A DNA stretch of 64,000 nucleotides from an uncultured Candidatus Berkelbacteria bacterium (GTDB taxonomy: Bacteria > Patescibacteriota > UBA1384 > CAILIB01). Positions within the stretch are counted from its first letter, which is position 1, and the number at the start of each line of letters is the position of its first letter. The notes below the pieces were generated by a model. That model was not told the DNA's origin and searched no databases. It worked only from the letters and a program-made list of their open reading frames with translations. Made by a program: the position numbers and the translations under genes. Below, in pieces: positions 1-64,000 of the stretch. The stretch spans positions 19 through 64,018 of the forward strand of contig CAILIB010000037.1 of the NCBI GenBank assembly GCA_903834195.1, in the 5' to 3' direction.

Positions 1-283
1 GACGTGCTCTGCACGTCTGCTCACCCTCCCATAAAGAATAAGAATACCTAGGAGTAAATCCTAGGTATTCTTATGTAATTTATATTCCCTCTCTTAACAC
101 TGAACTCACCTTCCATAAGGTTATAAATAACGTGCGAGTAAATCCACGTTATTTATTTAGTAGTACCGTTACTATAGAGGGAAGGTGTAAACACCCTCCC
201 TCTCAACGACGTGCTCTGCACGTCTGCTCACCCTCCCATAAAGAATAAAATACCCGGAAATAAATTCCGGGTATTTTATATTG
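1..283. repeat. Tandem array of three modular intergenic units (U1 1-76, U2 77-160, U3 161-283), cut by the window edge
   Basis: 41-nt perfect direct repeat at 1-41 and 208-248. Each unit ends in a perfect 12-13 bp hairpin (40-72, 123-156, 247-277). The loops are agtaaat, cgagtaaatc and aataaat, and the stem cores are unrelated. Confidence 0.8.
247..277 (-). terminator. Hairpin H3, probable bidirectional intrinsic terminator for CDS 298-1479
   Basis: 12-bp perfect stem aaaatacccgga/tccgggtatttt with a 7-nt loop. T-rich flanks on both strands. Lies about 20 nt past the stop codon. Confidence 0.7.
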
Positions 284-297
284 TTCTGAAAAGAGTA

Positions 298-1479
298 TTA
301 GGCGGAGAAAGCAGTATTGTTTGTGGCAACAGCTTCTACAGCGGTATCAGGTCCTACAACATCTGAAACCTTTACTTCAGGAGTTTCATCAGTAACTGCT
401 GTGCTGTCTGCAGCTAACATGAGTTCATCCAAATCGCCTTGGTTTGCTTCAGCGTCCTTAATCTTGATTGCTAGCTGTTCCAAGCGAACACGAACTTTTC
501 CGAGTGTTTCGTTTATCTTTTCATCTTTTGCATCATGGGATGCAATGCGAGCTTCAAGTGCTTTTTGAAGATCGGTGTCAGTTTTGCGAGCCACCTTAAT
601 TGCTTCTTGGTTTGCAAGGAGCTTTTGTTCGAGTTCTGTGTAGCGAGTTTGTTGACGTTTAAAGAGTTCAACAACTGATGTTGCTGTTACCTCAGGAGTT
701 TTTTCAACTTCGACAGGGGCCTCGACAACCTCTTCGGCAATAGGTTCAGGAGTAACTTCAGCTGTATCTTCAGCTGCTGTGACAACTTCTGAAGCTGGTT
801 CAACAAGTTCGGTTGTTAGTACAGGATTAACCACAGCTTCTTCTACAGGAGTTACAATTTGAACTGGTATTTCAGTAGCGTCTAGTGCTGCGCGTTTTTC
901 ACCTAATTCCAATGCTGAAGCATTGCCAGGAATCTCAGTATCGACAGTTCGAATGTCAGGATCAGTAAGTTGGAATGTTACCCCTTGAAGTTCATTGGCT
1001 GGTTCTGCGTCTGTTTCAACTAAACTAGGGGGTGTGCTTAGAATATCGGCAGTCTCTGTTACTGTGCTCGCAGGTGTAAGTGGTTCGATTGTATTCATTG
1101 GGCCGGTTACATCAACCATGCTCATTCCAGAAACTTTACTTGCAGGAACGGTGAGTGTGCCGTCAGGTTGGATCGGTGATTCAAGAGTTGCTGTGGCTGG
1201 AGTACCTTCAACTTGAACAATTACAGGTAATGTACCTGTTTTTGCAACGTTAGGTGTGCCACCAGTAAGTGGAACATCAGTTGCCCAAAAGCTACTCCCT
1301 GGCATTGTAGGTGCAGCTTCTTTTGCAGGCTGTTTCTCAACGGCAGAAGGGGACATGTCAACTAACTTGGCATCAGGACTAGGTGCTGCAGGCATAGCAG
1401 TAACAGCGGGCACATCTTCTTGTGCGACGATAGTTGGTTGTGGCTCTTTAGCGAAGCCTAAGGCGGATAGTATGCCCAT
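298..1479 (-). CDS. Hypothetical acidic Pro/Thr/Val/Glu-rich protein with a C-terminal coiled-coil segment
   Basis: 393-aa uninterrupted ORF. Low-complexity acidic body. Heptad-like stretch ELFKRQQTRYTELEQKLLANQEAIK...RLEQLAIKIKDAE. No recognisable family motif. Confidence 0.55.
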   Translation of the reverse strand: MGILSALGFAKEPQPTIVAQEDVPAVTAMPAAPSPDAKLVDMSPSAVEKQPAKEAAPTMPGSSFWATDVPLTGGTPNVAKTGTLPVIVQVEGTPATATLESPIQPDGTLTVPASKVSGMSMVDVTGPMNTIEPLTPASTVTETADILSTPPSLVETDAEPANELQGVTFQLTDPDIRTVDTEIPGNASALELGEKRAALDATEIPVQIVTPVEEAVVNPVLTTELVEPASEVVTAAEDTAEVTPEPIAEEVVEAPVEVEKTPEVTATSVVELFKRQQTRYTELEQKLLANQEAIKVARKTDTDLQKALEARIASHDAKDEKINETLGKVRVRLEQLAIKIKDAEANQGDLDELMLAADSTAVTDETPEVKVSDVVGPDTAVEAVATNNTAFSA

Positions 1480-1540
1480 GGAGAGATCGTTATTCTGACG
1501 ATGATTTCTTCAAGTATATATGTATCTCAACATAAAGAAA

Positions 1541-1570
1541 AGCGCCTATTTCTAGACGCTTTTTCTCTTT
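1541..1570. terminator. Weak bidirectional terminator-like hairpin between efp and CDS 298-1479
   Basis: agcgcc/gacgct stem with one mismatch, flanked by an A-run and a T-run (ttttctcttt). Confidence 0.4.
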
Positions 1571-1582
1571 TACGTAGTTCTG

Positions 1583-2146
1583 CTACTTATTAGCTCGTTC
1601 TACGTAGGAATTTTCTTCAGTATTAACTCGGATGATATCGCCGATTTTCACGAAGAGAGGGACGGTAATAGTCGCTCCTGTCTCGAGAGTAGCAGGCTTG
1701 GAGCCGCCTTGAGCAGTGTCTCCTTTAACACCTGGTTCGGTGTGAGATACTTCAAACTCCATTTTGATTGGGAAAATAACGCTCACAGGTTTTTCTTCGT
1801 AGAAGATAATCTGGAACTCGCCGCCTTCTTTGAGGTAGCGTGATTTATCACCAACTTCTTCAGCTTTGAGGTTGAACTGTTCAAAACTGTTGTTGTCCAT
1901 GAACACATACTCGCTACCCTCTTGGTAGAGGTATTGGCACGAGTGACGTTCAAGACTCGCTTCTTCAAACTTGTCGCTTCCTTTGAACGTAATGTCGAAG
2001 AGTGCGCTGGTTTTGAGGTTACGAAGTTTGGTGCGCATTACGGCGCCGCCGCGACCCATCTTTGAGTGTTGGTAGCTGATAACAACGCAGGGATCACCTT
2101 CGTAAACGATGGTGGTGCCAGTTTTAAGATCAGTAATTCCCAACAT
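1583..2146 (-). CDS. efp: Translation elongation factor P
   Basis: 187 aa. N-terminal loop HSKMGRGGAVMRTKLRNL aligns with the EF-P KPGKG loop. Three-domain length. C-terminal VPLFVKIGDIIRVNT. Confidence 0.95.
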   Translation of the reverse strand: MLGITDLKTGTTIVYEGDPCVVISYQHSKMGRGGAVMRTKLRNLKTSALFDITFKGSDKFEEASLERHSCQYLYQEGSEYVFMDNNSFEQFNLKAEEVGDKSRYLKEGGEFQIIFYEEKPVSVIFPIKMEFEVSHTEPGVKGDTAQGGSKPATLETGATITVPLFVKIGDIIRVNTEENSYVERANK

Positions 2147-2148
2147 TC

Positions 2149-2394
2149 CTACTGCTTAACGAATGGGAGAAGGGCAAGAATACGTGCACGCTTGATAGCG
2201 GTTGCAATCATACGCTGAGTAACAGGTGCGTTACCAGAGCGCTTGCGTGATTCGATTTGACCGAATTCGTTGGTATAACGACGGATAAGTGCAAGGTTCT
2301 TGTGGTCGATTTCGAGAACCTGACGAGTAATGCTCGCGCGGCGTTTGCGCTGAACAGGGTACCCGCTTTTGGAAGGTTTGCGTGGTGCTGCCAT
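2149..2394 (-). CDS. rpsR: 30S ribosomal protein S18
   Basis: 81 aa with YKNLALIRRYTNEFGQI...RMIATAIKRARILALLPF. Sits in an rpsF-ssb-rpsR arrangement. Confidence 0.95.
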   Translation of the reverse strand: MAAPRKPSKSGYPVQRKRRASITRQVLEIDHKNLALIRRYTNEFGQIESRKRSGNAPVTQRMIATAIKRARILALLPFVKQ

Positions 2395-2403
2395 GTGGTT
2401 GGT

Positions 2404-2865
2404 TTAAAAAGGAATATCGTCGATGTTGATTTCGTCAGTCGGATTAACCGCTGGCGATGCTTTGCGTGCTGCTGGAGCTGACTGAGGCATTGAGCCCATG
2501 TCATCACCTGCACCTCCGCCGAGGTTTTTGTTTACAACATCAGGTCCGAGAATAGTATCAGCAACAATTTCTGTCTTGTACTTTTTCTGTCCGTCTGGTG
2601 CTTCCCAAGAGCGACTTTGGAGACGTCCGCTTACGAAAATGCGGTCGCCTTTGTGGAGGACTTGGTTGCAGCGTTCACCGAGGGCACCCCATACCACGAT
2701 GTCGTGGAATTCGGCTGGGGAATCTACCCAGTTACCTGCAGTATCCTTGTAGCGACGGTTAGTTGCTACTGCGAATGAGGTAACACTCTGGTTGTTCGGA
2801 GTCATGCGAAGCTCAGGATCTCGGGTAAGATTTCCGATAACTTCGATGCGGTTGAGGTTGATCAT
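2404..2865 (-). CDS. ssb: Single-stranded DNA-binding protein
   Basis: OB-fold N-terminus MINLNRIEVIGNLTRDPELR, a Gly-rich linker and the canonical acidic tail DDIPF. Confidence 0.95.
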   Translation of the reverse strand: MINLNRIEVIGNLTRDPELRMTPNNQSVTSFAVATNRRYKDTAGNWVDSPAEFHDIVVWGALGERCNQVLHKGDRIFVSGRLQSRSWEAPDGQKKYKTEIVADTILGPDVVNKNLGGGAGDDMGSMPQSAPAARKASPAVNPTDEINIDDIPF

Positions 2866-2889
2866 AGAAAGTGAGTTAGAAACGAATGG

Positions 2890-3417
2890 TTACTTGCTCT
2901 CTTCTTCCTTGAGGAGGTTGTCGAGCTGAGTATCGAGCTGAGCCAAGCGATCGGCTTCCGAAAGCTCTTCTAGATCTACTTCAATATCTTCGTGCTTTGC
3001 GGCGCGAGATGTTGTAGTACGACGAAGTTGCTCCTCAGCTGTTGCTGGTTCTTCACGATCTGAGCGACGGGTCTTCTTTTCTTCTTCAACAACAGGGTAG
3101 AGACTACCAGGTTGAGCTGAAGTGTACGCAATGGTTACCAGGGAACGGATGATGCTTTCGTCGAAACGTAGGTGGCGATCAAGGTTCTTAAGCTGGTCGG
3201 TTGGGAGTGAGAACCACATAGTAACGTACAAACCGCTACGGTTACGTGCGATTGGGTACGCGAGGTCACGACGACCCCATTGTTCGTCTTTGGTGTGAGT
3301 TCCGCCAAATTCGACGATTGCTTTTGTGATCTCGGCAGTTTTAGCTGTTGAGATCTCAGGAGTAGCAGTTTCTCCGAGGATGAACGTGAGCTCGTAGTTT
3401 TTTACAGGTGCTGACAT
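2890..3417 (-). CDS. rpsF: 30S ribosomal protein S6 with an acidic C-terminal extension
   Basis: N-terminus YELTFIL...WGRRDLAYPI is typical of S6. First gene of the rpsF-ssb-rpsR-efp string. Confidence 0.9.
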   Translation of the reverse strand: MSAPVKNYELTFILGETATPEISTAKTAEITKAIVEFGGTHTKDEQWGRRDLAYPIARNRSGLYVTMWFSLPTDQLKNLDRHLRFDESIIRSLVTIAYTSAQPGSLYPVVEEEKKTRRSDREEPATAEEQLRRTTTSRAAKHEDIEVDLEELSEADRLAQLDTQLDNLLKEEESK

Positions 3418-3540
3418 ATATATTTAGAAACGGACAACAAATAAAGTGGATTAGATAGCATCCACCAATGGCACTTCGCATAGTACCAGAAAGAGTAGCT
3501 TCCTGCAATTATCTGGTCAGGTAGTTTAGTACAAGGGGAT

Positions 3541-3548
3541 TGTATAAT
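3541..3548 (+). promoter_or_regulatory. Extended -10 promoter element (TGTATAAT)
   Basis: TG at 3541-3542 followed by consensus TATAAT at 3543-3548. No clear -35 box. Confidence 0.55.
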
Positions 3549-3554
3549 AGTGAA

Positions 3555-3677
3555 AAAGTGCTATCATCCTTTGGTGGTCCGGCGTATTCTCTTGGCGGAT
3601 CCATATCAACCTCCTGTTGAGGGGCCACTGCGGTGGCCTCTCAGCTGATCTTTCACTTGTACGCAGGTGATTTTTTT
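3555..3677 (+). ncRNA. Candidate small RNA 1 (~120 nt), identity unknown
   Basis: Starts after the extended -10. Contains a 10-bp hairpin gaggggccac-tgcg-gtggcctctc (3619-3642). Ends at an intrinsic terminator (3653-3677). No ORF. Confidence 0.45.
3653..3677 (+). terminator. Intrinsic terminator T1
   Basis: Stem tcacttg/caggtga (one G-U pair), loop tacg, then a T7 run at 3671-3677. Confidence 0.7.
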
Positions 3678-3941
3678 GTTACAAAACATACATCGGACGA
3701 CCACCTCTGATTCTGTGACCCCGACTGGATACCGCGACAAGCGCTCCTGCTGTGGATGTGTTAAGAACTATGTGGAGGGACGGCTGGCAGCCTACCTGAT
3801 ACTATCCCAAGAGTAAGTATATCGTACCGTATTCCGGAAGCAGCCTTGCTGACACTTCAAAACCTGTGTTTTTTCTAGGTTCACTAGAAATACCGGAATT
3901 CTATTTGCGGCTACTACCACCCCGGAGTGCCGCAATTTTTT
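3678..3941 (+). ncRNA. Candidate non-coding transcript 2 (read-through or independent), identity unknown
   Basis: 264 nt with no ORF longer than 10 codons. Ends at a terminator at 3905-3941. cggacgaccacc (3693-3707) is complementary to ggtggtccg (3573-3581). No promoter was identified. Confidence 0.3.
3905..3941 (+). terminator. Intrinsic terminator T2
   Basis: Stem ttgcggc/gccgcaa with a 17-nt loop, followed by a T6 run at 3936-3941. Confidence 0.6.
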
Positions 3942-3942
3942 A

Positions 3943-3971
3943 TTGCATGTGAAATTAGTTCTTGATATAAG
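3943..3971 (+). promoter_or_regulatory. Sigma70-like promoter TTGCAT-17 nt-(TGa)TATAAG
   Basis: -35 TTGCAT at 3943-3948, 17-nt spacer, TG at 3963-3964, -10 TATAAG at 3966-3971. Confidence 0.55.
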
Positions 3972-3977
3972 GGAAGG

Positions 3978-4252
3978 GATCGGTTCACACTCGTGTGATC
4001 CACTTACTCAATCAGGTACGAACTGAGCGAGCAGTGGTGATCCTGTCTTATTGGTTTGGCAGTGTATGTGTGGTGCAGTGTTTTAAGTAGGAGACTGCCG
4101 GGGAATCTGTTGGTGCATCAACTATTCCACGAAACCGTACTGAGGATGTGTACAAAACAGAAAGTGCTACGCGAAAGTATTGTGCGTGTACATTTTACCT
4201 GTTCATCCTTTGTTTCATTGGGCCCCCTCAGTGGTTGGGGGTCCTATTTTTT
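3978..4252 (+). ncRNA. Candidate structured RNA 3 (~275 nt), identity unknown
   Basis: Bounded by the promoter at 3943-3971 and the terminator at 4220-4252. Has internal stems (ggcagt 4058-4063 with actgcc; tcaca-ctcg-tgtga). ORFs in the track here have no promoter or RBS support. Confidence 0.4.
4220..4252 (+). terminator. Intrinsic terminator T3
   Basis: 8-bp stem gggccccc/gggggtcc (one G-U pair), 9-nt loop, then tatttttt. Confidence 0.75.
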
Positions 4253-4283
4253 ATGCTTAAACCTGATAATTGCACTATATACC

Positions 4284-4312
4284 TTGACAAAATGCTTGAT
4301 TTGACGTATACT
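4284..4312 (+). promoter_or_regulatory. Near-consensus sigma70 promoter TTGACA-17 nt-TATACT
   Basis: -35 TTGACA at 4284-4289, exact 17-nt spacer, -10 TATACT at 4307-4312. Lies 24 nt upstream of the ATG at 4337. Confidence 0.75.
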
Positions 4313-4336
4313 CATGTAATTTCAAAAAACAAATAT

Positions 4337-4501
4337 ATGAAAAAAACGTCAAAAACTCAAAAAGAAGTAAATCAAGTTGAAGAGCTCAATGAGCAGCGAC
4401 TTGCCTACATTGCTCGAATTAAAATGGAAGTTGGCCAGCCGGTAGATAATATCGGACATCCAGAACCATTCATTCCGCAACTACACCGCGTTACTGCCTA
4501 A
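4337..4501 (+). CDS. Hypothetical small protein (54 aa)
   Basis: Internal ATG of track ORF 4148-4501. Preceded by the consensus promoter and followed by a terminator. Sequence MKKTSKTQKEVNQVEELNEQRLAYIARIK...; no known motif and no SD. Confidence 0.45.
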   Translation: MKKTSKTQKEVNQVEELNEQRLAYIARIKMEVGQPVDNIGHPEPFIPQLHRVTA

Positions 4502-4510
4502 GTAACAGAG

Positions 4511-4539
4511 AAAATACCCCTTACTCAGGGGTATTTTTG
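4511..4539. terminator. Bidirectional intrinsic terminator shared by the small ORF and the recombinase gene
   Basis: Stem atacccct/aggggtat, loop tactc, A-run 5' and T-run 3'. Overlaps the recombinase stop codon (4521-4523). Confidence 0.8.
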
Positions 4540-5483
4540 TGTTCAATTTCCTCAAGTTTCTTACCATGGAAGCGCTCGTGTACTTCATGTAGTTGCTGGT
4601 TGGTGATGTGGGTGTAGATTTGGGTGGTTGTAATAGAAGCGTGGCCAAGTAGGGTTTGCACAGAGCGAATATCAGCACCGTTTAATAGAAGGTCAGTAGC
4701 AAATGAGTGGCGCAAGCTATGGGGAGTAATATTTTTCACAATTCCGGCGGCTCCACTGTGTTTTTGAATAATACGGTCTACTGAGCGGGGAGTGAGGCGA
4801 CTGGCCTGCAATTGGACTTTAGGGGATGGATCATCACCAACACCTTTACCGCGGTAGCCAACAAAGGCTGCGTCGTTTTCATCAACGCGGCGAGAAAAGT
4901 ACTTGTCGAGCCATTCTTTGGCACGCTCAGAAATAAACACAATCCGCTCTTTGCGACCTTTACCAACTACGCGCATTTCACCAGTGTTCGTATTGAGCAT
5001 GCGTTTATCAAGAGAGGCAAGTTCACTAACCCGTAGACCGGTAGAGAAGAGGAGCTCAATAATTGCACGATCGCGCAAACCCGTCATTGTGCTGGTATCG
5101 GGTTGTTGGAGGATATTCTCGAGTTCTTCCGGGGTGAGGTAGGATAACTCGCGGGGTTCAAGTTTGGGAAGTTCAATCTGATCTGGAGATAGGCACGGAA
5201 TGCCACGTTTAACGATATATCGGAAAAGGGAACGAAGACCGATTACATAATAGGTCTGCGTTTTTAACGTCAGCGGTTCGTTATAACCGTCTAGATAGGT
5301 ATATAGGTAGACACGATACTTGCGAATTTGTTCGGCAGTAATATCGCCGACTTCAATATCTTTTTTGAGCCACTGGGCAAAACGCTCCAAATAAAAGCGA
5401 TAGGCGACAATTGTCCGCGGTGAGCGGTTCTTTTCGACCTGGAGGTGTTCCAAAAAGTCGTTAGTAGCTGTGGAGAGTAACAT
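4521..5483 (-). CDS. Tyrosine site-specific recombinase (XerC/XerD-like)
   Basis: N-terminal SAM-like FLEHLQVEKNRSPRTIVAYRFYL. Catalytic C-terminus GLRVSEL...HSLRHSFATDLL...LLGHASITTTQIYTHI (R..HxxR..Y). Start set at Met46 of the track ORF, which has a -10 box 6 nt upstream; 5507 is an alternative start. Confidence 0.9.
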   Translation of the reverse strand: MLLSTATNDFLEHLQVEKNRSPRTIVAYRFYLERFAQWLKKDIEVGDITAEQIRKYRVYLYTYLDGYNEPLTLKTQTYYVIGLRSLFRYIVKRGIPCLSPDQIELPKLEPRELSYLTPEELENILQQPDTSTMTGLRDRAIIELLFSTGLRVSELASLDKRMLNTNTGEMRVVGKGRKERIVFISERAKEWLDKYFSRRVDENDAAFVGYRGKGVGDDPSPKVQLQASRLTPRSVDRIIQKHSGAAGIVKNITPHSLRHSFATDLLLNGADIRSVQTLLGHASITTTQIYTHITNQQLHEVHERFHGKKLEEIEHKNTPE

Positions 5484-5489
5484 GTGTCC

Positions 5490-5499
5490 ATGATACACT
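5490..5499. promoter_or_regulatory. Overlapping divergent -10 boxes for the recombinase (minus) and PAP2 (plus) genes
   Basis: Plus strand: TGaTACACT (5491-5499), 6 nt before ATG 5506. Minus strand: TATCAT (reverse complement of 5490-5495), 6 nt before the ATG at 5483. Confidence 0.5.
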
Positions 5500-5505
5500 A
5501 GAGCC

Positions 5506-6069
5506 ATGATTGCTGCAGTACAAAATCTCGACTTCTCGATTGTGAACACGTTGTCTACATATACAGTGACCCATACCTGGGCCAGTGTTTTAGTGTATGT
5601 TTGTGCTGAAATGCTCATTGCAGTGCCATTTTTAACCTTGGCATTGATGTGGTTTCAACCTGGTCGGTTTACCACCTATAGACCAATTCGCAAGGCAGTA
5701 GTAATGACGATTATGGCACTTACGGTGGCATTGGCGTTAAAGTCGTTGATTGCCTTTCTGATATCGCGGGATCGGCCATTTATTTCACACCCAGACATGC
5801 TATATCTACCATTTAAAGTAGATAGCTCTAGTTTTCCTTCTGGACATACAATCTTGGCCTTTACCATGGCCTTTAGTTTGCTTTGGTCAAAGTTTCAACG
5901 CACTGGAACTACTTTTTTGCTTATAGCGTGTATAGTAGCTTTTGCACGGGTTGCTGCGGGTGTACACTATCCTACTGATATTCTCGGAGGGATTGTTGTA
6001 GCCTTTATTGCAACTTGGTTTGTGTTTCGAGAGGCTAGTGGGGTGAGAGAGTACCTTCCTAATAAGTAG
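5506..6069 (+). CDS. PAP2-family membrane phosphatase (undecaprenyl-diphosphatase-like)
   Basis: Three PAP2 motifs: K..ISRDRPF, FPSGHT, ARVAAGVHYPTD. Multiple transmembrane segments. Confidence 0.85.
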   Translation: MIAAVQNLDFSIVNTLSTYTVTHTWASVLVYVCAEMLIAVPFLTLALMWFQPGRFTTYRPIRKAVVMTIMALTVALALKSLIAFLISRDRPFISHPDMLYLPFKVDSSSFPSGHTILAFTMAFSLLWSKFQRTGTTFLLIACIVAFARVAAGVHYPTDILGGIVVAFIATWFVFREASGVREYLPNK

Positions 6070-6073
6070 TTTC

Positions 6074-6195
6074 CAGACTGTAAGGCTTGGCGTCTTTCTG
6101 TGTTAGAATCTCCGCTCTTCCCTCAACGCACCAGTAAGTACGCCTCAGTCAGATACTCGATTCTGCCTTGAAATACGCATAAGCCTTACAGTCTG
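6074..6195 (+). repeat. Stem-enclosed intergenic element A (member of the CTCAACG-hairpin repeat family)
   Basis: 15-bp perfect inverted repeat cagactgtaaggctt (6074-6088) / aagccttacagtctg (6181-6195). The core at 6122-6174 matches 29682-29733 at 42 of 53 aligned positions. Confidence 0.8.
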
Positions 6196-6234
6196 CAGAT
6201 TTTTATAAATTGAAATAACAGAGTAACGACAGAA

Positions 6235-8145
6235 ATGGTTGATTTGTTGAGCGCCTTAAACAAAGAACAGCAACTGGCAGTTCAGACGACGGACGGGCCT
6301 GTTTTAATTTTGGCTGGTGCAGGTTCGGGAAAAACTAAGGCCTTAACCCATCGGTTTGCCTATCTTCTTCGAGAAAAGCGGGTGAGCCCGTACCAGATTC
6401 TTTGTGTAACGTTTACCAATAAGGCTGCCAACGAAATGCGCGAGCGTATTGGGCGGTTATTGGGCGATGAACAGGGTGAGGTGACGCTGCCTTGGCTTGG
6501 AACCTTTCACTCGGTTTGTGTGCGCATTTTACGCCGCGAGTTGGAGCATACTTCGCTCGGGTATAGTTCTCGGTTTGCTATTTATGATGAGGGCGACATG
6601 CAGCAGGCAGTAAAGCGGGCTATGACAGAACTGAATATTGATGCCAAGCAGTTTAATCCACGAACAATTCATTCCCAGATTTCGAGTGCTAAAAATGAGT
6701 TGGTAGATCCAAAAGAGTACGGCCAATTTGCTCTAGGCTTGTTTCAGAAAACCGTTCATGCGGTGTACGAGCGGTACCAAAAGTTACTCCGAGATGCTAA
6801 TGCATTGGATTTCGACGACATTATGCTGGTGACACTCGATATGTTTAAGAAGCATCCCGAGATTCTGGCGAAGTACCAGGAGCTCTATCGGTATGTAATG
6901 GTGGATGAGTATCAAGATACGAACAAGGCGCAGTATTTGTTGATCAAACAGTTGGCGTCGGTGAATCGAAACTTATTTGTGATTGGGGACGACTGGCAGT
7001 CGGTGTACTCTTGGCGGGGTGCTGATTTTCGTAATATTTTGGATTTTCACAAGGACTATCCGGATGCCACGATTATTAAACTCGAACAAAATTATCGCTC
7101 CACGCAGACAATTTTGGACGCAGCTCAGGCGGTAATCACTAAAAACGAGCAGCGCAGTGACAAAAAACTCTGGACCAATGGTCCGGTGGGTTCACTCGTA
7201 AGTGTGGTTGAGTGTCTTAATGAGAAAGATGAAGGGGAGTTCATTATTCGCGAAATTAAAGGACTGCTTCGAAGTAGTCAGTTTACCGGTCTGCATTCGT
7301 ATAATGATTTTGTCATTTTATATAGGACCAACGCCCAATCGCGGTTACTGGAAGAAACGCTCCTGAAGTACAGTATTCCATATCGGATTGTGGGAGGGGT
7401 AAAGTTCTACGAACGCAAAGAGGTAAAGGATATTTTGGCCTATTTGCGCCTCATTTCTAACCCGAACGACTGGGTGAGTATGGAGCGAATTATTAATGTT
7501 CCGGCGCGGGGAATTGGGCCAAAGGCAGTATTGGAATTGCGAAGTATGCCTGGAGGTGATCAGCTCGATGTGGCACTTTTACCTGCTAAAGTGCAAACGT
7601 TCTTTATTATGATTGACCAGTTGCGTAAGTTGGCTGAGAATCGAAGTGTTTCTCAGTTGGTTGAAGAAGTTGCGGTTCGGACTGGATATCGTGATTTCCT
7701 GAAGGATGGCTCTATTGAAGGGGAAAGTCGTTGGGAGAACATTCAAGAATTAGTTGGTGCAGCTCAAAGTGCCGAAGATCTGCAGACGTTCTTGGAAAAT
7801 GTTGCGTTAGTTCAGGATGCTGAAGAATCAGTAGATCGTCAGATTGAATCAGGGGAAATTGACGGTGCGCTCACATTGATGACATTGCATGGTTCAAAAG
7901 GGCTCGAGTTTCCCGTGGTGTTCATGAGTGGAATGGAAGAGGGAATTTTCCCTCATAGTCGTGCCTTTACTGAGAAAAATGAAATGGAAGAAGAACGTCG
8001 TTTGGCCTATGTCGGAATGACACGGGCGAAGGAACGGCTGTACTTATTGTATGCGTTTGAGCGTCGGATTTACGGCTTGCTTCAGAGTAATCCTCCATCT
8101 CGGTTTATTTACGAGATTCCTGAGGAGTTGCGGGAAAAGATTTAG
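6235..8145 (+). CDS. pcrA: ATP-dependent DNA helicase, UvrD/PcrA family
   Basis: Walker A AGAGSGKT, DEYQDT (motif II), QNYRS, and the C-terminal TLHGSKGLEF...VGMTRAKERL motifs. Confidence 0.9.
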   Translation: MVDLLSALNKEQQLAVQTTDGPVLILAGAGSGKTKALTHRFAYLLREKRVSPYQILCVTFTNKAANEMRERIGRLLGDEQGEVTLPWLGTFHSVCVRILRRELEHTSLGYSSRFAIYDEGDMQQAVKRAMTELNIDAKQFNPRTIHSQISSAKNELVDPKEYGQFALGLFQKTVHAVYERYQKLLRDANALDFDDIMLVTLDMFKKHPEILAKYQELYRYVMVDEYQDTNKAQYLLIKQLASVNRNLFVIGDDWQSVYSWRGADFRNILDFHKDYPDATIIKLEQNYRSTQTILDAAQAVITKNEQRSDKKLWTNGPVGSLVSVVECLNEKDEGEFIIREIKGLLRSSQFTGLHSYNDFVILYRTNAQSRLLEETLLKYSIPYRIVGGVKFYERKEVKDILAYLRLISNPNDWVSMERIINVPARGIGPKAVLELRSMPGGDQLDVALLPAKVQTFFIMIDQLRKLAENRSVSQLVEEVAVRTGYRDFLKDGSIEGESRWENIQELVGAAQSAEDLQTFLENVALVQDAEESVDRQIESGEIDGALTLMTLHGSKGLEFPVVFMSGMEEGIFPHSRAFTEKNEMEEERRLAYVGMTRAKERLYLLYAFERRIYGLLQSNPPSRFIYEIPEELREKI

Positions 8146-8154
8146 TATAAAAAT

Positions 8155-8194
8155 ATGCCGTTGCCTCCTGCTTGGGGTGGTGCAACGGCATTTT
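8155..8194 (+). terminator. Terminator-like hairpin after the helicase gene
   Basis: 10-bp stem atgccgttgc/gcaacggcat with a 17-nt loop and a short T-run. Confidence 0.55.
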
Positions 8195-8305
8195 AAATAG
8201 TCCCATTTTATCGTGAGGATGTACTACTGTTGTGAAAATATTTTCATTCATTTAGTGTGGGCAGCGTAGACTTTTGGCGCTATTCGACGTACAATAAATC
8301 CACGT

Positions 8306-9289
8306 ATGAAACTACCCAGATCAGTCGTATCGGGATTACTCCTGACGACCGCTGTGATTGCCGGGCTTGTAATAAGTCACGGTCAGTCGCCACTTCCGGC
8401 TCATGCTGCGCAACGCGAAAGCGGGTTTACCATTGTTGGTGAGCCTACTGATCGCCAACCTGAAATCTACCAGGGAAGTTTTACTGATTCCACACTCATA
8501 AGCATGCTTACACATGCAGGTGTTTCTGTTGATGCGAGCGATAAAGTGTACGCGTTTCCTGATCCATCCTTGCACGCTGGTAGTGAAGTTCGGGTGTATC
8601 GACACACTGAAGGTGAGGTAAAAGATGGGAACAAAGTTACCTCAATTAAAACTTGGAAAACTACGGTTAAGGATGTGCTTGATGAACAGGGTACAATTTT
8701 GGCAGATCTAGATGTGGTAACGCCCCCACTCAGTACAGTGCTTGTTCCAAATGAGAAGTTTTCAATTGTAATTACGCGTGTGGCTGTGGCAAATATCGTA
8801 ATTACTTCGCCAATTCCGTACACGACGATTACTAAAAATGACGATACGTTGGAGTATGGTACTACAAAGGTGCAAACTGCTGGTAAAAATGGGGTATCAA
8901 GTGCAATATTTAAAGTCGTACGTGAAAATGGTGAAGTAAAATCACAGGTACAAACTAAGCAGGAAACCACTACTGCACCAGTAACACAGGTGATCGCAAA
9001 AGGTACGCATAAGTTGCAGCTCGACTCTGGTGTTGCTTCCTTCTGTGTAGTTTCATCAGCGGGTGGATGTCATAAGAGTATGACTGCAGCTCACAAAAGC
9101 TTGCCGATGGGGAGTAAAATTACTGTCTACAACCCAGCCACTGGCAAGAGTGTAACCGTAACTATTAACGATAGGGGTCCATATGTTCCAGGTCGTGTGG
9201 TAGACTTAGCTCAAGATGCAGCTGACGCAATTGGCATCAAAGGTCTTGGTCAGGTGATCATCTACAAGTACTATCCGCCAGCAAACTAA
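8306..9289 (+). CDS. Secreted YabE-like cell-wall protein (DUF348-like, G5, RlpA/3D-type DPBB domain)
   Basis: Signal/transmembrane N-terminus. G5-like segment YTTITKNDDTLEYGTTKVQTAGKNG...VIAKGT. C-terminal LPMGSKITVYNPATGKSVTVTINDRGPYVPGRVVDL is typical of the RlpA-like double-psi beta-barrel. Confidence 0.7.
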   Translation: MKLPRSVVSGLLLTTAVIAGLVISHGQSPLPAHAAQRESGFTIVGEPTDRQPEIYQGSFTDSTLISMLTHAGVSVDASDKVYAFPDPSLHAGSEVRVYRHTEGEVKDGNKVTSIKTWKTTVKDVLDEQGTILADLDVVTPPLSTVLVPNEKFSIVITRVAVANIVITSPIPYTTITKNDDTLEYGTTKVQTAGKNGVSSAIFKVVRENGEVKSQVQTKQETTTAPVTQVIAKGTHKLQLDSGVASFCVVSSAGGCHKSMTAAHKSLPMGSKITVYNPATGKSVTVTINDRGPYVPGRVVDLAQDAADAIGIKGLGQVIIYKYYPPAN

Positions 9290-9290
9290 C

Positions 9291-9971
9291 ATGTCGATTA
9301 TTTCACTCACGAACGTTAGTAAGAACTACCTCCTCGATACTGTTGAAGTTCGAGTTCTTAAAGATGTAAACATTTCTATCAAAAAAGGTGAAATGGTGGC
9401 GATTATGGGTCCATCAGGGTCTGGAAAGTCTACCCTCATGAATATGATCGGTCTGCTCGATCGGCCAACCAGCGGTACGCTGAGGTTGGATGGTAAAGAA
9501 ATTCGTCTAACCATGTCCGATAAAGCATTGGCACATTTACGAAGCGAAAAAATCGGCTTTGTGTTTCAGTCGTTTAATTTATTGCCTCGGTTGACTGCAC
9601 TTGCAAACGTCATGATGCCTGCATCATATGCAGGAACTGCTTCTGGAGTGGCTAAAGAAAAAGCAATCGAAATTCTTGGAAGGGTTGGATTAAAAGATCG
9701 TGTAACGCATAGGCCAACTGAAATGTCAGGCGGCGAACGTCAACGTGTTGCAATTGCTCGCGCGCTGATTAATAACCCTGAAATTATTTTAGCTGATGAG
9801 CCAACGGGTAATCTGGATAGTAAATCAGGTAAAGAGGTTATGCAGGTGTTACGTGATCTGAACAATGAAGGTAAGACCATTATTATAATTACGCACGATC
9901 AGACAATTGCTGACTACTGTAGTCGTACAGTACGCATTCTCGACGGTGCGGTAGAGGAGCGTCATGGGTGA
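9291..9971 (+). CDS. ABC transporter ATP-binding protein (MacB/LolD-type)
   Basis: Walker A GPSGSGKST, signature MSGGERQRVAIARAL, Walker [12 protein letters not shown]. Confidence 0.9.
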   Translation: MSIISLTNVSKNYLLDTVEVRVLKDVNISIKKGEMVAIMGPSGSGKSTLMNMIGLLDRPTSGTLRLDGKEIRLTMSDKALAHLRSEKIGFVFQSFNLLPRLTALANVMMPASYAGTASGVAKEKAIEILGRVGLKDRVTHRPTEMSGGERQRVAIARALINNPEIILADEPTGNLDSKSGKEVMQVLRDLNNEGKTIIIITHDQTIADYCSRTVRILDGAVEERHG

Positions 9972-11172
9972 GAATATTCGCACAGCACTTAGTTCGATCT
10001 GGGGTAATAAAGTTCGCAGTTTACTTACACTTCTTGGTGTAGTTATTGGGGTAACGTCAGTTACAACCCTTGTTGCCGTTGGTCAGGGTGTAAAGAATGA
10101 TGTTTCAGGTCTTATTGAAGGCTTGGGAACAAATATTATTACAGTTGTATCGGGCAAAATTGATACGTCAAACTCGGGAAATACAAACCCAGCAAACTTT
10201 GTTTCGGGAGATATTCTTACTCAAAGTGATGTTACAGCCTTACAGGCATTGCCAAGTTTGCAGTCAGTTTCACCAATTGCTTTGGTTTCTGGAGAATTGA
10301 AGGTTGGGGCACTTACCTCACAACCGGTTCTTTTTGGAACAACGAGCAATATCGCACAATCATTCGACATTATTAAAGTTGATAGTGGTCGCATTTTTAA
10401 AGATACTGCTGACGATCAAAAATCTATTGTGCTGAGTTCAATTGCTGCAACTACGTTATTCCCAGGGGAAACCGCAATAGGGAAGCAGGTCACTGTTGGT
10501 ACTGAGGTGCTCACTGTTGTTGGTATTCTAAGTCAGCCAAAATCGAGTAGTCTCTTTGGAAATCAGTTAAGTACACTTTCACTGGTGCCGTTTAATGAGG
10601 CAACTGTACTTAATAAAGGTCGGGTGACTATCAGTCGTATGTATGCAAAGGCATTCGATACACAGCAGGTAAATGATGTGAAGCGCCAAATGCACGATGT
10701 ATTGTTGAAAGCTCATGGCGGGGAAGAAAACTTCACTGTACTTACTCAGGACGATATTCTCGGAATCTTTAGTCAGTTCCTCAACTTAGCAACTGCAATG
10801 GTTTCAGCAATTGCCTCTATATCACTGGTTGTTGGTGGCATTGGAATCATGAATATCATGCTCGTTACGGTTACTGAGCGCACACGAGAGATAGGTCTTC
10901 GCAAAGCTGTTGGTGCAACACAGGGGGCAATCTTAATTCAATTCCTAACCGAGGCTGTAGTTGTTACCCTTGTAGGTGGGATACTTGGACTGCTACTCTC
11001 CTGGGTCATTGCGCAAATCGTTGCCGCGCAAACTCCGCTCCAGCCGCAATTTACTCCGCAAGTTATCGCGCTGGCGATTGGTATTTCAATTATTATCGGG
11101 GCAGTATTCGGACTCTGGCCAGCAATGCGTGCAGCTCGAAAAGATCCAATTGAAGCTCTACGCTACGAATAA
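9964..11172 (+). CDS. ABC transporter permease, FtsX/MacB family
   Basis: N-terminal transmembrane segment, large extracytoplasmic domain, and the C-terminal FtsX-type 3-TM bundle with ERTREIGLRKAVGA. Overlaps the ATPase gene by 8 nt. Confidence 0.85.
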   Translation: MGENIRTALSSIWGNKVRSLLTLLGVVIGVTSVTTLVAVGQGVKNDVSGLIEGLGTNIITVVSGKIDTSNSGNTNPANFVSGDILTQSDVTALQALPSLQSVSPIALVSGELKVGALTSQPVLFGTTSNIAQSFDIIKVDSGRIFKDTADDQKSIVLSSIAATTLFPGETAIGKQVTVGTEVLTVVGILSQPKSSSLFGNQLSTLSLVPFNEATVLNKGRVTISRMYAKAFDTQQVNDVKRQMHDVLLKAHGGEENFTVLTQDDILGIFSQFLNLATAMVSAIASISLVVGGIGIMNIMLVTVTERTREIGLRKAVGATQGAILIQFLTEAVVVTLVGGILGLLLSWVIAQIVAAQTPLQPQFTPQVIALAIGISIIIGAVFGLWPAMRAARKDPIEALRYE

Positions 11173-11259
11173 ACAAGGGTTCGCAGAAAATTTGTTGACG
11201 TCGTTCAACAGCTCGGCTACTATTAGTATATCTTATTAGATACTTTTCGGGGGTAGAGT

Positions 11260-11592
11260 ATGTTCGTTAAGGATATCGAGCGCTTGGGATTAACTGAGAA
11301 GGAATCTCGTGTGTACTTAACGAGCCTGCGAGTAGGGCCGGTGAGTATGCAGGTTTTGGCACGCAAATCCAAGGTTGACCGAGGAACTGCGTACCATGTT
11401 GCGCAGACTCTGACTGAAAAAGGGTTATTTGAAATTGTAGGTGATGGTAAGCGGCCGTTATTCCGTGTTACTCACCCAGCTCGTCTCTACAACTATGTTG
11501 AGCAACAGAAGCAGAAGGCTGATGCACAGTATGCCGCTATGCAGATAATGATTAACGACTTAGAGACGCTCTATCAGGTTGGTGCAGACTAG
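11260..11592 (+). CDS. Small winged-helix transcriptional regulator (TrmB N-terminal-like)
   Basis: LGLTEKESRVYLTSLRVGPVSMQVLARKSKVDRGTAYHVAQTLTEKGL matches the TrmB-type HTH pattern. An SD-like ggggg sits upstream. Confidence 0.55.
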   Translation: MFVKDIERLGLTEKESRVYLTSLRVGPVSMQVLARKSKVDRGTAYHVAQTLTEKGLFEIVGDGKRPLFRVTHPARLYNYVEQQKQKADAQYAAMQIMINDLETLYQVGAD

Positions 11593-11636
11593 TTTAGAGC
11601 TAGTAGTTTAGCTGATTTTCAGCTATAGTTCGGCGG

Positions 11637-12479
11637 ATGATAGACCGCCTCGATCCACAAGAACTGCGCAACCGTTTATATAACGATAAGTACTGGTCCA
11701 AGAAAGATTTGGGGCAGCACTTTTTGATTGATGGTCGTGTTCTCGAAGCAATGCTTGAAGCGGCAGAACTTAGCGAGTCAGATACAGTTGTTGAAGTGGG
11801 GCCAGGGATGGGTGTGCTCACTGAAAAACTCCTTGAACAAGCTGGTCATGTGGTGGCGTTTGAGTACGATTTTCAGATGGTGAAAATTTTGCAAGACGAT
11901 TTTAAGAATGAGAAACTCGAACTCGTTGCAGGGGATGTGTTGCAAACTGCAGTCGAAAAAATTCCGACCATTGGCGCATATAAAGTAGTTGCAAATATTC
12001 CCTATCAAATTACGACGCCGCTGATTAAACTTTTTCTTGAGGGAGGGGTGAGTGTCCTTCCTGAAAGACTCGTATTATTAGTTCAAAAAGAAGTGGGTGA
12101 GCGCCTTACTGCTGGTCCATCCGAAAGTGGTCGGGGCTTCTTATCGATGCTTACACAATACTATTCTGACGCTGAATATGTAGTAACGGTTCCGAGGGCA
12201 TCTTTCTGGCCGATACCAGGGGTAGATTCTGCCGTTATTTCTCTCCACATTAAGCAAGAGCGCCGGTATACAGGAGAAGATGAATCCAACTTCCTCCGCT
12301 ATGTTAAGCGGGCTTGGACGCAACCACGGAAGCAATTAAAGAACGTCCTCGCAGGCATGCGTGGCGTTGCACATACCGAGATCGGGGCCCAATTTATTGC
12401 GCTCGGTTTACCTGAAAATATTCGCGTGCAAGAACTAAATGAAGATCAATGGGATGTTCTCTATAGGGGTAACGTATGA
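11637..12479 (+). CDS. rsmA: 16S rRNA (adenine1518/1519-N6)-dimethyltransferase
   Basis: KKDLGQHFL start motif, SAM motif VVEVGPGMGVLT, and ANIPYQITTP. Confidence 0.9.
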   Translation: MIDRLDPQELRNRLYNDKYWSKKDLGQHFLIDGRVLEAMLEAAELSESDTVVEVGPGMGVLTEKLLEQAGHVVAFEYDFQMVKILQDDFKNEKLELVAGDVLQTAVEKIPTIGAYKVVANIPYQITTPLIKLFLEGGVSVLPERLVLLVQKEVGERLTAGPSESGRGFLSMLTQYYSDAEYVVTVPRASFWPIPGVDSAVISLHIKQERRYTGEDESNFLRYVKRAWTQPRKQLKNVLAGMRGVAHTEIGAQFIALGLPENIRVQELNEDQWDVLYRGNV

Positions 12480-13180
12480 CAATGGAAAACGCACTTTACA
12501 TTGTGGCAACACCAATTGGCAATCTTGGAGATATTACACTTCGCGCACTTGAAGTTTTGAAATCTGTAGACGTGGTGTTTGCTGAAGATACACGTGTAAC
12601 AAGGGCTATATTCAATCGATATGAGATATCCACTCCATTAAAATCCTATCGAGAAGCGGCTGATCGTCGCTTAGTAGAGCGAATGATCACTGAAATTGTC
12701 GGAATGTTACATGAGGGCAAATCGGTTGCATTTGTAAGTGACGCAGGTACTCCAGGTGTATCTGATCCAGGTGATTATTTGGTCTCACGACTGACTGAAC
12801 AGGGGCTAAACGTTGTACCGATTCCAGGCGCTAGTGCACTTGCTGCAATTTTGAGTGTCGCAGGTTTATCGGTGCAGCGACCATTGTTTATTGGGTTTCT
12901 ACCAAAAAAGAAAGGGCACCAAACGTTAATGGGGCAGTTAAAGTCAGTGTTAGTTTCAGGTATTTCCGATGGCATTGTACTGTATGAATCACCTGAGCGT
13001 ATTATTCGTACCCTCCAAGAACTGCTAGAATGGGAAGTAGATTTGCAGGTTTGTCTTGGGAGAGAGCTCACAAAGCAATTTGAGGAAATCCTCCGTGGAA
13101 CACCGCAATCTGTGCTTGAAATCCTTCAGCAACGAAAAACTGTTAAAGGTGAGATTGTTCTATTAGTTTCAAAAAATTAG
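12476..13180 (+). CDS. rsmI: 16S rRNA (cytidine1402-2'-O)-methyltransferase
   Basis: LYIVATPIGNLGDITLRALEVLKSVDVVFAEDTR and SDAGTPGVSDPG. Overlaps rsmA by 4 nt. Confidence 0.9.
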   Translation: MTMENALYIVATPIGNLGDITLRALEVLKSVDVVFAEDTRVTRAIFNRYEISTPLKSYREAADRRLVERMITEIVGMLHEGKSVAFVSDAGTPGVSDPGDYLVSRLTEQGLNVVPIPGASALAAILSVAGLSVQRPLFIGFLPKKKGHQTLMGQLKSVLVSGISDGIVLYESPERIIRTLQELLEWEVDLQVCLGRELTKQFEEILRGTPQSVLEILQQRKTVKGEIVLLVSKN

Positions 13181-13194
13181 CGTAACTTTTTCGC

Positions 13195-14751
13195 ATGCGT
13201 GAACGTCCGTTCTATATTACAACTGCTATTGCATACCCCAATGCTCGCCCACACATGGGTACGGCTTTGGAGTGGGTACAAGCTGATGTGATTGCACGGT
13301 ACATGCGCCTGTTTGCAGGGGTGCCAGTGCGGTTTCAGACTGGTATAGATGAACATGGCTTAAAGATTGCTCGGTCGGCGGAAGCAGCTGGAATGGCTCC
13401 CGCAGAGTTTGTCGATGGTCAGTTGCAACACTTTACCTCGTTGGCCGATGGTTTATCAATTTCAGCCGATCGCTTCATTCGGACAAGTGAAAAAGCCCAT
13501 ATTGAAATGGCGCAAGCCCTGTGGAATGCCTGTGCATCGAAGGGCGATATATATAAGAAAACCTACCGCGCTTGGTATGACGTAAAGGAAGAAGAGTTTC
13601 TTGGCCTTGCCGATGAGATACAAGACCCTTCGGTTTTTGGAGTTGACCCAAAGTTTTTGGAACTGATAGAAGAAGAGAATTACTTTTTTGCAGCGTCGAA
13701 ATACCAAGAGAAAGTGTTAGAAGTATTAAAGAAAGATGAGTACGAAGTTATACCTCGTAATCGTCGTTTAGAGCTTGTGACCTTCATTGAAGAGAAGGGA
13801 CTTCAGGATGTCTCAATTTCCCGAGATTCGAGTAAGTTGTCCTGGGGTGTGCCTGTGCCTGGAGATGAATCTCAAGTAATGTATGTTTGGTTTGATGCGC
13901 TGACAAACTATCTAACTGGTGCAGCATCAGTGGTTGATGGCCAGATTAAACCTAGTGAATTTTGGCCAGCTGCACTCCATGTTGTTGGAAAAGATATTAG
14001 TAGGTTTCATGGGGTACTTTGGACTGCAATGTTACTTTCTGCTGAAATTGCTTTACCTGAAAAGTTACTCGTCCATGGGTTCATTTTAAGTGGTGGACGT
14101 AAAATGAGTAAGTCGCTGGGGAATATTATTGATCCACAGGATTTCCTTGCTCAGTATGGGGTGGAGCCACTGCGATGGTATCTGACACATGCAGTTCCAA
14201 CTTTAAATGACGGCGATTTTACCGATGAACGTTTCCGTCAGGTCTACACAAGTAACCTAGTAAATGATTTTGGCAACCTAGTGAGTAGAGTTGTAAGCAT
14301 GGCGCATAAGTATTGTGATGGTCGCGTGCCGATGGTTTCTGCAGAGCAGGTAGATAATCTCGAGAAAGTGATCGTAGAAGAAAAGTGGCGAGAATATCAC
14401 GCTGCAATGTATACGCTTGAGTTAAGTGGTGCGACTACAGCAGCTCATGAGTTGATGGTTTTCTGTAATCGACGAATAGATGAATTAAAGCCATGGATTT
14501 TGGCAAAAGATGAGTTTAAACGAACAGAATTAGAGGAATTATTATATGAACTTCTGGAAGTTATTCGTCATATTGCTGTGATGTTGCAGCCTGTGTTACC
14601 AGGTACTTCAGCAAAAATTGCAGTAGAAGTATTCCCAGACCTAGATGCAGCCTTTTGGCAGAATGGTACCCAAGGTTCAGCCTGGGGTGCACTAGAGCCA
14701 GGAAGCTTGCTTGGACCATCTCCTATGTTATTTCCTCGATTAGAATCATGA
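13195..14751 (+). CDS. metG: Methionine--tRNA ligase (short form)
   Basis: Class I HIGH-region variant YPNARPHMGTA, WGVPVP, and KMSKS (GRKMSKSLGN). Confidence 0.95.
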   Translation: MRERPFYITTAIAYPNARPHMGTALEWVQADVIARYMRLFAGVPVRFQTGIDEHGLKIARSAEAAGMAPAEFVDGQLQHFTSLADGLSISADRFIRTSEKAHIEMAQALWNACASKGDIYKKTYRAWYDVKEEEFLGLADEIQDPSVFGVDPKFLELIEEENYFFAASKYQEKVLEVLKKDEYEVIPRNRRLELVTFIEEKGLQDVSISRDSSKLSWGVPVPGDESQVMYVWFDALTNYLTGAASVVDGQIKPSEFWPAALHVVGKDISRFHGVLWTAMLLSAEIALPEKLLVHGFILSGGRKMSKSLGNIIDPQDFLAQYGVEPLRWYLTHAVPTLNDGDFTDERFRQVYTSNLVNDFGNLVSRVVSMAHKYCDGRVPMVSAEQVDNLEKVIVEEKWREYHAAMYTLELSGATTAAHELMVFCNRRIDELKPWILAKDEFKRTELEELLYELLEVIRHIAVMLQPVLPGTSAKIAVEVFPDLDAAFWQNGTQGSAWGALEPGSLLGPSPMLFPRLES

Positions 14752-15536
14752 TTGATACACATTGTCATTTAAACTTTTCACCAATGGTGGAGGATGTTCC
14801 TTCAGTTCTTCAGCGTGCTTGGGCGGCTGGAGTAACTGGAATTGTAATTCCAGGAACTGACTCAGACAGCTCTTTTTCGGCAGTTAATATAGCTCGGTTA
14901 TTTCCAGGTGTATATCCAGCTGTGGGTATTCACCCAAGTGAAGTTGAAAAATTAGGTGAGGATGCCGATGCTGAAATCCGTGAACTAGCTGAACTATCGA
15001 CCGTCGTTGCAATTGGTGAAGTTGGACTAGACTATCACTACTTTGAAGGGCTGGATGCGGCTGGGATAGAGCGGGTGAAATTTGCACAGAAGGCATTATT
15101 CACTGATATGATTCAAATTGCACAAGAAGTGCAGAAGCCTCTGATTATTCACAGTAGGGATTGCTTCGAGGATATTTACGAGCACATGGCTGCTCAAGTT
15201 CCAAATCATCCAGCTGTTATTCACTGTTTTACAGGTTCAATAGAAGAAGCTAAACAATGGCTTGAGTTGGGGTATCTACTTTCTTTCACTGGAGTTATTA
15301 CCTACAAAAAGAACGAAGCGTTGCGAGAAATTGTTAAGCATGTTCCAATTGAGCAAATGATGATTGAAACCGATGCTCCGTATTTGGCTCCAGAAGGCTT
15401 TCGTAAAGAAAGTTGTGAACCAAAGTTTGTACGAAATGTGGCCGAGTGTGTAGCAGAGGTTAAGGGTGTTTCACTTGAAGAAGTTATTGATATTACTACT
15501 GAAACTGCAACAAGTTTCTTTAATATTGCACTATGA
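14748..15536 (+). CDS. tatD: TatD-family metal-dependent hydrolase/DNase
   Basis: MIDTHCHLNF start and IGEVGLDYH, HSR, ETDAPYL motifs. Start reset to the ATG at 14748, which overlaps the metG stop (ATGA). Confidence 0.9.
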   Translation: MIDTHCHLNFSPMVEDVPSVLQRAWAAGVTGIVIPGTDSDSSFSAVNIARLFPGVYPAVGIHPSEVEKLGEDADAEIRELAELSTVVAIGEVGLDYHYFEGLDAAGIERVKFAQKALFTDMIQIAQEVQKPLIIHSRDCFEDIYEHMAAQVPNHPAVIHCFTGSIEEAKQWLELGYLLSFTGVITYKKNEALREIVKHVPIEQMMIETDAPYLAPEGFRKESCEPKFVRNVAECVAEVKGVSLEEVIDITTETATSFFNIAL

Positions 15537-15772
15537 TCCGAGTAAAGCCTGAAGGTGTAATTGAATGGATTGGAGCATTGCTTGTATTGCTCGCTTTTAC
15601 CCTTTTAACAGCTGAAGTGTGGTCAGCACACCAGTGGCCATATCTAGTGAGTAATGTAGTCGGATCAATCTGTATTGCATATGGTGCATTTAAAAAGAAA
15701 GACATTCCGCCAGTTGCGCTCAATATAATTTGGCTATTAGTTGCGCTTATTGGTTTGCTTAAACTGATCTAA
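15533..15772 (+). CDS. Small membrane protein (2-3 TM), unknown function
   Basis: 79 aa and hydrophobic. Translationally coupled on both sides (4-nt and 1-nt overlaps). Confidence 0.5.
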   Translation: MIRVKPEGVIEWIGALLVLLAFTLLTAEVWSAHQWPYLVSNVVGSICIAYGAFKKKDIPPVALNIIWLLVALIGLLKLI

Positions 15773-16932
15773 TGGAGAAGGTGATTGTAGCCATGTCTGG
15801 AGGAGTAGACTCTTCAGTTACAGCTGCTCTTTTGAAGGAGCAGGGATTTGAGGTGGAGGGGATGTTCATGAAAAATTGGTCACCAGAAACAATTCAATCA
15901 CTAACAGATTGTCCATGGGAACAGGATCAGACAGATGCGGCAGCAGTGTGTGAGCATTTAGGTATACCATTTCGATCAATTAATTTTGAGCGCGAGTATA
16001 AAGAAAAAGTTGTGGATTACTTTTTGCGCGAGTATGCAGCAGGGCGAACACCAAACCCGGATATTATGTGCAACAAGGAGATTAAGTTTGCTGCTTTTTT
16101 GTATGCGGCTGAGGAGATGGGAGCTTCTCGAATCGCAACTGGACACTATGTTAAAGCTGTTGATGGGCAGTTATTTAGAGGCATTGATCCGCGTAAGGAT
16201 CAGTCATATTTTCTTCATACGCTGAATAAAAATCAGATTGACCGCAGTATATTTCCGCTAGGAGAGTTAACTAAACCTGAAGTACGTGAGCTTGCAGAGA
16301 AGTTTGGCTTACCAACTGCTAAGAAGAAAGATAGTCAGGGCATATGTTTCATAGGTCATATTGATCTGAAACAGTTTCTTATGGAGCAGATCGGAGTAAA
16401 GCAAGGTTCAGTGTATCTACTTCCAGATTATACTGAAGGTCAGACAATTGATGATCGTATAGCATCGTCACTGCTTGTTGGTAAGCATCAAGGGTCGATG
16501 TTCTACACTCATGGTGAGCGTGCACGTAGTTGCATCGACAATCGACTGTACCGTATTATCACTGGAAATGTTGATGTTGAGCCATGTTATGTAGTAGCTA
16601 TCAGAGCCAAAGAAAATACTATATATGTGACAAGACAGCACAATGATCCACATCTATATACTTCAACGCATACCCTTGAGGGGTTTATGTTCACTGGAAG
16701 CACTGGTGAATTAGATGAAGTATCGACTCTCGATGCTATGGCAAAAAATTATGAGCTTACCTGCCAAATTCGGTATCAGCAAAAACCGTTGAAAGTACTA
16801 GGGGTGGAAAAATCAGGGGAAGATCTGATTGTTACAACCGAACCACTCTGGGCAGTAATGGAAGGTCAGTCACTTGTAATCTATAAAGATGAGCGCGTTA
16901 TTGGAGGAGGTGTAGTATGCGCTACCAACTAA
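15772..16932 (+). CDS. mnmA: tRNA-specific 2-thiouridylase
   Basis: PP-loop VAMSGGVDSSV, NPDIMCN, and the ATGHY and KDQSYFL motifs. Confidence 0.95.
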   Translation: MEKVIVAMSGGVDSSVTAALLKEQGFEVEGMFMKNWSPETIQSLTDCPWEQDQTDAAAVCEHLGIPFRSINFEREYKEKVVDYFLREYAAGRTPNPDIMCNKEIKFAAFLYAAEEMGASRIATGHYVKAVDGQLFRGIDPRKDQSYFLHTLNKNQIDRSIFPLGELTKPEVRELAEKFGLPTAKKKDSQGICFIGHIDLKQFLMEQIGVKQGSVYLLPDYTEGQTIDDRIASSLLVGKHQGSMFYTHGERARSCIDNRLYRIITGNVDVEPCYVVAIRAKENTIYVTRQHNDPHLYTSTHTLEGFMFTGSTGELDEVSTLDAMAKNYELTCQIRYQQKPLKVLGVEKSGEDLIVTTEPLWAVMEGQSLVIYKDERVIGGGVVCATN

Positions 16933-18923
16933 CTGATTCAGTTCGACTTATTCCAGGAGTTGGTCCAAAGCTTTTAGAAGGCTTAGAACGAATGGAGATT
17001 CGTACATTCTCAGACATTATAGGATGGTATCCTCGCCGGTACATTGATGGATCGCGACCTACTCCTGTTGCGCAGTTACCAAAAGGAATGACTTCGGCAG
17101 TTCGGGTGACTATCATTTCAGTAAATAGTCATCGCACCCCTAGTCGCATGCAATTTGTTGATGCGCGCTGTGCTGATGAAAGTGGGGAAATTACTGTGCG
17201 CTGGTTTAATCAGCCTTATGTCCAAAAAAAGTTGGAAGTAGGTAGTGAGTGGATTTTTATTGGATCGGCTGAAATATTTCGTGGAAATTTACAAATGGTA
17301 AATCCGCGAATAGTTGAAGAACCTGAAGTAATTCCATTGTATTCACAAACGAGTACGGTTAGCACAAATGCATTGCGTGGGTTTATCAAGTTTGCACTAG
17401 ATAATTGTGATCTATCTGAACATCTCCCAACTTCAATTCGCGAGCGTGAAGGATTGATTTCATTTGCCGAAGCAATGGATATTATTCATCGACCTAAGCA
17501 AATGGATGACTTGCTTGAAGCCCAGCGGTACATTGCCTTTCAGGAAACATTTGAGTTTTTTGTCAGTATTCTACAAAGTCGTGGAACAGAGGATGCGCAG
17601 GCGGGTATTCCTATGTCGGTTGATTTAGAATGGCTGAAACGAGTTGTAGAGTCGTTACCGTTTGAGTTAACTGCAGGGCAAAAACGGGTAGTCTGGGATG
17701 CAGTACAGGAAATGACCGAAGGAAAATTGATGACTCGCCTTATCAACGGTGATGTGGGATCTGGCAAGACAGTGATTGCTGCCCTGGTTGCTGCCGTTGT
17801 GGCTCGGGCTGGTTTTCGAACTGTGCTCTTGGTTCCAACAGAAATCCTTGCAAAGCAACATAGTCAAAGTATTGCCGCACTTTTGCAGACTGCTGGAGTT
17901 CGTGTAGCACTGTACACCGCTGCACAAAAAGACGATCTTAAAGACGCAGATTTAGTTGTGGGAACGCACGCAGTATTACAAGAAAAATTTGAATTAGATC
18001 GAGTAGGATTGGTCGTAATTGATGAGCAACACAGGTTTGGTGTTCGTCAGAGGGCGATTTTACGTGACTTATCAGAACAGGTTCCTCACCTCCTTTCGAT
18101 GACGGCCACGCCAATTCCACGTACACTTGCACTTGTTCTGTTTGCTGACCTTACAGTTTCTGTACTGCGCGAAAAACCAAAAAATCGCCTTCCGGTTGAT
18201 ACTCAGATTATTTATCCACGTGAGCGAGCACAAATTCATCAGCGGGTGATGTCTGAGTTGCAGCAGGGTCATCAAATATTTGTTCTCTGTCCACTTATTG
18301 AAGAAAAACCTGATGAAGAAGAATTACGTCTTTTTGATGTTGAAAAAGAGAAGAAAACAGTAATTAAGGAAGCTGAGCGTTTACGAACAGAGCATCCTGA
18401 ATACGGAGTGATTGAAGTTATCCACGGTAAAATGAAACCTGCCGAAAAGCGTGACGTAATGGAGCGGATGGCGCGAGGTGAAGTGAATATGTTGGTAGCA
18501 ACGTCGGTTATTGAAGTTGGTGTTGATGTGCCAAATGCCACAGTAATGGTAATTGAAAATGCTGAGCAATTTGGATTAGCGCAGTTGCACCAGTTGCGCG
18601 GTCGGGTTGGTCGTGGGTTGGCTCAATCATACTGTTTACTCTGTCCTTCGCATCCAGGTGGTCCAGCGATAGATCGACTTCGTGTGCTTGTGGATCATGA
18701 TTCTGGTTTTGATGTAGCAGAAGAAGATTTGGCCTTACGCGGTCCGGGAGATATTACTGGGTTGGCACAATCTGGGTTACCAAGTTTTCGTATGGCACGT
18801 CTTACTGATATTGATTTTCTTCAGCATGTTAAGGATGTTGCACAGGAATATCTTTCTTCTGGCAATAAAGAGGCTCTTGAAGGTATGTCCGACTATTCTC
18901 ATATTAAGGCGAGCTTAGAATAG
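16917..18923 (+). CDS. recG: ATP-dependent DNA helicase RecG
   Basis: Wedge-domain N-terminus, Walker A GDVGSGKT, DEQHRFG, TATPIPRTL, QLHQLRGRVGRG. Confidence 0.95.
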   Translation: MRYQLTDSVRLIPGVGPKLLEGLERMEIRTFSDIIGWYPRRYIDGSRPTPVAQLPKGMTSAVRVTIISVNSHRTPSRMQFVDARCADESGEITVRWFNQPYVQKKLEVGSEWIFIGSAEIFRGNLQMVNPRIVEEPEVIPLYSQTSTVSTNALRGFIKFALDNCDLSEHLPTSIREREGLISFAEAMDIIHRPKQMDDLLEAQRYIAFQETFEFFVSILQSRGTEDAQAGIPMSVDLEWLKRVVESLPFELTAGQKRVVWDAVQEMTEGKLMTRLINGDVGSGKTVIAALVAAVVARAGFRTVLLVPTEILAKQHSQSIAALLQTAGVRVALYTAAQKDDLKDADLVVGTHAVLQEKFELDRVGLVVIDEQHRFGVRQRAILRDLSEQVPHLLSMTATPIPRTLALVLFADLTVSVLREKPKNRLPVDTQIIYPRERAQIHQRVMSELQQGHQIFVLCPLIEEKPDEEELRLFDVEKEKKTVIKEAERLRTEHPEYGVIEVIHGKMKPAEKRDVMERMARGEVNMLVATSVIEVGVDVPNATVMVIENAEQFGLAQLHQLRGRVGRGLAQSYCLLCPSHPGGPAIDRLRVLVDHDSGFDVAEEDLALRGPGDITGLAQSGLPSFRMARLTDIDFLQHVKDVAQEYLSSGNKEALEGMSDYSHIKASLE

Positions 18924-18960
18924 AATTGTTTGGTGTACGGTCTTGCGATAGTGTGGCCGT

Positions 18961-19599
18961 ATGACTCACCTACTTCGCAAAATTCTCCTTAAGATTCGTC
19001 ATACTCCATCGTATGTGTGGAGGGTTTCTGTCTGTGCGATTCTATTCAGTTCTATTGGAGTTGCTTGGAATATCCCAGCAAGTCATCGATGGTTAGGTGT
19101 GCAACTTGGTTTGGAGCCAGTGGTTGTTGAGGCGAGCTCAGGTACAGAAAATCAGCCTGATGTAGCACTCTCCGAGCGTGTACAAAATCTTGAGGGTGCG
19201 CTCAGTACTATGCAGCAAGAACAAAAGCAAAATACTACAACAATGCAGCAGTTGCATGACGATTTTCAAAAAGCAGTTGCTGAGGTTGCTCAAACTAATG
19301 ATCAATTACAAAAGCAGGCTGAACAGCTCAATAAAATTGCAAAATCAGTTACAGCACCTAAAGTTCCTAGTGGAAGCACTGCTGCGACTTCAACTCCAAC
19401 CCCTACTGGAAAGTTGAATATTAATAGTGCAACCGTGGATCAATTTGATGCACTTCCCGGCATAGGTCCAACCTATGCGCAACGAATTATTGACTACCGT
19501 ACTCAGCATGGGCCGTTTAAAACTGTAGATGAACTAGACAATGTTTCAGGTATTGGGCCTTCAACCTTAGACAAGATACGTGACCTGGTTGAGATATAG
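18961..19599 (+). CDS. comEA: ComEA-like DNA-binding competence protein (TM, coiled-coil, tandem helix-hairpin-helix)
   Basis: C-terminus LNINSATVDQFDALPGIGPTYAQRIIDYR...LDNVSGIGPSTLDKI contains two HhH GIG motifs. Confidence 0.8.
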   Translation: MTHLLRKILLKIRHTPSYVWRVSVCAILFSSIGVAWNIPASHRWLGVQLGLEPVVVEASSGTENQPDVALSERVQNLEGALSTMQQEQKQNTTTMQQLHDDFQKAVAEVAQTNDQLQKQAEQLNKIAKSVTAPKVPSGSTAATSTPTPTGKLNINSATVDQFDALPGIGPTYAQRIIDYRTQHGPFKTVDELDNVSGIGPSTLDKIRDLVEI

Positions 19600-19617
19600 G
19601 ATGTTTTCAGCTATAGT
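19589..19617 (+). promoter_or_regulatory. Promoter for tRNA-Leu (TTGAGA-17 nt-TATAGT)
   Basis: -35 at 19589-19594, inside the comEA 3' end. 17-nt spacer. -10 at 19612-19617, 15 nt before the tRNA 5' end. Confidence 0.55.
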
Positions 19618-19632
19618 CACTGAGTACCATCT

Positions 19633-19718
19633 GCCGGGATGGTGGAATGGTAGACACGCTAGCCTTAGGAGCTAGTGCCCGCAAGGGTGTGGAGGTTCGA
19701 GTCCTCTTCCCGGTACCA
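19633..19718 (+). tRNA. tRNA-Leu (anticodon UAG), CCA encoded
   Basis: Cloverleaf read by eye. Acceptor gccggga/tcccggt (G1-U72). Anticodon arm ctagc-CTTAGGA-gctag. Long variable arm. T arm ggagg-ttcgagt-cctct. Terminal ACCA. Confidence 0.9.
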
Positions 19719-19803
19719 AAACAAATAGCGCGTTTCTTTGCTGGTCCTCGCCCTAGAATAAAATAGGGCTGCGGAGGCAAAGAAACGCGCTATTTGTTTT
19801 GGT
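19715..19803. repeat. Perfect 27-bp inverted repeat beginning in the tRNA-Leu ACCA end
   Basis: accaaaacaaatagcgcgtttctttgc (19715-19741) is the exact reverse complement of 19777-19803. The 35-nt spacer holds an inner hairpin gcccta/tagggc (19750-19769). Confidence 0.9.
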
Positions 19804-19950
19804 TCTTTGGTAGGAGAGGACGAGAACCAGGTTCGCCTTCGCCTGAACCTTTCTTTGCGTAGCAAAGAGCGAAGTTAGTGCAACGTTTCTGAACCGCTTC
19901 AATATGAAATGAAAGGTTCAGAAAGTGAGCGTCGCCCTCTTCCGCTCTTG
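19804..19950 (+). ncRNA. Hairpin-rich non-coding segment downstream of tRNA-Leu (candidate structured RNA, strand uncertain)
   Basis: Nested stems: aggttc/gaacct (19829-19850); ctttgc-gta-gcaaag (19853-19867); tttctgaacc/ggttcagaaa (19886-19924); enclosing aagagcgaag (19865-19875) with cttccgctctt (19939-19949). Confidence 0.35.
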
Positions 19951-20065
19951 AACTAGTGAGTAGAATTCCAGTGATGATCCTGTACATATAACTTATTATT
20001 CTAAGCAATTTCTCAGAACCGCAGTACTATACTAAACAAGCTCAAGATTAGTACTAAGGCAGAAT

Positions 20066-20497
20066 ATGACTCAACCAACTTATAAATCAGCGATCGCACA
20101 AGGAAAAGCGTACCGAATATTGCGACAGGGAATAACTGAAGCACTTGAGGATTCGAGTACTTCAATGCCAGAATGGACACTCCTAAGTTTGGTAAATGAG
20201 CGGGGAACAATGCGTCTCAATGAAGTTGCAAGTGAACTCGGGGTTGAGGCTCCCCTTGTTACCGTGTTGGTTAAACAATTGCAGGCAAAAAATTTAGTAC
20301 ATGTGGAGGCGGATGCAACTGATAGTCGTGCGAAAATTATAACACTCACAAAATCAGCACAGAAACTTCTTCCAAGTTTAGAAAGTTCAGTTGGCACACA
20401 TGTTGAACAGGTTTTCAAAGGTGTAGGTGAACGTGATCGAGCTGTATTTTATCGAACCTTAGAGCGACTTTGCGAAAATAACGATCGCACAAAGTAG
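20066..20497 (+). CDS. MarR-family transcriptional regulator
   Basis: Winged HTH: WTLLSLVNERGTMRLNEVASELGVEAPLVTVLVKQLQAKNLVHVEADATDSRAKIITLT. Confidence 0.8.
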   Translation: MTQPTYKSAIAQGKAYRILRQGITEALEDSSTSMPEWTLLSLVNERGTMRLNEVASELGVEAPLVTVLVKQLQAKNLVHVEADATDSRAKIITLTKSAQKLLPSLESSVGTHVEQVFKGVGERDRAVFYRTLERLCENNDRTK

Positions 20498-20517
20498 AGC
20501 TCTGCTATACCTGCGGC

Positions 20518-21138
20518 ATGAATAACAAAATTCTCTACGCTGTGCCGTTTCACCCACAAAAATGGGATCTTTCAACGTGGAAGCAAATGGGGTATCTAAA
20601 TGAAGATGATGCTAGATACTGGGAAAAATCTTGTTGCGGAATACTCTGTTTGCAAATGGCTTTTGAGTACTATTTTGGCAAAAAAATTAACACTCGCGCG
20701 CTTATAGAAGAAGGGCGGGCGCTCAACGGATATACCGATGCGACTGGGTGGAGTCATGCTGGGTTAGTAACATTGGCCAAAGATCATGGAGTGTTAGCTG
20801 ATTCAGTTAGCGTTTCACCGCAGCAAATTGCATCTGAAATTGAGCTTGGCTCGCTTGTAATAATTTCAATCAAGTGGGGATTTCGCAGTGATAAAACCGC
20901 CAGAGAGCGGGTTTTATTTTGGAAGAAATATGGTGGACACTTAGCGCTCGTCATTGGAGTGAAAAAAACAGAAGAAAAGCTTGAGGGCTTCTATGTTCAC
21001 CATACATCGATTCGGGAAGGATATAATTGGGAGTCTCGATTTGTGTCTGTCGAAGATTTTCAAAAAGGGTATACCGGACGCGCAATTATTCTGCCAGATC
21101 CGCGCGTTGACGCTCACATTCCATACGTGGGAAAATAA
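20518..21138 (+). CDS. Peptidase C39-like (papain-fold) domain protein
   Basis: Candidate catalytic Cys in EKSCCGILCLQMA and His in YGGHLALVIG. Size and spacing fit the C39_2-type fold. No search was done. Confidence 0.55.
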   Translation: MNNKILYAVPFHPQKWDLSTWKQMGYLNEDDARYWEKSCCGILCLQMAFEYYFGKKINTRALIEEGRALNGYTDATGWSHAGLVTLAKDHGVLADSVSVSPQQIASEIELGSLVIISIKWGFRSDKTARERVLFWKKYGGHLALVIGVKKTEEKLEGFYVHHTSIREGYNWESRFVSVEDFQKGYTGRAIILPDPRVDAHIPYVGK

Positions 21139-21164
21139 ACATATCTAATCCGTAAGCAACCTCT

Positions 21165-21254
21165 ATGGAAAATGAACAACAAATGACAGAGCAGAAAATG
21201 TGCGAAACCTGCGGGCAAGAAATGTCAGCTGACGGAACCTGCGCCTGCGAATAG
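21165..21254 (+). CDS. Candidate 29-aa acidic 4-Cys micro-protein (CxxC-x9-CxC)
   Basis: ATG at 21165. Sequence MENEQQMTEQKMCETCGQEMSADGTCACE, stop TAG at 21252-21254. A strong terminator lies 16 nt downstream. It is the only ORF in a 240-nt gap. No SD. Confidence 0.35.
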   Translation: MENEQQMTEQKMCETCGQEMSADGTCACE

Positions 21255-21269
21255 TAGTCACAGTTTTCG

Positions 21270-21305
21270 AAAAACACCACTGGTAGTACTGGTGGTGTTT
21301 TTTTG
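21270..21305 (+). terminator. Intrinsic terminator after the micro-ORF
   Basis: Stem aaacaccac/gtggtgttt, 11-nt loop, then a T-run of at least 7. Confidence 0.8.
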
Positions 21306-21378
21306 TGTATCCCTTGTACGACGGGTCGATCCTCGTGGTATTATTAATCAATCAACATAAGTACGTTTATTAAGAAAT

Positions 21379-22059
21379 ATGCGAGAAGCAATTATCGAGC
21401 TCAAAGGGGTGAGCCGAACCTATCGTTTGGGAGACGAAACGGTACACGCCCTCGACAACGTAGGTATAGAAGTAGCTTCAGGTGAGTTTCTTGCCATTAC
21501 TGGTCCGTCTGGATCAGGGAAGTCTACGCTGGCAAATATCATTGGTGGCTTAGATGCACCAGATGCAGGAACAGTGCTTATTGATGGAGAGGACTTATCG
21601 AAGGTAAGCGATAAGCAGCTTTCCTACTACCGAAACAAACACATTGGCTTTGTGTTTCAGTCTTTTAACCTGCAGCCAAATTACAATGCATTGGAAAACG
21701 TCATGCTTCCCCTTGTGCTTGGTAAAGAGAATTCAAAGTCTCGGGCTGCACGCGCAAAAGAGTGTTTAGAAGCAGTTGGGTTAGGTGATCGTTTGCGTCA
21801 CTATCCAAACCAGTTATCAGGTGGACAGCGTCAACGTGTTGCCATTGCTCGTGCCTTGGCAAATCGTCCAAGTATTATCATTGCAGATGAACCAACGGGA
21901 AACCTTGATTCACAAAAGGGAGCTGAAATTATGGCTATCCTAAAGGATCTCAACAAGAACGGAATTACACTGATTGTGATTACACATGACCCTGCAATTG
22001 CTAAACAGGCAAGTCGGGTTGTTTCAATTCATGATGGAAAATTGGAGGAGGGGCGATGA
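21379..22059 (+). CDS. ABC transporter ATP-binding protein (MacB-type)
   Basis: Walker A GPSGSGKST, signature LSGGQRQRVAIARAL, Walker [12 protein letters not shown]. Confidence 0.9.
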   Translation: MREAIIELKGVSRTYRLGDETVHALDNVGIEVASGEFLAITGPSGSGKSTLANIIGGLDAPDAGTVLIDGEDLSKVSDKQLSYYRNKHIGFVFQSFNLQPNYNALENVMLPLVLGKENSKSRAARAKECLEAVGLGDRLRHYPNQLSGGQRQRVAIARALANRPSIIIADEPTGNLDSQKGAEIMAILKDLNKNGITLIVITHDPAIAKQASRVVSIHDGKLEEGR

Positions 22060-23507
22060 AATTCTTTGACTATATACGTTTTGGATTAAAGAACATTTGG
22101 CGACAGAAGGTTCGAACCTTCCTAACCATTTTTGCTATCGTGATTGGTGCGCTTTCAGTAGTGCTGATGTTAACGATTATCTTTGGAGCAAAAGATGCTG
22201 CGATTAATCAGATTGAAAGTTCTGGTGCACTTAATCAGGTAACAGTAAGTAGTAAGGTAGATATTACTGCAAACGATGTATTTCGCAGTAATAGTGGTGG
22301 CGGGTCTGCAGATTCAATAAAGTTGACTGATGCACTGCTTACAAAACTACTCGCACTTCCCCATGTTGCTTCAGGATATGCTCAGTTGAGCGTCTGGCAG
22401 CTAAGTAATGGTGGAGAGGTTACGGATAGTGCGGGTCAGAAAGTTGTCATCGGAAGTGACTCTCAGTTTGTTGGTGTTGTACCAAGTCCTGATAGTGACA
22501 AGCAAATTGCTGCAGGTCGGAATTTAACATCTGACGATGTCTACAGCATGGTTATTGGTCAAGATGCACTAAGTAAGTTAGGGTTCAAAGGTAGTCCACA
22601 AGATGCTATTGGCAAGGTATACAATTTCTCAGTACAAGGATATGTAGGTGACGATAAGAATGTTCCACTTCCGCCTGCTCAACAGTCACAGCAGTCTCCG
22701 AACGATAATAGTTATTGGGATAGTATTCAAAAGCATATCGATACTATCAAGATTACGATTGTTGGTGTTATGACATCAGGCTCGTATGATCAAGAGAATT
22801 TCATCCCAATGTCCCTTGCTCGCAAGTTGATGGTTACAAATATGTGGCAGATCGAAAGTCAGCCACAAAATCAGTGTCAGCCAAATCAGTCATGTCAGCC
22901 GGCAGCTCCGAAGTACATCATGACATCCAATGATCAGTTTACTAACACTCAGGGTGGTGGGTATTCTACCTATGTACTTAAGGCAGATGATTTAGCAAAT
23001 GTAGACGCTGTTGCAGCTTCAGTTAAAACGCTTGGACTCGGCGCTGCTACTGCAAAAGAGATCATCGATCAGATTCAACAGATCTTCAAACTCATCAGTA
23101 TTGTATTTGGAGCAATCGGTGGAATTGCGTTACTTGTTGCAGCAATTGGTGTAGTGAACACCATGGTAATGGCAACGCTTGAGCGTACGCGTGAAATTGG
23201 TGTAATGCGCGCCTGTGGTGCAACAAAGGGTGCTGTGCGCCGTCTATTCACCTTTGAGGCAGCATTGCTCGGGTTCTGGGGTGGAGTGATTGGGTGTGCA
23301 ATTGCCTACGGTCTTATTCTGGCAGTACGTCAGTTTGCAGGTGACCAATTAGTAAAACAGGGTGTTCCCTTAAGTGTATTAGCGATTCCAGTATGGTTAG
23401 CTCTCGCTACCGTTGCAGTAACAACTGTGATTGGTATGATTGCTGGCTACTTACCTGCAGTTCGTGCTGCACGAATGAATCCTGTCGAAGCGCTCCGGTA
23501 CGAATAA
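22056..23507 (+). CDS. ABC transporter permease, FtsX/MacB family with a large extracytoplasmic domain
   Basis: N-terminal transmembrane segment, ~300-aa periplasmic-type domain, and C-terminal ERTREIGVMRACGA plus an FtsX TM bundle. Overlaps the ATPase gene by 4 nt. Confidence 0.85.
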   Translation: MKFFDYIRFGLKNIWRQKVRTFLTIFAIVIGALSVVLMLTIIFGAKDAAINQIESSGALNQVTVSSKVDITANDVFRSNSGGGSADSIKLTDALLTKLLALPHVASGYAQLSVWQLSNGGEVTDSAGQKVVIGSDSQFVGVVPSPDSDKQIAAGRNLTSDDVYSMVIGQDALSKLGFKGSPQDAIGKVYNFSVQGYVGDDKNVPLPPAQQSQQSPNDNSYWDSIQKHIDTIKITIVGVMTSGSYDQENFIPMSLARKLMVTNMWQIESQPQNQCQPNQSCQPAAPKYIMTSNDQFTNTQGGGYSTYVLKADDLANVDAVAASVKTLGLGAATAKEIIDQIQQIFKLISIVFGAIGGIALLVAAIGVVNTMVMATLERTREIGVMRACGATKGAVRRLFTFEAALLGFWGGVIGCAIAYGLILAVRQFAGDQLVKQGVPLSVLAIPVWLALATVAVTTVIGMIAGYLPAVRAARMNPVEALRYE

Positions 23508-23517
23508 AGAGCCAATT

Positions 23518-23546
23518 AAAAAATGCCCCGTTCGGGGCATTTTTTA
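23518..23546. terminator. Bidirectional intrinsic terminator between convergent genes
   Basis: aaaaaa-atgcccc-gttc-ggggcat-ttttt. Overlaps the stop codon of the minus-strand gene. Confidence 0.85.
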
Positions 23547-24659
23547 ATTCTTGGCGAATGCTTTTCTGAGCAATTGACCGAAGACTGGTACAAATACTAT
23601 GAAGAATAGAACGATAGTTACGATCATTCCAACGTACGGGACGATGCGAATGAGGTAGCCAAGTAGCGCACCGGCAAGGAGTTGTGCCCAGAGGTTGTCT
23701 TTGAACTGGGGAAGGATTTGAGCAAGGACGTATCGACCAATGATGAAAAGTCCCAAAACTCCAGCGAGAATCAGAAGGAAAACAAACAGGGCAGCAAATG
23801 CAAAGCCGATTTTTATGCCAATTCCACTGAGGAGGAGAATAAATAAGAGTAATGGCGTGACAGCGAGTGTTACCAGTCCCCAAGCAAGGTTAACTCCGTA
23901 GCCTTGGGTGAATTCGGCGGTAATTGCTTGAACACGAGAAGGAAAGCGGACAACGAGCAGGGCTCCAAAAATGAAGCTTGCAACAAGACTAAAAAGCACA
24001 GATATGAGTAAGTCCATGTTCTGGTTTGGCAGAGGTTCACGAGACGTAATCCCGGTAACCTTAACTGTGCTTAACCCGTCAGCATCAACATCTGATTTAT
24101 AGTTGAGCGCTCCAGCAATACTTCCACCAGTAAACTTGAGTGCTTGAACAGTTCCGGTTACATCGCCGCCAATGACTGCTGAACTTGTCACATTGGAGGC
24201 AGACATATGGACGGTACCGTTTATGGTTCCGGCCAATGTGACATTTGTACCTGAAATCCAAAGGTCTCCTTTTACTACTGAGGCTTTGTCGAAAGTGATA
24301 TCGTTTCCTACGACGTAAATATCGTTGCCGTACTCACCGTTGAAGATGATTGTGCCACCGGCTGCGAATACATTGTAGGCTGTTCCTTTTTCAATAGTGA
24401 TATTGGATCCAGCAAGGTAGGCGCTTCGCCCAGGGGTTTCATTCAGGTTAATCGTGTTTCCAACAGCAAAAAGCTCGCCAGTAAGTGGTGCCTTTAAATT
24501 AAAATCTTGGCCAGCGGTAAACAAGTCACGATGGAGCGCATCAGTGATGGTGGTTGAAGTGTCAGAACGGAACTCAGCAGCATGAGTTGGGAGAGGGTGA
24601 GTGCCTAATATAAGTACCACGAGTGGTACAAGATAAAGCAGGCGACGCATTTTATTCAT
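23544..24659 (-). CDS. Membrane protein with an extracytoplasmic beta-helix repeat domain (bactofilin/DUF4097-like) and a C-terminal multi-TM region
   Basis: Signal peptide ...THPLPTHAAEF. About 170 aa of short repeats (GNTINL, GSNITI, GGTIIF, GNDITF, GTNVTL, GTINGTV). These are followed by 4-5 hydrophobic helices. Confidence 0.5.
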   Translation of the reverse strand: MNKMRRLLYLVPLVVLILGTHPLPTHAAEFRSDTSTTITDALHRDLFTAGQDFNLKAPLTGELFAVGNTINLNETPGRSAYLAGSNITIEKGTAYNVFAAGGTIIFNGEYGNDIYVVGNDITFDKASVVKGDLWISGTNVTLAGTINGTVHMSASNVTSSAVIGGDVTGTVQALKFTGGSIAGALNYKSDVDADGLSTVKVTGITSREPLPNQNMDLLISVLFSLVASFIFGALLVVRFPSRVQAITAEFTQGYGVNLAWGLVTLAVTPLLLFILLLSGIGIKIGFAFAALFVFLLILAGVLGLFIIGRYVLAQILPQFKDNLWAQLLAGALLGYLIRIVPYVGMIVTIVLFFIVFVPVFGQLLRKAFAKN

Positions 24660-24685
24660 AGATAGTTAATTAGCTTCTCTTACCA

Positions 24686-25225
24686 CTATAGTGTACTGGT
24701 TAATTCGCGCCAATGGGATTGGTATTCACTGAAGGCTTTTTCGAAATCTGATCGGGGGGTGAGTTGGATGTCGAGTTCTTTTAGAAGTGCGTGAAGTGAT
24801 TTTTCGGCTGCTTGTGTTTCTGATTCGCCCTCAACCATTTTTTCGATTTCAAGAATGTAGCCGTAGCCACGTGTGTCATCGAGACAAATAGTGAGATCTT
24901 TCCAGGTGAAGCGATGTCGGGTGCGGTACCAGGTGATATCAACTCCAAAACCGATGGTTTCCAAAATGCGTTGTAGCTTGGGATACTCGACGGGGGAAAT
25001 GGCAACCTCCAATTCTTCGCGGGCACGATCATGGATGACGCCGGCTTTTAGTATAAGCTTGGCCGATTGATCACTCTTTTGAATGCGTAAATCGTGTTCA
25101 CCAGTGAAATAGGTGGTAACTTGCGATGTATTCTCTTGCTCCACACCTTCTGTGGACATCCGCTCTAGCAGGTTTTCATACTGCTCCTTGGTGATGAAGC
25201 TGCGAACTTCGACTTCAATACTCAT
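24686..25225 (-). CDS. CYTH-domain protein (class IV adenylate cyclase / triphosphatase fold)
   Basis: N-terminal acidic-strand signature SIEVEVRS (an ExExK-like motif) and a ~180-aa size. Overlaps the SPFH gene by 4 nt. Confidence 0.65.
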
Positions 25226-25989
25226 TTCTTGAATACATCTGCCATGACGGTTTTGACTGCGTCACCAACACTGGTCATGAATTGGGCAGGGAAGATGATG
25301 GTTGAGTTTTTCTCAACACTGATTTCAGCCATGGTCTGCAGTGTGCGTAATTGGAGGGCAACTGGGTGGGCGGCGATAATGTCGGCAGCCTCAGCTAACT
25401 TGGTAGCTGCTTGCATTTCACCTTCTGCGGCAACAATCTTAGCTCGGCGTTCGCGCTCGGCTTCTGCCTCTTTGGCCATGGCGCGCTGCATGTTGTCGGG
25501 GAGGGTAATGTCCTTAATTTCAACGGCGGTAACTTCAACACCCCAAGGTTCGGTGTGCTTGTCGATTACTACTTTAATTTGCTCGTTGATCTCAAGTGTT
25601 TGGGAGAGAAGTTCATCCAATTTAAAACGTCCTACTACATTACGAACTGTGGTTTGGCTGATCTGGTTTACAGCGTAGTAGATATTCTCAACCGCCATGA
25701 CTGACTTTTCCGAGTCAGTAATTTGGGAGTAGGCAACCGCTGCAATGTCGATGGAGACATTATCTTTGGTGATGATTTTCTGGGTCGGAATGTCCATGGT
25801 GACGGTTCGCAGCGAAACTCGGGTCATTGTTTCAAGGATTGGGAAAACATAGATGAGGCCAGGGCCACGCTGTCCAACAAATTTACCAAGACGGAAAACA
25901 ACACCGCGCTCATACTGTTTTACAACGCGTAAGCCGGCGAGGAAAAAGACAATAACAGCAACAATTATATAAAAAGCGACTACGTCCAT
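25222..25989 (-). CDS. SPFH/band-7 (stomatin-like) membrane protein
   Basis: N-terminal transmembrane segment. [12 protein letters not shown]..., and a coiled [20 protein letters not shown] segment typical of the stomatin/prohibitin family. Confidence 0.9.
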
Positions 25990-26093
25990 ATGGGTAATGT
26001 TACTCTAATTTGCTTAGACAGTAGCACTAGTATGTGGCTTTTACTATATGGTGCAGTTTATTTAATTATTATTTAACGTTTTAACCTGTTGAC

Positions 26094-26123
26094 TTGACAT
26101 TTTCCCCATTTTTGTGGTAGGTT
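26094..26123 (+). promoter_or_regulatory. Candidate promoter for the lipoprotein gene (TTGACA-18 nt-TAGGTT with TG)
   Basis: -35 TTGACA at 26094-26099, TG at 26115-26116, -10 TAGGTT at 26118-26123. Confidence 0.4.
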
Positions 26124-26186
26124 CAGGCATCTGCCAAAACCGGGTAGCGCATTTGCGTTGCACACAGGTTAGGGGCGGCATTTAAT

Positions 26187-27242
26187 ATGACACGTCAGTC
26201 TAAGTCCGCATCGCCCTTAGGGCTTGTGGCATTCGTAGTGTTCCTTGCTCTCTCCCTGTGTGGGTGCGGAGGTAATGGAGCGAGTTCATCTGGTAGTGGC
26301 GGTTTGAAGCCTGCGTACACCGCGGTAACAAGCGTTACTACTGTGGATTCATCTCTTCGCGCATCGCCTTTGACGCAGTATCAAACTCCGACATTTTCGG
26401 TTGCAAGCATGCAACCAGCATTCATTTCCTATACCAGTACCACCGAATTCGGCGTGTACTGGAAAGGAACATTCTTGCCAGTACCGTCGGACATTGCGGC
26501 ATTGTCTAGGAAGACTTCGCCAAAGGTCAAAGATGCGATCGTATTCGGAAACTACGGCGGCACAAACGGTTTTGCCTACAACTGGCAGATCGGAACGGTC
26601 GTCGGCTTGTTCCTCGATCAGACGCCACTTGCTGTTTCCAACGATGGAAAGGTGGTTTGGTTACGCTGGGGCAGTCAGTTGGTTGAGTGGAATATTGTTT
26701 CGCAAAAGCAATCGTTCCTCGACCTTCCGTCTGACGCTGCGGCGGCATCCGACACCACAGTGCTCTTTGGAGCAAAATCGGGGGAATTCGTGGTTTCGTA
26801 TACCGGAACTTCCGGAAAAACCAATCTGCTTCGAATTGGTGGGCACTACGTAACTCTCTGGGGATACAAGGGGGCGCCCGCCACACCAACCGGCATGAAT
26901 AGTGGTGTCGTTTCCGGAAACTCGTCGGGTTCAGGCGTCATTCCAATTTATTGGAGTAAGGACGGAATTCCACAGCCGTTGAACCTTGGTAATGACATCA
27001 TGGGTGCAGTAAATGGCGTCACTGAAACCGGTGTCCTTTATGGCTACATAGGTTCAGACGTCACAAATCAGTTCGCGGTTGTTTGGCCGAGTGTGACAGC
27101 TGCTCCGACGAATGTTACGAAGATGTCCGGCACGACACTCAACGCCGTTGTAGCGGCCTGCGGAGACGGTAGTCATCTGGAACTTACGTTCGCGGGAAGG
27201 ACGTATGCGGATTTTCAGACGGTCAACGTCACCTATAAGTAG
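26187..27242 (+). CDS. Putative lipoprotein, unknown function (GC-elevated gene)
   Basis: Signal peptide with lipobox LALSLCGC. 351 aa and Ser/Gly/Thr-rich. Sampled 60-nt blocks have 48-57% GC, against roughly 33-47% in the sampled flanks. Confidence 0.6.
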   Translation: MTRQSKSASPLGLVAFVVFLALSLCGCGGNGASSSGSGGLKPAYTAVTSVTTVDSSLRASPLTQYQTPTFSVASMQPAFISYTSTTEFGVYWKGTFLPVPSDIAALSRKTSPKVKDAIVFGNYGGTNGFAYNWQIGTVVGLFLDQTPLAVSNDGKVVWLRWGSQLVEWNIVSQKQSFLDLPSDAAAASDTTVLFGAKSGEFVVSYTGTSGKTNLLRIGGHYVTLWGYKGAPATPTGMNSGVVSGNSSGSGVIPIYWSKDGIPQPLNLGNDIMGAVNGVTETGVLYGYIGSDVTNQFAVVWPSVTAAPTNVTKMSGTTLNAVVAACGDGSHLELTFAGRTYADFQTVNVTYK

Positions 27243-27276
27243 CGCTGGTCAGCGCTTTCCCAAATTGACCTCAAGT

Positions 27277-27309
27277 CCCGCTTCTATATAAGAAGCGGGC
27301 AATTTTTTT
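27277..27309 (+). terminator. Intrinsic terminator after the lipoprotein gene
   Basis: Stem cccgcttct/agaagcggg, loop atata, then caattttttt. Confidence 0.85.
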
Positions 27310-27321
27310 GTACAAACAAGA

Positions 27322-27350
27322 GCCCCGGGACCTTATAGGTGATCCGGAGC
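27322..27350 (-). terminator. Candidate terminator for the minus-strand hypothetical gene
   Basis: On the minus strand, stem gctccgg/ccggggc (one G-U pair) followed by tcttgtttgt. Confidence 0.45.
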
Positions 27351-27363
27351 GTCATGACCGTTG

Positions 27364-27957
27364 CTAAGCAGTGGTGAGACCAATTTCGGCGAGTAGATCG
27401 TCGACTTCTTTGGGCATCAAAATTGATGCGTAGCATATGCTGTGGATGTGGAATTGTATGTTTCTTGCCGCAGGCTCGAATGATTGAGGGATGACTGCCA
27501 GAATGTACCGAATCAGTTCGGTTTGCGCTGGGTTTAGTCGCTCTGTCATCAGCCAGGTTGGCGATTCGGTATCAATGGCTTGATTAGCCTGAGTTGCGAG
27601 CAAGAGCAAACATAGTAAATCTGCAGCTTTCAAGTCTTTCAATGTAAGAACTATTCCCTTACCTTCATCGAATAGTCTTTCGAGTTCGGTGAACACGACG
27701 TCTGCTGCGTACTCCACAGGTGTCTGATCCTGTAATCCAGCAATATCTCGTGCCTCCAGGGCGAGACGTTGTGCTCTAGTTACCGCTTCTTCCGAAGCAC
27801 TCTCTCGGAGGGTATCAAGCAGATGCCTGCAGAAGTTCTGAATGTCAGGAAGGTGATCTTCGTTGGTCAGGTTGCAGCGACGAAACGTCACTTGTGCAAA
27901 CGGGGACATTGTCGTAGTGTGATCTACGCCGGGTTTTGAAAGTCTGATTTGGTGCAT
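27364..27957 (-). CDS. Hypothetical protein (197 aa), no recognisable motif
   Basis: Track ORF 27364-28017 starts at a TTG that overlaps a promoter. Start reset to MHQIRLSKPG (ATG at 27957), which is preceded by aggaaaaagaa. Confidence 0.5.
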   Translation of the reverse strand: MHQIRLSKPGVDHTTTMSPFAQVTFRRCNLTNEDHLPDIQNFCRHLLDTLRESASEEAVTRAQRLALEARDIAGLQDQTPVEYAADVVFTELERLFDEGKGIVLTLKDLKAADLLCLLLLATQANQAIDTESPTWLMTERLNPAQTELIRYILAVIPQSFEPAARNIQFHIHSICYASILMPKEVDDLLAEIGLTTA

Positions 27958-28005
27958 TTCTTTTTCCTGTCGGATGCCCACAATAGGGGTCTCGACTGTG
28001 CCGCA

Positions 28006-28014
28006 TTTATACCA
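28006..28014 (-). promoter_or_regulatory. Extended -10 element TGgTATAAA (minus strand)
   Basis: The reverse complement of 28006-28014 reads tggtataaa. It lies ~45 nt upstream of the ATG at 27957. Confidence 0.45.
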
Positions 28015-28050
28015 CAAAAAAGCAAAAAAGTCAATCTGTTAAGACATTTC

Positions 28051-28059
28051 TGATACAAT
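28051..28059 (+). promoter_or_regulatory. Extended -10 TGaTACAAT, 6 nt upstream of the miaA ATG (leaderless-type)
   Basis: TG at 28051-28052, TACAAT at 28054-28059, ATG at 28066. Confidence 0.55.
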
Positions 28060-28065
28060 GCACAT

Positions 28066-28779
28066 ATGGAAAAACTTATCGCAATTTTGGGTCAGACAGC
28101 CTCAGGTAAAACCTCACTAGGCGAGTTTTTGGCGCTCACATATGACGGTGAGATCGTTTCAGCTGATGCTAAACAGGTGTATCGGGGAATGGACATCGGC
28201 ACTGCTAAAGAAAAACACCTCAAAGTTCCACAACATTTAATCGATATTAAAGACCCGGGCGAGAAGGTGACAGTGGCCGAATATCAGGCGTTGGCATACC
28301 AAACAATTGATGAAATCTTGGCACGGGGAAAGCAACCATTCCTAGTTGGTGGAAGCACACTCTATGCTGAAGCGGTTACGCACGGGTACGTGTTTAATGA
28401 ACAGGGAAAGAGTTCTGAGCAGGTACCTCGTTATAATGTCTTAGAAATCGCTATCCATCATGATCGGGAGAGATTAAAAGAGCGGGCAGCAGGGAGGTTA
28501 CGCGAACGAATTGCACAAGGTCTTCCAGAAGAAGTACAGGGGTTACTTGATGCTGGTGTGTCCCCGACCTGGCTTGATCATTGCGGTATAGAGTATAAAT
28601 ATTTCTCTAAATATATTCTCGGTGAACTAACGCTTGAGGAGGCTACAGCCAAGACAATTACTGCAATAAATCAATATATTAAACGCCAATATACGTGGTG
28701 GCGGCGTCACCCCGAAATTCAGTGGGTACAGGAGCCAGAAGAGGCAGTAGTCATAGTTAATAGGTTTCTCGGTCGGTGA
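28066..28779 (+). CDS. miaA: tRNA dimethylallyltransferase (short form)
   Basis: P-loop GQTASGKTSLG and SADAKQVYRGMDIGTAKE (the MiaA DSMQVYRGMDIGTAK motif). Confidence 0.85.
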   Translation: MEKLIAILGQTASGKTSLGEFLALTYDGEIVSADAKQVYRGMDIGTAKEKHLKVPQHLIDIKDPGEKVTVAEYQALAYQTIDEILARGKQPFLVGGSTLYAEAVTHGYVFNEQGKSSEQVPRYNVLEIAIHHDRERLKERAAGRLRERIAQGLPEEVQGLLDAGVSPTWLDHCGIEYKYFSKYILGELTLEEATAKTITAINQYIKRQYTWWRRHPEIQWVQEPEEAVVIVNRFLGR

Positions 28780-28784
28780 TCACG

Positions 28785-28793
28785 TGCTATACT
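28785..28793 (+). promoter_or_regulatory. Extended -10 TGcTATACT, 7 nt upstream of the ftsE ATG (leaderless-type)
   Basis: TG at 28785-28786, TATACT at 28788-28793, ATG at 28801. Confidence 0.55.
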
Positions 28794-28800
28794 AGGCTAT

Positions 28801-29670
28801 ATGCCTGAAGAAAAAGTTACCGAACAACCTGATTCCCCGGCCAGCAAGCCAGGAAAATCCGTTGAAGGACTTACCAAAAAAGTTGCGGCAAAAGTTGGAA
28901 AAGCAGCCCGACCGCTCTTTAAGAAGGTTAAAGATGCGATGCCTGGCAAGGAAGTTGAGCCTATTGAAGACCCAACTCCACTTCGACCGCTTCTTGTTGA
29001 GTTTCGTGATGTTACCAAGCAATACGGTAATCACATCGCACTCAATAACATTTCTATTAAATTTTACAAAGGTGAGTTCCTGAGTATTGTAGGTCCTTCT
29101 GGTGCTGGAAAATCTACCCTTATTAAATGTTTGACTCTGCAAGAACGACCAGATTCGGGTCGTATTATTGTAGCTGGTCGCGACATCACCCTGCTCAAAG
29201 ATCGTGATTTACCGTACTACCGACGTAAAGTTGGTATTGTCTTCCAAGACTTTAAACTTTTGCCTGCAAAAACAGTCTATGAAAATGTAGCATTTGCACT
29301 TGAAGTTTCCGGAACCCCTGGTCGCGAAATTAAGAGTCGCGTAGAAGTGATGCTTGAAACTGTGGGAATGCTTTCTAAGCGAAACAACTTTCCACACGAA
29401 CTATCAGGTGGTGAGCAGCAACGTGTCGTTATTGCACGTGCCCTTGTGCATGATCCTAAAATTCTTATTGCTGATGAGCCAACCGGAAATCTTGATCCAG
29501 TAAATACGTGGGAAATTGTTGAATTGCTCTACAAGATCAATAAGTCAGGTACGATGGTAATTCTTGCAACCCATGATCGCGAAATTGTGGATGCGCTTAA
29601 AAAGAGGGTAGTAACTATGCGAGCCGGAACTGTTGTGGCTGACCAGGAGAAAGGGGTTTACTTAGTATGA
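28801..29670 (+). CDS. ftsE: Cell-division ABC ATPase FtsE with a ~60-aa Lys-rich N-terminal extension
   Basis: [10 protein letters not shown]...[43 protein letters not shown]. Adjacent to ftsX. Confidence 0.9.
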
Positions 29671-29755
29671 GAACCTCCTCACTCAACGTACCAGTAGTAC
29701 GTCTCCTCCCGGTACTCAAATCTTCCTTGAAATCCATTCAAATAAGGAGGTTCTC
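29669..29755 (+). promoter_or_regulatory. Stem-enclosed intergenic element B (repeat family); its closing helix sequesters the ftsX SD
   Basis: gagaacctcct (29669-29679, overlapping the ftsE stop TGA at 29668-29670) is the exact reverse complement of aggaggttctc (29745-29755), which ends 1 nt before the GTG at 29756. Inner hairpin acgtac-cagta-gtacgt at 29686-29702. Confidence 0.7.
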
Positions 29756-30706
29756 GTGAACAGCTTCCTCCGCGTCTTAGGCTATGGTGTACAGGGTTTT
29801 CGTCGCAACCTATGGTTGTCAGTTATTGCAATTATTACACTAACGATGACCTTGCTGACAATTACAGCGTTTACAGTTGGTGATATTGTTGCAACCAAAA
29901 AGTACCAAGAGTTCAGCCAGGACAAGATAGACTATGTTGTCTACATTCAGGATTCGGCAAGTGATCAAGATTTCAATGCGTTATACGATCAAATAAAGGC
30001 GCGCCCAGAAGTTCAAACTGTAACAGTTGTAAGTAAGTCAGACGCACGAATTAAGTTTGAACAGGATCATAAAGATCAGCCAGTGCTACAAGGCTTGATC
30101 ACCGACGATAATAATCCATTGCCTCGCTCGATTGTTGCTCATTTCGTAGATCCGAATAGCATTTCAGTCTTTAACACCTTTATTTCAGCTGATCGATATA
30201 AAGGAGTGGTTGATAGTACGAGTTACAAAGACAATGCGACAAGTATTGATAATTATTTGCACTTCACCAAGATTCTTCGCATATTTGGTCTCTTCTTTAC
30301 CTGCTTCTTTGTTCTGATAGCTGTACTGGTGGTGCTGAATACAATCCGTCTCGCTATTTTTGCCCGTCGTACCGAAATCGAAGTAATGCGCTTAGTGGGT
30401 GCGACCCAGCGCTATATTAGAGGGCCGTTCATTGTTGAAGGTATACTCTTTGCGGTAATAAGTACGCTTATCAGTACGATACTTACAGGTATTATGCTGC
30501 AGCAAATCGATAATCTCGTTCAGCAAACTACCGTTACTGGTCTTGGTAATCAAATCGCACAACTTTTCTCAAGCACAGTTCGGATGAATGGCGTAAGTGA
30601 GGTGACAAGTTTGCTTCTCTATCTCTTCGCAATTCAGCTTATTTCAGGACTTGTTCTCGCTACAATGTGTAGCATGTTGGCGGTACGACGTTATTTGAAA
30701 GAGTAG
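29756..30706 (+). CDS. ftsX: Cell-division ABC permease-like protein FtsX
   Basis: GTG start with an AAGGAGG SD. N-terminal transmembrane segment, ~130-aa extracytoplasmic domain, RRTEIEVMRLVGAT, and 3 C-terminal transmembrane segments. Confidence 0.85.
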   Translation: MNSFLRVLGYGVQGFRRNLWLSVIAIITLTMTLLTITAFTVGDIVATKKYQEFSQDKIDYVVYIQDSASDQDFNALYDQIKARPEVQTVTVVSKSDARIKFEQDHKDQPVLQGLITDDNNPLPRSIVAHFVDPNSISVFNTFISADRYKGVVDSTSYKDNATSIDNYLHFTKILRIFGLFFTCFFVLIAVLVVLNTIRLAIFARRTEIEVMRLVGATQRYIRGPFIVEGILFAVISTLISTILTGIMLQQIDNLVQQTTVTGLGNQIAQLFSSTVRMNGVSEVTSLLLYLFAIQLISGLVLATMCSMLAVRRYLKE

Positions 30707-30770
30707 ATTTTTCAAGTTCGTTTCAGGATTTCCCACTATTTTAGTTGATCGTTAAGCTTGTATTGCACAC

Positions 30771-31994
30771 ATGAAGATTCCAACTCTCTCTCGTTCTCTT
30801 TCTCGAAAAATTGGTGTTGTTCTCCTTTCACTTGTAGTACTTGCTGGTGTTGGATTTGGTGGGTTTTATATAGGTGTGCGAAAAGCTCCGACCTCACCAG
30901 ATGGAAAACCGGATCTAGGCCTTTTCTGGAAAGCTTGGGATATTGTTAACGCGAATTTTGATGGTGATACTATGAATAGTACTGGTCGTGTAGATGGAGC
31001 AATCTCAGGAATGGTTTCTAGTTTGAAAGATCCGTTTACATTTTACCTTGCACCAAGTGAGAATAAATTATTCCAATCTGATCTGCAGGGAAACTTTGGA
31101 GGAATTGGTGCAGACCTTATTTCGGATAATGGTCAGTTGACTATACAGTCTGTACTTTCAGGTACACCAGCTGAAAAAAGTGGTCTTCTTGCTAAAGATA
31201 TTATTATTAAAATTGATGGTAAAAAGGTAGCAAATATGCCTTTTAATGATGCTATTAATGCAATTCGAGGAACCAAGGGTACTGTTGTTACGCTCAATAT
31301 TGAACGAGCAGGGGAAACTGCCGCGCGCGATGTCTCAGTTACACGCGATACAATCACAATTAAGAGCGTGCTTACAGATACGCTCGGTGCTGATAAGAAT
31401 ATTGGCTACATCAAAGTGAATGAGTTTGGCCAAGATACCACACAAGATTTCATGACAGCATTGCAAGGTGTGGTTAAAGAAAATCGCAAGGGGTTGATTA
31501 TTGATCTACGTAACGATCCAGGTGGCTACCTTGATGCTGCTAAGGCAATGATTGGCATGGTGCTACCGGCAACTATTACGAGTGATCAGGCAGTGCTAAA
31601 GAAGCGCGTTGCGGTGCTCGAGCGAAGCAAAGATGGTTCCGAGAACCAAGATGTTGCAGGAGATACAATCATTGCACCGAATCTCCCAATCGTTGTACTT
31701 GTGAACGGGGGAAGTGCCTCAGCGTCAGAAATCTATGCAGGTGCAATGAAAGATTATAAACGCGCAACAGTTTTGGGGACTCAGACATTTGGAAAGGGAA
31801 GTGTTCAAACCTTAATAGATCTTGGGAACGGTGGTAGTATTAAAGTAACGATTGCAAAATGGTTTACACCACTTGGTGTGGGAATTGATGGCAAGGGGAT
31901 TACTCCAGATATAGTTGTAGATCTTCCACAGTCAGTAGTCCCCTCAACTTCTGATGTTCAAATCCAAAAAGCACTCGACATTCTCACTAAGTAG
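30771..31994 (+). CDS. ctpA: Carboxy-terminal processing (S41) protease with a PDZ domain
   Basis: GNFGGIGADL, a PDZ segment SGTPAEKSGLLAKDIIIKIDG, DLRNDPGGYL, and the catalytic region NGGSASASEI. Confidence 0.9.
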   Translation: MKIPTLSRSLSRKIGVVLLSLVVLAGVGFGGFYIGVRKAPTSPDGKPDLGLFWKAWDIVNANFDGDTMNSTGRVDGAISGMVSSLKDPFTFYLAPSENKLFQSDLQGNFGGIGADLISDNGQLTIQSVLSGTPAEKSGLLAKDIIIKIDGKKVANMPFNDAINAIRGTKGTVVTLNIERAGETAARDVSVTRDTITIKSVLTDTLGADKNIGYIKVNEFGQDTTQDFMTALQGVVKENRKGLIIDLRNDPGGYLDAAKAMIGMVLPATITSDQAVLKKRVAVLERSKDGSENQDVAGDTIIAPNLPIVVLVNGGSASASEIYAGAMKDYKRATVLGTQTFGKGSVQTLIDLGNGGSIKVTIAKWFTPLGVGIDGKGITPDIVVDLPQSVVPSTSDVQIQKALDILTK

Positions 31995-32003
31995 CACACC
32001 TAC

Positions 32004-34229
32004 ATGGCAGATTTGCCACCATCCTCACAACCGTTACCACCACTGCCAACTTCCCCTTCATCAACTCCCCCGGCAGTTCAGCAAGATTCTGCTGACAGTG
32101 GAGAGGATCTGTCTTCATTAAGTCCGCTTGCAGTTCTGCAGAAGCGGGGTTCTGCTCCGATGCATGTTCCACCTGTTCTACCGACTCCACCAGCACCTAT
32201 TCCTCCAGTACTTCCGAGTGCGCCTGCTCCTGTAATGCCTGCCCCAGTATTACCGACACCAGTAATGCCGGCACCAGCATTTAAAGTACCCGAAGCTCCG
32301 CAGTCACCAACTCTGCCAGTTCTACCATCGTTACCGGTTCAACCTGTGCAGTCAGTTCCACCTGTTCTACCGACTCCACCAGCCCCATTGAATATGGCGA
32401 CACCCCCGGCTTCAACCGGAAGTCCACTTGATGTAGATATTGATCGTGATGAGTTGCTGCAGGATGCTTCAGTAGTTCCACAACAAACATTTATTCTACC
32501 TACGCCACCACGTGTGCCAGTTGCTCCGACACCTCCTGCTCCGGTTGTGCGCGCACAGCAAGTTGCACCAACGTTACCTGTTCAACCTACTCAGTCGACA
32601 CTTCCTACTGCACCAGCTCCGACACAGCAAGTACCAGTTCAAAAGCCGCTCGCTCCTCTACCTGCAGCTCCAGTTGCACCGGTTGAGCATCCAGCATTAC
32701 CGTTACGTCCTGTACAACCAAAGGCGCCAACTCCATATGTTCCTGTGGCAAATCAAGCACGTTCACCGTTTCCGCCTAAATCAGCAGCACCGCTTTCACC
32801 AGTAAACATGGCTGCAAGCCCAGATGTGCATGAAATGGCAAGTGTGCATCATCACCGAATGATTTTATTTTCTACAATTGTCGGTGGAATTGTTGCGGTT
32901 CTCCTTCTTGTAGGAGGAATGTATGCCTTGGCAGACAATGGCACCCGAGTTCCGTTCTTTTATACCTATATTTCTGGCTTAAATGGTTCGGCACTTAGTC
33001 AGAGTCAGAATGCACAGGCAAAAATTGCAGCGATGAACTCGTACAAATATGTGAGTAGTTCATCAATTGTGCTTGATTCAGGGGGAACTTCTACTGATAC
33101 CTCAAGTAGTTCTGCACCGGTATATAAGTTAGTGGTTACCATTCCAAAAGGACAAGTCACAAATAATGGTGATACAAATGTGGCTGACTACCAGGTTGCA
33201 GCTAACGGAAATCCTGAAGTACCAGTAACTGTCTTAACGAGTAAGGCAAGTATGATTGCTTATTTTCCAACTGATCAGTCAAAAGATACTGTATTGGTAA
33301 AAAGTGATCAGGTGAATCAAACACTTCTGGCGGCGGCGATCACACCTCTTACTGCTCAAACTATGGTAAAAGCAGTAAAGAGTGAAGTCTCATACCAAAA
33401 ATCGACGTTGGCAGGACGAACAGTTGCTGCATATAATGTCGGGTATGACTGCGCGGTGTTACAGGCTAAATTGCCTACTGGATTCACTCTTGATACATGC
33501 GCGGGAACAATTGCGTATATGTGGAAGTCGACTGATGTGCTTGGCGGGCTACCTGCGGAAGCTTCAGTAAAAGCAGCTCTGAGTTATCAGGGTAAAAAGT
33601 ATGCATACTCTTCAGATTTCCAGTACGTAGATTGGAATGGTGTGCTTGGAAATGGTACATCTGAAGGTGATTTGGTCTTGATCAATAATGTTAAGACAAC
33701 TGATATCGTAACTGCACCAATCTCGGCGCAAGGAATGATCTCACGCTTAGGAATAAATTTTTCACAAATTCCTCACGACACAACACTTGATGCAACTCAA
33801 GGCGATGGTACAGCAGTAGTTGCGATTACTCCGAGTGGAGAGTCAACTGCAACGGTTGTTGATGCGTTAGTTTCTTCAGCGCAAGTTCCCCCTCAACCAG
33901 CTTCGGATGCCGCTAAGGCACGAGATGTTCAGCGCAAAAAGGATCTCTCAGATATCCAACAAGCTCTGATTGCATATAAAGCAAAAACTGGAAGTTATCC
34001 GATAGTAGCTACTGGTGATCAGGTGGCAAGTAACTCAATACTCTTTTCTTCTCTGGTTCCTACCTATTTAACCAAAATGCCACTTGATCCTTTGAAGGGA
34101 ACCTACTACTATTACTACCAGTCATCTGATGGAAGTGCGTATTCATTACGTGCTGTACTCGAAAATGCATCAGATTCGACTGCGAAGAAAGGGGCGGTTT
34201 TCTCCTTTTACGAACTCAGTAGTAAATAA
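32004..34229 (+). CDS. Bitopic protein: Pro-rich N-terminal region, single TM, extracytoplasmic domain ending in a pseudopilin (GspG/PilE)-like module
   Basis: About 280 aa of PxP repeats. TM helix MILFSTIVGGIVAVLLLVGGMYAL. C-terminus RDVQRKKDLSDIQQALIAYKAKTGSYP...YLTKMPLDPLKGTYYYYYQSSDGSAYSLRAVLEN resembles type IV pilin globular domains. Confidence 0.55.
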   Translation: MADLPPSSQPLPPLPTSPSSTPPAVQQDSADSGEDLSSLSPLAVLQKRGSAPMHVPPVLPTPPAPIPPVLPSAPAPVMPAPVLPTPVMPAPAFKVPEAPQSPTLPVLPSLPVQPVQSVPPVLPTPPAPLNMATPPASTGSPLDVDIDRDELLQDASVVPQQTFILPTPPRVPVAPTPPAPVVRAQQVAPTLPVQPTQSTLPTAPAPTQQVPVQKPLAPLPAAPVAPVEHPALPLRPVQPKAPTPYVPVANQARSPFPPKSAAPLSPVNMAASPDVHEMASVHHHRMILFSTIVGGIVAVLLLVGGMYALADNGTRVPFFYTYISGLNGSALSQSQNAQAKIAAMNSYKYVSSSSIVLDSGGTSTDTSSSSAPVYKLVVTIPKGQVTNNGDTNVADYQVAANGNPEVPVTVLTSKASMIAYFPTDQSKDTVLVKSDQVNQTLLAAAITPLTAQTMVKAVKSEVSYQKSTLAGRTVAAYNVGYDCAVLQAKLPTGFTLDTCAGTIAYMWKSTDVLGGLPAEASVKAALSYQGKKYAYSSDFQYVDWNGVLGNGTSEGDLVLINNVKTTDIVTAPISAQGMISRLGINFSQIPHDTTLDATQGDGTAVVAITPSGESTATVVDALVSSAQVPPQPASDAAKARDVQRKKDLSDIQQALIAYKAKTGSYPIVATGDQVASNSILFSSLVPTYLTKMPLDPLKGTYYYYYQSSDGSAYSLRAVLENASDSTAKKGAVFSFYELSSK

Positions 34230-34240
34230 CATATACCACT

Positions 34241-34801
34241 ATGACAGTTGTCTATATTATCCTCGTCGTTCTCGTTATATTTTTCCTTTGGTTGGCTAGT
34301 GCCTACAATGGACTGGTTTCGCTCAAGAATCGCACTGATGAAGCCTGGGCAGATATCGACGTCCAGTTGAAGCGTCGGTACGATTTAGTACCAAAGCTGG
34401 TTGAATCTGTGAAGGGGTATGTAAAGCAAGAGAAGGATGTCCTTGAGAATGTTACCCAAGCACGTGCAAATGCTATTGCTGCTGGAGGAGGTGTTGATGC
34501 AAAAGCTCAGTCTGAAAACGCGCTTACAGGTGCACTCCGAAGTGTTTTCGCAGTTGCTGAAAATTATCCAGATCTAAAATCTTCAGCTAACTTCCAACAA
34601 TTTAGCTCAGAAATGAGTGATATCGAAGATAAGATTCAGGCAGCTCGCCGATTCTATAATGCCAATGTGCGTGACTACAATATTAAGATTGAAGTAGTTC
34701 CAACTAGTTTCTTTGCAAAGAAGCTTGGGTTCTCACAGAAACAACTCTTTACGTTAGATGACGATGTTGCAGCTCGCGAAGACGTTGCTGTAAAGTTTTA
34801 A
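34241..34801 (+). CDS. lemA: LemA-family membrane protein
   Basis: N-terminal transmembrane segment. YNGLVSLKNRTDEAWADIDVQLKRRYDLVPKLVE and ENYPDLKSSANF are typical LemA motifs. Confidence 0.9.
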   Translation: MTVVYIILVVLVIFFLWLASAYNGLVSLKNRTDEAWADIDVQLKRRYDLVPKLVESVKGYVKQEKDVLENVTQARANAIAAGGGVDAKAQSENALTGALRSVFAVAENYPDLKSSANFQQFSSEMSDIEDKIQAARRFYNANVRDYNIKIEVVPTSFFAKKLGFSQKQLFTLDDDVAAREDVAVKF

Positions 34802-34811
34802 GGGTCGCTCG

Positions 34812-35717
34812 ATGACCCTCTATACGCAGGTTAGTTCGAATCGGTCAAAAACGATGGTGTTTTTGGTTGTTTATGTTGTGCTTATTACAGCGCTGGGATG
34901 GGTTATTTCACAGGTCTACGGCAATGTAGATATTCTCTTTTTGGCGGGTATTATCGCAGTAGTACAAGGATGGGTGAGTTTTTACTACTCTGATTCATTG
35001 GCGCTTGCTGCTGCGAAGGCAATTCCCATGGATAAAAAGCAATTCCCAGAAGTGTATCGCGTTGTTGAGAATCTGAGCATTACCGCTGGTTTGCCAATGC
35101 CAACGTTATATGTGCTTGATGACGCTGCAATTAACGCATTTGCAACCGGTCGTAGTCCTGAAAATGCTTCCATTGCAGTAACACTTGGGGCAATTCAGCG
35201 TTTAAATGAGAACGAACTCACTGGTGTATTAGCGCATGAGCTTTCGCACGTGGGAAATGAGGATATTCGCTTGATGAGTATGGTCATGGTGATGGCAGGG
35301 TTGATTGCCCTGGTTTCAGATATCTTTTTGCGCTCGATGTGGTGGGGTGGCGGTCGCCGTCGCGATAGTAATAATAACGGTGATAGTGGTCAGCTCTTCT
35401 TGATTCTCGCTATTGTGATGGCAGTGCTTGCTCCAATTGCGGCCACACTTATCCAGTTGGCAATTTCCCGTAAGCGAGAGTTTATGGCAGATGCAAATGG
35501 GGTTCTCTTAACTCGTTATCCAGAGGGCCTGATTAATGCGCTCAAGAAAATCGGTGGGGATGAAGAACCGCTCGAAGTGGCGAACCGAGGAACTGCCCAT
35601 ATGTATTTTGCGAACCCGCTCAAAAGTCACTGGTTTGCTTCGTTGTTTGATACGCATCCGCCGATTGAGGATCGGATAAAGGCACTGCAAGAGGGTAGTG
35701 GAATGTCTCACGCCTAA
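34812..35717 (+). CDS. htpX: Zinc metalloprotease HtpX (M48)
   Basis: HELSHV zinc motif, INAFATG, four transmembrane segments, and C-terminal THPPIEDRI. Confidence 0.9.
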   Translation: MTLYTQVSSNRSKTMVFLVVYVVLITALGWVISQVYGNVDILFLAGIIAVVQGWVSFYYSDSLALAAAKAIPMDKKQFPEVYRVVENLSITAGLPMPTLYVLDDAAINAFATGRSPENASIAVTLGAIQRLNENELTGVLAHELSHVGNEDIRLMSMVMVMAGLIALVSDIFLRSMWWGGGRRRDSNNNGDSGQLFLILAIVMAVLAPIAATLIQLAISRKREFMADANGVLLTRYPEGLINALKKIGGDEEPLEVANRGTAHMYFANPLKSHWFASLFDTHPPIEDRIKALQEGSGMSHA

Positions 35718-35738
35718 AAAATCTTAACTGAGGTAAAG

Positions 35739-35764
35739 AACCTGGTAATTATGCCAGGTTTTTG
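35739..35764 (+). terminator. Intrinsic terminator after htpX
   Basis: Stem aacctgg/ccaggtt, 8-nt loop, T-run. Confidence 0.75.
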
Positions 35765-35781
35765 GTAGTATACTCGGTATC

Positions 35782-36429
35782 ATGTTCTTCATGGATGAAA
35801 AGAGTGCTCTGCACTACATTGACAAAGTTGGCGGAAAAGAAATTCGCCTTGACCTAGATACACTCTGTTGCGCAATACGTTCGCGTAGGCTCTTCGGATT
35901 TTTACAGTCGGAAAATTTAGATCTACAGGGTTTGCAGGGAACTCTAAATGAGATTCGTGCGCTTGAATTTCTTGTCGCTTCACAGAAGTATGAAAGCGAG
36001 GTAGACGAGTACATTAATACTGCGTTCTTTCTGGCAGACTACGTTTGCAAGCTTCGGTGTAAAAACTGCTCTGAAGATCTTGGCACAATTGCTCTCCTCT
36101 GTCGGGCAGCGATATCGATAGAAGCCATTGTTCAAGAGTTCGGAATTAAGATCGCCTATTGTGTGCGAAAGGTGCGAGACGGTCTAGCGGCAAGGGAATT
36201 ATTTTTCCCGCCAGAGGCGTTTGACGCTGCCATGATTTATACTGCATATTTCTTGTACGGCACAGAAGAAGCGGTGCATAAGATGGATTTCACAGACGAA
36301 AAATCTGAAGAAATTCAGAAGGTGCTGTTACAGCTAGTAGAATTGATTGAGTCTATTTCAATTGACTCACTAATGCTGAGTCAAATTGATTGCTATTTTA
36401 ATTTATTGACAACAATTAGCTACATTTAG
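35782..36429 (+). CDS. Hypothetical Cys-rich cytoplasmic protein (215 aa), orphan
   Basis: Own -10 (TATACT 35769-35774, 7 nt before the ATG) and own terminator. No recognisable motif. Confidence 0.5.
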   Translation: MFFMDEKSALHYIDKVGGKEIRLDLDTLCCAIRSRRLFGFLQSENLDLQGLQGTLNEIRALEFLVASQKYESEVDEYINTAFFLADYVCKLRCKNCSEDLGTIALLCRAAISIEAIVQEFGIKIAYCVRKVRDGLAARELFFPPEAFDAAMIYTAYFLYGTEEAVHKMDFTDEKSEEIQKVLLQLVELIESISIDSLMLSQIDCYFNLLTTISYI

Positions 36430-36437
36430 TGTCTCAT

Positions 36438-36470
36438 GGTGCCACCGGGTCTTCCCGATGGCACCCTTTT

Positions 36471-36471
<1 letters not shown>
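36438..36471 (+). terminator. Intrinsic terminator
   Basis: Stem ggtgcca/tggcacc with inner cggg/cccg pairing, then a T5 run. Confidence 0.85.
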
Positions 36472-39189
<2,718 letters not shown>

Positions 39190-39224
39190 TTGACAGGTAT
39201 TAGGGGCGGGCAGATAATTAACCA

Positions 39225-40052
39225 ATGACACATATCCATACTACCAAAAAAGCAGCAGTCGTATTTGCAGTTGTTGCTGTGCTTGCTATATTTCTACCGA
39301 CGCTCGAGATTCCTCTCAATATTGGAAATGTGTTGAATGCAACTTCAATTTTTTATAGCGTCTTACTCGGGTTTTACATTGCTAGTGCGATGACAAATTT
39401 GAGTCGGCTCAAATCGTTGGTTGCAATTGAAACTGGAGGTATTATTTCGGTGTACCACCTCTGTAAAATTGCACTGCCAAACAAACTTGATACGATTCGT
39501 GAGTCAATCGATCGCTATTTAATTAAGCGCTTCGATTACGAAGTTTCAGATTATACCGAACCAACAACTGAAGAATTTTTTGCAATCTTTGATGTATTGA
39601 AAGGTGCAGACCCTAAATCAGCTGGAGAAGTTTCAGCAATGAACTATATTGCTGAAGCGCATTATTACATTGCACAAGCTCGTCGTGAAATTACAATCGT
39701 AGGTGCTAAAATAGTTTCTGGAACTTCCTGGGTTGTGCTTAATCTACTCTCGTTCATGATTGTGCTGATGATCTTCCTCATGCGCGATGGTGGAATTGCT
39801 TCTACAATTGTAACCATCTTTTTGTCATCTTCGGCGATTATCTCACTGTTCATTTTGGATGATGTTGACGGTAATCGATTTGGTGAGGAAAAGTTCTCAG
39901 TTGAAACCTATCAGGCTGTATTTAAGGCAATTGGAAATCTTCCGTATTATCCGCATATCTTTGTATTAACAAGTCGATATAAGCCAAAAGAAAAAGTATA
40001 TCGAACAGGTACTTCGGCACATATTATACAAATTGGTCATGCAAAGTCGTGA
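39225..40052 (+). CDS. Hypothetical membrane protein (2 N-terminal and 2 C-terminal TM segments)
   Basis: 275-aa ORF. GATAAT -10 lies 6 nt before the ATG. Architecture resembles DUF4239-type proteins (not verified). Confidence 0.5.
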   Translation: MTHIHTTKKAAVVFAVVAVLAIFLPTLEIPLNIGNVLNATSIFYSVLLGFYIASAMTNLSRLKSLVAIETGGIISVYHLCKIALPNKLDTIRESIDRYLIKRFDYEVSDYTEPTTEEFFAIFDVLKGADPKSAGEVSAMNYIAEAHYYIAQARREITIVGAKIVSGTSWVVLNLLSFMIVLMIFLMRDGGIASTIVTIFLSSSAIISLFILDDVDGNRFGEEKFSVETYQAVFKAIGNLPYYPHIFVLTSRYKPKEKVYRTGTSAHIIQIGHAKS

Positions 40053-40684
40053 TTAAACTTCCAGAATCTGACGCCGTCATTTTTGACATGAACGGCACCA
40101 TAATTGATGATGACATTTTTCACGAACAAGCGTTCGTTGAGTTCTTTCGGGTGCATAACTTGCCGTATTCTGTGGAAGACTTTCGACGTGATCACCGGGC
40201 GGCGCGAAGTAATGAAATTATGGAAGCGCTATTTGGACATTTGTCGCAGGAAGAAAGTAATAAACTGGCTGAAGAAAAAGAAACGATTTATCGGCGCCTC
40301 TATGCTCCGCACATCCACGCTATTCCAGGGTTTCTTGATTTCATTGAACAGTTGCGAGCTCAGGAAACACCAATTGCACTTGCGACATCTTCACCACAAT
40401 TAAATGTGAGTTTTACCATTGATGCTCTCGGGTTGCAGTGGAAGTTTAATCAAGTTGTGACTGGACGAGAAGTGGTAAACCCAAAACCTAGTCCTGAAAT
40501 CTACTTTTTAACAGCTGAGCGTTTAGGTGTAGATCCGTCCGAATGTCTCGTTTTTGAAGACTCGCCAGTCGGAATTGCTGCAGCAGTTGCGGCGGGAATG
40601 CGCGTGATTGTGCGTGGTAAAACTGATAATATCTCTCCGCTCATTTTGGGGTGTATTTCCGATTACACCGAAGTTGAACTATAG
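40049..40684 (+). CDS. HAD-superfamily hydrolase (beta-phosphoglucomutase-like subfamily)
   Basis: Motif I variant FDMNGTI, motif II ALATSS, and motif III/IV K...FEDSPVGIAAAVAAG. Confidence 0.75.
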   Translation: MIKLPESDAVIFDMNGTIIDDDIFHEQAFVEFFRVHNLPYSVEDFRRDHRAARSNEIMEALFGHLSQEESNKLAEEKETIYRRLYAPHIHAIPGFLDFIEQLRAQETPIALATSSPQLNVSFTIDALGLQWKFNQVVTGREVVNPKPSPEIYFLTAERLGVDPSECLVFEDSPVGIAAAVAAGMRVIVRGKTDNISPLILGCISDYTEVEL

Positions 40685-40718
40685 TACGTCGTTGAAGGTG
40701 GAAACGCGCCCAAACATC

Positions 40719-40727
40719 TGGTAGCAT
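40719..40727 (+). promoter_or_regulatory. Extended -10 TGgTAGCAT, 8 nt upstream of the gatC ATG
   Basis: TG at 40719-40720, TAGCAT at 40722-40727, ATG at 40736. Confidence 0.45.
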
Positions 40728-40735
40728 ACCTGTAT

Positions 40736-41059
40736 ATGAATGAGCTATCTCGCGACGATATTCGTCACTTATCCCATCTTTCCCGCCTCGAACTCACCGA
40801 TGAGGAATATGCGCGTTACGCAACGCAGCTTTCTTCAGTGGTGCAGTATGTTGCCCAACTTCAAAGTGTCGATACAAGTTCGGTTCAAGCACATCTTGGT
40901 GTGACTGGATTAACCAATGTATTAGCTGATGATGTTGTACGTGAAAAAGGTACGCCTGCAGACATTGAGCCGATGGATGTTATTAATAAGGCACCGCGTC
41001 ATCATGGTCGGCTGATTGAGGTTCGCGCAGTATTGGGTGGAGAGGTAGGTGCAGCATGA
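40736..41059 (+). CDS. gatC: Asp/Glu-tRNA amidotransferase subunit C
   Basis: LSRDDIRHLSHLSRLELTDEE is typical of the GatC N-terminus. Overlaps gatA by 4 nt. Confidence 0.9.
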   Translation: MNELSRDDIRHLSHLSRLELTDEEYARYATQLSSVVQYVAQLQSVDTSSVQAHLGVTGLTNVLADDVVREKGTPADIEPMDVINKAPRHHGRLIEVRAVLGGEVGAA

Positions 41060-42561
41060 GTGTGAAAACCTACGTCAACAAACCGCTTAATGAGCTGACA
41101 ATTGAAGAAACAGCTAAAGGATTAGCTGAAGCAGTGTTCACTTCTCGTGAAATTACCGAAGTTTGCCTAGAACATATCGAACGCCACGATGGTGAAATTA
41201 ATAGTTTTGTCACAATTACGGCTGATCTAGCACGATCTCAGGCTGATGCTTCGGATGCTCGTCGGGCTTCAGGAAAAACACTTGGAATTCTCGACGGTGT
41301 GCCGTACAACTTGAAGGATGTCTTCGCAACCGATGATTCCCCAACTACAGCATCATCCCACATGCTGGAAGGTTGGGTAGCGCCGTACAATGCTACAACG
41401 TATCGCAATCTTCGTGATGCTGGAGCTGTGTTACTTGGTAAAACTAACACCGACGAATTCACCATGGGAACCTCGTCTGAAACGTCGTACTTTGGCGTAT
41501 CGCGTAATCCATGGAATCCAGAACACGTTGCTGGAGGTTCAAGTGGTGGCCCAGCTGCAAGTATTGCAGCTCATATGAGCATCTTCTCAATTGGAACCGA
41601 CACAGGCGGATCCATTCGTTTGCCGGCTGCATTTTGTGGAGTAACTGGCTTGAAGCCAACCTATGGTCGCGTCAGTCGGTTTGGTGAAATCGCCATGGCG
41701 TCATCACTTGATCAAACTGGTCCGATTACAAAAACCGTGCGCGACACCGCGATTGTACTTGAGGTACTAGCTGGTAATGATCCATTGGATGCTACGTCAT
41801 CGTCAGAAGTTGTACCTGTGTATAGTAAAGAATTAGGTGACATTAAAGGTTTGCGCATTGGTGTGCCAAAAGAGTTTTTTGGAGAGGGTGTACGTCCAGA
41901 ATTAGAAACAGTTGTTCGCACGGCAATTGCGGATCTCGAAAAAGCAGGTGCTACGGTGGTTGAAGTTTCGCTTCCTGCTGCTATTCACTCGCTTGCTGCG
42001 TACTACATTATTGCGCCGGCCGAAGTATCCTCAAACATGTCTCGCTACGATGGAATTCGTTATGGCTATTCTGTAGAGCGGGAAGAGTCCAAAGAAAATC
42101 ATACATTATACGATATTTACGCAAAAAGTCGTGCCCATGGTCTTGGTTCAGAAGTAAAGCGCCGTATTATGCTGGGTAACCACGTGCTTTCATCAGGGTA
42201 CTATGATGCGTACTATACAAAAGCTGAGCAAGTGCGTGCTGTTGTACGCGAAGAATTTGAGAACATCTTCAAAACTGAAAACATTGACGTTCTCATGGCG
42301 CCAATTTCACCAAACATTGCGTTCAAAGTAGGCGAGAAGATCAACGATCCGCTCGCAATGTACAAAGAAGATGTACTTACTGTGCCAGTCAATATTTCTG
42401 GAACGCCAGGTATGAGCGTGCCATGTGGCATTGTTGACGATTTGCCAGTCGGGTTACAAATTATCGGACCACGCTTTGGTGAAATTGCGGTTTTACGGGC
42501 AGGGGCAGCCTTCCAATCTATTACTAATCATCACCTTCAGAAAGCTAATCTCCTGTCATGA
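41056..42561 (+). CDS. gatA: Asp/Glu-tRNA amidotransferase subunit A
   Basis: Amidase signature GGSSGGPAASIAA...GTDTGGSIRLPAAFCGVTGLKPTYG. Confidence 0.95.
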   Translation: MSVKTYVNKPLNELTIEETAKGLAEAVFTSREITEVCLEHIERHDGEINSFVTITADLARSQADASDARRASGKTLGILDGVPYNLKDVFATDDSPTTASSHMLEGWVAPYNATTYRNLRDAGAVLLGKTNTDEFTMGTSSETSYFGVSRNPWNPEHVAGGSSGGPAASIAAHMSIFSIGTDTGGSIRLPAAFCGVTGLKPTYGRVSRFGEIAMASSLDQTGPITKTVRDTAIVLEVLAGNDPLDATSSSEVVPVYSKELGDIKGLRIGVPKEFFGEGVRPELETVVRTAIADLEKAGATVVEVSLPAAIHSLAAYYIIAPAEVSSNMSRYDGIRYGYSVEREESKENHTLYDIYAKSRAHGLGSEVKRRIMLGNHVLSSGYYDAYYTKAEQVRAVVREEFENIFKTENIDVLMAPISPNIAFKVGEKINDPLAMYKEDVLTVPVNISGTPGMSVPCGIVDDLPVGLQIIGPRFGEIAVLRAGAAFQSITNHHLQKANLLS

Positions 42562-43214
42562 AGCCGAGTACTTTAGTTATTATTGCCGTTGTATTACTCA
42601 TCCCAGTTATTGCATTTTTTGCAACTCGGGACTCATCCACTAACTCATCGCCTGTGACCACTCCAACCCCAAGTCCATCCGCTACTGGCTACACTGCTCC
42701 TGCAGATGCAGTAAGCGCAACTAAAGTTGTGCTCAAAACCGACAAAGGAAATATTACCATTGATCTCTTCCCAGACGTTGCTCCGCTCGCTGTAAAGAAT
42801 TTCGTTACTCTTGGTAAAAGTGGGTACTACACCAATACATTCTTCCACCGCATTATGAAGGACTTCATGATTCAAGGTGGTGACCCAACAGGCACAGGAA
42901 GTGGTGGTTCAAGTATTTATGGTACTGGGTTTAAAACTGAAACAAATTCAGCAAAACAGTTCCACAAGGGAACGTTAGGAATGGCTCGTACCTCAGATCC
43001 AAACTCAAATGGAAGTCAGTTCTTTATTGTTACTGCAACTGATCAACCAAGTTTGAATAATCAGTACACTGTGTTTGGTCAAGTTGACGATGATGCGTCA
43101 ATGGCAGTAGTGACAGCGATTGCAAGTGTTCCTACAACTACAAATCCAAACACTGGTGAAAATAGTGTACCGAGCGTGCAGGTTCACGTTACCGGTTTTG
43201 ATATTATTCAGTAA
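42558..43214 (+). CDS. Membrane-anchored/secreted cyclophilin-type peptidyl-prolyl isomerase
   Basis: N-terminal transmembrane segment. FHRIMKDFMIQGGDPTGTGSGG and NGSQFFIV cyclophilin motifs. Overlaps gatA by 4 nt. Confidence 0.9.
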   Translation: MKPSTLVIIAVVLLIPVIAFFATRDSSTNSSPVTTPTPSPSATGYTAPADAVSATKVVLKTDKGNITIDLFPDVAPLAVKNFVTLGKSGYYTNTFFHRIMKDFMIQGGDPTGTGSGGSSIYGTGFKTETNSAKQFHKGTLGMARTSDPNSNGSQFFIVTATDQPSLNNQYTVFGQVDDDASMAVVTAIASVPTTTNPNTGENSVPSVQVHVTGFDIIQ

Positions 43215-43223
43215 TATATTTTT

Positions 43224-43697
43224 ATGGCTGAGTATCGTGGAAAAAAAGGCAAGAAACAGAACTCTGAAAGTAGTGAGGCAGTAATTGTTGAAGCAATTTT
43301 ACGAGGTATTTGGACCATAATTAGCTTTCCGTTTCGTGGTAAAGCAAGTAGGGGTCCGCGAATTGCACCTGCTATTGCATCGCAACTTGCAAGTCACTGG
43401 CCTGATATCGAAACGCATCTCCACGCCCAGCAAACACTTGCGTTAGCAGTTTCTGACGCTGACAAGTTATTGGATGCAGCCATGCAGGCTGCGTCGATTC
43501 CTGGCAAGAATATGGGTGAGCGCTTAATGCAAGCAAAAAACATTTTTGGTAAAGATTTATACCAGCGTATTTGGGATGCCCACAAACTGCGTAATACTCT
43601 TGCCCACGAAATGGGTACGCAGGTATCAAGTGTTGAAGCATCATTTGCAGTTTCAACTTTTCGCTCAGCTCTGCGTGAATTAGGAGTGCCTGTATGA
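43224..43697 (+). CDS. Hypothetical protein with an Rx4H motif (HEPN/DUF4145-like C-terminal helical domain)
   Basis: 157 aa. C-terminal WDAHKLRNTLAHE contains R-N-T-L-A-H. Basic N-terminus with a hydrophobic stretch. Overlaps gatB by 4 nt. Confidence 0.4.
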   Translation: MAEYRGKKGKKQNSESSEAVIVEAILRGIWTIISFPFRGKASRGPRIAPAIASQLASHWPDIETHLHAQQTLALAVSDADKLLDAAMQAASIPGKNMGERLMQAKNIFGKDLYQRIWDAHKLRNTLAHEMGTQVSSVEASFAVSTFRSALRELGVPV

Positions 43698-45142
43698 GTT
43701 CGCTACCGTACCGATATATTGTTGGCTTGGAAGTTCATGCCGAGCTGAACACTGAAACTAAGATGTTCTGCCGATGTGTGAATAAGCCTTTTGGTAGTGA
43801 ACCGAATACAAATGTGTGTCCGGTCTGTTTAGGGTTGCCAGGAACACTTCCGGTACCTAACCGTGAAGCAGTTAAGAAAACCATTTTGGTTGGTTTGGCA
43901 TTGGAAAGCACTATTCCAAAAATATCGAAGTGGGATCGCAAGCACTACTTTTACCCGGATAGTCCAAAGGCGTACCAGATTTCGCAGTCCGATATGCCAC
44001 TTTGTGTGGGTGGGCATTTAGATTTACTTGCGCCGGATGGTTCAGTAGAAAGTACTGTCCGATTTGAGCGAGTTCACCTAGAAGAAGATGCTGGCAAACT
44101 TCAGCATGCTGCCGGCGGAGTAAGTCACGTTGACTTAAATCGTGCTGGGGTTCCGCTGATTGAAATGGTTTCAAAACCAGACCTGACATCACCTGAACAA
44201 GCTCGGCGGTTCTTGCAGGAATTGCGACTCTTGGTTCGAGCTGTGGGTGTTTCTGATGCTGATATGGAAAAAGGTCAGATGCGTTGTGATGTGAACATTA
44301 ACATTGCATTTGAGCATGAAGGTACAACAATTAAAACACCAATTACCGAAGTCAAGAATGTGAATTCAACCCGTGCAGTTGAACGTTCAATTGCCACTGA
44401 AGCACAGCGTCAGTACGATGAATGGATGGCAGATGGCCCAATTCGTACTCGCACCAATAAGCTAACCTCGGGTTGGGATGAAGACACAAATGAGGTGAAG
44501 ATTCAGCGTGCTAAAGAAGGTGCTAACGATTATCGTTATTTTCCAGAGCCTGATATTCCACCAGTTGCAGTATACGAGCTTGCTGATCTCAATCCGAAAA
44601 CTCTCGTAAAAACCTTGCCTGAGTTGCCGAATTCAATTCGGAAACAGTATGCCAAAGAAGTTGGAGCTGATCTTGAATCTATCCTTTCTGATCGGGAAGA
44701 AATTGAGTACTTTAAGCAGTATATTGCCGAAGGTATGCCTGCAAAGGTTGTAGCAAACTGGATTAAACAGGTTCCAGATTTTCTCAGTGTTGCGCAAGAT
44801 GGTGACGTTCTTGCAGTGTATGGTCTGATTAAATCAGGTGATATGTCATTTTCGGCATTCAAAGAAAAAGTGGCACAATTTACTGCTGATCTTCATTCTT
44901 CACGCGAGCGAACAGCCAAAGATACAGCTCAGACCCTTGGCCTACTGCAAGTACATGATGAGAATGTGGTACAATCAGCTATAGCAGAAGTGATTGCTGC
45001 TAACCCGCAAGCTGTTGCTGATTATAAGTCAGGAAACGAGCGTATCATCGGATTCATCGTTGGACAGGTGATGAAAAAAGCTGCTGGCAAAGCCCAGCCA
45101 GCCCACGTGCAGGAAGCAGTTAAGGCAGAACTCGCAAAATAA
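43694..45142 (+). CDS. gatB: Asp/Glu-tRNA amidotransferase subunit B
   Basis: IVGLEVHAELNTETKMFC, CPVCLGLPGTLP, HLEEDAGK, and a C-terminal YqeY-like tail. Confidence 0.95.
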   Translation: MSSLPYRYIVGLEVHAELNTETKMFCRCVNKPFGSEPNTNVCPVCLGLPGTLPVPNREAVKKTILVGLALESTIPKISKWDRKHYFYPDSPKAYQISQSDMPLCVGGHLDLLAPDGSVESTVRFERVHLEEDAGKLQHAAGGVSHVDLNRAGVPLIEMVSKPDLTSPEQARRFLQELRLLVRAVGVSDADMEKGQMRCDVNINIAFEHEGTTIKTPITEVKNVNSTRAVERSIATEAQRQYDEWMADGPIRTRTNKLTSGWDEDTNEVKIQRAKEGANDYRYFPEPDIPPVAVYELADLNPKTLVKTLPELPNSIRKQYAKEVGADLESILSDREEIEYFKQYIAEGMPAKVVANWIKQVPDFLSVAQDGDVLAVYGLIKSGDMSFSAFKEKVAQFTADLHSSRERTAKDTAQTLGLLQVHDENVVQSAIAEVIAANPQAVADYKSGNERIIGFIVGQVMKKAAGKAQPAHVQEAVKAELAK

Positions 45143-45157
45143 TCCTAATCATACGGT

Positions 45158-46870
45158 ATGGAGTCGATGAGCGAGGGGGCTCAGTCTAGCTCTCAGGAAG
45201 AAACTGAAGAGTCTGAAGTCTCCAAAACAAGCGTTAAGAAATCAGCAGAATCCGTGCTTCCTGAAATTACAGAAGCCGATGCTGAAGAGCTTGGTGTAAC
45301 CGGACCACCGGCAAAACACAAATCTCACCTTTGGTGGTGGATATTCGGTGTTGTTGTAGTTCTCGGTGTGTTCGCAGTGTTGGTGTGGCAGTTCAAATGG
45401 TATCAGCCAGTATATGACCGCTACCAAGCTGGGTCAGTCAGTATAAAAGTTGAAGAGGACGGTAAGTTTCCGATTCAGGATGCAACACTTATTTTAAATG
45501 GTTCAACGTATACATCTAATGCAGATGGTCGCGTTGATATTTCAAGTATCGTAGCTGGCACATATACTCTTTCATTAAAAAAAGTTGGCTATCAAGATGT
45601 TGCTGCAACACTCACGTTACATCGGGGTGTAAACGATATTCAGACAGTTGCTATCACGCGTACCCCAGATAAGTTATATGCGATTAAAGGCTTTGCTCAA
45701 GACTACGTGAGCGGTCTACCAATTACCAATGTAACAGTGACATTGGGTAACACAATTCTAAAAACTGACGCTGCTGGTGCATATACATTTGATAAGCAGC
45801 TAAATGGTGACTACACGATTAGCTTAAGTAAATCTGGCTATATAAATAAGCAGCTTACAGTAACAGTTAAAGATGCAGATAGTGTTGCTGCACAGGTTCC
45901 ACTTGTTCCAGTTGGAACAGTAATCTTTACCTCAAATCAGAGTGGTAAGCGTGGGTTATATAGTATTAATTATGATGGTTCAGGCCGACAGGCAGTGGTG
46001 CCAAGTAACGGTGAAGAATACTCGCAAATGCTCTCTCCTGATGGCAAGATGATAGCCTTCTTGTCGACGCGTGATTCAGTACGAAACTCGTACGGCACAG
46101 TTGTTCCGCTTCTCTACGTATCAGGTACAGATGGTAAAAACATCAAAAAGGTCAGTGACGATATTATAAGTGGTACCGTGATCGTATGGTCACCTTCGAG
46201 TCGGTATATTTACTTTGAAGGCTACTCGGATCCTCAGCTCACAAAATCGACTAATCGCATTTTTGATGTGAGTACTGGTGTTACTCAGGATCTTGGAACA
46301 AATGATCAATGGGAAGCCTTTTCACCAGATGGTGGAACTGCGATTTATGTTACGAACACAACGGTTAATACAATTTCACAGTTTACTATTTCTACGCTCA
46401 CAATGGCGAATGGTCAGCGGACAGATTTGGTAAACCAGGGGACGGGGTATGCTTCGAATATTGTCTACGCACTCGATGGTAAGAGTATTACCTATGATAC
46501 TGTTTCTGGTGGTTCACATGTACGGTATAAGCTCGACCTTGCTTCTACAACTCCGCAGGTAATTGATGCTGTACGAGCTGATTCTCGAGTGTATGTGGTT
46601 TCGCCAGATAAGAAGTTGAAGGCATTTGTAGATACGCGTGACGGCAAAACTGACGTCTACATGGTAAAATTGGATGGCACTGCTGAACAGCGGCTAACAA
46701 CTGTTGGGGTTGCTGCTCCTGCAGGTCCAATCACTTGGGATGTTACAAGTACGTATATTACCTTCGGTTTAAAACGTGAAGGTGAACAGGCGTTGTATGT
46801 TGTTTCTACCAAAGGTGGTGAGCCTAAAAAGGTGGTAGATTATTACGACAACTCAGCGAATTCTCAGTAA
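45158..46870 (+). CDS. Membrane-anchored protein with carboxypeptidase-regulatory-like domains and a TolB-like beta-propeller
   Basis: Transmembrane segment near aa 60. Three ~75-aa beta-sandwich segments (e.g. ADGRVDISSIVAGTYTLSLKKVGYQD). Repeated SPDGK/SPSSR/SPDGG/SPDKK propeller-blade motifs. Confidence 0.65.
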   Translation: MESMSEGAQSSSQEETEESEVSKTSVKKSAESVLPEITEADAEELGVTGPPAKHKSHLWWWIFGVVVVLGVFAVLVWQFKWYQPVYDRYQAGSVSIKVEEDGKFPIQDATLILNGSTYTSNADGRVDISSIVAGTYTLSLKKVGYQDVAATLTLHRGVNDIQTVAITRTPDKLYAIKGFAQDYVSGLPITNVTVTLGNTILKTDAAGAYTFDKQLNGDYTISLSKSGYINKQLTVTVKDADSVAAQVPLVPVGTVIFTSNQSGKRGLYSINYDGSGRQAVVPSNGEEYSQMLSPDGKMIAFLSTRDSVRNSYGTVVPLLYVSGTDGKNIKKVSDDIISGTVIVWSPSSRYIYFEGYSDPQLTKSTNRIFDVSTGVTQDLGTNDQWEAFSPDGGTAIYVTNTTVNTISQFTISTLTMANGQRTDLVNQGTGYASNIVYALDGKSITYDTVSGGSHVRYKLDLASTTPQVIDAVRADSRVYVVSPDKKLKAFVDTRDGKTDVYMVKLDGTAEQRLTTVGVAAPAGPITWDVTSTYITFGLKREGEQALYVVSTKGGEPKKVVDYYDNSANSQ

Positions 46871-46886
46871 TAATTGGTGAAATAAT

Positions 46887-47153
46887 ATGGTATCGGCCCT
46901 CGATATACTCTACATAGTTCTTGCCCTCTGCAGCATAGTGCTCACCGTGGTTATTGTGATATTTCTCCTTGAGGCAACAGGTGCTGTTCGTGAGGTGCGC
47001 AGCATTTCTCAGAATATTGAGCATATTACAGTCCTCATTGAGCGGATTTCACAAATTGCATTCCCTGGAATAGAAAAAGCAGCCAAAAGTGCCGATTTTC
47101 TCGGGACAAAAGTCGCTGGATTTCTAAAGAAAAAGTCAGATTGGTTTAAGTAA
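46887..47153 (+). CDS. Small membrane-anchored protein (DUF948-like)
   Basis: 88 aa. N-terminal transmembrane segment followed by an amphipathic helical region. Confidence 0.45.
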   Translation: MVSALDILYIVLALCSIVLTVVIVIFLLEATGAVREVRSISQNIEHITVLIERISQIAFPGIEKAAKSADFLGTKVAGFLKKKSDWFK

Positions 47154-47159
47154 GCATGT

Positions 47160-48395
47160 ATGGATATGGAAACTGAAATTACCCCTGAACACACAGTACG
47201 TACAGCGTCTAAAAAACGCGGAGGACGATTTAACTTTATCTTCCTTACGGCTGGGGTTGTTGTAATTAGTTTGTTGATTGGCCTCGTTGGTGGTGTTACT
47301 GGTTTTGTAGCACTTTCAAGTGACTCTGCGTTTGGTCGCAATGTCCGCCGCATTTTTAATATTAATGCAAATAATCCTCTTCCAATTTCAACAACGAGCC
47401 GAGTAACACTTGAAGAGAGTTCAAAGGTTATTGATGCTGCCAAGAAAGTGAAACCAGCCGTGGTTTCTATTTCAGCAAGTCAGCAGGTTGAAGATTACTT
47501 CGGTCACGTCAGTTCACAAGAAGTTTCAGGTGGAACTGGATTTATCATTAGTTCTGACGGATTAATCATTACAAATAAGCACGTTGTAAGTACGGTTGGT
47601 ACCTATAAGGTTGTGCTTGATGACGGTCGTATTTTTGACGCAAAAATTCAGGCAACTGATCCATTAAATGACATTGCACTTGTAAAAATTGATGCAAAAG
47701 ATTTACCAACAGTTGAACTTGGTTCTTCAGGTGATCTTCAAGTGGGTCAATATGTGCTGGCGATTGGTAATGCGCTTGGTCAGTATAGTAACTCAGTAAG
47801 CCTTGGAATTGTGTCAGGTAAGGGTCGTAGTATTAGTGCGAGCGATGCTGGTTCAAGTAGTGAGTCGCTTAGTGGTGTAATTCAGACCGATGCTGCTATC
47901 AACCCAGGTAATTCAGGTGGCCCGCTCGTAAATATGTCAGGTCAGGTAGTGGGAATTAACACTGCCATTGCTACCAATGGTTCAGGTTCTGGTTCAATTG
48001 GGATTGGGTTCTCAATTCCAATCGACAGCGTGATTTCAGTGATTAACTCAGCTCGTAAAACTGGTCAAATTGTTCGTCCATATATTGGCGTGCGTTATGT
48101 GCCGGTTGATACGTCATTCCAGCAGCAGAATAACTTGACCGTAGATTACGGCGCATACGTAAGTCCAGGTTCAACTGCAGCACAGCCAGCAGTTGTGCCA
48201 GGAAGTCCGGCCGACAAAGCAGGTATTCTGCAAGGTGACATTCTGCTTGAACTAAACGGAGAGCGAATTAATACAGATACTCCACTCACGACACTTCTAC
48301 AGAAGTATAATCCAGGTGACACGGTAACCTTCAAGGTACTACGTAAAGGTGCCAACCAAGATATAAAGGTAACGCTTGATAAGCTCAACCCTTAA
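47160..48395 (+). CDS. htrA: HtrA/DegP-family serine protease with a PDZ domain
   Basis: Catalytic triad context TNKHVV (His), DIALVKI (Asp), GNSGGPLVN (Ser). C-terminal PDZ segment. Confidence 0.9.
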   Translation: MDMETEITPEHTVRTASKKRGGRFNFIFLTAGVVVISLLIGLVGGVTGFVALSSDSAFGRNVRRIFNINANNPLPISTTSRVTLEESSKVIDAAKKVKPAVVSISASQQVEDYFGHVSSQEVSGGTGFIISSDGLIITNKHVVSTVGTYKVVLDDGRIFDAKIQATDPLNDIALVKIDAKDLPTVELGSSGDLQVGQYVLAIGNALGQYSNSVSLGIVSGKGRSISASDAGSSSESLSGVIQTDAAINPGNSGGPLVNMSGQVVGINTAIATNGSGSGSIGIGFSIPIDSVISVINSARKTGQIVRPYIGVRYVPVDTSFQQQNNLTVDYGAYVSPGSTAAQPAVVPGSPADKAGILQGDILLELNGERINTDTPLTTLLQKYNPGDTVTFKVLRKGANQDIKVTLDKLNP

Positions 48396-48396
48396 A

Positions 48397-48428
48397 CGAA
48401 AAACCGCTCCGGAAGGAGCGGTTTTTCG
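48397..48428. terminator. Bidirectional intrinsic terminator between htrA and prmC
   Basis: cgaaaaa-ccgctcc-ggaa-ggagcgg-tttttcg, a perfect palindromic terminator. Confidence 0.9.
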
Positions 48429-49322
48429 TTAGACGATGCTGATTACTCGATCGAGTCCGGCGTAGTCTTTGTGGACGGTAACAGTCTTTTTTGGGAACAC
48501 CTCGCTAATAATAGGCAGTATGAGCGGGGTTTGAGTTTCACCGTATTCAATAATGATTGCGCCATCTTTTTCGAGGTGAGTGGGGGATTCTGCGAAAAAT
48601 TTTCGGTATAGGTCGAGGCCATCGCTGCCACCAAACAGGGCGATGTCTGGCTCGTAGAATACAACATCTTGCTGGGCGGCTGGGTTCATCTTCCAGGTGT
48701 CCTCAACATAGGGGAGGTTAGCAAGGATGATGTCGAATGGTCGTTTTGTGAGCTCTGGTGCATCGAACATATCGGCTTGTACCAATTTTAATACTACATT
48801 TCCGAGGGTGACTCCACGAGAAAGGGTCTCCCAGTTCTCCTTGGCAAGTTCTAATGCTTCGTTTGAAATCTCGCTGGCGACAATCGTGGCCGGGATCGCT
48901 CGCTCTGCAAGCTCTAGAGCCACACTAATAGCGATAGATCCACAGCCGGTGCCGAGTTCAGCAACTTGTACTGGGCAGGGGAGATTGCTTTCGTGGGCAT
49001 GCGTTTTGAAGTGATCGCTAATCCATTCAACTGCCTGTGTTACGATCCCCTCTGTTTCTGGGCGAGGAATAAGTGCACGGTGGTCAATTTTAAATTCTCG
49101 ACCATAGAACTCTTTGTTGCCAGTAATATGAGCAACGGGCTCGTTCTGCTCACGACGGGTCAGGAAGGACTCGTATTGGGTTTCTTCTGCGCTTGTGAGG
49201 GTTTGCTCGGGGTAGGTGTGCAAGTGGGCACGGCTGCATTTGAGTACTGCAGCAAGTAAAACCTCAGCATCGCGGAATGAGACTGTGCGGTTGGAAACGT
49301 CGAGTGCTTGGGTGATGGTCAT
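48429..49322 (-). CDS. prmC: Release-factor glutamine N5-methyltransferase
   Basis: SAM motif VAELGTGCG and the catalytic NxPY motif (ILANLPYV). Start reset to MTITQALD at 49322. Confidence 0.9.
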   Translation of the reverse strand: MTITQALDVSNRTVSFRDAEVLLAAVLKCSRAHLHTYPEQTLTSAEETQYESFLTRREQNEPVAHITGNKEFYGREFKIDHRALIPRPETEGIVTQAVEWISDHFKTHAHESNLPCPVQVAELGTGCGSIAISVALELAERAIPATIVASEISNEALELAKENWETLSRGVTLGNVVLKLVQADMFDAPELTKRPFDIILANLPYVEDTWKMNPAAQQDVVFYEPDIALFGGSDGLDLYRKFFAESPTHLEKDGAIIIEYGETQTPLILPIISEVFPKKTVTVHKDYAGLDRVISIV

Positions 49323-49342
49323 AGTTGATTTGAAAATGGGTT

Positions 49343-49369
49343 CGTCCGCGCTGAAATTTCGCGCGGACG
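49343..49369 (-). terminator. GC-rich hairpin after orphan gene P1
   Basis: Stem cgtccgcgc/gcgcggacg (9 bp) with a 9-nt loop. A weak T tract follows on the minus strand. Confidence 0.5.
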
Positions 49370-49386
49370 ATCGGTATTGACGGGTT

Positions 49387-49803
49387 TCAGTCGGAATATT
49401 CTGGGATTTTCGCACCGTTGTCTCGGAAGAGGTTGACAAGTGGTGTGATTCCTAATTTGCTTATGCGCTCTTTATTTCCATCGCAGATGCACATAAATAA
49501 GTTGTCTGGTCCGTCTAATTGGGTGTGGAGAACTGGTATTCCTGAAAGTTTTTCAAGCAAATCTGTGTTCAAGGTGTCCGCGAAGTATCGAATTGAGAGA
49601 GCTGGTTTACCCTCTCTTACGCCGAGGTATCCGATCACATTCGGTCCGCCAAAATCGGATTTGAGGGGGAAAAAGTAGGCAGGTTCTGTACTGCCGGTGA
49701 AGGAGAAGTTTGTTTCTCGAAGTGCTTCATGAGCACAGAGCTTGATCGCGTCGATGAACGGTTTTCCAGATAGATATTCTGGAAGTAAGAGAGATTGTGT
49801 CAT
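49387..49803 (-). CDS. Hypothetical protein P1 (138 aa), paralog of P2
   Basis: Shares ordered motifs with 49930-50337: L.ET, GS, Y(L/I)G, G.P.L(S/T)IR, SG.P.L, DG. SD-like aaggaag lies upstream. Confidence 0.55.
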   Translation of the reverse strand: MTQSLLLPEYLSGKPFIDAIKLCAHEALRETNFSFTGSTEPAYFFPLKSDFGGPNVIGYLGVREGKPALSIRYFADTLNTDLLEKLSGIPVLHTQLDGPDNLFMCICDGNKERISKLGITPLVNLFRDNGAKIPEYSD

Positions 49804-49887
49804 TTCTTCCTTGAGCGGGGTTCCGCTTGAAACTACCTTATCAAATATACTCAGGAAAAGTAAGGATAAAAAGCAAAAAAATAACTT

Positions 49888-49912
49888 CGCCCGCGCTTTT
49901 ATGGCGCGGGCG
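49888..49912 (-). terminator. Intrinsic terminator after orphan gene P2
   Basis: Stem cgcccgcgc/gcgcgggcg (9 bp) with a 7-nt loop. On the minus strand it is followed by aagttattttttt. Confidence 0.75.
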
Positions 49913-49929
49913 ATTGTGGCGAAGTTAAG

Positions 49930-50337
49930 TTAACTCGTCAAATGGGTTGGCGTGGTTACGCATTGTTGATTGAAGAATTCCAGAATCGATTTCCCCCCAG
50001 AAGTTATGACTCGATCCAGGTCTCCGTCATAGGGGCGCGCAATGACATCCTTGTCAGAGATTGCTTTGGCGAAGAGTAGTGGGTGACCACTGAAATTCTT
50101 GCGTTTGTTTTTATGTGAACCATCACTATGTCTGATAGTGAGAAAAGGCGCTCCATTAATGGTGCCAATATATGCGAAAATCAGGTGACGTTTATTGTCG
50201 GGACGTAGCTTGATGAAACCAACAGGGGAACCCTGTAAGTCGATGGTTGTCTCGGACAATTTAGAGACTCCAAATGTTTCAATGAATTGGCGAAAAACTT
50301 TCGCTGATGGCGACTGATCGGTTACGATATCTTCCAT
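49930..50337 (-). CDS. Hypothetical protein P2 (135 aa), paralog of P1
   Basis: See P1. Lies immediately downstream of prfA on the same strand. Confidence 0.55.
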   Translation of the reverse strand: MEDIVTDQSPSAKVFRQFIETFGVSKLSETTIDLQGSPVGFIKLRPDNKRHLIFAYIGTINGAPFLTIRHSDGSHKNKRKNFSGHPLLFAKAISDKDVIARPYDGDLDRVITSGGKSILEFFNQQCVTTPTHLTS

Positions 50338-50403
50338 GTTCGTGTTAGCGGATCGATTCCGCTTCCAACAACCATACCAAAAAAATCCTGTGAACGTAAG
50401 TAC

Positions 50404-51483
50404 CTAAATATTGGCCTGCAAACGGAGTTCGGCCTTATACGCATCAAGAAGAGCGGTGAGAATATCATCCATATCACCATCCAAAATCACCGGAATATTA
50501 GACCAAGACTGGTTAATGCGGTGATCGGTAATACGATCTTGGGGAAAATTGTATGTGCGAATTTTTTCGGAGCGGTCACCGGTTCCAATCTGGGAAAGGC
50601 GGGTTTGGGCACGTTCAGAAGCCAGGCGCTGACGCTCACTTTCGTAGAGGCGGGCACGCAAAACTGACATCGCGCGGGCTTTGTTTTTAATCTGAGAACG
50701 TTCGTCCTGTGACGTAACCATGACACCGGTTGGTTTGTGGGTAATACGCACGGCTGAGTCAGTTGTGTTCACGTGCTGTCCACCTGCACCACTTGAGCGG
50801 TACACGTCAATTTGCAGGTCAGAATCGAGAATCTCGATATCTGCCTCCTCTGCCTCAGGTAAAATAGCTACAGTGGCAGCTGAAGTGTGAATACGACCCA
50901 TCTTTTCGGTTTCAGGAACTCGTTGTACACGGTGTACACCACTTTCAAACTGGAGGGCACGAAAAACCTCGTCGCCAATAATACTGGCCACGACTTCTTT
51001 AATGCCGCCAAGTTCGGAGCGGTTCAAACTGGTAACTTCAACTTTCCAGCCAACCTTTTCAGCATAACGACTGTACATCCTGAATAATTCACCGGCGAAA
51101 AGCTCGGCTTCATCACCGCCAGTACCGGCTCGAATTTCCAGAATTACATTCTTGCTCTCATCTGGATTACTTGGGAGAAGCATATCTTCAAGCTGAGTAT
51201 CAATGGTGGCTTTTTGAGTGCGAAGATCTTCAAGTTCCATCTCAGCCATTCCGGCGAGATCGGCATCACCCGCAGTGAGGAGTTCTTCGTTATCGGCGAT
51301 CTGCTTTACCAATGCTTCTTGCTGTTCATAAAGCTTAATGAGTGACGTCACTTTTTGGTGACGACGGTTCACATCAGCAGCTTTGCGCTGGTCATCATAC
51401 AAAGAACTGTCCTGGAGGGCCAGAGACAGCTCTTCGTGCTCCGAGCGGAGCGATGCCAAATTGGAGCTAGGCGTTGGATTCAT
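50404..51483 (-). CDS. prfA: Peptide chain release factor 1
   Basis: GGQ motif [19 protein letters not shown], and PET in RVQRVPETE (aligns with the RF1 PxT codon-recognition motif). Start reset to MNPTPSS at 51483. Confidence 0.95.
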
Positions 51484-51745
51484 CCTTGGCGGATGTTTCA
51501 GCTTTTGCGGCCTGACGAACAAGAAGTTCAGCCTGACGGGTTTCAGCAAGCTTTTGACGAGCCTGGAACTTATCTACGCGTCCTGCTGTGTCAACGAGCT
51601 TTGACTTACCGGTGTACAGTGGGTGACACTGTGCACAGATTTCTACGCGAAGGTCACCTTCTTTTGTGGAGCCGGTTTGAAACGTGCTTCCGCAAGCGCA
51701 GGAAACGGTAATCTGGTGGTAGGTTGGGTGTGTTTTGGTTTTCAT
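51467..51745 (-). CDS. rpmE: 50S ribosomal protein L31 (Cys-containing type) with a C-terminal extension
   Basis: [22 protein letters not shown]...[12 protein letters not shown] TGaTACAAT element lies 9 nt upstream of the ATG. Confidence 0.9.
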
Positions 51746-51822
51746 AGCTCTTGGATTGTATCAAAGGTTGACGATAATTGGAAGTACCCGGGGATTCATT
51801 GTGGTTCAGAAGGCTCTACAGG

Positions 51823-51851
51823 TTGACAAATCTGTTGTTTTGTGATAGAAT
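51823..51851 (+). promoter_or_regulatory. Consensus sigma70 promoter TTGACA-17 nt-(TGa)TAGAAT
   Basis: -35 at 51823-51828, 17-nt spacer, -10 at 51846-51851 with TG at 51843-51844. The ~60-nt 5' UTR carries hairpins and a GGAGGG SD. Confidence 0.75.
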
Positions 51852-51916
51852 TTTGGCCATCAACAGGTTAGGGAAACCTTTTACCTGTGTTGCCGCGATT
51901 GCGCGGAGGGAACCAA

Positions 51917-52354
51917 ATGAGAATTATATTTACTGCTACTGCCTTGTTCTTCGTCATTTTGAGTTCTGCCTTCGCGCAGGGCTCCGGAGGGCAGATGCAC
52001 CCTCTTACTCCATCAGAAATCGCCAAACTGAAGCTGCAGGAGAAAATCTATGCAGCCCAGTCAATGGTGGCTGAAGGAGTGGTCTGGAGCAATTCAGATC
52101 AAACTGCCTTCAAGCTGGTTAACCCTAAAACAGGAAAACCGGTTTCGCCGTTCATCGTTGTTATCCCCGACGGGATGAGCTACGATAAAAACCACTGCTG
52201 CAAACCATTTTTATATGATGCAGCGGCGAGCAAGGCATTCGCCAGGGCACCGCTCGCCAAAAAGAAGCTTAAGGTCTTTCAGACCTTCTGCCCAGGCAAT
52301 AAGCCGCCTAAGTTTATGTATTGGGTTACGGGGATAACAATCCACCACAAGTAA
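51917..52354 (+). CDS. Small secreted protein (145 aa), unknown function, GC-elevated
   Basis: Signal peptide MRIIFTATALFFVILSSAFAQG. Start reset from 51887 to the ATG at 51917, which follows the SD ggaggg. One sampled 60-nt block is ~58% GC. Confidence 0.55.
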   Translation: MRIIFTATALFFVILSSAFAQGSGGQMHPLTPSEIAKLKLQEKIYAAQSMVAEGVVWSNSDQTAFKLVNPKTGKPVSPFIVVIPDGMSYDKNHCCKPFLYDAAASKAFARAPLAKKKLKVFQTFCPGNKPPKFMYWVTGITIHHK

Positions 52355-52361
52355 CCCACCC

Positions 52362-52400
52362 AACGCCACCCAGAGTTTCTGCGGTGGCGTTCGTTTTTTT
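52362..52400 (+). terminator. Intrinsic terminator
   Basis: Stem aacgccacc/ggtggcgtt, 12-nt loop, T7 run. Overlaps the stop codon of the convergent gene. Confidence 0.85.
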
Positions 52401-55065
52401 AGAACATATATGCAACCACTGACTGAGTAGAAGGTATTATTCCGTATATTACCCCAGGAGTATAGGTAGTGGTTGTGTGGCTAGTTGTGCCAATGCGTTG
52501 AGTAGTAGTTGTTTTTGTACCTGGCTCGCCGATTGCCTCAGGACAGGCTGAAAGACTGTCAGCAGACCATACTGAGACAAAGTTGTTATACATCATTGCA
52601 GAACAGCTGGTTGAGTCTGTATTCATTGTAGATGTGTATACATATCCAGCAGAGTCTTCAATTGCTTCACTTCCACTTATTTGTTTGAGGAACGTAGTGG
52701 CAAATGGAGTGTACACCTTTGTTGATGTAGCCTGTGTAGTTTGATCGAGATGATTTACGAAAACATTATTTGATTTTATGCCCACGTTCCAGACAGAATC
52801 ATCATTCGATACTGGAAAATTACTAAATTTCCTTACTAAGTTTCCACTTAAATCATCGACTATAACTGATTGCTGGGCATCATTGGCAGTATTAATGTAC
52901 AAATTATTATTATGATCAATTCCAATTCCTGGATGACCTTGTGCAGCGTTAATGTTTGTCGAGCCGTTTAGGTGTCCTGTAACATCCCACCAATCGTACC
53001 CGTTGTGATTGTATTCAAGAATTGGATACATTCCAATTGTTGCTTGTGCTGCACCCCCGATATTCGGGTTGTCTCCTTCATAGGCAAATTTTGACATTAC
53101 AAATAGATTGCCTTGAGCGTCTAGTGAGAGACTATCTGGACAATAATTTGCCGTAACCGGCGTGCCTGTCCAAGCAGTTTGATTTAAAGTTACTGAGATG
53201 ATCGGGGTGGTATAGAGTTGCTTATAGGTATTTGTGTTTGTAACATGCTGAAATGCCTCAACAGAACATTCAGTTGGATTACCTTGGTCATCTTGTCTAT
53301 CAACTTGCCCCACGTACACTTTGCCAGAACTATCAGCAACAATTGCGGTTGGATAGAGCCCAGTAATAGGGAGTGCAACTGTTGGTGCAACCGTCATTTG
53401 AATAAGGGGATTAGCACCTTGTACAAGGGTAGCAGGTGAACTGAATCCACCGGCGATAACATGGGTACTTCCAGGTGTGGCATTAAGAAGTACTAATGTT
53501 CCAGTGGTATCAAAATTTGTATGATCTGAATTTGCACTAGAACCTGCTCGGGTTGTTCCTGAAACTTTTCCAATAGTAACTGGAACGTTTGGCAATTCAA
53601 TATTTTTTGGGTTACGTACATTAACTGTTACTACAGCAGAGTCCATAAACTTGCCGTACCAGATTTGATTGTACGTATATCCTGATGAAAGCGTGCCAGG
53701 GAAGTATTGTGACAAAATACTGGCGTTTGTCATGAAGTTGAATACGTACATTGCAGCATTCATTGCCTCAACTGTTGTTGGTTGCGAGCTTTGTCCCTGA
53801 TATACACACGTGTCTGAATCTTTATTTACTTTAGAATACGCATTCAAGTTTAGACATGACGCATATGTGAGATTATTTGCGAAGATTCCAGCTAAGGCAT
53901 TTGTAATATCGTACTCAGCATTTTGACGTGCGGTGAACTTATTTTTCAAACTAGGTGATGTTCCGTCAGGAGTATTGAGAGCAGAGAATACTTCAGCAAA
54001 CATTTCACCCTGATCTGAACTCCCGTATTTGGTCAGGAACTTTTCATTTGAAATAATTGAAGTTGCGTACACAAAGTCAGGTGAATGACTATCCATACAG
54101 TGGTAGTTTTTACTCGTGGTATCGAGTAGACAATCTCGGTCATACCCATATGCGATTTTGTTGGCTGCAGTATTTGCATGGTCTAACCCTTTTTCCCAAT
54201 CGACTAAGTGGCCGAATTCATGGGTAATAAGTTCTAGTCCAGCATAGCCCGGTATATTATCTGCTTGGATTGTGATTTCATGTCCACTTGTTGGAGTAAA
54301 TGCACCTGCACTACCGCCATCGGCACCTTTCTCAAGTATTTCTGGGACTATGTAAATTGAAGGTGTGAAGGGGAGATGAGAAGAAATAACGAGTGAATGA
54401 ATTTGAGCTGCATAATATGCGATATCTTCTCCATATCGGTTTTCATCGAAGATACTACTGTAATCTACAGGGTTTGTAGAAACACAGAACAGAACACCAT
54501 TTAACATTTCTCCTTTATAGTCACCTGTGTGATATCCATTACTCCCAAGATCATACATATATTTGCCGGTTTTTATCTTTCCCGGTTGTGTTCTACATTG
54601 GGCCGAAATAGGATCCAAAGTATCGGTTTCGCGAACATCAGCGGGAATTTGAGAAAGGATGATATTTGCCCCTGTTGCAATGAAATTTGCATTTACCGGC
54701 ACTTCATAGCCAGATTCTGTATACGGAGTGTTCCCGAATTGAGCAATTTGAACTGAAATTTGAGTGTAATCTGTGGTTGGTGAAGGGAGTGATGCAGCGT
54801 AATTTCCTTTGGCATCTGTTTTTACCTGTATGCTTTTGCCAAATGTTGGAGTAGTTACTTGAAGGTATACACTGGCATTTGGAACTGGCTTGTTTGTAAT
54901 ACTGTCAGTAAGTGTTCCTGAAACAGAAATATCCTGGCACCCTACGCAACTGGCTCCAGAAGAGTTGTGAAAGTAGTACGTTGCGGTTCCAGCAACTACA
55001 AGAAACGCCGCAACGAGATATGTCATCGTTCGGGTAATCTGAGTCTGAGAAAGTATTTTTCGCAT
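52399..55065 (-). CDS. Large secreted/anchored protein: carboxypeptidase-regulatory-like domain, HExxH zincin domain, C-terminal beta-propeller-like region
   Basis: N-terminal transmembrane/signal segment. SGTLTDSITNKPVPNASVYLQV...DAKGNY. Zinc motif LITHEFGHLVDW. C-terminal repeats of the NHL/propeller type (GKVYVGQ, GNLFVMS, NNLYINT). Confidence 0.6.
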   Translation of the reverse strand: MRKILSQTQITRTMTYLVAAFLVVAGTATYYFHNSSGASCVGCQDISVSGTLTDSITNKPVPNASVYLQVTTPTFGKSIQVKTDAKGNYAASLPSPTTDYTQISVQIAQFGNTPYTESGYEVPVNANFIATGANIILSQIPADVRETDTLDPISAQCRTQPGKIKTGKYMYDLGSNGYHTGDYKGEMLNGVLFCVSTNPVDYSSIFDENRYGEDIAYYAAQIHSLVISSHLPFTPSIYIVPEILEKGADGGSAGAFTPTSGHEITIQADNIPGYAGLELITHEFGHLVDWEKGLDHANTAANKIAYGYDRDCLLDTTSKNYHCMDSHSPDFVYATSIISNEKFLTKYGSSDQGEMFAEVFSALNTPDGTSPSLKNKFTARQNAEYDITNALAGIFANNLTYASCLNLNAYSKVNKDSDTCVYQGQSSQPTTVEAMNAAMYVFNFMTNASILSQYFPGTLSSGYTYNQIWYGKFMDSAVVTVNVRNPKNIELPNVPVTIGKVSGTTRAGSSANSDHTNFDTTGTLVLLNATPGSTHVIAGGFSSPATLVQGANPLIQMTVAPTVALPITGLYPTAIVADSSGKVYVGQVDRQDDQGNPTECSVEAFQHVTNTNTYKQLYTTPIISVTLNQTAWTGTPVTANYCPDSLSLDAQGNLFVMSKFAYEGDNPNIGGAAQATIGMYPILEYNHNGYDWWDVTGHLNGSTNINAAQGHPGIGIDHNNNLYINTANDAQQSVIVDDLSGNLVRKFSNFPVSNDDSVWNVGIKSNNVFVNHLDQTTQATSTKVYTPFATTFLKQISGSEAIEDSAGYVYTSTMNTDSTSCSAMMYNNFVSVWSADSLSACPEAIGEPGTKTTTTQRIGTTSHTTTTYTPGVIYGIIPSTQSVVAYMF

Positions 55066-55181
55066 CTTACGTATATATAAGGTTGTGCGTTTATTTTACC
55101 TCTTTTTTACTCGTTTAGGCGATATTAAATGAGGTTAACAAAAATAATTTTAATACGATTGATTGAATACGTAATGAATCC

Positions 55182-55210
55182 TTGAATACGTATGGGTAAA
55201 ATGGTATAAA
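55182..55210 (+). promoter_or_regulatory. rpsB promoter TTGAAT-17 nt-(TGg)TATAAA
   Basis: -35 at 55182-55187, -10 at 55205-55210. The 11-nt string ttgaatacgta occurs twice, at 55160-55170 and 55182-55192. Confidence 0.6.
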
Positions 55211-55216
55211 GAATCT

Positions 55217-55375
55217 ACTACTGAAGTACTGAAATGGTCCACTGTAGTTCTAAGACACTTAACCAATCCTTGCAGAGGAATTGGTATCGCTCCTGCCGCG
55301 TACCGTAAGGTACATCCGGTCCCGATACCTCCGAACTCTCCAAGAACCGCCCACACTTGGGCAGAAGGAGCATAC
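55217..55375 (+). promoter_or_regulatory. Structured ~160-nt rpsB 5' leader (candidate S2 autoregulatory element)
   Basis: Stem ggtatcg (55283-55289) / cgatacc (55323-55329) encloses gtacc-GTAA-ggtac (55300-55313). Hairpin gccca/tgggc lies just before the SD gaaggag. Confidence 0.4.
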
Positions 55376-56158
55376 ATGCCACTTCCACAAATTCCGGACG
55401 TCCGGGAACTTATGCAGTCGGGTGTCCACTTTGGACACGCATCCGGCAAATGGCACCCAAAGATGGCGCCATACATCTTCGCAACACGCGATAAGTTGCA
55501 CATTATCGACCTCGAGAAGACTCGCCAACAGCTTGAGAAGGTTCTTCCTGAGCTTGAAAAGCGTGTTAAAGACGGCAAGATCGTTGTTCTCGTTGGTACC
55601 AAGAAGCAGGTTGCTGACCGTGTAAAAGAAATCGGTGAGAAACTCCATATTCCATACGTTAACGAGCGTTGGCTTGGTGGTACAATGACCAACTGGAATG
55701 AGATGCAGCTTTCTATCTCAAAGATGAAGAAGATGGAAACCTTCCTCGAATCTGAAGATGTTTCCAAGATGATCAAGAAAGAGCGTGTGCAAATGCAAAA
55801 CGACCTTCGTCGTATGCAGATCAAGTTTGGCGGTATGCGTGATCTAAACCGCAAGCCAGACGTAATGTTCGTTATCGACCCAGCCTACGAACACAACGCA
55901 ATCAAAGAAGCTCGTCACCAGGGTGTAGAACTCTTCGGACTTGTTGACACCAATACCAACCCAACTATGGTTGATTACGTAATCCCAACCAACGACGACG
56001 GTCCAAAAGCCCTCAAGTTGATGATGGATCTCGTAGAGGCAACTATTGCGTCTGGGTTAGAATCTCGTGGTCAAGCAGTAGAAAAGGCAGAAAAAGAGAA
56101 GGCTACAGCAACTGAAGAAACTAAAGTTAAAGAAGAAGTAGGTACTAAGGAGGACTAG
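55376..56158 (+). CDS. rpsB: 30S ribosomal protein S2
   Basis: LMQSGVHFGHASGKWHPKM and FVIDPAYEHNAIKEARHQG are typical of S2. Confidence 0.95.
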   Translation: MPLPQIPDVRELMQSGVHFGHASGKWHPKMAPYIFATRDKLHIIDLEKTRQQLEKVLPELEKRVKDGKIVVLVGTKKQVADRVKEIGEKLHIPYVNERWLGGTMTNWNEMQLSISKMKKMETFLESEDVSKMIKKERVQMQNDLRRMQIKFGGMRDLNRKPDVMFVIDPAYEHNAIKEARHQGVELFGLVDTNTNPTMVDYVIPTNDDGPKALKLMMDLVEATIASGLESRGQAVEKAEKEKATATEETKVKEEVGTKED

Positions 56159-56643
56159 TGGCAAACTATACCATTCAAGACATTGCTGAGTTACGTGAAG
56201 TAACTGGAATGGGCCTTATGGATGTTAAAAAGGCTCTCGTAGAAGCAGATGGCGACAAGAAAAAGGCGCTTAATCTGCTCAAAGAGCGCGGTGCGCATAT
56301 CATGGCTAAGAAAGCCGATCGTCACGCTGCTGAAGGTGTTATTGAATCCTACGTTCACATTGGACGTATCGGTGTACTTGTTGAGGTAAACTGTGAAACC
56401 GACTTCGTTGCTCGCAGCGAGTCGTTTACAGAATTTGCCCACGACGTTGCATTGCAGATTGCTAGTATGGCTCCTGCATCCGTTGAGGAACTGCTTGAGC
56501 AGCCATTCATTAAAGACAGCAAGCTTTCAATCGGCCAGTACTTGGCAGATGTTACCGGAAAGTTGGGTGAGAAAATCGTGATTAGTCGCTACTCACGTCT
56601 CGTACTTGGTGAACTTGCCGGCGAAAAGCCAGTAGAGGACTAA
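56158..56643 (+). CDS. tsf: Elongation factor Ts (short, 161 aa)
   Basis: GTG start overlaps the rpsB stop by 1 nt and follows an AAGGAGG SD. N-terminal UBA-like IAELREVTGMGLMDVKKALVEADGD and core GRIGVLVEVNCETDFVAR. Confidence 0.85.
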   Translation: MANYTIQDIAELREVTGMGLMDVKKALVEADGDKKKALNLLKERGAHIMAKKADRHAAEGVIESYVHIGRIGVLVEVNCETDFVARSESFTEFAHDVALQIASMAPASVEELLEQPFIKDSKLSIGQYLADVTGKLGEKIVISRYSRLVLGELAGEKPVED

Positions 56644-57051
56644 ACCCTTTTTGCTAGTACACAATCGAGTAGTGCGATGTAGTTCGCCTACTCGATTGTG
56701 GTATAGTGTGTTCGTACATTGAAAGAACTGAGATATGAGAGAATTTTCTCTAGGAGGTTCGAATGCTCGAAATGTTTTGCGTCCCTGGTGCAATTGCAAA
56801 CCCTTTCCCACTAGCTTCTCCGGTAAAACGTGATCCGGGAATACCAGTGCCTGATGTAAGTATTCCAGATGCAACTGATTGCCAGCACCTAGCCTGTTTC
56901 GGTATTGGCTGGGAAAAGCCTCCTCACCTTCGTGCTAAAGGTACGGGGTGGAAGCAGTAACTCCATCAGGCTTTCACCTTTTCCCTCGGAGATCATGTGT
57001 ATACATGTATCTCCCTCTCATATCTCCGTTCTTACCAGTAGTAACATTTGT

Positions 57052-57609
57052 ATGGTTCAAGACCTGCTCAAACCTGCCAAGCCAAAAATGGAAACCGCTC
57101 TGCAACACTTTGTTGAAGAGTTAAAAACTGTACGTACAGGTCGTGCTAATGCCGCCATGCTTGATGGTGTCATGGTACTCTACTACGGTTCAATGGTGCC
57201 TCTGCGCCAAATGGCAACAATTGCCTCACCTGAACCAAGTCAGCTCCTTATTCAACCATTTGATGCAGCTGCGCTTCCGGATATCCGTAAGTCAATCGTT
57301 GATGCTGATCTCGGGTTTAACCCATCTGACGATGGTCGCTCACTTCGTATTGTAATTCCTGCACCAACTGCTGAGCGCCGCGAGGAGCTTGTTAAAAAAG
57401 TCGGGAAGATGGCTGAAGCTGCACGTATTTCTGTACGAAATATTCGAGCAGAAATTTGGGAGGCAATTCAAAAAGCTCAGAAAGAGTCGCTCATTTCGGA
57501 AGATAACCGAGATTGGGGTCGTGATGAAGTTGATAAAATTATCGCTGAATACAATAAAAAAATTGAGGAAGTGGTCAAAGAGAAAGAAGTAGAGATTCGT
57601 ACAATCTAA
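57052..57609 (+). CDS. frr: Ribosome recycling factor
   Basis: 185 aa from MVQDLLKP. TVRTGRANAAMLD and the C-terminal ISEDN...KKIEE pattern. The N-terminal extension in track ORF 56905 was rejected. Confidence 0.95.
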   Translation: MVQDLLKPAKPKMETALQHFVEELKTVRTGRANAAMLDGVMVLYYGSMVPLRQMATIASPEPSQLLIQPFDAAALPDIRKSIVDADLGFNPSDDGRSLRIVIPAPTAERREELVKKVGKMAEAARISVRNIRAEIWEAIQKAQKESLISEDNRDWGRDEVDKIIAEYNKKIEEVVKEKEVEIRTI

Positions 57610-57806
57610 TGTCCATTCTTGATTCCTCACTAGCGCCCGGCATATTCTTACTTGCCGGGTTTGCTGTGCTGGCTGGATTTTTTAGGAAGACCTTGCTGAG
57701 AACTGCTATAATCTTGCTGATAGAAATTATTTTCTTTGCACTATTCCCAGTTGCTCTGGTATCCTTTGTTCACTTGATCGTTACAATTCGTCAATCTCTC
57801 GGCTAA
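57609..57806 (+). CDS. Small membrane protein (2 TM), unknown
   Basis: 65 aa and hydrophobic. Shares 1 nt with each neighbour: its ATG overlaps the frr stop TAA, and the rseP ATG overlaps its own stop. Confidence 0.4.
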   Translation: MSILDSSLAPGIFLLAGFAVLAGFFRKTLLRTAIILLIEIIFFALFPVALVSFVHLIVTIRQSLG

Positions 57807-58915
57807 TGCTTTCTACACTAATTACGCTCATCGCTTTCTTTCTTATTCTCGGAACACTCGTGTTTATTCACGAGCTGGGTCACTTTGCTGTAGCTAAGTG
57901 GACAGGGATGCGGGTTGATGAGTTTGCTCTCGGTTTTCCACCACGAATTTGGGGACGTAAGCGCGGTGAAACTATGTACGCCATAAACGCAATTCCATTT
58001 GGTGGGTACGTGAAGATTCATGGAGAGGCACCAACTAGTGCAGATAAGGATCCGCGCTCGTTTAATCAGGCAAAAATTTGGGCACGTATTGCAGTTATAA
58101 TCGCCGGTGTTGTCATGAACGCGCTGTTTGCGTTTATTATTTTAACGATTGCGTTCTCGATTGGTTTTGGTTCATATGCACAGGATCTGACCAAGATTCC
58201 AGGTGCAGTTGTAAAGCATAGTGATGTGGTTGCAATTGGTATTTTGGCAGACAGTCCCGCTGCTGCTGCACACATCGAAGCAGGGGATATCATTAAGAGT
58301 TTTACTGATCCAAAGACTGGTTCAGTAGTAGCTGTTCAATCTACGCAGGACATGGTTGCCTACACCAAGGCTGAGCAAACTGCAGGTGTTACCGATCTTA
58401 AGATTACGTATACGCGCGATGGTGTAGAAAATACTGTGCCAATTTCAATTGAGCAAACTGGAGCTCCACTTGGTATTAGTATTGGTGCTTCTCAACTGGT
58501 TCGTGTGCCGATTCTGCAAGCTCCTGGTGCTGCATTAAAAGAAATGCAGTTTATTGTTGAGTTAACCTGGGATGCGCTTAAGACGTTTGCACATAAATTA
58601 TTCTACAGTGCACAACTCGATAACACTGTTTCAGGTCCAGTTGGAATTTATCAGGCAACTGGTCAGGCAACGCAAGCTGGATGGGTGCCAACAATCTTCC
58701 TTGTAGTCGCGCTGTCACTTAATCTTGCCCTTTTGAATATTCTTCCTATCCCCGCCCTGGACGGCGGCAGACTTTTCTTTTTACTCATTGAACTTATTTT
58801 TGGCAAGAAGGCGGTGAATCACCGTCTCGAAGGTGCTGTAACCTTTGCTGGTTTTGTCATTGTCATGGGGTTGGTTGCAATCCTCAGTGTGCGCGATATT
58901 ATTCACCTGTTTTAA
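57806..58915 (+). CDS. rseP: RIP (site-2) zinc metalloprotease RseP (M50) with a PDZ domain
   Basis: HELGHF zinc motif in TM1, a central PDZ segment, and the C-terminal NLLPIPALDGG motif. Confidence 0.9.
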   Translation: MLSTLITLIAFFLILGTLVFIHELGHFAVAKWTGMRVDEFALGFPPRIWGRKRGETMYAINAIPFGGYVKIHGEAPTSADKDPRSFNQAKIWARIAVIIAGVVMNALFAFIILTIAFSIGFGSYAQDLTKIPGAVVKHSDVVAIGILADSPAAAAHIEAGDIIKSFTDPKTGSVVAVQSTQDMVAYTKAEQTAGVTDLKITYTRDGVENTVPISIEQTGAPLGISIGASQLVRVPILQAPGAALKEMQFIVELTWDALKTFAHKLFYSAQLDNTVSGPVGIYQATGQATQAGWVPTIFLVVALSLNLALLNILPIPALDGGRLFFLLIELIFGKKAVNHRLEGAVTFAGFVIVMGLVAILSVRDIIHLF

Positions 58916-58958
58916 TACAAAGAACGACTCGAACGGCAGGGCCAATTCGAGTCGCAGA

Positions 58959-59189
58959 CTAGGAAACCTGTTGTTGTGAAATTCGCCGTGCAAGGGCGAT
59001 TATAACGAATGCCGAGGCGGATGCGAGTATGCCGTAAAGGTTGCTGACTAGCACGAAGTGAGTCAGCATACCTACTAGGCTACTGCAGGTAACTACCTTT
59101 GAGATAGTACTGCCATGACCTTTTTCGATGTGGGAATTTACCCACAAGCAGCCCCCAACGAGGGAAACCGCTATAAATAATAAAAACAT
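58959..59189 (-). CDS. Small hydrophobic protein (76 aa), unknown
   Basis: Two predicted transmembrane segments. The only ORF filling the rseP-proS gap. No further support. Confidence 0.3.
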   Translation of the reverse strand: MFLLFIAVSLVGGCLWVNSHIEKGHGSTISKVVTCSSLVGMLTHFVLVSNLYGILASASAFVIIALARRISQQQVS

Positions 59190-59284
59190 TTTTCCACCTC
59201 CTTGGGGAAAATCGTGGCTAAAGCATAACAGAAAATGCCCAAAATGTCAATCTGTTACCACCTTTAGCTCTACAATATTTACGC

Positions 59285-59290
59285 TATACT
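59285..59290 (+). promoter_or_regulatory. -10 box TATACT, 6 nt upstream of the proS ATG (leaderless-type)
   Basis: TATACT at 59285-59290, ATG at 59297. Confidence 0.45.
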
Positions 59291-59296
59291 ATACTC

Positions 59297-60541
59297 ATGA
59301 AACAATCACAATTATTTAGTTCAACGCGTCGTGAGGCGCCACACGAAGAAGAAAGTAAAAACGCCATTTTATTGGCACGCGGCGGGTACGTTGAAAAAAC
59401 TGCTGCTGGTGTCTTTTCCTATCTACCGCTCGGCGTGCGGGTAATTCAGAAAATCTGCGCCATTGTGCGCGAAGAAATGAACGCCCTGCCATACACACAG
59501 GAAATCTTGATGACTGCCCTGCAACCTAAAGAGCTTTGGGAAGAAACGAATCGTTGGGACGATCCAGGTGTGCGCGAAGTAATGTATCGGGTGGATGAAC
59601 TTGCTATGGGCTTGGCGCCAACCCATGAAGAAAATGCTGTAGACCTTTTCCGTAAAAACATCAGCTCACATAAGCAGCTTCCAGTTGCCGCATATCAAAT
59701 TCAAACCAAGTTCCGCAAAGAGGCTCGGGCAAAGTCAGGTCTACTTCGTGGCCGTGAATTTATGATGAAAGATTTGTACAGTTTTCATGTTAGCGAAGCC
59801 GATCTCGATGAATACTACGAGCAGGCGGCGATTGCGTACCAGAACGTCTACACACGCTGTGGGCTGAACGCGATTAGAACCGAAGCATCTGGCGGCATCT
59901 TTTCTAAAATTCACTCAGACGAATTTCAAGTAATTAACCCAGTAGGTGAAGACACAATTTACCTCAATGCTGAGGGCACACTGGCCTGGAATGAAGAAGT
60001 TGTAGATGGGCCAAATGACCCTCGTTTAATTGAATGGGGTGGGGGAGAAGTACGTCCTGCTAAAGCAACTGAAGTGGGAAATATTTTCCGCCAAGGCACT
60101 CGCTATACAGAGCCGATGAACGCTCAAGTAAATGGTGAGAATGGTGAGCGTCTTCCTGTGTTTATGGGTGCGTACGGTATTGGAATCTCCCGACTAATGG
60201 GTATCGTTGTTGAATTACTTGGCGATCTTCAGGGTAAAATCTACTGGCCGACAGCCCTGGCACCATTTAAAGTTCATCTCATTGACTTAGGGTCAGAAGG
60301 TAAAGCAGCTGAATTATATACTGAACTGAAAAAAGCCGGAGTTGAGGTGTTATTTGATGATCGAGAAAAGAGTGCGGGTGAAAAATTTGCTGATGCAGAC
60401 CTGGTGGGCTCTCCAATTCGAATCGTTCTCAGTAAGCGTTCGCTTGCAGCAGGTGGGGCAGAAGTTACCCTAAACTGGAGTGCAACTTCAACTTCAGAAG
60501 TGCTTCCTATTGAAAAAGTAGTTGCTCTCACTGTACGCTAG
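59297..60541 (+). CDS. proS: Proline--tRNA ligase (compact form without the large editing insertion)
   Basis: Class II motifs: PTHEE, FRKEARAKSGLLRGREFMMKD (motif 2), GAYGIGISRL (motif 3). C-terminal anticodon-binding domain. Confidence 0.95.
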   Translation: MKQSQLFSSTRREAPHEEESKNAILLARGGYVEKTAAGVFSYLPLGVRVIQKICAIVREEMNALPYTQEILMTALQPKELWEETNRWDDPGVREVMYRVDELAMGLAPTHEENAVDLFRKNISSHKQLPVAAYQIQTKFRKEARAKSGLLRGREFMMKDLYSFHVSEADLDEYYEQAAIAYQNVYTRCGLNAIRTEASGGIFSKIHSDEFQVINPVGEDTIYLNAEGTLAWNEEVVDGPNDPRLIEWGGGEVRPAKATEVGNIFRQGTRYTEPMNAQVNGENGERLPVFMGAYGIGISRLMGIVVELLGDLQGKIYWPTALAPFKVHLIDLGSEGKAAELYTELKKAGVEVLFDDREKSAGEKFADADLVGSPIRIVLSKRSLAAGGAEVTLNWSATSTSEVLPIEKVVALTVR

Positions 60542-60604
60542 AGCTACAGGTTTTACTGAATGCGCACGGTGCGCAATTATCCAAGCGAATAAAGGGGTGG
60601 GCAC

Positions 60605-61753
60605 ATGGTAAAAATGAGCCGAATTACGGCAATTAGTCTTGTCTTAGTACTGTTGGCTGTAATGGTTGCGGTTTCTCGACGTCCGTATATGGTGTACGCG
60701 CGTACTTCGCAGAGTTGTGACATTCAAGTCTCAGCAAAAGGTACCTCGCACATTTCCCTATCATCTTCTACGGCAATTTCTCCCGGTGGAGCCTACGATG
60801 TAACGGTGAGTGTTGATGGAGTTTCCGAGCATTTTCAACATCTTCAATTAGGTTTTGAAGTTACCGCTGGTGCCAGTACTGTAAGTGGAATAACTGCTCC
60901 GGTAATTATTTCTCGTGTTATGGATACTGCGCAGCCTGAAGTAAAAATAGACGGTACTGCTCAAGCGGTTATTCACTGGACTGTACCTTCAGTTCTCTTT
61001 AGTGGTACGTATACCTTTACCCCTATTGTAATCGGTGACGGAGAACAGCTCAGTAGTACTACCGCTGCATCTGCAACGCTTGAGAGTAATACTCAAACCA
61101 CTGGTGCATACTTGGTAGGCTCCGACCCGGTTCGCACTGCCTTGGGGAGTGGACTTCCTGTAGCTGCTGATAGTTCGGCGCAGCAAATGTTGCAGTATAG
61201 TGTGCAAAATTCAACAGTACAGCCACAATCAGCCACTGTGCATTGGCGGTTATATGCTGGGCATCTCGATAGTCAACCACTGCTTAAGGATGATGTAACC
61301 TATAGTCAGTCTCTTCCAGTCGGAACAACGTTAACCCGACCATACTTCCTAGATACAAATAAAGTTGATCAAGGGTACTTGGAGGTTGAAGTAATTACTG
61401 CTGATACTGATACAATTCAAACACTTACACTACCAGGAAAAAGTGTTGCAGGATTACGACTTACAGCTCTTTCACAAAAGAGTAGTGGTATTGCTGGTGT
61501 TCGTTCAACAAATACCACACTTTGCTTTACTAATGGTGTGGTTGTTCCCAAAAATTCAATCGTGACGGTAATTCTTACCGATAATGCTCAAACGGTTCTT
61601 AATAAGAAAACATACAGTAGTGGTCAGTCGTTAGATACTCAGTATTCAATTACTGATATGGCACTTTCTAATGCATGGCCGTTGACTGTATCTGTTTCTG
61701 TGACAGCATCAGATCAAGAGGTCTTCCGAACTACTCGTAACTATCAGCCATAA
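60605..61753 (+). CDS. Secreted/anchored hypothetical protein (382 aa)
   Basis: N-terminal hydrophobic anchor MSRITAISLVLVLLAVMVAV. Ser/Thr/Val-rich beta-type sequence. Its stop overlaps the next start (TAATG). Confidence 0.55.
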   Translation: MVKMSRITAISLVLVLLAVMVAVSRRPYMVYARTSQSCDIQVSAKGTSHISLSSSTAISPGGAYDVTVSVDGVSEHFQHLQLGFEVTAGASTVSGITAPVIISRVMDTAQPEVKIDGTAQAVIHWTVPSVLFSGTYTFTPIVIGDGEQLSSTTAASATLESNTQTTGAYLVGSDPVRTALGSGLPVAADSSAQQMLQYSVQNSTVQPQSATVHWRLYAGHLDSQPLLKDDVTYSQSLPVGTTLTRPYFLDTNKVDQGYLEVEVITADTDTIQTLTLPGKSVAGLRLTALSQKSSGIAGVRSTNTTLCFTNGVVVPKNSIVTVILTDNAQTVLNKKTYSSGQSLDTQYSITDMALSNAWPLTVSVSVTASDQEVFRTTRNYQP

Positions 61754-63849
61754 TGAAACACCTTACTAAGTTATTTCTACAGGTATTGGGGTTGGTTTTT
61801 GTAGTAGGTATTTCAGCTCATTCTGCATTTGCCGCCCCCGGCGGTGGTGGAGGTGGAGGTGGAGGTGGAGGTGGTTTGGGTGGCGGCGGTTTGGGTGGCG
61901 GTGGAACACTTATCACAATTACCAGTGGTGGTTCTTCAAACCCCGTAGTCCTTTCGGATTTTCCATCTTTAGGTGCAAGTAATCGTCAGGCTGTTCTGAC
62001 CTATACACTCGATCCGTCATTGACTGCGTGTAAACGCTTAGCGATTTCTTCAGCTGTTGCAGGGGTTACGATCAATGCGAGTGGTGTTGGTGGGGCAGGG
62101 GCAGACCTTGCGCTTGCTGCAGGAGTTGCGACTAACGAAACATTTACATTCTCACTGTCGCAGTTTGCAGTACAAACAGATAGCGTTGGATTTAATGTTA
62201 CGGTTAGCTGTAGTGGTGGAAATGTGAACTCACTTTCTATTATTCTAAGTCGTATTCCAGGTGTCCAAGTTACCGTGAATGGTGGGCAACAAGATATTGT
62301 AACCTCAGTATCAGTGCCAACTTCAGGTTCAATTACTCAGAGTTTTACTTTGGGATATCAAATGCTTGGTCTTGCTACTAACTGTACCCGACTAGGGATT
62401 GATCCTAGTTTAGATGCACTTGGTGTTGGAATTAGTTCCAACCTAACTACTCCAGTTATTATTGACTCTGTTTCACAAGAAACACTAACCCTTACATTTA
62501 CTCCAGGAGCATTGGCAGCAAGTTATAGTATTGCAGTGAATGTATCTTGTGTATTACCAGCAAGTGGAGGTACAGCTGCACGTCAAATTACTCCTAATTA
62601 CCGTCGTATTATTACCTTAAATAATGGCTTGAGTTTAGGGATAAGCATGACAGATCCGCTAACAGGGGCGATTATTTCGGGGAGTACAACGGTAAATACT
62701 GTGCCAGTAGTTGGAACATATTCTGCTGTGTTTCCTCTTACATACTCAATTTCTTCAGGGGCAACAAACTGCCGTCGTCTACCAGTTGCTACACCTCCAA
62801 CTGGGGTTGAACTTTCTTCAAGTAGTTCGCAGCATGATAGTTTAATGTTACAGAGACGGGACTTATCAACTGTTCGTCGTGAGGATGTAACTGTGTACTA
62901 TTTAAATCCAACTGCTCCGCTGAGTTACACCTTAGTTGTGACAGTGGCGTGTGATAATACAACGCCAACACAACAGAGTTTTGCGATTACGCTTAACCGA
63001 CAACAGGCGTCATCTGGGGCAAGTATTCATCTGTCCTATAATGGTCACGACAGTGCAAATGGAGTACTTAACGATAGTTCACTCCTTGCATTACCAGGTG
63101 GTGTAGCAGTACAGCGAAACTTTCAAATTGATTGGACAATTCCAATAGGTGCAACTGGATGTAGCGTGTATCGTGAAGACATGAACTCTCCTACACTTGG
63201 GGTTGGAACTGGTCCACAGGCACCGGTAAACCCAGCGCTTTCACAGGGGTCTGATCCATATTCGTATACTGGATTGGCTGTGACAACGAGTGGGTTAAAT
63301 GCTAACTTTGTCATAAGTTTTTCAGCAGCTGAACTTGCAGTTCCAGGTGCCTATACCATGCGGTATGCTGTGTATTGTTCGAGTGATCCTAATTTGTATG
63401 ATTCAGTTCAAGTTGCATTTGCCCGAACATTGGGTCTGAGTGATGTTGCGAGTGGGTGTGTGAATGGAACGCAAGTGACTATTACTTCTCCTACAACAGT
63501 GTCTGGGGCAAAGCCTGCAATAGTTCCTACATCAACATCTGCATTGCAAAGTATTGCGCAAGCTACAAAAACATTTGGAGTATTAGCTCAACCAGTCGCT
63601 TCACCTGTCCCTGCGTATATAAATACTGACCCAACGATTGTTGACTATACACCTCCAACGGTGCCTGCAAACTTGCCAATAGTTACTGCAGGAACGTGCG
63701 GTGGCGGAACCGGTGGGACCGGTGGAACGGGCGGAACCGGTGGGTCTGGCGGAGGTGGTGGAGGTGGTGGAACTGGTGTAACAAACACAACTGTACTTCC
63801 ATCTTCAGGATGGGATTACGCCGGTGGAAGTCGTCGCTGGAGTCTTTAA
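61753..63849 (+). CDS. Secreted repeat protein: signal peptide, poly-Gly linker, four Cys-bracketed ~110-130-aa modules, C-terminal Gly/Thr tract
   Basis: Signal ...SAHSAFAAP. G11-LGGGG-LGGGG tract. Modules are marked by TACKRL...VTVSC, TNCTRL...VNVSC, TNCRRL...VTVAC and TGCSVY...YAVYC. C-terminal (GGT)4GGSG8. Confidence 0.6.
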   Translation: MKHLTKLFLQVLGLVFVVGISAHSAFAAPGGGGGGGGGGGGLGGGGLGGGGTLITITSGGSSNPVVLSDFPSLGASNRQAVLTYTLDPSLTACKRLAISSAVAGVTINASGVGGAGADLALAAGVATNETFTFSLSQFAVQTDSVGFNVTVSCSGGNVNSLSIILSRIPGVQVTVNGGQQDIVTSVSVPTSGSITQSFTLGYQMLGLATNCTRLGIDPSLDALGVGISSNLTTPVIIDSVSQETLTLTFTPGALAASYSIAVNVSCVLPASGGTAARQITPNYRRIITLNNGLSLGISMTDPLTGAIISGSTTVNTVPVVGTYSAVFPLTYSISSGATNCRRLPVATPPTGVELSSSSSQHDSLMLQRRDLSTVRREDVTVYYLNPTAPLSYTLVVTVACDNTTPTQQSFAITLNRQQASSGASIHLSYNGHDSANGVLNDSSLLALPGGVAVQRNFQIDWTIPIGATGCSVYREDMNSPTLGVGTGPQAPVNPALSQGSDPYSYTGLAVTTSGLNANFVISFSAAELAVPGAYTMRYAVYCSSDPNLYDSVQVAFARTLGLSDVASGCVNGTQVTITSPTTVSGAKPAIVPTSTSALQSIAQATKTFGVLAQPVASPVPAYINTDPTIVDYTPPTVPANLPIVTAGTCGGGTGGTGGTGGTGGSGGGGGGGGTGVTNTTVLPSSGWDYAGGSRRWSL
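61840..61905 (+). repeat. In-frame GGN microsatellite with a (GGTGGA)n core encoding poly-Gly
   Basis: ggcggtggtggaggtggaggtggaggtggaggtggtttgggtggcggcggtttgggtggcggtgga. Confidence 0.9.
63700..63777 (+). repeat. In-frame GGN-GGN-ACN nonamer repeats plus a GGN run encoding (GGT)4GGSG8TG
   Basis: ggtggcggaacc ggtgggacc ggtggaacg ggcggaacc ggtgggtct ggcggaggtggtggaggtggtgga. Confidence 0.9.
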
Positions 63850-63860
63850 TCTGAGTGAGA

Positions 63861-63890
63861 AAATAGACTGTCCTCGGGCAGTCTATTTTA
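63861..63890 (+). terminator. Intrinsic terminator after the surface-protein operon
   Basis: Stem aatagactg/cagtctatt with an 8-nt loop, then ttta. Confidence 0.75.
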
Positions 63891-63948
63891 TGTACTAGTC
63901 CAAACGTTAAATCCAGGCTACACTGGCAGAACTTGATAAAAATATTGT

Positions 63949-64000
63949 ATGCCGACTCTTCGCGAACAAGCTGCTGATTTACCCATAGAACCAGGTGTAT
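63949..64000 (+). CDS. uvrC: 5' fragment of a probable UvrC (excinuclease ABC subunit C), truncated by the window end
   Basis: MPTLREQAADLPIEPGV resembles the UvrC N-terminus (..LP..PGVY). Only 17 codons are visible. Confidence 0.35.
   Translation, partial: MPTLREQAADLPIEPGV

Follow-up and report, generated by a model that had tools for sequence, protein, structure and literature searches.

A three-hairpin module with a C-rich tract, tandemly arrayed in a Patescibacteria contig and found at gene 3′ ends in other genomes

Intrinsic-terminator modules in 3′-untranslated regions (3′-UTRs) and 3′-UTR-derived small RNAs (sRNAs) place stacked hairpins at the ends of transcripts, where these act as exonuclease barriers. 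A different kind of end protection is provided by the ENE elements of MALAT1 and PAN RNA, in which an A-rich tail is clamped in a U-rich internal loop via U-A-U triples; we know of nothing of this triple-helix kind in bacteria. Multicopy sRNAs with C-rich seeds, a Firmicutes group, include RsaE/RoxS and the Streptococcus csRNAs. In Listeria, LhrC1-5 are tandem units of ~100 nt, comprising hairpins, an exposed CU-rich motif complementary to Shine-Dalgarno (SD)-like sequences and a terminator of their own; each gene is under a regulated promoter of its own, and the mRNA targets are defined (PMC4132741). REP sequences are imperfect palindromes of 20-40 bp, one end of which carries a conserved tetranucleotide, GTAG or CGTC (PMC3733652). 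Present in >100 copies per genome and in alternating orientation within BIMEs, they are linked to RAYT transposases and have been credited with transcription termination and mRNA 3′-end stabilisation (PMC2817692, PMC3733652, PMC3116915).

At the left end of the 64-kb stretch of Patescibacteria DNA analysed here (the window), at least three copies of a module follow one another head to tail within positions 1-283, in agreement with the original prediction of a modular tandem array. The three perfect hairpins predicted in this interval are perfect inverted repeats, slightly longer than first described, with arms of 16 bp (38-53/59-74), 12 bp (123-134/145-156) and 15 bp (245-259/265-279). Their loops, AGTAAAT (53-59), CGAGTAAATC (135-144) and AATAAAT (259-265), are indeed nearly identical, of a shared (A)GUAAA(U) type, and the remaining 11 perfect hairpins of the window have unrelated loops, again as predicted. 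The other predicted features are likewise present: pyrimidine tracts (CTCACCCTCC at 20-29 and 227-236; CTCACCTTCC at 105-114), a mini-hairpin GACGTGC-TCT-GCACGTC at 1-17 and 208-224, and a 41-nt perfect direct repeat (1-41 = 208-248), which shows a duplication of apparently recent date. Region 1-297 folds at -114 kcal/mol, compared with -53.6 ± 4.2 kcal/mol for shuffled sequences (z = -14.3). Tandem Repeats Finder does not report the array, because its units are too few and too diverged.

The combination of pyrimidine tract and hairpin that was originally taken as the repeat unit holds as the 3′ half of the unit but not as the whole. The complete module, of ~110 nt (range about 105-115 nt), is non-coding, reads 5′ to 3′ on the plus (C-rich) strand, and adds two upstream helices, P1 and P2, to the 3′ hairpin (P3). 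P1 is a hairpin of 11-13 bp whose 5′ arm is nearly all purine and whose 3′ arm is nearly all pyrimidine; a CAACG linker joins it to P2, a 7-bp hairpin of free sequence, to which the predicted mini-hairpin corresponds. After P2 come the tract CUGCUC-ACCCUCC(C), single-stranded in predicted folds, a short A-rich spacer, and P3, a hairpin of 12-16 bp that is A/U at its base and G/C at its top, carries an (A)GUAAA(U) loop and runs into a U-rich tail. For each of the three CPR units, the minimum-energy fold leaves the C-rich tract unpaired (z-scores -7.6 to -10.2), and the plus and minus strands of the module fold equally well.

One unit in the window is complete (U3), one is cut at the window edge (U1) and one is degenerate, with internal deletions (U2); all three lie on the plus strand. 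U1 starts with its P2 hairpin at 1-17, and its P1 hairpin should lie left of the window start; since U1 lacks P1, the array is truncated at position 1, as the original prediction held. P2 of U1 is followed by the C-rich tract CTGCTCACCCTCCC at 17-30, which is predicted to be single-stranded and resembles the 3′ tail of 16S rRNA, and by P3 at 38-74, a 16-bp perfect, terminator-like hairpin whose loop is (A)GTAAA(T) and which has a T-rich tail on either strand. At 75-86, a junction remnant, GTAATTTATATT, looks like a P3 3′ end with ATATT added (compare 271-282). In U2, P1 is represented by its 3′ arm alone (CCCTCTCTTAAC, 87-98), which compares with CCTTCTCTCAAC in L009, a related locus carrying the module after groEL; another instance, L025, is truncated in P1 in the same way. 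By sequence comparison, the 5′ half of an L009-type P2 (CTGAAC) is then joined directly to the C-rich tract CTCACCTTCC (100-114), and the P3 of U2 is an inverted repeat at 123-156, a 12-bp perfect hairpin with AGTAAAT inside its loop. The inter-unit spacer TTAGTAGTACCGTTACTAT (157-175) contains TTAGTAGT, which is similar to the groEL stop region of L009, TATTAGTAGTT, and we infer that this spacer is linked to groEL. The 13-bp P1 of U3 (176-203) has a purine-rich 5′ arm AGAGGGAAGGTGT and a pyrimidine-rich 3′ arm ACACCCTCCCTCT; its single mismatch, A183-C196, is the only imperfect pair in the window and would be a G-U pair on the minus strand. Next are the CAAC linker and P2 (204-224, with the hairpin at 208-224), then the C-rich tract CTGCTCACCCTCCC (224-237), unpaired in the minimum-energy fold, and P3 (245-279), a 15-bp perfect hairpin with loop (A)ATAAA(T) that resembles a bidirectional terminator and lies 18 nt past the stop codon of gene X. 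Gene X (298-1479, minus strand) converges on the array and encodes a 393-aa low-complexity protein without a Pfam match. The array is flanked by the ORFs efp, rpsR, ssb and rpsF and by a gene for a Xer-like integrase.

The module was compared among three CPR genomes and about four distinct instances outside CPR. Since MAFFT alignment of whole units misplaces the unit of L023 (a CPR locus in which the module follows efp), helix counts were taken on short anchored alignments. All three helices covary across genomes. In P1, 55 of 56 cells are Watson-Crick, and at least two pair types occur at 9 of the 11 shared positions, with the purine strand remaining the 5′ arm throughout these changes. In P2, five of seven pairs are changed on both sides, and 93.8% of cells are paired (65% in shuffled controls). 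In P3, where 98.3% of cells are paired, nine of 15 pairs are changed on both sides and none on one side only, while the AGUAAAU loop is identical in L009 and L023; to this extent, the original view that the hairpins are more than ordinary terminators is supported. P2 and P3 change exclusively by two-sided swaps, some of them transversions for which no wobble intermediate is possible, and about 160 helix cells contain no G-U pair at all. Such a lack of G-U pairs would be unusual under purely RNA-level selection, and fits a DNA-level palindrome or template-switch repair at least equally well. When both strands of the 473 kb comprising the window and the fetched loci were searched, RTAAAT loops on stems of at least 7 bp turned up in this element only: the window has three such hairpins, L009/L010 has one and L023 has one, and each is preceded by the C-rich tract. 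The (A)GUAAA(U) P3 hairpin of the CPR subtype lies within 5-12 nt downstream of the C-rich tract in the three window units, L009 and L023.

The original prediction proposed a covariance-model scan, and such a scan finds the module, but with a model (R1) built from instances outside the window. R1 matches the window at 172-244 (40.1 bits, E=1.9e-7) and, as a 5′-truncated hit, at 1-37 (22.6 bits, E=0.003), and L023 with 29.1 bits. Further copies and conservation in related genomes, whose absence had been named as the outcome that would speak against the prediction, were both found. A single unit lies 3-5 nt past the groEL stop codon in L009, and another lies 8 nt past the efp stop codon, on the efp strand, in L023. 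Copies are few: the 64-kb window has a single cluster, and the 20 kb of L009 and the 7 kb of L023 have one copy each. The distribution is patchy, and the module is absent from seven related loci (L001, L013, L014, L033, L036, L039 and L041). Gene X converging on groEL is a synteny shared by at least seven relatives. Outside CPR, a core consisting of P1-AACG-P2-CUGCUCACCCUCC lies directly 3′ of a tRNA or coding gene in unrelated metagenome contigs: after a 769-aa CDS in L030, after tRNA-Val in L026, and downstream of tRNAs in L024, L028 and L029, always in the same sense. ThiC protein assigns L029 to the Omnitrophota, and the Omnitrophota forms do not carry a P3-type terminator. L026 and L030 have 114 nt in common, which start exactly at P1, in unrelated flanks. 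In every readable case, the module starts 3-8 nt past the end of a same-sense upstream gene. Neither the window nor the outside loci yielded an Rfam 15 family in gathering or E-value mode; only tRNAs pass the threshold, and the best sub-threshold score in 1-400 is at most 28 bits, compared with thresholds of 47-100. BLAST searches with the Omnitrophota unit found nothing similar among plasmids or phages, and three pattern scans of viral contigs did not detect the module; the single viral-contig match (L042) is an ordinary phage terminator that shares the P1 stem by chance. A tmRNA or permuted tRNA-like identity of the tRNA-linked forms was rejected, since ARAGORN finds normal tRNAs only. Several other identities were weighed and not adopted: boxA/boxB (Nus) signals share only UGCUC and a GNRA-like pentaloop with the module, and the defining sequence or context is not matched for group II intron domains V/VI, IS200/IS605 ends, HDV-like, hammerhead and twister ribozymes, CIRCE, ROSE or fourU thermometers, or a Rho rut site.

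Reading transcription, termination, stabilisation and partner binding from the sequence, we tentatively favour, with a little less than half of our confidence, a dispersed 3′-end module that forms the tail of its upstream gene, stacks bidirectional terminators and displays the C-rich tract to a partner. The module would be transcribed as the trailer of its upstream gene; for the window array, this gene is almost certainly groEL, located just beyond the left edge. Each P3 would be an intrinsic terminator, and three bidirectional P3 hairpins in series would insulate the convergent groEL and gene X from one another; P1, P2 and P3 together would make the 3′ end of the transcript nuclease-resistant. 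The C-rich tract and the P3 loop may be exposed recognition sites for a candidate partner, either a protein or a G-rich RNA. Tandem copies would have arisen by local duplication and deletion, and the module would have moved between sites, such as after groEL and after efp. This change of site, together with the core shared with Omnitrophota, indicates that the module behaves as a low-copy dispersed element. Like 3′-UTR and intrinsic-terminator modules, it lies directly after a stop codon in gene sense and ends in a GC-topped hairpin with a U tail. By contrast, ordinary terminators have neither a loop conserved across genes and genomes nor a phylum-spanning upstream core, both of which the module possesses.

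The original prediction had held that the hairpins are not ordinary terminators. This stands with respect to the loop, which is conserved in L009 and L023, but the hairpins still look like working intrinsic terminators: a GC-containing stem-loop and a U-rich tract are present at 38-74 and 245-279 on both strands. In view of these features and of the position of the last hairpin just past the gene X stop codon, “terminators plus something more” is the better wording. An account in which ordinary terminators are stacked between convergent genes and the loops are alike through recent duplication only draws on the agreement of all three hairpins with the terminator pattern on both strands, on the 41-nt perfect repeat as evidence of such a duplication, and on other bidirectional terminators with an A-tract, GC stem and T-tract between convergent window genes (23514-23549 and 48395-48430). 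However, the loop, P1, P2 and the C-rich tract are kept at different genes in L009 and L023 while the stems are wholly turned over, the loop is found nowhere else in 473 kb, and the core exists without any terminator in other phyla, so that this account is largely refuted and now very improbable. As the Omnitrophota forms lack P3, termination cannot be the function of the shared core. A possible but doubtful alternative is a selfish or DNA-level repeat, namely a small non-autonomous mobile element akin to REP/BIME or palindrome-associated elements. A recombinase or transposase encoded at another site would recognise its hairpins in the form of folded single-stranded DNA; the terminator effect would be a by-product and the array a hotspot of insertion or duplication. 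The perfectly Watson-Crick helices with their two-sided swaps accord with this, as do the patchy occurrence among close relatives, the different host sites (groEL and efp), the truncated copies that end inside P1 (window U2 and L025), the identical elements of 114 nt or 175 nt in unrelated flanks, and the core common to different phyla. Outside CPR, moreover, the element lies against the 3′ ends of tRNAs, and partial duplicates of tRNA 3′ ends, resembling att scars, flank it. On the other hand, there is one locus each in the sequence covered for the window, L009 and L023, terminal inverted repeats are absent, and no transposase lies near any copy; the sole nearby recombinase is the syntenic Xer-like integrase, which is also present in element-free relatives. 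Orientation to the upstream gene is constant in readable cases, pointing either to a role at the level of the transcript or to highly specific targeting, and hairpin recognition alone leaves the conserved single-stranded tract and loop unaccounted for. The module and REP/BIME sequences are both short, hairpin-forming, non-coding extragenic repeats at gene 3′ ends that are patchy and often form mosaic tandem clusters, but the module is ~110 nt long, has three different hairpins and a conserved single-stranded tract, and its copies point the same way. In the 64-kb window, L009, L023 and the seven module-free related loci, neither the high copy number nor the alternating orientation of REP/BIME was found; no GTAG or CGTC tag is common to the window, L009 and L023 units, and no RAYT was seen near the array.

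The C-rich tract invites further readings. Its predicted likeness to the anti-SD sequence holds at the sequence level, but there is little support for the idea that it blocks ribosome binding sites: most window genes have no SD sequence and look leaderless, which weakens the anti-SD reading, and no match of at least 9 nt to the tract is located at a ribosome binding site within the window. It is unlikely, in our view, that the units are tandem trans-acting sRNAs, cut from the 3′ UTR or transcribed from promoters of their own, with a C-rich tract that would pair with G-rich, SD-like mRNA sites in the manner of the Firmicutes sRNAs. Their 5′ hairpins, unpaired C-rich tract and terminator do have the architecture of an Hfq-independent sRNA, the tract is the most conserved unpaired sequence across phyla, the units are tandem and multicopy, and a few operon-internal window genes have GGAGGAGG-type ribosome binding sites (starts at 16917 and 22056). 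Nevertheless, the units of L009, L023 and L030 begin so soon after the stop codon (3-8 nt) that there seems to be no space for a promoter of their own, a promoter scan upstream of the window units was negative, and the lone -10-like box before U3 (TACTAT, 170-175) would initiate inside P1. The scarcity of SD sequences also counts against sRNA targets, the best complementary sites in the window lie inside coding regions rather than at ribosome binding sites, and a match to a generic SD gives poor target specificity. The module is like LhrC in its tandem ~100-nt units, hairpins, exposed C-rich motif and terminator, but differs in starting a few nucleotides after a stop codon, in having no evident promoter and in its largely SD-free host; no sequence or Rfam similarity to LhrC-type sRNAs was found. 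It is also tempting to speculate, though we judge it improbable, that the tract is the third strand of an intramolecular pyrimidine-motif triple helix, lying in the major groove of P1 parallel to the purine arm. P2 would be a spacer hairpin across which the tract folds back via C+-G-C and U-A-U triples, and the mRNA 3′ end would be capped by a compact structure resistant to nucleases, the bacterial counterpart of the ENE-type triple helices of eukaryotic and viral RNAs; alternatively, the mirror repeat could form H-DNA. Purine arm, loop, pyrimidine arm, spacer and pyrimidine tract follow one another in the order that an intramolecular triplex requires, and the purine polarity of P1 survives all of its covarying changes. 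Parallel matches between P1 and tract number 7/9, 9/11, 8/10 and 8/10 in four sequence types, three of which share a register, and each P1 arm best matches its own tract, the observed assignment being the single best of 24 permutations for parallel matching, compared with 6 of 24 for antiparallel matching. Like an ENE, the module has a purine-pyrimidine helix followed by a same-strand pyrimidine tract of correct polarity at a presumed transcript 3′ end; unlike an ENE, its triples, proposed here from sequence matching, would be mostly C+-G-C and weak at neutral pH. Least credible is a minus-strand reading, in which GGGAGGGTGAG would be the ribosome binding site of tiny ORFs that are each followed by a terminator, for example a peptide of ~22 aa from the GTG at 222-220. 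A GGGAGG box does precede this GTG by 10 nt, the ORF stops just before hairpin 2, and the single P1 mismatch becomes a G-U pair on that strand. The reading is already contradicted, however: L009 and L023 conserve neither the start codon nor the frame nor the length, sequence changes from one genome to another compensate within the stems rather than being synonymous, the supposed start codon lies inside the P2 stem, and the host hardly uses SD sequences. A small ORF from an AUG in the P1 loop of L028 and L029 was likewise rejected, the AUG being missing in L026, L030, L009, L023 and the window.

To our knowledge, almost no non-coding RNA or repeat biology has been described for Patescibacteria/CPR and Omnitrophota, which are uncultured and have small genomes. 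In this setting, the module is a compact, model-searchable element with very strong pairing covariation, marked by an invariant C-rich tract that resembles the 3′ tail of 16S rRNA, in a host that largely does without SD sequences, by a terminator loop conserved across genes and genomes, and by apparent movement between sites and phyla. The array, which appears to occupy the contig end, would also account for the assembly break. If the module is a functional RNA, it would be a new structured 3′-end element and a candidate terminator or stabiliser, protein docking site or triple-helix cap; if it is selfish DNA, it would represent a low-copy element of a new kind, with the 3′ ends of genes as its targets.

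The elements from which the array at 1-283 had been described were all found in the window: three perfect inverted repeats (38-53/59-74, loop AGTAAAT; 123-134/145-156, loop CGAGTAAATC; 245-259/265-279, loop AATAAAT), a 41-nt perfect direct repeat (1-41 = 208-248), a mini-hairpin GACGTGC-TCT-GCACGTC (1-17 and 208-224) and the pyrimidine tracts CTCACCCTCC (20-29 and 227-236) and CTCACCTTCC (105-114). The predicted fold of region 1-297 is more stable than those of shuffled sequences by 14 standard deviations, and none of the 11 remaining perfect hairpins in the 64 kb has a related loop, as the original prediction had held. The proposed unit, a pyrimidine tract followed by a hairpin, is present, but homologous units in two relatives identify it as merely the 3′ half of a ~110-nt module, which comprises a P1 hairpin, a CAACG linker, a P2 hairpin (the mini-hairpin), a C-rich tract (C-tract), a spacer and a P3 hairpin. 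In the relative L009 (EF-P 84% identical), one unit begins 3-5 nt past the groEL stop codon and runs P1, CAACG, P2, CUGCUCUCAUCCUCC and P3, with P1 arms GAGAGAAGGAAC / GTTCCTTCTCTC (window, AGAGGGAAGGTGT / ACACCCTCCCTCT), P2 CTGAAC-TTC-GTTCAG (window, ACGTGC-TCT-GCACGT) and P3 AAAATACCGGCA-AGTAAAT-TGCCGGTATTTT. In L023 (EF-P 80% identical), a full unit lies on the efp strand, 8 nt past the efp stop codon, and reads AAGGGAGGGAC-AAGT-GTCCCTCCCTT, CGACG, GCCGAC-AAGT-GTCGGC, CUGAUCCCUCCCC and AAAATGGCCGGA-AGTAAAT-TCCGGCCATTTT. Within the window, U3 (176-279) is complete, U1 (1-74), cut off by the window edge, is without P1, and U2 (87-156) keeps only the P1 3′ arm and one half (CTGAAC) of an L009-type P2. 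Just past the L023 module, a second C-tract-like sequence, CCTCACCCTCG, occupies the spacer of the promoter TTGACC-17-TATAAT of gene X (6679-6707) and may be the leftover of a second unit.

All three helices change their sequence while remaining paired. P1 is Watson-Crick in 55 of 56 cells, with at least two pair types at 9 of the 11 shared positions and the purine arm 5′ in all cases. Among the seven instance types of P2, five of seven pairs show two-sided and none one-sided change, and 93.8% of cells are paired (shuffles, 65%; slid controls, 25-45%); for the four types of P3, the change is two-sided in 9/15 pairs and never one-sided, with 98.3% paired. A count across all P1, P2 and P3 helices gave zero G-U pairs. 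The 41 nt 5′ of P3 are identical in U1 and U3, whereas their P3 hairpins differ at five pairs, all compensated, which argues for far more rapid turnover in the stems than in the flanks and the loop. It is documented that template switching in replication can create and repair perfect hairpins, introducing several compensating changes at once (PMC8794818); such events could account for stems that are perfect and for the missing wobble pairs. The P3 loop, most simply a GUAAA pentaloop with an A-U closing pair, is conserved in three genomes and behind two host genes against a complete turnover of the stem top, and this lends support to the proposal that something reads it. On both strands of 473 kb, every RTAAAT-loop hairpin with a stem of 7 bp or more was a P3 of the module, with a C-tract 5′ of it.

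Both strands fold equally well, and folding energy therefore cannot decide the strand. By position, the module starts 3-8 nt past the end of a same-sense upstream gene in L009 (groEL), L023 (efp), L030 (a 769-aa CDS) and L026 (tRNA-Val), and same-sense tRNAs lie upstream in L024, L028 and L029; this order makes the C-rich strand (plus in the window) the one on which transcription from the upstream gene would continue. On its minus strand, the window encodes rpsF, ssb, rpsR, efp and gene X (298-1479; 393 aa, low-complexity), which converges on the array. All relatives recovered through EF-P have convergent groEL-groES next to this block, in some cases beyond one interposed gene (the comparison took in L001, L009, L013, L014, L033, L036 and L039); thus, the array would lie between X and a groEL on the plus strand just left of position 1. 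An EF-P 100% identical to that of the window is recorded on a 68,080-nt contig, and P0121, the strongest candidate for GroEL (89% identity with that of L009), on one of 42,823 nt, which suggests an assembly break inside the array; the cut at position 1 may therefore be a contig end rather than a mere window edge. P3 of U3 lies 18 nt past the stop codon of X, and P3 of U1 and of U3 passed a terminator scan on both strands. Elsewhere between convergent genes, two 16-bp perfect A-tract/GC-stem/T-tract hairpins (23514-23549 and 48395-48430) are ordinary bidirectional terminators, their loops, GTTC and GGAA, being unrelated to those of the module. In L033 (EF-P 77% identical), the X-groEL spacer (11894-12352) is a GC-rich, strongly self-complementary stretch of 460 nt, opening with a TTGACT promoter-like box 3′ of an ordinary groEL terminator; it had no match in Rfam and may be another uncharacterised non-coding RNA.

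The module is absent from the close relatives L001, L013, L014, L033, L036, L039 and L041. A pattern drawn from conserved segments shared by the window and L009, CTCTCAACG N13-17 CTGCTC N0-2 AYCCTCC, imposed nothing on P2 or any downstream sequence and located this core also in L024, L025, L026, L028, L029 and L030, all of them metagenome contigs; three more matches, within coding DNA, look like chance. The outside form is UUGAGAGGGAACC-loop-GGUUCCCUCUCAACG-P2-CUGCUCACCCUCC, with a variable P2 (UUCGC/GCGAA in one, CCCGCC/GGCGGG in another, partial pairing in L026 and L030). The covariance model R1, built on five sequences, none from the window, found window 172-244 (40.1 bits, E=1.9e-7) and recovered L023 unaided. 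L029 is assigned to Omnitrophota through its ThiC protein, which places the core, judged from sequence, in at least two phyla. Rfam holds no family matching the window or outside loci. In Omnitrophota-type contigs (L024 699-1060, L029 2575-2883, L028 600-882), the element lies 3′ of tRNA-Gly or tRNA-Leu and is flanked on both sides by partial or degenerate tRNA 3′-end copies, in L028 including an inverted T-arm fragment; L024 has one additional partial unit relative to L029. Between tRNA-Val and rplU in L026 (1866-2215), a 90-nt repeat follows the core motif in ~2.7 tandem copies, and a second, partial C-tract copy, GGGCTCCCTGCTCACCCTC, is split by a ~60-nt insertion.

The C-tract reads GCUCACCCUCCC in the window, UGAUCCCUCCCC in L023, CUCUCAUCCUCC in L009 and GCUCACCCUCCUUUA in outside forms, and the predicted likeness to an anti-Shine-Dalgarno (SD) sequence, here the 16S 3′ tail GAUCACCUCCUUA, holds at the level of sequence. 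Window genes mostly lack an SD/GGAGG and carry a -10-like box (TATACT, TAGAAT, TACAAT, TATAGT) 5-10 nt before ATG (for example, at 28801, 35782, 36486, 40736 and 59297), which suggests that leaderless mRNAs are widespread; ribosome binding sites of the GGAGGAGG type occur solely at some operon-internal starts (e.g., 16917 and 22056), and none in the window matches the C-tract. This makes it unlikely that the C-tract acts generally as an anti-SD. A box TTTTCAGCTATAGT at 11610-11636, before the gene at 11637, and at 19600-19632, before tRNA-Leu at 19633, is probably a promoter type common to both. In addition, the C-tract nearly mirrors the P1 3′ arm; set parallel to the P1 purine arm, it gives 7/9, 9/11, 8/10 and 8/10 C-G and U-A matches, and in this tiny sample the observed pairing of arms with tracts ranks first, without ties, among 24 permutations (6/24 in antiparallel mode). 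The two could conceivably form an intramolecular triple helix, or H-DNA; at neutral pH, this would have to accommodate an unfavourable run of protonated cytosines.

A selfish element acting at the DNA level is a rather unlikely explanation that nevertheless deserves weight: L026 and L030 have 114 nt in common, beginning exactly at P1 between unrelated flanks, L028 and L029 have 175 nt in common, and the tRNA 3′-end copies resemble att scars of integrative elements. Searches of plasmids, phages and viral contigs found no module; a phage terminator hairpin in the IMG/VR contig L042 (233-266; GGAGAGGGAACC-TTTTC-GGTTCCCTCTCC) matches the Omnitrophota-type motif in the P1 stem sequence and in nothing else, and looks like a chance resemblance. 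Tandem C-rich small RNAs acting in trans are less probable still: the module is partly like a C-rich-seed sRNA, and neither a promoter-like site upstream of the window units nor targets at ribosome binding sites of the window were found. Plain stacked terminators, which the module resembles in part, are very improbable, and minus-strand mini-ORFs behind a GGGAGG ribosome binding site are scarcely credible, because neither their start codon nor their frame nor their length is conserved between genomes and the differences maintain stem pairing rather than codons.

The observation behind the original prediction thus stands, its interpretation only in part. The evidence for structure is strong; as to function, we infer, tentatively but with nearly even confidence, a dispersed 3′-end unit that would form the transcribed tail of the gene before it and combine termination, stabilisation and partner sites. 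P3 would terminate transcription, in both directions in the window array, P1, P2 and P3 together would protect the 3′ end against nucleases, both C-tract and P3 loop would be exposed to a putative partner, and local duplication and deletion would have produced the array. Like REP/BIME clusters, the module is extragenic, hairpin-rich, arrayed and located at gene 3′ ends, but in the sequence covered it differs from REPs in size, tag, copy number and the lack of alternating orientation. We rate it as a structured intergenic 3′-end repeat that combines traits of REP/BIME clusters, intrinsic terminators and C-rich-seed sRNAs.

Follow-up and report, generated by a model that had tools for sequence, protein, structure and literature searches.

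What occupies the 1103 bases between rpsF and the gene for an Xer-type tyrosine recombinase in a 64-kb stretch of DNA (64,000 nucleotides, referred to here as the window) from an uncultured soil or rhizosphere bacterium? The original prediction described the gap as an ORF-poor island carrying three plus-strand units, each bounded by a promoter and a terminator, and proposed these as candidate RNAs. We find that the gap is not wholly empty, as it also holds a 54-aa ORF and the promoter and leader of rpsF, which had been overlooked, and since these elements account for the flanks, the part which needs to be explained is reduced to approximately 3510–4260 (referred to below as the island). The genes and signals on either side are listed here by position in the window; beyond the recombinase lie genes for a PAP2 protein and then a UvrD helicase.

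1583–2146, minus strand: efp
2149–2394, minus strand: rpsR
2404–2865, minus strand: ssb
2890–3417, minus strand: rpsF
Within 3418–3510, minus strand: rpsF 5′ leader, with a hairpin (3466–3445) and the motif CCAUUGG
3508–3480, minus strand: rpsF promoter (−35 TTGCAG 3508–3503, 17-nt spacer, −10 TACTAT 3485–3480), part of the conserved flank and outside the island
4284–4312, plus strand: small-ORF promoter (TTGACA, 17-nt spacer, TATACT), a conserved neighbour and not part of the island
4337–4501, plus strand: 54-aa small ORF, conserved in relatives and with a 24-nt 5′ UTR
4511–4537: bidirectional terminator common to the small ORF and Xer
4521–5483, minus strand: Xer-type tyrosine recombinase

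The small-ORF promoter is the best promoter match within the first 20 kb of the window, and the rpsF promoter and leader (3434–3495) retain 84–88% identity over 45–60 nt in four of the related loci described below (L010, L011, L012 and L013), with the leader motif CCAATGG found in all of the relatives. The rpsF 5′ leader is known to be bound by the S6:S18 complex (PMC3895269), and the flank at 3418–3480 resembles this system in having a hairpin leader directly upstream of rpsF which is conserved here too, in having rpsR in the operon, and in the conserved CC adjoining the stem, but differs in having no Rfam match at E ≤ 10. A likeness between the rpsF leader and the plus strand of the island at 4005–4090 was also considered (score 38, p ~ 0.01), and we regard this as unconvincing given the multiple looks involved.

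Apart from the island (approximately 750 bases), no stretch of the window exceeds 500 bp without an ORF; a second ORF-poor gap at 14752–15771 proved to be occupied by a 293-aa ORF (14655–15536) and a 79-aa ORF. The poverty of the island in ORFs was borne out by a log-odds profile of codon usage, for which 50 genes of the window served as training set and which was scored per 120 nt in six frames. Values across the island were near or below zero in every frame, peaking at 8.7 bits per 120 nt by the left edge (3520) and, within the units, at 7.9 bits (4030–4110), compared with 13.1 ± 6.0 bits for true genes on the same profile. The longest stop-free stretch is 78 codons, which matches chance expectation, and the island contains no leaderless ORF of at least 25 aa after a −10 box. 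A search of 5.8 billion proteins with the concatenated six-frame translation of 3505–4275 gave no match at E ≤ 10, and tblastn of the proteins carried at this position by relatives (L001, L006, L011, L012, L017 and L018) against the island found nothing. A pseudogene test of the island detected neither residual protein similarity nor residual codon bias, and a decayed duplicate of the small-ORF unit was rejected as neither the family HMM nor blastn produced a match.

An identical contig, scaffold_2441 of ERZ18638863 from the BUCK21-1 series, is found in an ENA soil metagenome (L014, 100% identical), and this was the only sequence returned by an exact look-up of Xer. The best named relative by S6 is a Candidatus Berkelbacteria MAG (56% identity), and the nearest non-identical S6 proteins in the collections searched share 77%, 72% and 71% identity. 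Twelve related loci were retrieved via S6 for comparison, and in these the order PAP2, Xer, small ORF, rpsF–ssb–rpsR–efp is kept. When 3418–4340 was compared with these loci and with the window using blastn and nhmmer, DNA similarity was limited to two places, namely the promoter and leader of rpsF and the promoter and 5′ UTR of the small ORF, and no conservation was found within 3510–4260 in any relative, the closest available having an S6 protein which is 77% identical. The slot between the two promoters is filled in the relatives as follows.

L010 (S6 77%): 285 nt, non-coding
L011 (S6 72%): approximately 210 nt, non-coding
L012 and L013 (S6 71%): 232-aa ORF
L006: 223-aa ORF
L017: 124-aa ORF
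L018 and L019: 156-aa ORF and 234-aa pilin-like ORF
L020, L005, L004 and L001: little or nothing

Neither by DNA nor by protein are these inserts related to each other or to the island, and because the content of the junction differs in every relative, we regard the island as the filler of a hypervariable slot, carried by one genome only among those compared (L014 being identical). That 3510–4260 is lineage-specific non-coding cargo in a slot which turns over between genomes is well supported. In its conserved flanks and gene order, with unrelated content at one junction, the rpsF slot is like the flexible genomic islets, and the cargo of its relatives includes a pilin-like gene as well as ORFs without detectable relatives; it differs from them in that the cargo here is non-coding and shows neither a mobility gene nor an att site nor a target-site duplication. 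As far as the available genomes reach, the comparison of rpsF–xer synteny also shows the lack of conservation among close relatives which the original prediction had named as counting against the units, the closest relative (L010) having an unrelated 285-nt insert instead. A possible homology between this insert and the last of the three units was rejected when the local alignment score fell below the shuffle mean. As the relatives conserve nothing of 3510–4260, covariation is absent, and so is any sign of selection beyond the intact helices described below. The orientation of the slot cargo is always like that of the small ORF, and in L010, L011 and L012 a plus-oriented terminator lies shortly before the small-ORF promoter; in L012 and L017 a terminator stands between the cargo ORF and that promoter, and the L010 insert folds better on the same strand (z = −3.4 vs −2.15). 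Judging from these sequences, plus-strand transcription through the slot looks like a common theme among the relatives.

Within the island itself, the three units and the candidate for a small peptide considered below are arranged in this way.

3543–3677, plus strand: unit 1, with a lone TATAAT (3543–3548) and no −35, a hairpin (3574–3604), a 13-bp perfect helix (3616–3645), and a terminator formed by a hairpin (3653–3670) and then T7
3678–3943, plus strand: unit 2, with no promoter found and the 5′ two-thirds unstructured, and at the 3′ end a cloverleaf-shaped four-way junction (3831–3899), a terminator hairpin (3905–3935) and a T-run
3943–4252, plus strand: unit 3, with a promoter-like site, approximately 240 nt which are unremarkable, and a terminator (4220–4244) with a T-run
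3995–4090, plus strand: 31-codon GTG ORF MIHLLNQVRTERAVVILSYWFGSVCVVQCFK with a hydrophobic tail, within unit 3

The terminators provide the clearest signal. All three of the intrinsic terminators proposed from inspection (3653–3677, 3905–3941 and 4220–4252) consist of a hairpin and T-run as described, and terminator-like sites are found five times in 3300–4700 compared with 1.1 ± 1.1 in shuffled sequences, giving the island three or four plus-strand intrinsic terminators, or approximately ten times the chance expectation. No ORF ends upstream of these three, and since a whole-window scan placed the other strong plus-strand terminators mostly within approximately 40 nt past a protein-gene stop, those of the island can be considered orphans. 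The 10-bp helix noted at 3619–3642 is also real and is part of the perfect 13-bp helix at 3616–3645.

The promoters fared less well, and the description of three promoter- and terminator-bounded units goes too far and is only partly supported, as unit 2 lacks a promoter and the sites proposed for the other two are sub-consensus. The sequence TGTATAAT at 3541–3548, which had been called an extended −10, has a perfect TATAAT at the expected position, but does not fit TGnTATAAT because no nucleotide separates the TG from the hexamer, and a usable −35 is lacking. The TTGCAT-17-TGaTATAAG site at 3943–3971 is present as reported, but its −10 is short of the final T and it falls below our promoter criteria. 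Both sites fail the promoter scan, and promoter-like sites are not enriched in 3300–4700 (three, compared with 2.5 ± 1.8 in shuffles). A duplicate of the small-ORF promoter at the left end of the island, hinted at by GGGGATTG (3535–3542) in comparison with L017 and L005, was rejected as a promoter profile picks out no site in any locus besides the genuine one.

The strong internal stems attributed to the units were likewise confirmed in part. Unit 1 folds better than shuffled sequences (z = −3.4 to −4.9), but units 2 and 3 when taken whole do not (z = −0.7 and −1.5, respectively). A sliding fold scan using 100-nt windows on both strands identified two hot spots, with z falling to −5.3 on the plus strand at 3550–3700 compared with −2.8 on the minus strand, and to −3.9 on the plus strand at 3800–3950 where the minus strand is weaker. 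The only sub-regions which fold better than shuffles are 3550–3700 and 3826–3946, and in the latter (z = −5.0) the MFE structure equals the centroid and consists of the four-way junction followed by the terminator. A covariance model of 3826–3946 found no second copy in the window or in the relatives, and pattern scans of viral contigs recovered two chance hairpin matches only.

The enrichment of orphan plus-strand terminators, which are intact, and the local structure favouring this strand point to two or three candidate short RNAs, and the best explanation for the locus as a whole is of non-coding cargo placed between divergent promoters which probably gives rise to short terminator-ended plus-strand RNAs (we would put the probability of this at about 0.45). 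The slot lies between the promoter of the rpsF–ssb–rpsR–efp operon on the minus strand and that of the 54-aa ORF on the plus strand, and transcription of the island on the plus strand would yield two or three products whose synthesis, start sites and any function we infer from the arrangement of signals. The first would be an RNA of approximately 120 nt running from the TATAAT at 3543 to the tandem hairpins at 3616–3677, the second a transcript ending in the structured module at 3826–3941, and the third an RNA of approximately 275 nt from the promoter-like site at 3943–3971 to 4252, with the last terminator of the island expected to shield the small-ORF promoter from island transcription. Such an arrangement is familiar from orphan bacterial sRNA genes with Rho-independent terminators, which like the island are ORF-free, show strand-biased folding and are not conserved beyond a narrow lineage, and have a sigma-70-like −10 or −35 element followed 120–300 nt later by a G+C-rich hairpin and U-run. 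The island differs from these in that its promoters are weak or missing, a single slot has three candidate units arranged head to tail, and there is no homologue in the other genomes compared. We consider it a candidate instance of a familiar kind, in which a flexible islet carries orphan candidates for intergenic RNAs.

The main rival to this reading, which we think rather unlikely, is that the slot once held plus-strand protein genes as it does in L012, L006, L017 and L018, and that these were inactivated and eroded to leave terminators which have no present function. This would agree with the unrelated plus-strand ORFs of 124–234 aa found in the slots of relatives, with the L012 and L017 ORFs which end at a terminator ahead of the small-ORF promoter, and with the G+C content of the island (0.46), which is at the coding level and not at the A+T-rich level of true spacers. 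It should also be noted that as the cargo ORFs of relatives were similar neither to each other nor to any family, the failure to find a homologue of dead cargo is to be expected. The negative six-frame protein search counts against decay. Residual codon bias and a long stop-free frame are both absent, however, and the three or four terminators are spaced 260–310 nt apart, leaving too little room for genes as large as those of the relatives. Furthermore, the hairpins have remained perfect though any ORF has vanished (every pair of the island helices is intact, 13 of 13 and 8 of 8), and because no reading frame survives alongside them, it is disfavoured that a former gene and its terminator decayed neutrally to an equal degree. 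A coding role of a different sort, in which the island would encode one or more very small proteins such as a type I toxin-like hydrophobic peptide of 31 aa instead of ncRNAs, seems improbable to us. The MIHLLNQVRTERAVVILSYWFGSVCVVQCFK ORF does lie downstream of the promoter-like site at 3943–3971 and overlaps the only weakly positive codon signal within the units (7–8 bits at 4030–4110), and as the organism mostly lacks Shine–Dalgarno sites, the absence of one here is no argument against it; but the signal falls in the lower tail of genes and inside the noise of 120-nt windows, the GTG start is hidden in a predicted hairpin, the peptide has no homologue, leaderless ORFs of sufficient length are missing as noted above, and no antisense partner was identified. 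We have even less regard for the suggestion that the island represents a housekeeping RNA in divergent form (tmRNA, RNase P RNA, SRP RNA or 6S RNA), a tRNA or oriC, and hold this to be the least credible of all the alternatives, despite the size of the ORF-free stretch in a compact genome and the cloverleaf-shaped fold at 3831–3899. The reported absence of tmRNA, RNase P RNA and SRP RNA hallmarks was confirmed by Rfam and ARAGORN: throughout the 64 kb, a tRNA-Leu alone matches Rfam at gathering score, relaxing this to E ≤ 10 over 3350–4600 gave only unrelated sub-threshold matches of 15–18 bits, and ARAGORN found no tRNA or tmRNA in the region. All of the relatives lack the island at the same place and the stretch is cut by internal terminators, and neither DnaA boxes with up to one mismatch (3400–4560) nor a turn in GC skew at the island could be found, the cumulative skew rising monotonically. 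The cloverleaf was also rejected as a tRNA or tRNA-derived att site, as it has four arms but the wrong loop and linker lengths (a D loop of 4 nt, an anticodon loop of 10 nt, and a 7-bp T stem with a 5-nt loop) and went undetected by both programs.

The remaining alternatives concern recombination, and here the limits of the island are relevant as they are marked by an inverted repeat.

3504–3517: left arm TGCAATTATCTGGT, overlapping the rpsF −35
4261–4274: right arm ACCTGATAATTGCA, 10 nt upstream of the small-ORF −35

The two arms are complementary at 13 of 14 positions and lie at the exact points where similarity to relatives ends, such that removal of 3518–4260 would leave a 28-bp palindrome. 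The original prediction had allowed that the island might be the remnant of an integrated element because it adjoins a tyrosine recombinase gene, and this can be set aside in that form, as Xer is syntenic in all of the relatives and XerD/XerC-like (full-length matches to the XerD and XerC models of 255 and 242 bits, which are below the equivalog cut-offs) and no att-like repeats were found. A search for direct repeats flanking 3420–5620 gave only chance repeats of 13–15 nt inside coding regions; there are no tandem repeats, and a distant-mode search of phage and plasmid collections gave no match. The position of Xer is the same whatever the slot holds, and on this sequence comparison it is a resident chromosomal recombinase and not the integrase of an inserted element. 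A MITE or non-autonomous IS was also rejected, as the inverted repeat is present but there is no flanking duplication, and no other copy of the 14-nt arm or of the island body in the 64 kb. Some recombination-based origin is still conceivable because the slot is a hot spot for unrelated cargo and the 14-nt inverted repeat bounds the island.

One such possibility is that the island is a module delimited by the repeats acting as recombination sites, and is either invertible as a phase-variation switch or exchangeable via Xer. The bounding inverted repeats and nearby recombinase gene by which an inverton is recognised are both found here, as the repeat sits exactly where conservation stops on both sides and Xer ends 250 nt away, and the cargo of the slot differs between relatives. 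We nonetheless judge this very improbable. An inverted repeat equally good occurs in 7–9% of random or real chunks of 1161 nt, and the arms are partly ancestral flank, with TGCAA belonging to the rpsF −35 and AAACCTG found upstream of the small-ORF promoter of relatives. There is no 11-6-11 dif-like core (the best boundary scores of 7/11 and 6/11 are within background), relatives have cargo without comparable bounding repeats, and Xer is conserved regardless of cargo. Inversion would also be of no evident consequence, as there is no outward-facing promoter (the best is only a 9/12 match on the minus strand at 3567–3539), and the contig assembled through the island unbroken. A broader version, in which the island is a single state of a cassette slot driven by recombination, where Xer inverts or exchanges modules and so has also produced the unrelated cargo of relatives, is in our view fainter still; if true, an uncultured lineage related to the candidate phyla radiation would have a chromosomal counterpart to the Acinetobacter dif modules. 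The switch fimS is an example of an invertible promoter. Like fimS and the Xer-dependent dif modules of Acinetobacter plasmids (PMC6449649, PMC13141974), the island is a discrete segment bounded by inverted repeats with an adjoining gene for an Xer-type tyrosine recombinase, and it shares with the dif modules a cargo which varies between genomes. It differs from both in that the repeats are only 14 nt, lack the two-arm 11-6-11 core and are partly ancestral promoter, and in that Xer is a conserved chromosomal copy and neither a second orientation nor an empty site is observed in the single assembly sequence.

Returning to the reading of non-coding cargo with short RNAs, should these RNAs be real they would be among the very few candidate regulatory RNAs in small-genome uncultured bacteria of this kind, though as a single genome carries them and no target is predicted for them the gain would be mainly one of annotation. 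The junction between the rpsF promoter and the small-ORF promoter may be of wider use, since its content turns over fully from one related genome to the next and the promoters on either side are fixed, which makes it a convenient natural marker for the entry of accessory DNA into reduced genomes. We note as a separate observation that in L011 the adjacent junction, between Xer and the small ORF, holds a toxin–antitoxin pair.

The non-coding island between the rpsF promoter on the minus strand and the small-ORF promoter on the plus strand (approximately 3510–4260) lies in a slot whose contents differ between related loci that share the order PAP2, Xer, small ORF and rpsF-ssb-rpsR-efp. Two of these loci from close relatives, L017 and L005, form an occupied-site and empty-site pair, with a 124-aa ORF in the L017 slot, and the motif TTTTAA(T/C)CTG(A/G)T flanks the L017 cargo on both sides and is found as a single copy in L005. 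The adjoining Xer / small-ORF junction varies as well, as seen in two further loci, L011 and L001. The features of these junctions, of the island edges and of the rpsF leader are as follows:

3504–3517 and 4261–4274: 14-nt inverted repeat arms, at the exact bounds of the unconserved island
L011, 1457–2711, Xer / small-ORF junction: PIN-domain gene, small partner ORF and 198-aa ORF
L001, 2990–3667, Xer / small-ORF junction: 225-aa ORF
3466–3445, minus strand: rpsF leader hairpin, preceded by CCAUUGG

Deletion of the island would leave the two arms joined as a 28-bp palindrome, though it should be noted that a comparably good inverted repeat is found in 7–9% of similar chunks.

The rpsF promoter and leader (3418–3510, minus strand) are 84–88% conserved in the relatives. 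Binding of S6:S18 by the rpsF leader is known (PMC3895269) and the leader seen here may be a form of this element; it had no Rfam matches at E<=10. A weak gapped similarity was found between plus-strand positions 4005–4090, in unit 3, the third terminator-ended candidate RNA segment of the island, and the sense sequence of the rpsF promoter and leader, with an alignment score of 38 which was attained in 6/500 shuffles and in one of 154 real-sequence controls, and this likeness may reflect a partial inverted duplication or chance.

On the other side of the island, the small ORF (4337–4501, plus strand, 54 aa) is retained between Xer and rpsF in those relatives with a readable junction, and searches of Pfam and NCBIfam with it returned no matches. 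Comparison of 4284–4540 with the relatives indicates that conservation of the small-ORF promoter extends into the spacer and 5' UTR (GATTGACAAAAnGGTCnnTTTGGCGTATACTnATnTAATTTC), a pattern suggesting either that a regulator binds there or that the sequence has a role at the RNA level.

Across the whole window, only 11 of the 51 genes have a Shine–Dalgarno-like upstream match, even when this is just a 4-mer, and in many genes a −10 box (TATACT, TACAAT or TATAGT) ends 6–7 nt 5' of the ATG. Taken together, these sequence features suggest that leaderless mRNAs are widespread in the source organism.

A second ORF-free stretch is located at 1–297, where it is truncated by the window edge, and nothing above threshold was found in it by Rfam. 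It contains the following repeats:

1–40 and 208–247: exact 40-nt direct repeat GACGTGCTCTGCACGTCTGCTCACCCTCCCATAAAGAATA
38–74 and 245–279: long perfect palindromic hairpins, one after each repeat copy

Follow-up and report, generated by a model that had tools for sequence, protein, structure and literature searches.

A probable mobile-type repeat at the ftsE–ftsX junction of a Candidatus Berkelbacteria genome and a possible translational relay across it

The ftsE and ftsX genes of an uncultured Candidatus Berkelbacteria bacterium pose a simple question: how is ftsX translated when a stable helix engages both its Shine–Dalgarno sequence (SD) and its start codon, the opposite strand of that helix being covered by the ribosome that terminates on ftsE? 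The locus was analysed within a contiguous stretch of 64,000 nucleotides, hereafter the window, and its principal features are as follows.

28801..29670, forward strand: ftsE (ABC ATPase), with the stop codon TGA at 29668-29670.
29669-29679, forward strand: 5' arm of the helix, GAGAACCTCCT, an anti-SD-like CCUCC arm that covers the last two bases of the ftsE stop codon.
29686..29702, forward strand: apical hairpin formed by ACGTAC (29686-29691), the loop CAGTA and GTACGT (29697-29702), equivalent to helix P4 of the repeat family described below.
29703-29707, forward strand: internal CUCCU that can re-pair with the SD once a ribosome occupies the outer 5' arm.
29744-29750, forward strand: ftsX SD, AAGGAGG.
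29745-29755, forward strand: 3' arm of the helix, AGGAGGTTCTC, a right terminal inverted repeat that carries the ftsX SD and abuts the GTG.
29756..30706, forward strand: ftsX (permease), with the start codon GTG at 29756-29758.

The spacer between the two genes (29671-29755) is 85 nt long, and inspection of the sequence confirms that AGGAGGTTCTC is the exact reverse complement of GAGAACCTCCT, yielding the perfect 11-bp helix of the original prediction with its 5' arm over the ftsE stop. The N-terminus of FtsX (MNSFLRVLGYG) agrees with that of relatives, and GTG 29756 is therefore the orthologous start; the 3' arm abuts this codon with 0 nt in between, not the 1 nt first claimed. Folding of the RNA from 29660 to 29770 gives -29.6 kcal/mol, with the helix present in both the minimum free energy and the centroid structures, and a z-score of -4.35, none of 200 shuffled sequences being as stable. 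The proposed sequestration of the SD is borne out by a thermodynamic model, in which its opening costs 12.5 kcal/mol and P(open) is about 1e-9; the start codon is sequestered too. The helix is not a product of chance, yet it is not unique in the window, where a search for perfect inverted repeats of 11 bp with arms at most 100 nt apart gives 57 overlapping 11-mer matches, compared to a mean of 1.6 in Markov-2 simulated windows. Grouped by eye, these matches occupy some 17 places, mostly terminator-like. The identical ftsE–ftsX spacer is found in three contigs of the same species.

The original prediction named relatives whose ftsE and ftsX overlap directly, with no spacer and no equivalent structure, as a result that would refute it, and this is largely what the junctions of relatives show. 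The C-terminal end of FtsE (...QEKGVYLV*) and the terminal GTATGA of its gene are conserved in all of them, and the ten junctions comprise seven with an overlap or a 1-nt gap, two with the repeat and one with an unrelated spacer. In L126, L127, L135, L136, L139 and the P0005 contig the two genes overlap by 4 nt (GTATGA) with neither spacer nor structure, in L138 they are separated by 1 nt, and in L137 they flank an unrelated spacer of 161 nt that contains neither a bridging ORF nor an SD. The same repeat occupies the same junction in L124, a lineage that is not sister to that of the window in the FtsE+FtsX phylogeny (500 of 500 bootstraps; the window falls in a clade with L127 and L124 in one with L126), although the two repeat copies resemble each other most. 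The structure is thus not conserved at this position. Overlaps of 4 nt are common in the genome, where they join seven same-strand neighbouring pairs.

The spacer is very probably a shortened copy of an inserted, MITE-like repeat of the mobile type and not a dedicated ftsEX regulator, with the two inverted ends of this repeat pairing to give the 11-bp helix. The window harbours two copies.

29669..29755, forward strand: shortened repeat copy of 87 nt (match to covariance model R1 at 29651-29739, 44.9 bits, E about 2e-9).
6074..6195, forward strand: full-length repeat copy of 122 nt (covariance-model match at 6088-6180, 95 bits).

The covariance model that scored the ftsEX copy was built without it, and the two matches substantiate the kinship with a repeat at 6122 that the original prediction had noticed. 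Relative to its L124 counterpart, the ftsEX copy of the window lacks 42 nt of the left half, and its 5' arm (29669-29679) aligns with the internal cAGAAtCTCC segment of the family. The full-length copy lies between a PAP2-like gene (stop 6067-6069) and uvrD/pcrA (start 6235) and has a perfect inverted repeat of 15 bp, CAGACTGTAAGGCTT / AAGCCTTACAGTCTG, as its closing stem. Pattern and covariance-model searches define a family of nine copies at eight loci from at least five sources; four contigs of one metagenome carry copies. These palindromic elements are dispersed in Patescibacteria and measure 87-132 nt (full length roughly 122 nt). Every copy is closed by a stem of 9-19 bp, the full-length copies all adopt one and the same rod-like fold, and the 5' end lies 0-5 nt past a stop codon in most. 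The centre is conserved and the ends are highly diverged, the latter remaining recognisably homologous (CAGGACTCTCCTGCTTG in L130, CAGGACCTCTGCTTG in L137 and CAGACTGTAAGGCTTG in the window). Helix P2b covaries, with double changes in all six pairs, and 91% of the cells in the alignment are paired, a value reached by none of 500 shuffles (79%) and compared to 23-41% in slid controls; these figures stem from explicit pair counting, which was used because RNAalifold missed the inner helices on a raw MAFFT alignment with misaligned ends. No peptide is conserved across the copies, the frame shifting with a loop of 5 or 6 nt. L132, L134 and positions 25822-25906 of the window were considered as further copies and rejected as chance or coding look-alikes. 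A 15-nt core pattern gave 120 chance matches in genome contigs, none of which included the extended motif, and a scan of viral contigs gave no hits.

Exact direct repeats are symmetrically placed just outside the stems in three of the nine copies, namely ATGATGAA (8 bp, L124), AAGAAATA (8 bp, L128) and AAATAG (6 bp, L133), and are decayed or unclear in the rest, the window copies included; we estimate the chance expectation for exact 8-mers at those positions at less than about 0.05. Filled and empty sites can be compared at three junctions: ftsE/ftsX, as above; M23/ctpB, which is filled in L137 and empty in L124, L126 and L135 (gaps of 5-14 nt); and PAP2/uvrD, where 165 nt in the window stand against 3 nt in L141. 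Insertion into a pre-existing hairpin was rejected, since the empty ftsE/ftsX and PAP2/uvrD sites have none. The family thus has the hallmarks of a MITE, being small and non-coding with terminal inverted repeats, target-site duplications and dispersed copies that show presence/absence polymorphism. No transposase adjoins any copy.

MITE-like intergenic palindromic repeats that are co-transcribed in operons include ERIC/IRU in enterobacteria, Correia/NEMIS in Neisseria, and RUP and BOX in pneumococcus. The present family resembles these in being a small, non-coding, dispersed and imperfect palindrome with terminal inverted repeats and target duplications, located between co-transcribed genes where its mRNA hairpin is able to affect the expression of the neighbours. 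It differs from all of them in its unrelated sequence, the lack of an Rfam model and its Patescibacteria host, in its conserved centre and diverged ends, its TC/TC (GA/GA) loops and a 5' end near stop codons, and in that the ftsEX copy occupies what was once a 4-nt overlap between essential genes and has the downstream SD in its end. REP/REPIN elements, which are mobilised by RAYT transposases, make no target duplication and have conserved ends and a variable centre. Although these too are dispersed, extragenic, hairpin-forming and strand-asymmetric repeats of about 100 nt, the 8-bp duplications and the reverse pattern of conservation set the present family apart, and no RAYT gene was encountered in the course of the analysis. 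Rfam 15 covariance models at gathering thresholds matched tRNA-Leu alone, and a permissive E-value mode applied to the full-length and L124 copies returned only noise (E at least 0.78), with neither strand matching a family; identification as a riboswitch, ribozyme or known sRNA was rejected in view of the Rfam results. A promoter reading of the conserved TTGAAA was dismissed, as no copy has a -10 box at a usable distance and a promoter scan gave nothing near the spacer, and so was that of an intrinsic terminator, given that a T-run follows the 6122 copy only and the terminator at L128 is separate. Literature searches turned up no specific report either of repeats of this kind in Patescibacteria or of coupling mediated by a MITE.

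The repeat might also act via its other strand or via RNA processing, as an antisense RNA, as an ssDNA hairpin rich in tandem G.A pairs or as a double-stranded RNase target that splits the ftsE/ftsX mRNA, in which case any effects on translation would be secondary. In all nine copies the minus strand gives the more stable fold, by 6-24 kcal/mol; the invariant asymmetric TC/TC internal loops of the gene strand read GA/GA on the other; A.C oppositions, which correspond to G.U on the other strand, are more frequent than G.T (27 to 4); and in each of the five co-directional contexts the G.A-rich strand runs antisense to the genes on either side. The inner hairpin acgtac-cagta-gtacgt of the original prediction is present at 29686-29702 and is a conserved feature of the family; on the opposite strand, however, this hairpin has more length and better pairing. 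Because the repeat structure as a whole is better on that strand, the sense-strand hairpin may be a by-product. We nevertheless judge action through the other strand or RNA processing to be very improbable: G-rich strands always fold better in silico, just nine copies are known, neither strand has an Rfam match, and no promoter-like or terminator-like signals were found flanking the ftsEX copy.

How, then, could the SD be exposed? According to the original prediction, ribosomes that terminate on ftsE may be needed to open the helix; spelled out as a model, they would melt the 5' arm, and a free 30S subunit would then initiate de novo at the SD and GTG without involvement of any bridging ORF. 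The footprint of the ribosomal mRNA channel is well established, and since the 5' arm begins within the ftsE stop codon a terminating ribosome must unwind it. Ribosome-assisted unfolding is moreover an established route of coupling (PMC4538824). When the 5' arm is blocked by a ribosome on the ftsE stop, the modelled opening cost of the SD is halved from 12.5 to 6.0 kcal/mol, but the parked ribosome does not free the SD because the latter re-pairs with CUCCU 29703-29707, leaving P(open) near 6e-5. The corresponding helix in L124 has 12 bp (CCUCC/GGAGG) and its arm begins 6 nt past the ftsE stop. The partner strand lies only partly under a terminating ribosome and fully under one that translates a bridging ORF; here the cost falls merely from 14.4 to 9.5 kcal/mol. 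The 5' arm therefore does lie under the ribosome as predicted, and the opening attributed to termination is at best partial. De novo initiation further leaves unexplained why an ancestral start codon should open an ORF that ends on the ftsX start, and we consider it an unlikely explanation.

29667-29759, forward strand: putative bridging ORF of 30 codons, the ATG of which overlaps the ftsE TGA (ATGA) and the TGA of which overlaps the ftsX GTG (GTGA).

This ORF was missed by the original prediction and would give a more complete route of coupling. Relatives that lack the repeat start ftsX where this ORF has its ATG (29667), which marks the ancestral start. The equivalent ORF in L124 has 44 codons (9870-10004) with ATGA overlaps at both ends, and the two ftsEX copies differ by a single 42-nt gap that is in frame; in both, a short ORF runs from the upstream stop across the structure onto the downstream start. 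The apical loop has 5 nt in the two ftsEX copies and in L129 and 6 nt in most other copies, and this difference of 1 nt would decide between a frame that extends FtsX at its N-terminus (6 nt) and one that closes with a stop codon on top of the ftsX start (5 nt).

We propose that the repeat inserted into the ancestral 4-nt ftsE/ftsX overlap GTATGA and that the target duplication copied ATGA, the left copy becoming the ftsE stop and the right copy the ftsX start; the insertion would have been tolerable because, with ATGA duplicated, ftsE kept a stop and ftsX a start. Having finished ftsE, ribosomes would start again at the left ATG (29667), just as they would have begun ftsX prior to the insertion, and would translate the 30-codon ORF through the hairpin whilst melting the helix. 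Termination would follow at the TGA overlapping the GTG of ftsX, which lies 5 nt downstream of AAGGAGG, and reinitiation there would begin ftsX. On mRNA that is without translation from ftsE, the helix would hold the SD and GTG shut and block uncoupled initiation, such that ftsX would remain translationally coupled to ftsE across the 85-nt spacer. We put the probability of the whole account, comprising the inserted repeat, the helix lock and the ORF relay, at about 0.5, and hold the termination–reinitiation relay through the bridging ORF more tentatively, at slightly less than even confidence. What the sequences show is the inserted repeat, the helix, the geometry of the ORF and the ancestral overlap; translation of the ORF and selection for coupling are inferred. 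The homologous frame is stop-free in four of the seven other repeat copies, and an open frame in the right phase would arise by chance at about 0.2 per lineage; the open frame is therefore weak evidence of selection. An SD-like AGGAG precedes the ancestral start by about 10 nt in L126 and L127, and since the window has GGGG instead, reinitiation at ATG 29667 may be weaker there. Strict coupling is also dispensable in at least one relative, given the L137 spacer that lacks both ORF and SD.

The same observations bear on a neutral or tolerated insertion, whereby the helix would represent nothing but the ends of the repeat, GGAGG would be a requirement for any survivor, neither helix nor ORF would be selected or regulatory, and ftsX would be translated less or through breathing of the helix. 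A closing stem is found in every copy irrespective of context, the consensus end of the family, CAGGACTCTCCTG, and its complement, CAGGAGAGTCCTG, are already anti-SD-like and SD-like, open frames are common in the family, most relatives have no spacer at all and L137 tolerates an unrelated one of 161 nt. A block of 12.5 kcal/mol on the ribosome-binding site of an essential division gene would, on the other hand, be expected to be strongly counter-selected unless it is opened, and both ftsEX copies have kept their stems perfect and their phase correct, the 42 nt by which they differ being in frame, which makes neutrality a rather doubtful alternative. The SD lies inside the closing stem in the ftsEX copies alone and in none of the others. 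The 11-bp and 12-bp stems of the window and L124 are both perfect CCUCC/GGAGG helices with one G-C to A-U exchange between them; the features common to both could reflect one subfamily inserting twice instead of long-term maintenance, so this lone compensatory pair is not secure evidence. At the opposite extreme, the family at large would be more than selfish DNA, namely a functional structured nucleic acid with a G.A-rich strand antisense to genes, homing just past stop codons, for instance a protein-bound antisense RNA or an ssDNA hairpin of a new class, and its ftsEX copies would have been co-opted as a lock and relay to fix FtsE:FtsX synthesis where the gene overlap had been lost; to this speculation we attach little credence.

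Classic cases of coupling by leader peptides are tap-repA of plasmid R1 and repY-repZ of the IncI-alpha plasmids. Coupling in operons in general involves reinitiation as well as ribosome-assisted unfolding (Tian and Salis 2015, PMC4538824). In all of these, as proposed here, a helix locks the downstream ribosome-binding site, which is opened by translation of a preceding ORF whose end lies at or on top of the start; whereas tap-repA, repY-repZ and their like are dedicated, conserved regulators, the ftsEX structure arose by a recent insertion and most orthologous junctions lack it. Integrons provide a parallel in mobile DNA, in that short ORFs of attI and attC sites (ORF-11, ORF-17 and those embedded in attC) relay ribosomes through the structured recombination site by termination and reinitiation (PMC8876359). 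There too, a palindromic site between cistrons forms a ribosome-blocking hairpin, and a short ORF from the upstream stop restores downstream translation. The ftsEX copy differs from these in that both ends of the ORF are 4-nt overlaps made by target duplication, there is no integron, and the gene for a tyrosine recombinase nearby is of the Xer type and syntenic. The spacer was rejected as an attC site proper, the R''/R' core sites RYYYAAC/GTTRRRY being absent, the 3' end reading GGTTCTCG and the flanks being housekeeping genes.

The locus shows how a compact genome can survive a mobile-element hit inside the 4-base overlap of two essential, stoichiometric division genes: target duplication would regenerate the stop and the start, the old start would come to head a bridging ORF, and the inverted ends would supply both the SD and its mask. 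The analysis also defines a previously uncatalogued family of Patescibacteria repeats with an unusual structure, strand-asymmetric and strongly covarying, which could otherwise pass for a riboregulator specific to its locus. The relay, if real, would constitute a natural case of translational coupling rebuilt across an insertion, and a route by which selfish repeats may become elements that set gene expression.

The ftsE and ftsX genes of the window are separated by an 85-nt spacer that is closed by an 11-bp helix, and the original prediction held that this helix hides the ftsX Shine-Dalgarno (SD) sequence, so that ftsX translation may need ribosomes ending ftsE, or a trans factor, to open it. 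The helix, the location of the SD, the spacer and the inner hairpin are all present as described, as read from the sequence:

28801-29670, + strand: ftsE, terminal codons GTA TGA
29669-29679, + strand: 5' arm GAGAACCTCCT, overlapping the ftsE stop codon
29686-29702, + strand: inner hairpin ACGTAC/GTACGT, within the spacer
29744-29750, + strand: AAGGAGG, the ftsX SD, inside or at the 3' arm
29745-29755, + strand: 3' arm AGGAGGTTCTC, perfect reverse complement of the 5' arm, abutting the ftsX GTG at 29756

Folding of 29660-29770 yields -29.6 kcal/mol (z = -4.35; none of 200 shuffles is as stable), the predicted cost of opening the SD is 12.5 kcal/mol, and three contigs of the same species carry an identical spacer. 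Counting perfect inverted repeats of 11 bp whose arms lie at most 100 nt apart produces 57 overlapping 11-mer matches in the window (about 17 places when grouped by eye), whereas simulated sequence averages 1.6; chance therefore does not account for the helix, yet the helix is not singular in the window. Of 59 crude ORF starts, with start codons only crudely assigned, about 10 have an SD-like motif in front and just four have GGAGG, which makes the AAGGAGG of ftsX unusually strong for this genome. The FtsE ORF measures 289 aa, comparable to the 272-298 aa of its relatives, and has a lysine/proline-rich N-terminal extension of about 65 residues ahead of the ABC ATPase domain (28801-29000).

FtsX homologues place the organism in the Patescibacteria, and the ftsE/ftsX junction takes several forms among its relatives:

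L126, L127, L135, L136, L139 and the P0005 contig: 4-nt overlap, GTATGA
L138: 1-nt gap
L124: 127-nt spacer with a full-length repeat copy
Window: 85-nt spacer with a shortened repeat copy
L137: unrelated 161-nt spacer

These states identify the 4-nt overlap as ancestral. Relatives mostly overlap without any spacer, an outcome that the original prediction had itself named as contrary evidence, and by that standard the helix does not qualify as a conserved ftsEX regulator. In L124 a 12-bp perfect AAAACCTCCCTA/TAGGGAGGTTTT helix closes the copy and, as in the window, holds the ftsX SD. L137 is a third lineage in which the overlap is broken (L137:9840-10000); its spacer carries an inverted repeat of its own, ACATAGTCC/GGACTATG (fold z = -2.7), lacks an SD and an ORF bridging the two genes, has no second copy within the 21-kb locus and gives no match to R1, our covariance model of the repeat family. 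Further downstream, an EnvC-like M23/LytM peptidase gene lies 3' of ftsX in L124, L126, L135, L136, L137, L138, L139 and the P0005 contig, and the sister locus L127 shows a partial match (residues 109-211, 46% identity); tblastn across the 64 kb of the window found no M23 homologue, and there an S41 (CtpB-like) protease directly follows ftsX (gap 30707-30770).

Between a PAP2-like gene and uvrD (6088-6180) the window has the spacer core a second time, closed there by a 15-bp perfect inverted repeat that differs from the ftsEX arms. Scanning metagenome contigs with a specific pattern retrieved five further copies (L128, L129, L130, L131 and L133). R1, built from seven full-length cores with the ftsEX spacer left out, added one copy in L137 and detected the spacer itself (44.9 bits, E ~2e-9). 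From outer stem to outer stem the repeat measures 121-125 nt in the six full-length copies whose ends can be cleanly placed, and all full-length copies adopt a common rod fold comprising the outer stem, UUUC:GAAA, the 6-bp helix P2b (AGAAUC:GAUUCU), short helices and an apical CGUAC:GUACG hairpin. Double compensatory changes affect five of the six P2b pairs on a sequence-based alignment and all six on a model-based one; overall, 90-91% of the cells counted are paired, compared with 79-82% in shuffles (0/500 reach the observed value) and 23-41% with partners slid. The outer stems vary among copies but retain recognisable homology (L130 CAGGACTCTCCTGCTTG, L137 CAGGACCTCTGCTTG, window 6074 CAGACTGTAAGGCTTG), and we read them as diverged terminal inverted repeats. 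Rfam yields no match to the repeat, whether searched at gathering thresholds or permissively, and we found no literature on such repeats in Patescibacteria; it is an uncatalogued member of the MITE-like palindromic repeats in an unusual setting.

Exact direct repeats sit symmetrically just beyond the outer stems of three copies, at the following distances from the model core:

L124: ATGATGAA, 15 and 16 nt
L128: AAGAAATA, 17 and 17 nt
L133: AAATAG, 16 and 19 nt

By our own estimate the chance expectation of exact 8-mers at such positions is well below 0.05. Filled and empty sites can be compared at three loci, namely ftsE/ftsX, M23/ctpB (198 nt including the repeat in L137 against 5-14 nt in L124, L126 and L135) and PAP2/uvrD (165 nt in the window against 3 nt in L141). 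In its stems, its flanking direct repeats and these comparisons, the family behaves like a mobile repeat. Its left end lies 0-5 nt past the stop of an upstream same-strand gene in six, possibly seven, of nine copies (among them window 6074, L124:9874, L128, L133, L137:12173 and possibly L129), and the duplicated targets, which are A-rich and stop-like, contain or abut that stop (AAGAAATA followed by G, AAATAG, ATGATGAA). Purifying selection acting on top of a target preference would account for this placement. The window holds other repeats as well. One, at 19714-19803, begins at the 3' end of tRNA-Leu (19633-19718) and has perfect inverted arms of 27 bp around a 35-nt loop; a second inverted repeat, of 11 bp, follows at 19843-19921. 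The first may be a terminator, the remnant of an integration site or a further palindromic element. The 41-nt direct repeat GACGTGCTCTGCACGTCTGCTCACCCTCCCATAAAGAATAA occurs twice without a difference, at 1-41 (cut by the window edge) and, 207 nt on, at 208-248, each copy followed by a distinct perfect hairpin (38-74; 245-279), and long GGTGGA/GGCGGA-type 9-nt periodic repeats at 61838-63783 would encode glycine-rich segments.

The fold of the opposite strand is more stable in all nine copies, by 6-24 kcal/mol. Internal loops that are invariably TC/TC on the gene strand read as tandem GA/GA on its complement, A.C oppositions, which that complement would have as G.U, number 27 against 4 for G.T, and pairing survives certain changes, for example A.C to G-C or A-T, on the opposite strand only. 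This G.A-rich strand is antisense to the genes in 5/5 intergenic regions between co-directional genes; across the window GC skew is positive throughout and the + strand holds 43 of the 59 crude ORFs. With nine copies to go by, the structure may act as antisense RNA or single-stranded DNA, or it may mirror strand-specific transposition chemistry.

The ftsEX copies of the window and L124 are mutual closest relatives among all copies: they have GTACGTCTC in common, their 3' ends agree beyond the family consensus, a single 42-nt gap aligns them, and they share a 5-nt apical loop that is present in L129 too. A four-point test on 577 FtsE and FtsX columns recovers ((window, L127), (L124, L126)) in 500/500 bootstraps, so the two element-bearing lineages are not sisters; one subfamily may have inserted twice at ftsE/ftsX, a single insertion may have been followed by two precise losses, or the likeness may stem from a local recombination patch.

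What the original prediction overlooked is an ORF bridging the two genes. ATG 29667, at the position of the ftsX start in element-free relatives, overlaps the ftsE TGA (ATGA) and opens a frame of 30 codons that spans the entire hairpin and ends in a TGA (29757-29759) overlapping the ftsX GTG (GTGA). Its L124 counterpart has 44 codons and ATGA overlaps at both ends, the 42-nt difference being in frame. An 8-bp target duplication that takes in ATGA accounts for this geometry: the left copy would retain the stop of ftsE together with the former ftsX start codon, and the right copy would give the new ftsX start and a TGA out of frame. If a full-length element had the commoner 6-nt loop, ftsX would be joined in frame to the left ATG; the 5-nt loop of the ftsEX copies would yield the stop-over-start phase. 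Since the homologous frame is stop-free in four of seven other copies and the phase has a chance of 1 in 3 (combined ~0.2 per lineage), the ORF is a weak statistical argument for selection.

A ribosome terminating on ftsE would have to unwind the 5' arm. With that arm occupied, the thermodynamic model lets an internal CUCCU at 29703-29707 pair with the SD in turn, and opening the SD still costs 6.0 kcal/mol, down from 12.5; the L124 arm begins 6 nt past the stop, and the cost there drops from 14.4 to 9.5 kcal/mol. A ribosome on the bridging ORF, by comparison, would clear all structure and terminate at a stop codon that the GTG overlaps, with the SD lying within the ribosome's mRNA channel, and an SD so placed, with a start overlapping a stop, is the canonical layout for termination-reinitiation. 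The layout is in wide use in this genome, where seven same-strand neighbouring gene pairs have 4-nt overlaps. Because termination on ftsE is predicted to release the SD partially and translation of the ORF to clear it fully, we favour a relay in two steps, in which ribosomes would pass from ftsE to the bridging ORF and from there to ftsX, while the helix would block initiation uncoupled from ftsE. Two observations count against this relay: where an SD-like AGGAG precedes the ancestral start, the window reads GGGG, and L137 copes with a spacer devoid of ORF and SD.

Close precedents for the relay are the short ORFs of integron attC/attI, which relay ribosomes across a structured recombination site (PMC8876359), and the general model of coupling as reinitiation plus ribosome-assisted unfolding (PMC4538824). 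The original reading is partly supported. SD masking and coupling stay plausible, but what forms the helix is the two ends of an inserted repeat; most orthologous junctions lack it, and it makes better sense in combination with the bridging ORF. The ftsEX setting is testable: coupling would have been rebuilt here over what was once an overlap between essential genes.
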